Of a stretch of DNA of 18,010 bases, positions 1 to 18,010 are shown piece after piece. A program made the translations under genes and the position numbers. Source of the stretch: Sandaracinaceae bacterium (GTDB lineage Bacteria; Myxococcota_A; Polyangia; Polyangiales; Sandaracinaceae); the NCBI GenBank assembly GCA_044220955.1, contig JBGAQA010000122.1, forward strand, positions 1 to 18,010. Direction: 5' to 3'. The notes under the pieces were generated by a model. That model was given only the letters and a program-made list of their open reading frames with translations. It ran no database searches and was not told the origin of the DNA. How positions within the stretch are numbered: the stretch's first letter is position 1; the number at the start of each line of letters is the position of its first letter.

Positions 1-426
1 GGTCAGCGCGAAGGTGACCACCCGCGCGAGCAGCGGACGCGCGGCCAGCCCCGGCGCGACCCGCGCGAGGACGGCGTCGAGCACGAAGAGCACGATCGCG
101 AGCGCGAGGTTGCCGAGCGGGCCGGCGGCGGCGACGAGGAGCATCCCGCCGCTCATCGACACGGACGAGCGGAAGCGGGTCGGCTGGACGGGGACGGGCT
201 TGGCCCAGCCGAACGGGATCCCGAGCAGCGGAAGGAGCACGGTGCCGATGGGGTCGAGGTGCGCGAGCGGGTCGAGCGTCATCCGACCGAGCTTCTCGGC
301 CGTGTCGTCGCCGAGCGCGTACGCGACGCGCGCGTGCGCCCACTCGTGGACGCCGAGCGAGATCCAGAGCGGGATCAGGAAGAGCGTGCGCTCGAGGAGC
401 GTGTGCAGAGCCCAGCTGGCGCTCAT
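1..426 (-). CDS. Site-2 protease family (M50, YwhC-like) intramembrane zinc metalloprotease; 3' end runs off the window
   Basis: Not in the ORF track. Manual translation from ATG at 426: MSASWALHTLLERTLFLIPLWISLGVHEWAHARVAYALGDDTAEKLGRMTLDPLAHLDPIGTVLLPLLGIPFGWAKPVPVQPTRF...VAAAGPLGN. Shows HExxH (334-348), GDxTA...GRxTLxPLxHxDPxG, GWAKPVPV and AGPxxN, all typical of M50. Confidence 0.93.
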   Translation of the reverse strand, partial: MSASWALHTLLERTLFLIPLWISLGVHEWAHARVAYALGDDTAEKLGRMTLDPLAHLDPIGTVLLPLLGIPFGWAKPVPVQPTRFRSSVSMSGGMLLVAAAGPLGNLALAIVLFVLDAVLARVAPGLAARPLLARVVTFALT

Positions 427-441
427 CGGCCGGCGCCGTCC

Positions 442-1926
442 TCAGCCCGCATCCGGCTGCTCGGCCACCGGCGCGCGCAGCAGCTCGAAGCGCTCCACCG
501 GCTCCGCGCCTTGCGCGCGGATCGAGACGACGTCCGAGCGCGTCAGCACGAGCGCACCGCCCGCGGTCTCGAGCTTGAGCGAGAAGGGGTCGGCCCAGAC
601 GACCGTGCCGGTGTGGAGGTCGCCGCCGCGCACGCGCACCTCCACCGCCAGCGCGCTCGCCGGCTGCGTGACGCCCGAGCTCGCGGCGGTGAGCAGCGCG
701 TCGAGCCGGTCGAGCTGGGTCGACTTCGGCTTGAGGCTCAGCGCCGCGCGCTCGAAGTCGGCCTGGGTCAGCTGCGGCGGCGTCCCCCCGCGCCGCGCCG
801 CCGCCATGGCGGCGACGTTGCAGATCTGCTCGAGGTCCGCGCCGCTCGCCTCGGGTGTGAGGGCCGCGATCGCGGCCAGATCCACGTCGGGCGCGAGCGG
901 CTTGTTCCGCGTGTGCACCTCGAGGACCGTCTGCCGGTCGAGCGCCGAGAAGTCGCCCACGCGCAGCGTGACGTCGAAGCGCCCCGGCCGGAGCAGCGCG
1001 GGATCGAGGACGTCCGCGCGGTTGGTCGCGGCCACGACGACGACGCGCCCGCGCGCTCCGAAGCCGTCGAGGCAGACGAGGAGCTGATCGAGCGACTGCT
1101 CGCGCTCCTGGTGCGTGAGCGACGCGCTCGCGCCGCCGCGCTTGCGGCCGATGGCGTCGAGCTCGTCGATGAACACGACGCAGGGCGCCTTCTTCTTCGC
1201 CTCGTCGAAGAGGTCGCGCACGCGCGCGGCGCCGACGCCGACGAAGAGCTCGACGAATTCCGAGCCGGAGACCTCGAAGAAGGGGAGCTTGGACTCGCCC
1301 GCGAGCGCCTTGGCGAGCATCGTCTTGCCGAAGCCGGGCGGGCCCTCGAGCAGGATGCCCTTCGGTGCCCGCGCGCCGGCGACCTCCCATTTCGCCGGGT
1401 GCTTCAGGAAGTCGACCGTGTCGCGCAGGTACGCCTTCGCCTCCGCCGAGCCGCCGACGTCGGCCCACCCGACCTTCGGCGTCTCGCCGACGAGGCGCGC
1501 CGTCGTCTTGCGGAGCGAGAGCACGCTGCCGGCGTTCCCCTGTGCGCGTCGCACGAAGTAGAGGAAGAGCCCGAGGACGAGCACGACGACGCCGAGCACG
1601 ACGATCACGGTGGTCCACGGGCCGCTTCGATCGGGCGGGTCCGCGTGCCAGCCCACCTCGACCCCGTGGGCCTCGAGCGCTTCGGCGAGGGTGGTCGTGT
1701 ACGTCGCGTCGACCGGGTACTCGCCGCCGCCGACGCGCGTGACGTAGATGCGGTCCTCGCGATCGACGCTCACGAGCGCGACCCGGCCTGCTTCGAGGTC
1801 CGCGTAGAGCGCGCTCGCCGGCTGGCGCGGCGCATCGCCTCCGTCCTCGGAGACGAGCGCGTAGATGCACCCGAAGAGCACGATCAGGGCTACCCAGACG
1901 ACGAACGTTCGGAGGCGCGGCGACAT
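442..1926 (-). CDS. FtsH-like membrane-anchored AAA+ ATPase lacking the M41 protease domain, with a putative Sm/Hfq-like C-terminal domain
   Basis: Two hydrophobic helices flank an FtsH-type extracytoplasmic segment. Walker A GPPGFGKT, pore loop FVGVG, Walker [32 protein letters not shown], lid [10 protein letters not shown]. No HExxH after the AAA module. ATG 1926 preferred over the upstream GTG at 1947. Confidence 0.9.
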
Positions 1927-1947
1927 CGGCGCGAGCCTACGACGCAC

Positions 1948-1986
1948 GTAAGGCTCGTGTAAGGCGGTCTTTGACCGAGCTCTTAC
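1948..1986. promoter_or_regulatory. GTAAGGC direct repeat (11-bp period) plus an inverted CTTAC half-site in a divergent promoter region
   Basis: GTAAGGC at 1948-1954 and 1959-1965; CTTAC at 1982-1986. The geometry resembles OmpR/PhoB-family tandem boxes. Confidence 0.4.
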
Positions 1987-2032
1987 GGGCCCCCCTCGCG
2001 CGCGCCGTCACGCTCGCGCCTGGAGGTTCACG

Positions 2033-2206
2033 ATGACGCTCTCACCAACGAGGTGCTTGCTCCCGCTCACGCTCGCCGCGTTCGCCGCCTGCGGCGCGCC
2101 GGGGGATCACGCGGGCGAGCGGGCCGAGCCGCGCCCGAGCGACGGCGGCGAGGTGCCGGCGCTCACCGTGCTCGAGGTCGAGGGCTCGACCGCCACTGCG
2201 AACTGA
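2033..2206 (+). CDS. Small (57 aa) putative lipoprotein
   Basis: GGAGG at 2022-2026, ATG at 2033. MTLSPTRCLLPLTLAAFAA-C-GAPGDHAGERAEPRPSDGGEVPALTVLEVEGSTATAN*, with a hydrophobic stretch, lipobox-like FAAC and GC3-rich codons after the signal. Confidence 0.65.
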   Translation: MTLSPTRCLLPLTLAAFAACGAPGDHAGERAEPRPSDGGEVPALTVLEVEGSTATAN

Positions 2207-2273
2207 CCCGAGCCGCGCCGGTGTGCGTCGTACCCGGGCTTCGCCTACGGTTGGCGCCCTCAGGAGGCTCTCG

Positions 2274-4634
2274 ATGGCGAAGGCGATTCGGCGCGTGGCG
2301 GTTCTCGGCTCGGGCGTGATGGGCAGCGGCATCGCCGCGCACATGGCCAACGCGGGGCTCGAGGTGCTCTTGCTCGACATCGCGCCCAAGGATCCCAAGA
2401 CGCCGCGGAGCGGCGTCGCCGCGGCGGCGCTCGCCGGGCTCGCGAAGGCCAAGCCGGCAGCGTTCTTCCACCCGTCGAACGCCAAGCTCGTGAGCGTCGG
2501 CAACCTCGACGACGACCTCGCGAAGGCCGGCGCGTGCGACCTGATCGTCGAGGCGATCGTCGAGCGGCTCGACATCAAGCGCTCGCTCTTCGAGAAGCTC
2601 GAGAAGGTCGTCCAGGATCACACCATCGTCGCGTCGAACACGAGCGGCCTGCGCATCCACGACATGGTCGAGGGGCGCAGCGAGGGCTTCAAGAAGCGCT
2701 TCCTCGTGATGCACTTCTTCAACCCCGTCCGCTACATGAAGCTCCTCGAGCTCGTCGCGGGCCCCGAGACCGATCCCGCGACGGTCGCGACCATCGCGGC
2801 GCTCGGCAAGGAGGCGCTCGGCAAGGGCATCGTCGTCGGCAAGGACACGCCGAACTTCGTGGGCAACCGCATCGGCATCCACTCGATGATGACCACGATC
2901 CACCTGATGCTCGAGATGGGCCTCACGCCCGAGGACGTGGACAACATCACCGGCGTGCCGATGGGCCACCCGAAGAGCGCGTCGTTCCGCACCGCGGACA
3001 TCGTCGGGCTCGACACCTTCGTCCACGTGGCCGACAACTGCTTCGAGGCGCTGCCGGACGACGAGGAGCGCGCCGTCTTCGAGGTGCCGCTTTTCATCCG
3101 CTCGATGGTCGAGAAGAACATCCTCGGCGACAAGACGAAGGGCGGCTTCTACAAGCGCGACAAGGGCGACACGCTGACGCTGGATCCCAGCGCGCTCGCC
3201 TACCGGCCCAAGGGCGGCGACGCGGACATCGCCAAGGCGACCAAGGAGATCTCGAAGATCGAAGACCCGAAGGCGCGCGTGACGGCGCTCGTGAAGGCGA
3301 GGGGCAAGGTCGGCAAGTTCTCGTGGAAGGTGCTCTCGCGCGCGCTCGCGTACGCCGCACGGCGCATCGGCGAGATCACCGACGACGTCGTCGCGATCGA
3401 TGACGCCATGAAGTGGGGATACAACTGGGAGCTCGGTCCCTTCGAGACGTGGGACGCGCTCGGCTTCAAGAAGACGCTCGTCCGGATGAAGAAGGACGGC
3501 ATCGCGATCCCGGCGCGCATCGAGGAGATGGCGGGCAAGGGCGCGCGGAGCTTCTACAAGCAGACGAAGAAGGGCCTCGCGGTGTGGAGCTTCGCCGAGG
3601 GCAAGCACGTGCTGCGGCCGTCGGACCCGCGCGAGCTCCCGCTCGCGAAGGTGCGGCGCGGCGAGGCGCCAGTCCTCGCGAACGCGGGCGCCGAGGCGTG
3701 GGATCTCGGCGAAGGCGTGCTCGGCGTCACGTTCAAGACGAAGGCGAACAGCATCGACCCGGACGTGATCTCGATGCTGCACCAGGCGGCGGAGCGGGCG
3801 GAGACGGACTTCCGCGCGATCGTGATCGCGAACGAGGGCGAGCACTTCTCCGTCGGCGCGAACCTCTTCGGCGTCGTCGTCGCGGCCGGCCAGAAGCAGT
3901 GGGACGAGCTGCGGACGATGGTGAAGGGCTACCAGTCGGCCACGCAGCGCCTGAAGTACGCGCGCGTGCCGGTCGTCGCGGCGCCCTACGGTATGACCCT
4001 CGGCGGCGGTCTCGAGCTCTGCTTCGGCAGCGACGCGACGCAGGCGGCGGCCGAGACGTACGCGGGCCTCGTCGAGGTCGGCGTCGGCCTGATCCCCGGC
4101 GGCGCGGGCACCATGAACATGCTCTGGCGCGCGCTCGACGCGAACGTGCAGGGCGCGACCATCGACACCTACGCCATCGTCACGCAGGTCTTCAAGAACA
4201 TCGCCCTCGCGAACGTCGCCACGAGCGCCGTCGAGGCGCAGCACTTCGGCTACTTCAAGAAGTCGGACGGCGTGAGCTTCGACCGCGCGCGCCAGCTGCA
4301 CGAGGCCAAGGCGCGCGCGATCGGCCTGGCCGAGAGCGGATACCACCCGCCGATCCCCCGCGCGCACGTGCTGCCCGGCGAGAACGGCATCGCCACGCTG
4401 GGCATGATGATCGACACGCTCGTCGCGGGCGGCTACGCGAGCGCGCACGACGCGCTCATCGCGCGCAAGCTCGCCGTCGTGCTCTCGGGCGGCGCGGGCG
4501 GCCACACACACGAGGTCACGGAGCAGGAAGTGCTCGACCTCGAGTGCGAGGCGTTCCTCTCGCTCGCTGGCGAGCCGAAGAGCCAGGAGCGCATGCAGTT
4601 CATGCTGATGAACAACCGTCCTCTGAGGAACTGA
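2274..4634 (+). CDS. fadN: 3-hydroxyacyl-CoA dehydrogenase / enoyl-CoA hydratase (FadN-type, dehydrogenase N-terminal)
   Basis: AGGAGG at 2262-2267. Rossmann VAVLGSGVMGSGIA, EAIVE, ASNTSGL, HFFNPVRYMKLLE, KDTPNFVGNRIG, WELGPFETWD; crotonase part FSVGANL, LGGGLE, GLVEVGVGLIPGGAG; C-terminal PLRN. Confidence 0.93.
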   Translation: MAKAIRRVAVLGSGVMGSGIAAHMANAGLEVLLLDIAPKDPKTPRSGVAAAALAGLAKAKPAAFFHPSNAKLVSVGNLDDDLAKAGACDLIVEAIVERLDIKRSLFEKLEKVVQDHTIVASNTSGLRIHDMVEGRSEGFKKRFLVMHFFNPVRYMKLLELVAGPETDPATVATIAALGKEALGKGIVVGKDTPNFVGNRIGIHSMMTTIHLMLEMGLTPEDVDNITGVPMGHPKSASFRTADIVGLDTFVHVADNCFEALPDDEERAVFEVPLFIRSMVEKNILGDKTKGGFYKRDKGDTLTLDPSALAYRPKGGDADIAKATKEISKIEDPKARVTALVKARGKVGKFSWKVLSRALAYAARRIGEITDDVVAIDDAMKWGYNWELGPFETWDALGFKKTLVRMKKDGIAIPARIEEMAGKGARSFYKQTKKGLAVWSFAEGKHVLRPSDPRELPLAKVRRGEAPVLANAGAEAWDLGEGVLGVTFKTKANSIDPDVISMLHQAAERAETDFRAIVIANEGEHFSVGANLFGVVVAAGQKQWDELRTMVKGYQSATQRLKYARVPVVAAPYGMTLGGGLELCFGSDATQAAAETYAGLVEVGVGLIPGGAGTMNMLWRALDANVQGATIDTYAIVTQVFKNIALANVATSAVEAQHFGYFKKSDGVSFDRARQLHEAKARAIGLAESGYHPPIPRAHVLPGENGIATLGMMIDTLVAGGYASAHDALIARKLAVVLSGGAGGHTHEVTEQEVLDLECEAFLSLAGEPKSQERMQFMLMNNRPLRN

Positions 4635-4636
4635 CC

Positions 4637-4716
4637 GGGGCGGATCCCGGCGAAGACGGGGGCGCGGCGGCCGGCGGCATCATGCCGAGCCGCCAGGCAC
4701 ACCCGGCGTCCGCCCC
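4637..4716. repeat. Nested inverted repeats between convergent genes (possible bidirectional terminator/REP-like structure)
   Basis: GGGGCGGA (4637-4644) pairs with TCCGCCCC (4709-4716); inner GGCGGC...CGGCAT-C-ATGCCG-A-GCCGCC. No poly-U tail. Confidence 0.4.
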
Positions 4717-4779
4717 TCGAACGCTCGTCGATCGACCAGCGGCAGCGAGGAACGCGACGCCGAGCGCGCGCGAGGGCCA

Positions 4780-6780
4780 TCAGAGGGACAGCATCCCCAC
4801 GCTGCTCGGCAGCCCGTAGCTCGTCGCCTGCAAGGGGACCATGACGTCCACGAAGCGCACGTCGTGATGGAGGCGCTCCGGATCGTAGGCGTCGACCTGG
4901 ATGCACGCGCCGATCGGGACGTCGCGAACCGTGCCCTCGAAGAGGTCCACCGACGTGTGCGTGGAGGCCGTGTCGTCGCCGACGAGCACGCCGCAGATCG
5001 CGGCGTGTGACGTCTCGAAGCGCGTCACCGTGAGCGCGGCGCCGTGATAGCCCGCCAGCGCGTGTCCGCCCGCGGGCGCGGCACACCCCGGATCCTCGCA
5101 GTAGGCGTCCACGCCCTCGATCGTCACGTCGCTGGCGCTCAGGCTCCCCCCGTTGAGTGCGCCGAGGCCGACGAGGCGCGCGCCGACGATGGCGATCCGC
5201 GAGGCCGTGAGCGTCGAGTCCTGCTCCGACGTGATGGCCGGCCCCGTGACGTCCGCGACGCGTACGTCCGTGAGCGTCAGCGCCGAGCCTTGGTAGGCGT
5301 AGATGGCTTGGCGCACGAGCCGAGAGGCGCTGGCGCGTGTGAGTGTGCCCGTCGCGCCGCTTTGGACGATGAACGCCATCGCGGCCGGGCCCGCGGGCGA
5401 GCTCGTGACCTCGGCCACCGTGAGATCCTCGACGTCGACGGTCGTGCCGGGATCCGTGCCGGCGACCGCGACCAAGACGGCCCGCGCGACCCACGCACGC
5501 CTCAAGATCAGCGCGCCTGCGCTCTTGGCGACGGCGCCCAGGCCCCCGTAGGCGCCCGTCCCCGCGAGATCGCGGATGAGGATGTCGGTGCCCTCGAGCC
5601 GCGACCCGGCGTCTGCCACGCCGAGCCCGAGCCCGAGGTGCTCGAAGCGCGCGCGCGTGAGGCGGACGCTCGCCCCGGTCTGCGCGCCCGCGCCGAGTCC
5701 GTCGCTCGTGTCGGCGCGGCCGTCGCGCGCGACCACGTCGCTCGCCTCGAGCGTCGCGCCGCTCGCCGCTCCGAGGGCGTCGCCGTGGTTGCCTTCGAAC
5801 ACCGCGCGCGAGATCACGGCGCGCGTCCCCGTCGTCTCCGCCAGGACGCCGACGGCGAGGTTCGCAGCGTCGATCCCGGTGCAGTCGACGACGGCGAGAT
5901 CGCTCGCCTCGAGCGCACCGCCCCGGTTGATGAAGACCCCGACGTCGGCGCAGCGGTCGATGACGACCGTGTCGAGGACGAAGTGGTGCCCGGCACCGCC
6001 GCTGCCATCGACCCCGCGGCCGAGGCCGGCGCTCGCGGTGATCCGTCGGAGCGCCACGTGACGGACCGACACGTCGTTCGGTGCGGTCCCGCTGAGGATC
6101 GCCCCGATGCGCGCTCCGTCGATCACCACGTCCTCGATCGTGGCGGGGCCCCCGTTCGCGAGCACGCCCGGGCGGGACGCGCCGTCGATCGAGACGTTGC
6201 GGACCGCCCCCGCACCCTCGAGAAAGATCACCGCGTCGGAGTCCGTGCCCGGGCGGGAGGACGTGAGGCGCGTCCCGTCCACGCACGCGCCGCGCAGCTC
6301 GAGCCCGCTCGGAACGACGACGTCCTCGTCGTAGCGGCCCGTCGCGATCGCGATCACGGCGCTCGGCGGGGCGGCCGCGATCGCGGCGCCGAGGGTCCGG
6401 AACGGATGGGCGCGTGATCCGTCCCCGCCGCTCGCCGCTCCGTCGTCGACGTGCACGATCGCGCGGTCGGTCGGGAGGTCGGCGGGCCAGCCGTCGGCTG
6501 CGCACGCGCTCCCGATGCGCTCGCAGCCCGGATGCCCGGGGAAGTGAGCCTCGTCGAACGCACAGTCCGTGCGTCGCCCACCCTCCGGCCACGGATCGCA
6601 GACGGCGGGCGCGCCCGGGATCTCGCGCCAGCCCTCGGGGCACGGCGTGAGGACGACGTCGGCCGGCGGCGCGGGCGGCGCGGCGAGCCCTGCGTCGCCC
6701 TGTGGCCTCGGACCGGTGTCCGCGCTCTGCGGAGGAGCCGCGCAGGAGAGGAGCAGCAGGGTGAGGGCGCTTCGGTACAT
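4780..6780 (-). CDS. Lipoprotein with Cys-rich N-terminal module and DUF1565/right-handed parallel beta-helix (pectin-lyase-like) domain
   Basis: MYRSALTLLLLSC lipoprotein-like signal from ATG 6780. VHVDDGAASGGDGSRAHPFRTLGAAIAAA...IAIATGRYDE is the typical beta-helix N-cap, followed by repetitive GV/GL...LEASDxxV beta-coils. Confidence 0.8.
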   Translation of the reverse strand: MYRSALTLLLLSCAAPPQSADTGPRPQGDAGLAAPPAPPADVVLTPCPEGWREIPGAPAVCDPWPEGGRRTDCAFDEAHFPGHPGCERIGSACAADGWPADLPTDRAIVHVDDGAASGGDGSRAHPFRTLGAAIAAAPPSAVIAIATGRYDEDVVVPSGLELRGACVDGTRLTSSRPGTDSDAVIFLEGAGAVRNVSIDGASRPGVLANGGPATIEDVVIDGARIGAILSGTAPNDVSVRHVALRRITASAGLGRGVDGSGGAGHHFVLDTVVIDRCADVGVFINRGGALEASDLAVVDCTGIDAANLAVGVLAETTGTRAVISRAVFEGNHGDALGAASGATLEASDVVARDGRADTSDGLGAGAQTGASVRLTRARFEHLGLGLGVADAGSRLEGTDILIRDLAGTGAYGGLGAVAKSAGALILRRAWVARAVLVAVAGTDPGTTVDVEDLTVAEVTSSPAGPAAMAFIVQSGATGTLTRASASRLVRQAIYAYQGSALTLTDVRVADVTGPAITSEQDSTLTASRIAIVGARLVGLGALNGGSLSASDVTIEGVDAYCEDPGCAAPAGGHALAGYHGAALTVTRFETSHAAICGVLVGDDTASTHTSVDLFEGTVRDVPIGACIQVDAYDPERLHHDVRFVDVMVPLQATSYGLPSSVGMLSL

Positions 6781-6851
6781 CGGAACGAAGGCTACTCCCT
6801 CAAGCTCGTTCGAGGCATTGACGTGCGCGTGTCGGGGCGTAGACGGGACCC

Positions 6852-7904
6852 ATGACACGCGTGCTCGTCACGGGCGCTGGCGGGCACATCGGCAACAACC
6901 TCGTCCGCGACCTCGTCGCGCATGGCTACGAGGTCGTGGGCCTGGTCCGCGAGGCGAGCGACACGACGGGCCTCACGGGCGTCGCCGTGAAGCTCGCGCG
7001 CGGCGACGTGCGCGACGCGGCGGCCGTCGGGCGCGCGACGGAGGGCTGCGAGCTCGTCTTCCACCTCGCCTCGCCCTACGCGACGTGGGCCAAGGATCCG
7101 GCGACCATCGTCGAGCCCGCCGTCCGCGGCGTGGAGAACGTGCTGCGCGCCGCGAAGGAGCGCGGTGTCCGGCGCGTGGTCGTCACGAGCAGCAGCAACG
7201 CCGTCGGCTTCTCGCTCGATCCGCAGAAGCCGCGCGACGAGACGCAGTGGAACGATCGGACCAAGAGCCCTTACATCCGCGCCAAGAACGAGCAGGAGAA
7301 GAGGTGCTGGGCGCTCGCCGAGGAGCTCGGCCTCGACGTCGTCACGGTACTGCCGACCGCGGTGCTCGGCCGCTTCGACTACCGCCGCACGCCGACGACG
7401 GGGCCCTTCGTCGACGCGCTCACCGGCAAGGGGCCCGTGCCCTTCGCCATGAACCTCGTCGACGTCCGGGACGTCGCGCGGACGCACGTGCTCGCCGCGG
7501 AGCGCGGCAAGGCGGGCGAGCGCTACCTCGCGGGCGGCTACGACGCCGACGTGAAGACGATCGCGACGATGATCGAGCAGGTCACCGGCAAGCGCCCGGC
7601 CGAGGGGCTGCCGCCGCTCTGGGTGCTGCGCATCGTCGCATCGATCGCCGGCCCGCTCGCGCACCTGACGGGCAAGGCGCCGATGATCACGAACGAGCTG
7701 CTCGACGACGCGGCGGGCGGCAATGCGGTGTTCGACTGCAGCAAGGCGCGAAGGGAGCTCGGGCTCGAGCCGAAGAAGCCCGACGAGGTCGTGCGCGAGG
7801 CGGTGCGCTGGGCCCTCTTCATGGGCTGGCTGCCGCCCGCGCTCGCGGAGCGCGTCCGCGCGACCTCGGCGCCCGAGGCCGGCTGGCCCGCGCCGCGCGC
7901 CTGA
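6852..7904 (+). CDS. NAD-dependent epimerase/dehydratase (extended SDR, dihydroflavonol reductase/HpnA-like)
   Basis: VLVTGAGGHIG, GDVRD, VFHLAS, VVVTSSS, catalytic YIRAK (YxxxK), VDVRDVARTH, GERYL. Confidence 0.92.
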   Translation: MTRVLVTGAGGHIGNNLVRDLVAHGYEVVGLVREASDTTGLTGVAVKLARGDVRDAAAVGRATEGCELVFHLASPYATWAKDPATIVEPAVRGVENVLRAAKERGVRRVVVTSSSNAVGFSLDPQKPRDETQWNDRTKSPYIRAKNEQEKRCWALAEELGLDVVTVLPTAVLGRFDYRRTPTTGPFVDALTGKGPVPFAMNLVDVRDVARTHVLAAERGKAGERYLAGGYDADVKTIATMIEQVTGKRPAEGLPPLWVLRIVASIAGPLAHLTGKAPMITNELLDDAAGGNAVFDCSKARRELGLEPKKPDEVVREAVRWALFMGWLPPALAERVRATSAPEAGWPAPRA

Positions 7905-7915
7905 ATTAGCGCCGC

Positions 7916-8689
7916 TCAGAGCGCGCGGAGCGCCGCGACCACGTCGCCCTCGTCGAGCACGCCGGTGTGCGAGGCCACGAGCGCCGTCACCGTCTGCCCC
8001 TCGCTCGCGAGGCGGGCGCCGAGCGTGCGCATCGACACGAGGTTCTGCGCCTGATCGTCCGAGAAGACCCACGGCGCCCCGATGACGTGCCCGTCGCTCG
8101 TCACCGACGCGCTGTCGCCGACGAAGAGCACTCCGTCGACGAGGTACGCGGCGCTCCCCGCCGTGTGCCCGGGCACGGCGTAGACCCGCACCTCGGCGTT
8201 GCCGGTCGTGATCGTCTCGCCGTCGGCGAGCGGGTGCGCCACGTGCACGCCGGAGGGTGACGCGCGCACCAGCCGCGTGATCGGCGAGCGGCCGGCGGTT
8301 CGGCCCTCGAGCATCGGGATCTCGGCCGCGAGCGCGTACACCTGCGCGTCCGGGAAGTGCCCGCACGCCGCGACGTGATCGGGGTGGCCGTGCGTGAGGA
8401 AGATCGCGCTCACGTCGTCCGGGCCGAGCGCGCGTCGCGCGAGCGCCGCGAGGATCGCCGCCCCGTCGCCCGCGTTGCCGCAGTCGATCAGCGCCACGTG
8501 GCCGTCACCGAGATCGAGGAGCGCGACGCTCACGTAGCCGTCCCGGGCGATCTCGACCGTCGCACCGACGCGCTGGCCGTCCTCGATCGGCGCGAGGCCC
8601 CCGAACGTCGCGTAGCCGACTCCGCCGATCCCGACGAGCAGCGAGAGCCCCACGGCGCCGAGCCCCCCGAGCACGCGTCGTCGTCGCAT
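7916..8689 (-). CDS. MBL-fold metallo-hydrolase with N-terminal signal/membrane anchor
   Basis: LIDCG, THGHPDH (HxHxDH), PGHTAGS, LFVGD, SH; N-terminal RRRR followed by a hydrophobic helix. Confidence 0.9.
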   Translation of the reverse strand: MRRRRVLGGLGAVGLSLLVGIGGVGYATFGGLAPIEDGQRVGATVEIARDGYVSVALLDLGDGHVALIDCGNAGDGAAILAALARRALGPDDVSAIFLTHGHPDHVAACGHFPDAQVYALAAEIPMLEGRTAGRSPITRLVRASPSGVHVAHPLADGETITTGNAEVRVYAVPGHTAGSAAYLVDGVLFVGDSASVTSDGHVIGAPWVFSDDQAQNLVSMRTLGARLASEGQTVTALVASHTGVLDEGDVVAALRAL

Positions 8690-8762
8690 GCGGGGATTCC
8701 TAGCAGTTTCTCCGGCGCGACGCGGGGTACCGCTTTCGCGGACGCGGCGCTAGGTTCTGCCA

Positions 8763-9932
<1,170 letters not shown>

Positions 9933-9981
9933 CCGTTGCGCCTCGCGCGCGGGTGCGTACCTCCGACACGAGGAACGCACG

Positions 9982-11019
9982 ATGCAAGTCGCGCTCGCGC
10001 CGGGCGTTCGCCCTCGTGACCGTGCTGCGGAGGCGCGCGCAGCGAGCGAGGCGCTGGCGGCGCCGCGTGTGGTGCGCTTCCTCGCGGCCTTCTCTGCCCT
10101 CTCGGCGATCGCGGGCGGCGTCGCGCTCTTGCTCGCGCCCACGGGGGCCGACACGGCGCCGCTCTCGCTGCTCGCGGGGACGCCGTTCACGAGCTTCGTC
10201 GTCCCGGCGCTCCTCTTGGCGCTCGTGGTTGGCGGCACCTCGGCGGCATGCTTCGTCGCCGTGTGGCGCCGCTCGCCGTTCGCGATCGACGCGACGCTGC
10301 TCGCGGGTGGGACGCTGACGCTCTGGATCGCGTGCGAGCTCGCGATCCTGCGACAGTACAGCCTGCTGCAGGGGGCGTACGGCGCGCTCGGGCTCGCGCT
10401 CCTCGGGCTCGGTATCGCGGGGGCGCTCCGCTCGCCGGAGCCGCGGCACCGCTGGACGCTGCTCGTGACGCTGGGCGAGGCCGGCGGGTTCGTCGTACCG
10501 GCCATCGCGGGCGTCGCAGCGTTCGTGCTCGAGCTCTCTCCCGGCATGCGCGCCGCGCTCCTCGTGCTCGCAGGTGCGGTCGAGGGCCTCTGCTGCGGGG
10601 CCGGGCAGGCGTTCGCCTTTCCGCTGCCCGTGGCGCGCGCGCGCTACGCCGCGCTCACCTCCGCGGCCGCGGCCGCCGTCTGGGCGCTGGCGATGAGCGT
10701 CGTCGGTCTCGGACACGCGGGGGCGCCGGGCGTCGTGATGGGCGTCGCGCTCGCGCTCGTCATCCCCGCGGGCCTCGTGCTGATGGGCGCCGCGCAGTGG
10801 CTCGAGCTGCGCCGCCACGCCTTCCGCGCGCATCGGTGGATCGTGTGGTCCGCGCTCGCGTGGGCGCTCGCGCTGCCCGCGAGCTTCGCGCCCTCGCCGC
10901 TGCTCGACGAGACGACCCCGGCCGCCGCGCAGCTCGTGCTCTGGACCGCCGCGGGGATCCTGATGGCCTACGTGATGGCCATCGTCACCTGGCAGGGTGC
11001 GCGCCGGCTGGCCGACTGA
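9982..11019 (+). CDS. Polytopic membrane protein of unknown function (roughly 10 TM segments)
   Basis: GAGGA at 9970-9974, ATG 9982; successive long hydrophobic segments; GC3-rich frame that fills the gap between flanking genes. Confidence 0.8.
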   Translation: MQVALAPGVRPRDRAAEARAASEALAAPRVVRFLAAFSALSAIAGGVALLLAPTGADTAPLSLLAGTPFTSFVVPALLLALVVGGTSAACFVAVWRRSPFAIDATLLAGGTLTLWIACELAILRQYSLLQGAYGALGLALLGLGIAGALRSPEPRHRWTLLVTLGEAGGFVVPAIAGVAAFVLELSPGMRAALLVLAGAVEGLCCGAGQAFAFPLPVARARYAALTSAAAAAVWALAMSVVGLGHAGAPGVVMGVALALVIPAGLVLMGAAQWLELRRHAFRAHRWIVWSALAWALALPASFAPSPLLDETTPAAAQLVLWTAAGILMAYVMAIVTWQGARRLAD

Positions 11020-11078
11020 GCGTCGCCCTCGATCGCGGCCGATTGACGCCGGCGGCGACGCACCCCGACACTCGGTCG

Positions 11079-12038
11079 ATGCGCGTCGGTCTGGCTCTCG
11101 TGCTCCCGATGATCCTCTCGGGCTGCCCGTCGTCCGCCGTCCCGGGCGACGCGGGGCCGGCGACGGACGCGGCTGCTCGCACCGACGGCGCCGAGACCGA
11201 CGCAGGCGCGGGCGCGGACGGCGGCGCCGACGCGGGACGCACCGCGCCCGACGTGGGCGTCGACGCCGCGGCTGCCACGCCCGTCACCTACACGACCGAG
11301 GCGCGCGTGATCACCTCGAGCGGCGTCGAGCGCCCGTTCGTGCTCGCGCTCCCGACGGACGCGGCCTCGCGCTCCGGCATGCCTCTCTTCTTCTCGCTCC
11401 ACGGCGACGGCGGCAGCGGCGCGGGCATGCGCACCGCGCTCGCGCTCGAGTCGTTCGCGCCGCCCGGCGGAGCCGTGTTCGTGTATCCGGACGCGCCGGG
11501 CGGCAGCTTCGAGTACTGGACCTACGACGGCCGCACGCGCGAGGCGGAATTCGTCACCGACGCGATCGCGGCGCTCGCCGCCGAGCTGAGCGTCGACACG
11601 ACGCGCGTCTTCGTCGTGGGCTTCAGCGGCGGCGCGACGATGGCCAACGCGCTCGGCTGCCGCCTCGGCCCCGCGGTGATCCGAGGCCTCGGCCTGCACT
11701 CGGGCACGCTCTACCCGACCGACGACGCGAGCGGGAGCCCGGAGTTCACGTACACCGGCAGCGGCGGCGTGAGCTGCCCGCTCCCCGACGCGATCTTCGT
11801 CTGGGGGCAGAGCGACGCGACGAGCGGTGTCTCGTTCGCCGAGGGGCAGGGCGTGCGCGACAACTACCTCGCGACCGCGAGCTGCGCGTCCACCACGACG
11901 AGCGGACCGCTCGATCCCTGCGTGACCTACGACGCGTGCACGCACGGCGTCGCGTGGTGCCCGATCCCGGGGATGGGCCACGCGATCTGGCCGGGCGCCG
12001 CCGAGGCGATGACGGACTTCTTCCGCGGCCTGCCGTAG
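11079..12038 (+). CDS. Lipoprotein alpha/beta-hydrolase (PHB depolymerase/LpqP/feruloyl-esterase-like)
   Basis: MRVGLALVLPMILSG-C lipobox, DAG-rich linker, LHGDGG, FVYPDA, VDTTRVFVVGFSGGA (GxSxG), WGQSD, GMGHAIW. Confidence 0.85.
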   Translation: MRVGLALVLPMILSGCPSSAVPGDAGPATDAAARTDGAETDAGAGADGGADAGRTAPDVGVDAAAATPVTYTTEARVITSSGVERPFVLALPTDAASRSGMPLFFSLHGDGGSGAGMRTALALESFAPPGGAVFVYPDAPGGSFEYWTYDGRTREAEFVTDAIAALAAELSVDTTRVFVVGFSGGATMANALGCRLGPAVIRGLGLHSGTLYPTDDASGSPEFTYTGSGGVSCPLPDAIFVWGQSDATSGVSFAEGQGVRDNYLATASCASTTTSGPLDPCVTYDACTHGVAWCPIPGMGHAIWPGAAEAMTDFFRGLP

Positions 12039-12080
12039 CGCTTGCGGCCCCGAGGCCCGTGCGACACCGTGCACGTCTCG

Positions 12081-13073
12081 ATGAGCACGACGAAGAAGAA
12101 GGTGTCGCTGACCGGCGTGAAGCCGACGCACTCGGCCCCGCACCTCGGCAACTACCTTGGCGCGATCCGCCCGGCGCTGCGGCTGACCGACCAGTTCGAC
12201 GGGATGTACTTCATCGCCGACTACCACGCGCTCACGACGATGCGCGACCCCGCGGCGCTGCGCGCGTCCATCTACGACGTCACCGCGACCTGGCTCGCGT
12301 GCGGGCTCGATCCGGCGCGCACGCTGCTCTACCGGCAGTCGGCGATCCCAGAGGTGTTCGAGCTCGCGTGGATCCTCTCGTGCGTGGTCGCGACGGGTCA
12401 GCTCGAGCGCGGGCACGCGTACAAGGCGGCCCTCGACGCGGGCGATGCGCCGAACGCGGGGACCTTCTACTACCCGGTGCTGATGGCCGCCGACATCGTC
12501 CTCTACGACTGCGACGTCGTGCCGATCGGCCAGGACCAGAAGCAGCACCTCGAGCTCGCGCGCGACATGGCCGAGCGCGTGAACCACCACTGGGGCGAGG
12601 GGACGCTCGTCGTGCCCCAGCCCTTCCTGTCCGAAGCGCCGCTCGTGCCAGGGCTCGATGGAAAGAAGATGAGCAAGAGCGCCGGCAACTCGGTGCCGCT
12701 CTTCGAGGACGGCAAGTCGCTGCGCAAGCTCATCATGAAGCTCGTCACGGGCAGCGAGCCGCTCGAGGCCCCGAAGCCGAGCGAGGGCACGACCGTCTTC
12801 GAGCTCTACAAGCTCGTGGCGAGCGAGCCGGAGATCGCGGCGATGCGCGAGAAGCTCGCGGCGGGCGGCACGTACGGCTGGGGCCACGCGAAGCAAGACC
12901 TCTACGAGGCGCTCGAGCGCGAGCTCGGTGGCAAGCGCGAGCTGTATCGCGCGCTGCGCGCCGACGAGGCGAACCTGGACGCGATCCTCGAGGAAGGCGC
13001 CACGAAGGCGCGGGTGATCGCCCGCCGCACGATCGGGCGCGTGCGCGCGGCCATCGGCATCGACCGGCGTTGA
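12081..13073 (+). CDS. trpS: Tryptophan--tRNA ligase
   Basis: TGVKPT, HLGN (HIGH motif), FIADYHALT, YPVLMAADI, VPIGQDQKQHLELARD, KMSKS. Confidence 0.97.
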   Translation: MSTTKKKVSLTGVKPTHSAPHLGNYLGAIRPALRLTDQFDGMYFIADYHALTTMRDPAALRASIYDVTATWLACGLDPARTLLYRQSAIPEVFELAWILSCVVATGQLERGHAYKAALDAGDAPNAGTFYYPVLMAADIVLYDCDVVPIGQDQKQHLELARDMAERVNHHWGEGTLVVPQPFLSEAPLVPGLDGKKMSKSAGNSVPLFEDGKSLRKLIMKLVTGSEPLEAPKPSEGTTVFELYKLVASEPEIAAMREKLAAGGTYGWGHAKQDLYEALERELGGKRELYRALRADEANLDAILEEGATKARVIARRTIGRVRAAIGIDRR

Positions 13074-13111
13074 GCTTCCGCACGGCACCGCGGCGAGGGG
13101 ATGGACGGGGT

Positions 13112-13144
13112 TTGCCAAAAGTGAGAAGTTCGACTTCCCACTAT
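13112..13144 (+). promoter_or_regulatory. Putative promoter with a dyad operator (MerR-type geometry)
   Basis: AT-rich island: TTGCCA (13112-13117), AGTGAGAAGT-TCG-ACTTCCCACT palindrome (13120-13142, 9/10 arm match), CACTAT (13139-13144). Confidence 0.5.
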
Positions 13145-13158
13145 CCAGCGAGGTTCCC

Positions 13159-14262
13159 ATGACGCCGTTCCGCGTTCTCCCGGTGCTCGGTCTCTCGATG
13201 GCCCTCGCTGCGGGCTGCGGTGGAGGCGGCACGGGCCCCGGCGACGACGCCGGCACCGTGCCCCGCGACTCCGGCCCCGGCAACGACGCGTTCGTGGCGC
13301 CTGGCACCGACGCGTGGGCGGCAGGCGACGACGCGTGGGCGGCGGGTGACGACGCGTGGGCGGCGGGTGACGACGCCTGGACCACGCCTGGCGCCGACTC
13401 CGGGACCACGAGCGCGACCGCGCCCGATCAGCCCGGGCCCTACGCCGTCACCATGTCGTCGACGATGATCACGGGGGCGACCCTCGTGTCGTTCGCGCCG
13501 ACGCTCGCGTCGGGCGAGCGCGCGCCGCTCGTCGTCTTCAAGCACGGCTACCAGCTCTCGAGCGCCAACTACGCGATGCTGCTGCAGCGGATCGCGTCTC
13601 ACGGGTTCTTCGTGATCGGCGTGAACACCTCGAGCAGCTTCATCGGCGGTCCGACCAACATCGACGAGCGCGACGCGATGACCCACGCGATCGACTGGGC
13701 CCTTGCGACGGCACCCTACGCGAGCAGCGTCGACGGCGCGCACGTCGCGGTGATGGGCCACAGCCGCGGTGGCAAGGTGGCCGTCCTCGCGGCGGCGGCC
13801 GACGCGCGCGTCACCGCGGCGCTCCTGCTCGACCCGGTGAACGGTTGCGGTCCGGGCATGGGCTTCAGCGCCACCTGCCCCGATGCCACGAGCGCGACCC
13901 AGGCGGGCGCGCTCGCGATCCCGGTGGGCGTGATGGGCGAGACGAACGACGGCTCCGGCGGCTTCATGCCCTGCGCGCCCACCGCGCAGAACTACCACAC
14001 GATCTTCGCGGGCCTCGACGCTGCGTCGTGGGCCGTCGAGTGGACGTTCACCGATGCGGTCCACATGACCTTCACCGACGACGGCGGCGGCACCTTCGGC
14101 AGCTTCTGCGCGATGGAGCCCTCGAACGTCGCCGCGCTGCGCGACGCGATCCGCACGATGAGCGTCGCCTTCGCGCGCTACCATCTGCGCGGCGACACCG
14201 ACATGGCGGCCTGGCTCACCGGTGCGTCTCTCCCCGCGGGCATCACGCGCGTCGGTCCCTGA
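13159..14262 (+). CDS. Lipoprotein alpha/beta-hydrolase (chlorophyllase/cutinase-like)
   Basis: GAGG RBS; LAAG-C lipobox; PGPY, PLVVFKHGY, IASHGFFV, GHSRGG nucleophile elbow, LLDPV, HMTFTD. Confidence 0.88.
   Translation: MTPFRVLPVLGLSMALAAGCGGGGTGPGDDAGTVPRDSGPGNDAFVAPGTDAWAAGDDAWAAGDDAWAAGDDAWTTPGADSGTTSATAPDQPGPYAVTMSSTMITGATLVSFAPTLASGERAPLVVFKHGYQLSSANYAMLLQRIASHGFFVIGVNTSSSFIGGPTNIDERDAMTHAIDWALATAPYASSVDGAHVAVMGHSRGGKVAVLAAAADARVTAALLLDPVNGCGPGMGFSATCPDATSATQAGALAIPVGVMGETNDGSGGFMPCAPTAQNYHTIFAGLDAASWAVEWTFTDAVHMTFTDDGGGTFGSFCAMEPSNVAALRDAIRTMSVAFARYHLRGDTDMAAWLTGASLPAGITRVGP
13309..13380 (+). repeat. In-frame 21-bp tandem repeat, about 3.4 copies, encoding DAWAAGD
   Basis: Units GACGCGTGGGCGGCRGGYGAC start at 13309, 13330 and 13351, with a partial unit at 13372. 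Confidence 0.95.
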
Positions 14263-15020
14263 TGGCGGGCGCTGCACGCAAGGCGCGCGCGTCCAGCGGC
14301 GCCGCAAAGGCACCACCGCCGAAGCCTCACCCTCGCGTGAAGATGTCGGTGCTGGCTCGAATGAGCGGCGTGCCCGCGGCGACGATCAAGCACTACGTGA
14401 ACGTCGGCCTCTTGCCCGAGCCGACGCGCACGGGCCGCAACATGGCCTACTACGACGTGTCCGTCGTCGAGCGCATTCGCCGCATCAAGGAGCTCCAGCG
14501 CACGCGCTTCCTTCCGCTCGACGTGATCCGCGAGGTGCTCGACGAGGCGGGGCGTGAGGACCCCGACGAGACGGTGGCGGCGACGATCGCGCGCGTGCTC
14601 GCGAGCGAGCGCAAGAGCGAGCGCCGGACGCGCGCGGATCTCGAGCGGTCGGGCCTGCCCGCGAAGCAGCTCTCGTGGCTCGTCGGCACGGGCCTCGTGC
14701 GCGCGAAGAAGGAGGGCGGCACGGAGGTGTTCGAGGGAGACGACCTCGAGCTGCTCCGCCTGCTCGGCGCCGCGCGCAAGGCCGGCCTCGATCCCGAGAT
14801 GCTCCCGCTCGAGGTCCTCGGCGAGTACGCGCAGGCGCTCTCGGCGCTCGTGCGCGCCGAGCTTCGCCTCTTCCGCAAGGGCGTGCTGCCGCGGGCTGGC
14901 GAGAAGCTCCCCGAGCTGACGGAGGCCGCGACGCAGCTCAGCGAGAAGCTCGTGCTCCTGCTCCGCCGCAAGATGCTCCTGCCCACGCTGGAAGCGCTCG
15001 TACGCGAGCAGGCGCGCTGA
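14262..15020 (+). CDS. MerR-family transcriptional regulator
   Basis: TGATG overlap with the upstream hydrolase. MSVLARMSGVPAATIKHYVNVGLLPEPTRTGRNMAYYD...RIKELQRTRFLPLDVIREVL is a MerR winged HTH. An alternative start near 14343 is possible. Confidence 0.9.
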   Translation: MAGAARKARASSGAAKAPPPKPHPRVKMSVLARMSGVPAATIKHYVNVGLLPEPTRTGRNMAYYDVSVVERIRRIKELQRTRFLPLDVIREVLDEAGREDPDETVAATIARVLASERKSERRTRADLERSGLPAKQLSWLVGTGLVRAKKEGGTEVFEGDDLELLRLLGAARKAGLDPEMLPLEVLGEYAQALSALVRAELRLFRKGVLPRAGEKLPELTEAATQLSEKLVLLLRRKMLLPTLEALVREQAR

Positions 15021-15106
15021 CACGGACCGGCAGAGCTGGATCTCGCGTGAGCTCCTCCGGGTGGATGCCGCCGCGCCCCCGTGCCGGGTGATCCATCGAC
15101 GGTCTC

Positions 15107-15886
15107 TCAGTGGAAGGTCACGGCGACGTCCGCGCTGACCGCGCCCGCCATCGCGTGGATCGTGCCGCTGCCCTCGCCCACCGTGACGACACGCGCCGTC
15201 GCGCCGAAGGCCGGCACGCTGCCCAGTAGGTCGTCGCTCCGCACCTCGAGCGAGCCGACCGCGCCCGCCGCGACGCCCCAGCGGATGGCGTCCACGCTGA
15301 GCAAGGCGTTGCCGGACGCGTCGTCGGCGCGGCACGCGAGCGTCGTGGTGCCACCCGTGGCCATCGCGTCGCGCGTGATCGTGACCGGCACGCCGCTCGT
15401 CAGGCCCGCGAACGTGAGGTCGCGGGTGACGCTGCTGCGCAGCTCGCCGCAGGTGAGGCGCGCCACCGAGACGAAGGTGAGGTGCGCGCGGTCGATCTCG
15501 TGGCCCGCGGCGTCGAGCACGACGACGTCCGCGACGCCGGCGACGGCGCTGCTGACGTGCGCCTGGAGCAAGGTGCCGTGATCGTCGCTCGAGGTGCCGA
15601 ATCCGTTGATCGTGGCGCCGACACCCATCAGCGTCGCGCCGGCGAGGCTCGTGCCGTTCCGGCCGCGGACCTGCACGAGCGGCGAGCCGCCGGTGGCGAG
15701 GTGCTGACCGAGGTCGCACTCCGAGCCGAAGAGCCCGCCGCCACAGAGGCCGTCGTAGATCTGCCACGAGGTCCGCCCCTGATCGCCGACCGTTCGCGGT
15801 CCCTCGAGCGCGGCGCCCCCGCCGAGACATCCGGGCAGGGCGAGGGCGAGGACGAAGGCGAGGGAAGAGAAGAGGCGAGTGCGCAT
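15107..15886 (-). CDS. Putative lipoprotein, beta-rich with an Ig-like (Big_2-like) C-terminus
   Basis: GGAGGA RBS; MRTRLFSSLAFVLALALPG-C lipobox; ends VVTVGEGSGTIHAMAGAVSADVAVTFH. Confidence 0.78.
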   Translation of the reverse strand: MRTRLFSSLAFVLALALPGCLGGGAALEGPRTVGDQGRTSWQIYDGLCGGGLFGSECDLGQHLATGGSPLVQVRGRNGTSLAGATLMGVGATINGFGTSSDDHGTLLQAHVSSAVAGVADVVVLDAAGHEIDRAHLTFVSVARLTCGELRSSVTRDLTFAGLTSGVPVTITRDAMATGGTTTLACRADDASGNALLSVDAIRWGVAAGAVGSLEVRSDDLLGSVPAFGATARVVTVGEGSGTIHAMAGAVSADVAVTFH

Positions 15887-16080
15887 GGCGGGTTCCTCCG
15901 GTGCGACGTGGAGCAGCGAGCGTGCCAGCCGCTTCCCCGCGAGAATGCGAGCCCCGTCGACGGGGTGGCTCAGGCAGACACGAGTGCGTGTGAATCCCCC
16001 TCACGCTCGCGGTAGGCTGCCGGATGGCGCACGAAGACGACGGACAGGTCTTCACGGGCGCGATGAGCGAGGACAGAGCG

Positions 16081-17754
<1,674 letters not shown>

Positions 17755-17757
<3 letters not shown>

Positions 17758-17842
17758 GTTTGCAGGGGCGCTGGGCGCGCCCCTCGACGCACCGGCGGAG
17801 CCGGATGCGTCTCACCCCCACTCCGCTCGCTCCGCTCGCGAG
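17755..17842. repeat. REP-like palindromic element, copy 1
   Basis: Hairpins AGGGGCGC-N5-GCGCCCCT (17764-17784) and GACGCA-CCGGC-GGA-GCCGG-A-TGCGTC (17786-17811), then a GCTC-rich tail ending CTCGCGAG. Confidence 0.85.
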
Positions 17843-17909
17843 GCACACCGGTCGTCTCGCTCGGCCGCCGGATCATGCCCGCGGCTGGCGTCGATCTTGG
17901 GACCGCCTT

Positions 17910-18010
17910 TGAGTTCTCAGGGGCGCTGGGGTGCGCCCCTCGACGCACCGGCGGAGCCGGATGCGCCTCACCCCCTCACCGACTCGGCTCGCTCGCGCTC
18001 GCCTCGCGAG
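17910..18010. repeat. REP-like palindromic element, copy 2 (direct repeat, 155-bp offset)
   Basis: TGAGTT..CAGGGGCGCTGGG..GCGCCCCTCGACGCACCGGCGGAGCCGGATGCG.CTCACCCC is nearly identical to copy 1 and also ends CTCGCGAG. Confidence 0.85.

Follow-up and report, generated by a model that had tools for sequence, protein, structure and literature searches.

An FtsH-derived AAA+ ATPase with a predicted Sm/Hfq-like domain in place of its protease domain is encoded beside an M50 intramembrane protease, mostly in uncultured Myxococcota

Introduction

Proteins of the FtsH family (TIGR01241) combine two membrane helices, an extracytoplasmic domain, an AAA+ core and a lid with an M41 protease domain, and their motors use aromatic pore loops to thread polypeptide to a protease ring that is flat and symmetric (bioRxiv 10.1101/189316). 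How stable membrane helices enter the active sites of intramembrane proteases is an open question. AAA+ coupling is known here as a mitochondrial side activity: the yeast m-AAA protease, an intact protease with an FtsH-family motor, is reported to dislocate Ccp1 for a separate intramembrane protease, the serine rhomboid Pcp1, and to do so independently of its own proteolysis (PMC6210556). FtsH paralogs that lack the proteolytic motif and act as ATP motors are known from plants as FtsHi and Ycf2-FtsHi (PMC8197885); according to the available portion of that account, most keep an M41 domain with a mutated HExxH within a heteromeric chloroplast import motor, and this portion mentions neither an Sm domain nor an M50 partner. 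Cyanobacterial Hfq (PF21979; 3hfn, 3hfo) is a stand-alone protein of Sm fold with a W-x-D motif, which has lost RNA-binding residues and which is reported to form complexes with the pilus ATPase PilB and with EbsA (PMC10989914). Finally, short SpoIVFB-like M50 (site-2) proteases have an N-x-x-P-x-x-P-L-D-G motif, and their first membrane helix carries HExxH.

Here we describe a locus at one end of an 18,010-nucleotide stretch of DNA (the window) that resembles each of these systems in part and differs from all of them. Its ATPase has the FtsH layout, lacks M41 and HExxH, ends in an Sm/Hfq-like tail and is paired with an M50 gene. Compared with the yeast pair, this pair would consist of dedicated bacterial genes, with a zinc M50 protease and a motor that has no protease domain of its own. 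The inactive M41-like domain retained by FtsHi was not found in the ATPase, whose tail of about 100 aa has a predicted Sm fold and no similarity to M41. Unlike cyanobacterial Hfq, the Sm/Hfq-like domain is fused to an FtsH-type motor, has a longer linker between the helix and the first strand and contains an invariant lysine, K451. All parts come from known families and their combination is undescribed: we know of no account of such a pair dedicated to this task in bacteria, nor did a literature search, with most subscription papers outside its coverage, return a description of the architecture, the gene pair or the protease type.

Results

The open reading frame at 1926-442 on the minus strand encodes a 494-aa FtsH paralog, and its start ATG at 1926 agrees with the start of the closest ortholog. 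The features of the locus are as follows.

442..1926, minus strand: FtsH-derived AAA+ ATPase without a protease and with a C-terminal Sm/Hfq-like domain, 494 aa (ORF, Pfam, AF2, motif conservation)
1849..1905, minus strand: transmembrane helix 1, approximately residues 8-26 (hydrophobic helix 3-26 in the AF2 model; hydropathy peaks)
1627..1839, minus strand: FtsH-type extracytoplasmic domain, approximately residues 30-100 (Pfam FtsH_ext, E 1.1e-4, below cut-off)
1552..1620, minus strand: transmembrane helix 2 (TM2), approximately residues 103-125 (AF2 model; hydropathy)
958..1479, minus strand: AAA+ core (Pfam AAA, E 2.2e-41; motif conservation in 66 rows)
1344-1321, minus strand: Walker A, within the AAA+ core
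1245-1237, minus strand: F-V-G pore loop, within the AAA+ core
1179-1162, minus strand: Walker B, within the AAA+ core
1029-979, minus strand: SRH with arginine fingers, within the AAA+ core
751..888, minus strand: AAA+ lid domain, residues 347-392 (Pfam AAA_lid_3, E 4e-12)
682..708, minus strand: helix of the Sm/Hfq-like domain, residues 407-415, with D409 in 65/66 rows (model and alignment)
514..648, minus strand: five-stranded Sm/Hfq-like barrel, residues 427-471 (profile matches, model, alignment)
445..510, minus strand: low-confidence C-terminal extension, frequently with a P-D-x-A/G ending (model; homolog comparison)
1..426, minus strand: M50 (site-2) intramembrane zinc protease gene, incomplete at the contig end, with HEWAH at 348-334 (Pfam Peptidase_M50, E 6.4e-5, below cut-off; full-length orthologs with HExxH and PLDG)

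In the Pfam scan of the 494-aa protein, AAA covered residues 191-323 and the sub-threshold FtsH_ext match residues 11-91, and Peptidase_M41 was absent. The full-length AF2 model (mean pLDDT 87, pTM 0.66) contains two membrane helices, the extracytoplasmic domain, the AAA core, the lid and a compact C-terminal domain, and structurally it is matched best by chains of FtsH and of Ycf2-FtsHi. Across 66 family rows the Walker A, F-V-G pore loop, Walker B and SRH arginines are near-invariant, and HExxH occurs C-terminal to the lid in none (0/66). The initial annotation, made from the DNA letters, had described just this FtsH layout with intact AAA+ motifs followed by a protease-less tail of about 100 aa, and both points were borne out. 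The genome that holds the window has a canonical ftsH on contig C273 (640 aa, HEAGH, 838.1 bits against TIGR01241), to which the ATPase is 45.6% identical over 397 aa. The ATPase itself reaches 391.7 bits, under the curated TIGR01241 cut-off of 600, and, with neither this score nor an M41 domain, it is not an FtsH. Canonical FtsH was also found in 5/5 other carriers tested, that is, in 6/6 counting the window's genome.

The absence of M41 is not due to a frameshift, a possibility raised at the outset, as contigs from four public runs contain no indels over this region; one such contig covers window positions 1-1005 with one difference and no gaps. The strain differences in these contigs are synonymous in 15 of 17 cases, compared with 27% among all possible single changes, and both of those inside the tail are synonymous. 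As contig C25, the window belongs to a genome bin of 7.5 Mb and 72.5% GC, and 10 runs from four activated-sludge or bioreactor studies contain at least half of the sampled words of window positions 1-2000.

The tail comprises 97 aa and models as an Sm/Hfq fold, with the N-terminal helix and the five-stranded bent barrel both present in the predicted structure. The stretch singled out as Sm-like in the initial annotation, at 514-645, corresponds to residues 428-471 (window 645-514). All of the PDB profile matches of the tail (12/12) are Hfq or LSm proteins, the best being a cyanobacterial Hfq (3hfn, E 2.8e-5) with which it has the W-x-D motif in common. The Pfam family Hfq_1 (PF21979) matched the window tail at E 1.1e-4 (22.7 bits, below the gathering score of 27), and of 23 tail homologs 22 matched this family with E<=0.05, the lowest value being 6.4e-7; NCBIfam Hfq_rel_Cyano matched at E 1.5e-4, below its cut-off. 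Within the barrel G440, W444 and K451 are invariant, a lysine or arginine occupies position 463 in 66/66 rows and D446 is present in 63/66. The tail is not a degenerate M41 domain, another origin considered for it, since hhalign gave a probability of 0.2% (no similarity) between the tail profile and the C-terminal 240 aa (M41 region) of the same genome's FtsH. Overall, the earlier proposal of an Sm/Hfq-like tail stood with regard to fold, conservation in homologs and the absence of M41 or of a frameshift, and the tail does not model as disordered or as another fold; the scaffold or adaptor role suggested with it is plausible, and the option of an RNA-binding ring fared less well. Among the 66 rows most Hfq RNA-binding residues (proximal, distal and rim) are missing and only the core Asp and Lys/Arg are retained: the positions aligned to Tyr/Phe25, Phe42, Tyr55 and His57 (E. 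coli numbering), which we take to be RNA contacts of Hfq, are variable and mostly non-aromatic. Residues 406-471 have a mean net charge of -1.9 over the same rows, so that the domain is mildly acidic and has no basic surface. RNA chaperoning by the tail is thus unlikely, and, as far as residues can tell, the tail is not an Hfq RNA chaperone. The C-terminal extension has its long form in 62/70 members and is missing in 8/70. Of the 62 long-tailed members, 37 have P at -4, 29 have D at -3 and 42 finish with A or G; this P-D-x-A/G ending (window 445-456) might serve in docking or as a signal for degradation.

A search among longer proteins returned 49 matches from 8000 scored candidates, with AAA or lid domains in 47 and an M41 annotation in none; many of the 49 are labelled FtsH by their sources, two carry a precomputed PF21979 annotation and one comes from a record labelled Planctomycetes. 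In a midpoint-rooted tree of AAA domains, from which six short rows were excluded, a 100/100 branch divides the 60 fusion rows from the 12 FtsHs that carry M41, and the stem measures 0.68. As judged from these sequences, the tail family has a single origin and belongs mostly to uncultured Myxococcota. Its distribution is patchy: the tail is present in 3/32 genomes of the window's taxonomic family, all within the window's genus. In the large surveys, where 12-33 candidates were scored per genome and counts may miss carriers, it was present in 1/401 genomes of a class sample (the window's own), in 19/401 of a phylum sample, where 16 of the other 18 were true fusions, and in 35/151 of the order to which genome G440 belongs, including 22/33 and 10/22 in two families. 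Of the 52 members with two detected helices, 10 have only a loop of at most 17 aa where the others have the extracytoplasmic domain. The domain is therefore dispensable in these 10, which suggests that the core lies in the membrane and the cytoplasm. One fusion (L047:2-1597) lacks the AAA stretch just ahead of Walker A, through either a deletion or an assembly error.

In the window the M50 gene begins 15 nt downstream of the ATPase gene. In a first set of loci, an M50 gene is next downstream on the same strand in 19/19, its start overlapping the ATPase stop codon in 14 and lying 1-15 nt behind it in five. A second set was found by the tail alone and comprises 18 tested of 21 new carriers from the survey of the order of G440; here an M50 gene with HExxH and PLDG lies directly behind the ATPase in 18/18 (TGATG overlap in 13), and AAA domain and tail are in one frame with no HExxH after the AAA domain in 18/18. 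The resulting 37/37 paired loci are drawn from six families and are not independent of one another. HExxH is also present in all 19 first-set partners, and PLDG, the third zinc ligand motif, in all 18 that are complete, the window copy ending before the motif. The partners resemble the short SpoIVFB-like proteases in the N-x-x-P-x-x-P-L-D-G motif and in the HExxH of their first membrane helix. They differ in forming a clade that is mostly coupled to the ATPase, and neither their length (about 190-225 aa) nor their alignment points to a PDZ or CBS domain. This M50 type occurs in exactly the same 3/32 genomes of the window's taxonomic family as the tail. In the phylum sample, the M50 profile matched 113/401 genomes, and among the best 20 matches four come from genomes in which no fusion was detectable; these four fall within a 97/96 clade of the 19 operon M50s. 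Thus, in the loci examined, the motor never occurs without the M50 protease, and the M50 protease sometimes occurs without the motor. No third common neighbour of the pair was seen when 38 selected neighbours from other loci were scanned, the other neighbours being variable. Read from gene order, the coupled M50 gene directly downstream, which the initial annotation had overlooked, is the strongest clue to function.

Several observations concern individual loci. In three of the four ATPase-less cases (L093, L094 and L097) the gene behind M50 is similar and encodes about 340 aa; the two copies scanned are DUF2167, and this gene is possibly an alternative M50 partner. The window's genome contains a second operon-type M50 piece (G000:C116:3588-3872, L057), C-terminal only, near a contig end and fused in frame to unrelated sequence; with no overlap with the window end it is excluded as the direct continuation of the window's M50 gene, and is instead a paralogous fragment or a chimeric join. 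In one genome a reverse-transcriptase gene follows shortly after the ATPase-M50 pair (L048:8492-10000). Elsewhere in the window, 2223-4634 encodes a 3-hydroxyacyl-CoA dehydrogenase/enoyl-CoA hydratase and, apart from it, 8763-9932 is thiolase-like by eye with no Pfam match, both of ordinary fatty-acid degradation. An uncharacterised 692-aa protein, whose N-terminal part contains Cys and which includes a right-handed beta-helix, is encoded at 4780-6858, and a lipoprotein-like alpha/beta hydrolase with chlorophyllase and PETase-like Pfam matches and a short 'DAWAAGD' linker repeat at 13159-14262.

Discussion

The ATPase described here has lost M41, keeps its motor motifs intact, has a conserved tail, arose once from within FtsH and is paired with an M50 gene. 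On balance we favour the reading that ATPase and M50 protease together form a two-part, ATP-driven machine for the cleavage of membrane proteins, in which the Sm domain would replace the protease ring as the base of the hexamer. Six ATPase subunits would assemble into a ring, with their Sm domains taking the role held in FtsH by the M41 ring; the pore loops would seize a membrane substrate by its cytoplasmic part and, by pulling, move or unwind its membrane helix; the M50 protease would then cut the pulled helix. The cleaved product would pass out by threading and be set free without being shredded, since the motor has no degradation chamber attached to it. Hfq rings are six-fold, the same symmetry as that of the FtsH motor, and the yeast m-AAA/Pcp1 system is a precedent for a motor working with a separate intramembrane protease. 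More tentatively, the Sm-ringed motor may dock on its own site-2 protease and make intramembrane cleavage dependent on mechanical pulling, the two forming an ATP-dependent intramembrane protease assembled from separate parts. In the loci compared, no gene at a fixed place beside the pair would encode the substrate.

Alternatively, the pair could be the same and the Sm domain could act as a protein-binding adaptor, for the substrate, the M50 protease or a downstream protease, and not as the base of a ring. An Sm fold may exist without ring formation, MscS being an example (PMC3710371), which makes this the main alternative for the tail. It is in keeping with the profile matches to cyanobacterial Hfq, itself without RNA-binding residues and found in complexes with PilB and EbsA, and the invariant W444 and K451 could form a binding surface. 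We nevertheless consider it unlikely, as the six-fold match between motor and Hfq ring favours the ring role; the two roles can coexist.

It is quite unlikely that the ATPase is instead the regulated substrate of the M50 protease, its AAA-Sm part being set free as a cytoplasmic signal once a membrane helix is cut. The genes of site-2 proteases often lie next to those of their substrates, and a one-directional pairing, with the ATPase always accompanied by M50 and M50 at times alone, would suit such a relationship. However, TM2, the helix to be cut, would run opposite to typical S2P substrates, going by FtsH topology, and is weakly conserved (on average 26% identical to the window's ATPase), and the putative sensor domain is missing in the 10/52 members noted above.

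That the protein is a pseudo-protease subunit assembling with or regulating canonical FtsH, with the M50 gene merely co-regulated, is quite unlikely as well. FtsHi pseudo-proteases provide a model, Ycf2-FtsHi chains are among the best structural matches and canonical FtsH accompanies the fusion in all six carriers checked; against this, the M41 scaffold for stacking with FtsH subunits is gone, the clade is set off by its long stem branch, and the overlap of stop and start codons with M50 would be left unexplained. Least probable is a membrane-tethered Hfq-type RNA-binding ring whose motor remodels RNA-protein complexes: fold and profile are nearest to Hfq, D446 and K/R463 of the Sm core are retained and canonical Hfq was found in 0/5 fusion carriers by a search whose control was positive in 5/14 known genomes, but the RNA-contact positions are mostly non-aromatic, the domain is mildly acidic and the protease partner would go unexplained.

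The family identified here is carried in databases as ordinary FtsH. As a two-gene cassette of a compact motor and a short protease, the pair is directly expressible and testable. If the more tentative docking reading is true, these bacteria would possess a dedicated AAA+/S2P machine in which an Sm ring serves as the polypeptide-conducting base of an unfoldase. The favoured reading of an ATP-driven cleavage machine would, if true, show the Sm/Hfq fold acting as a structural ring in protein handling.
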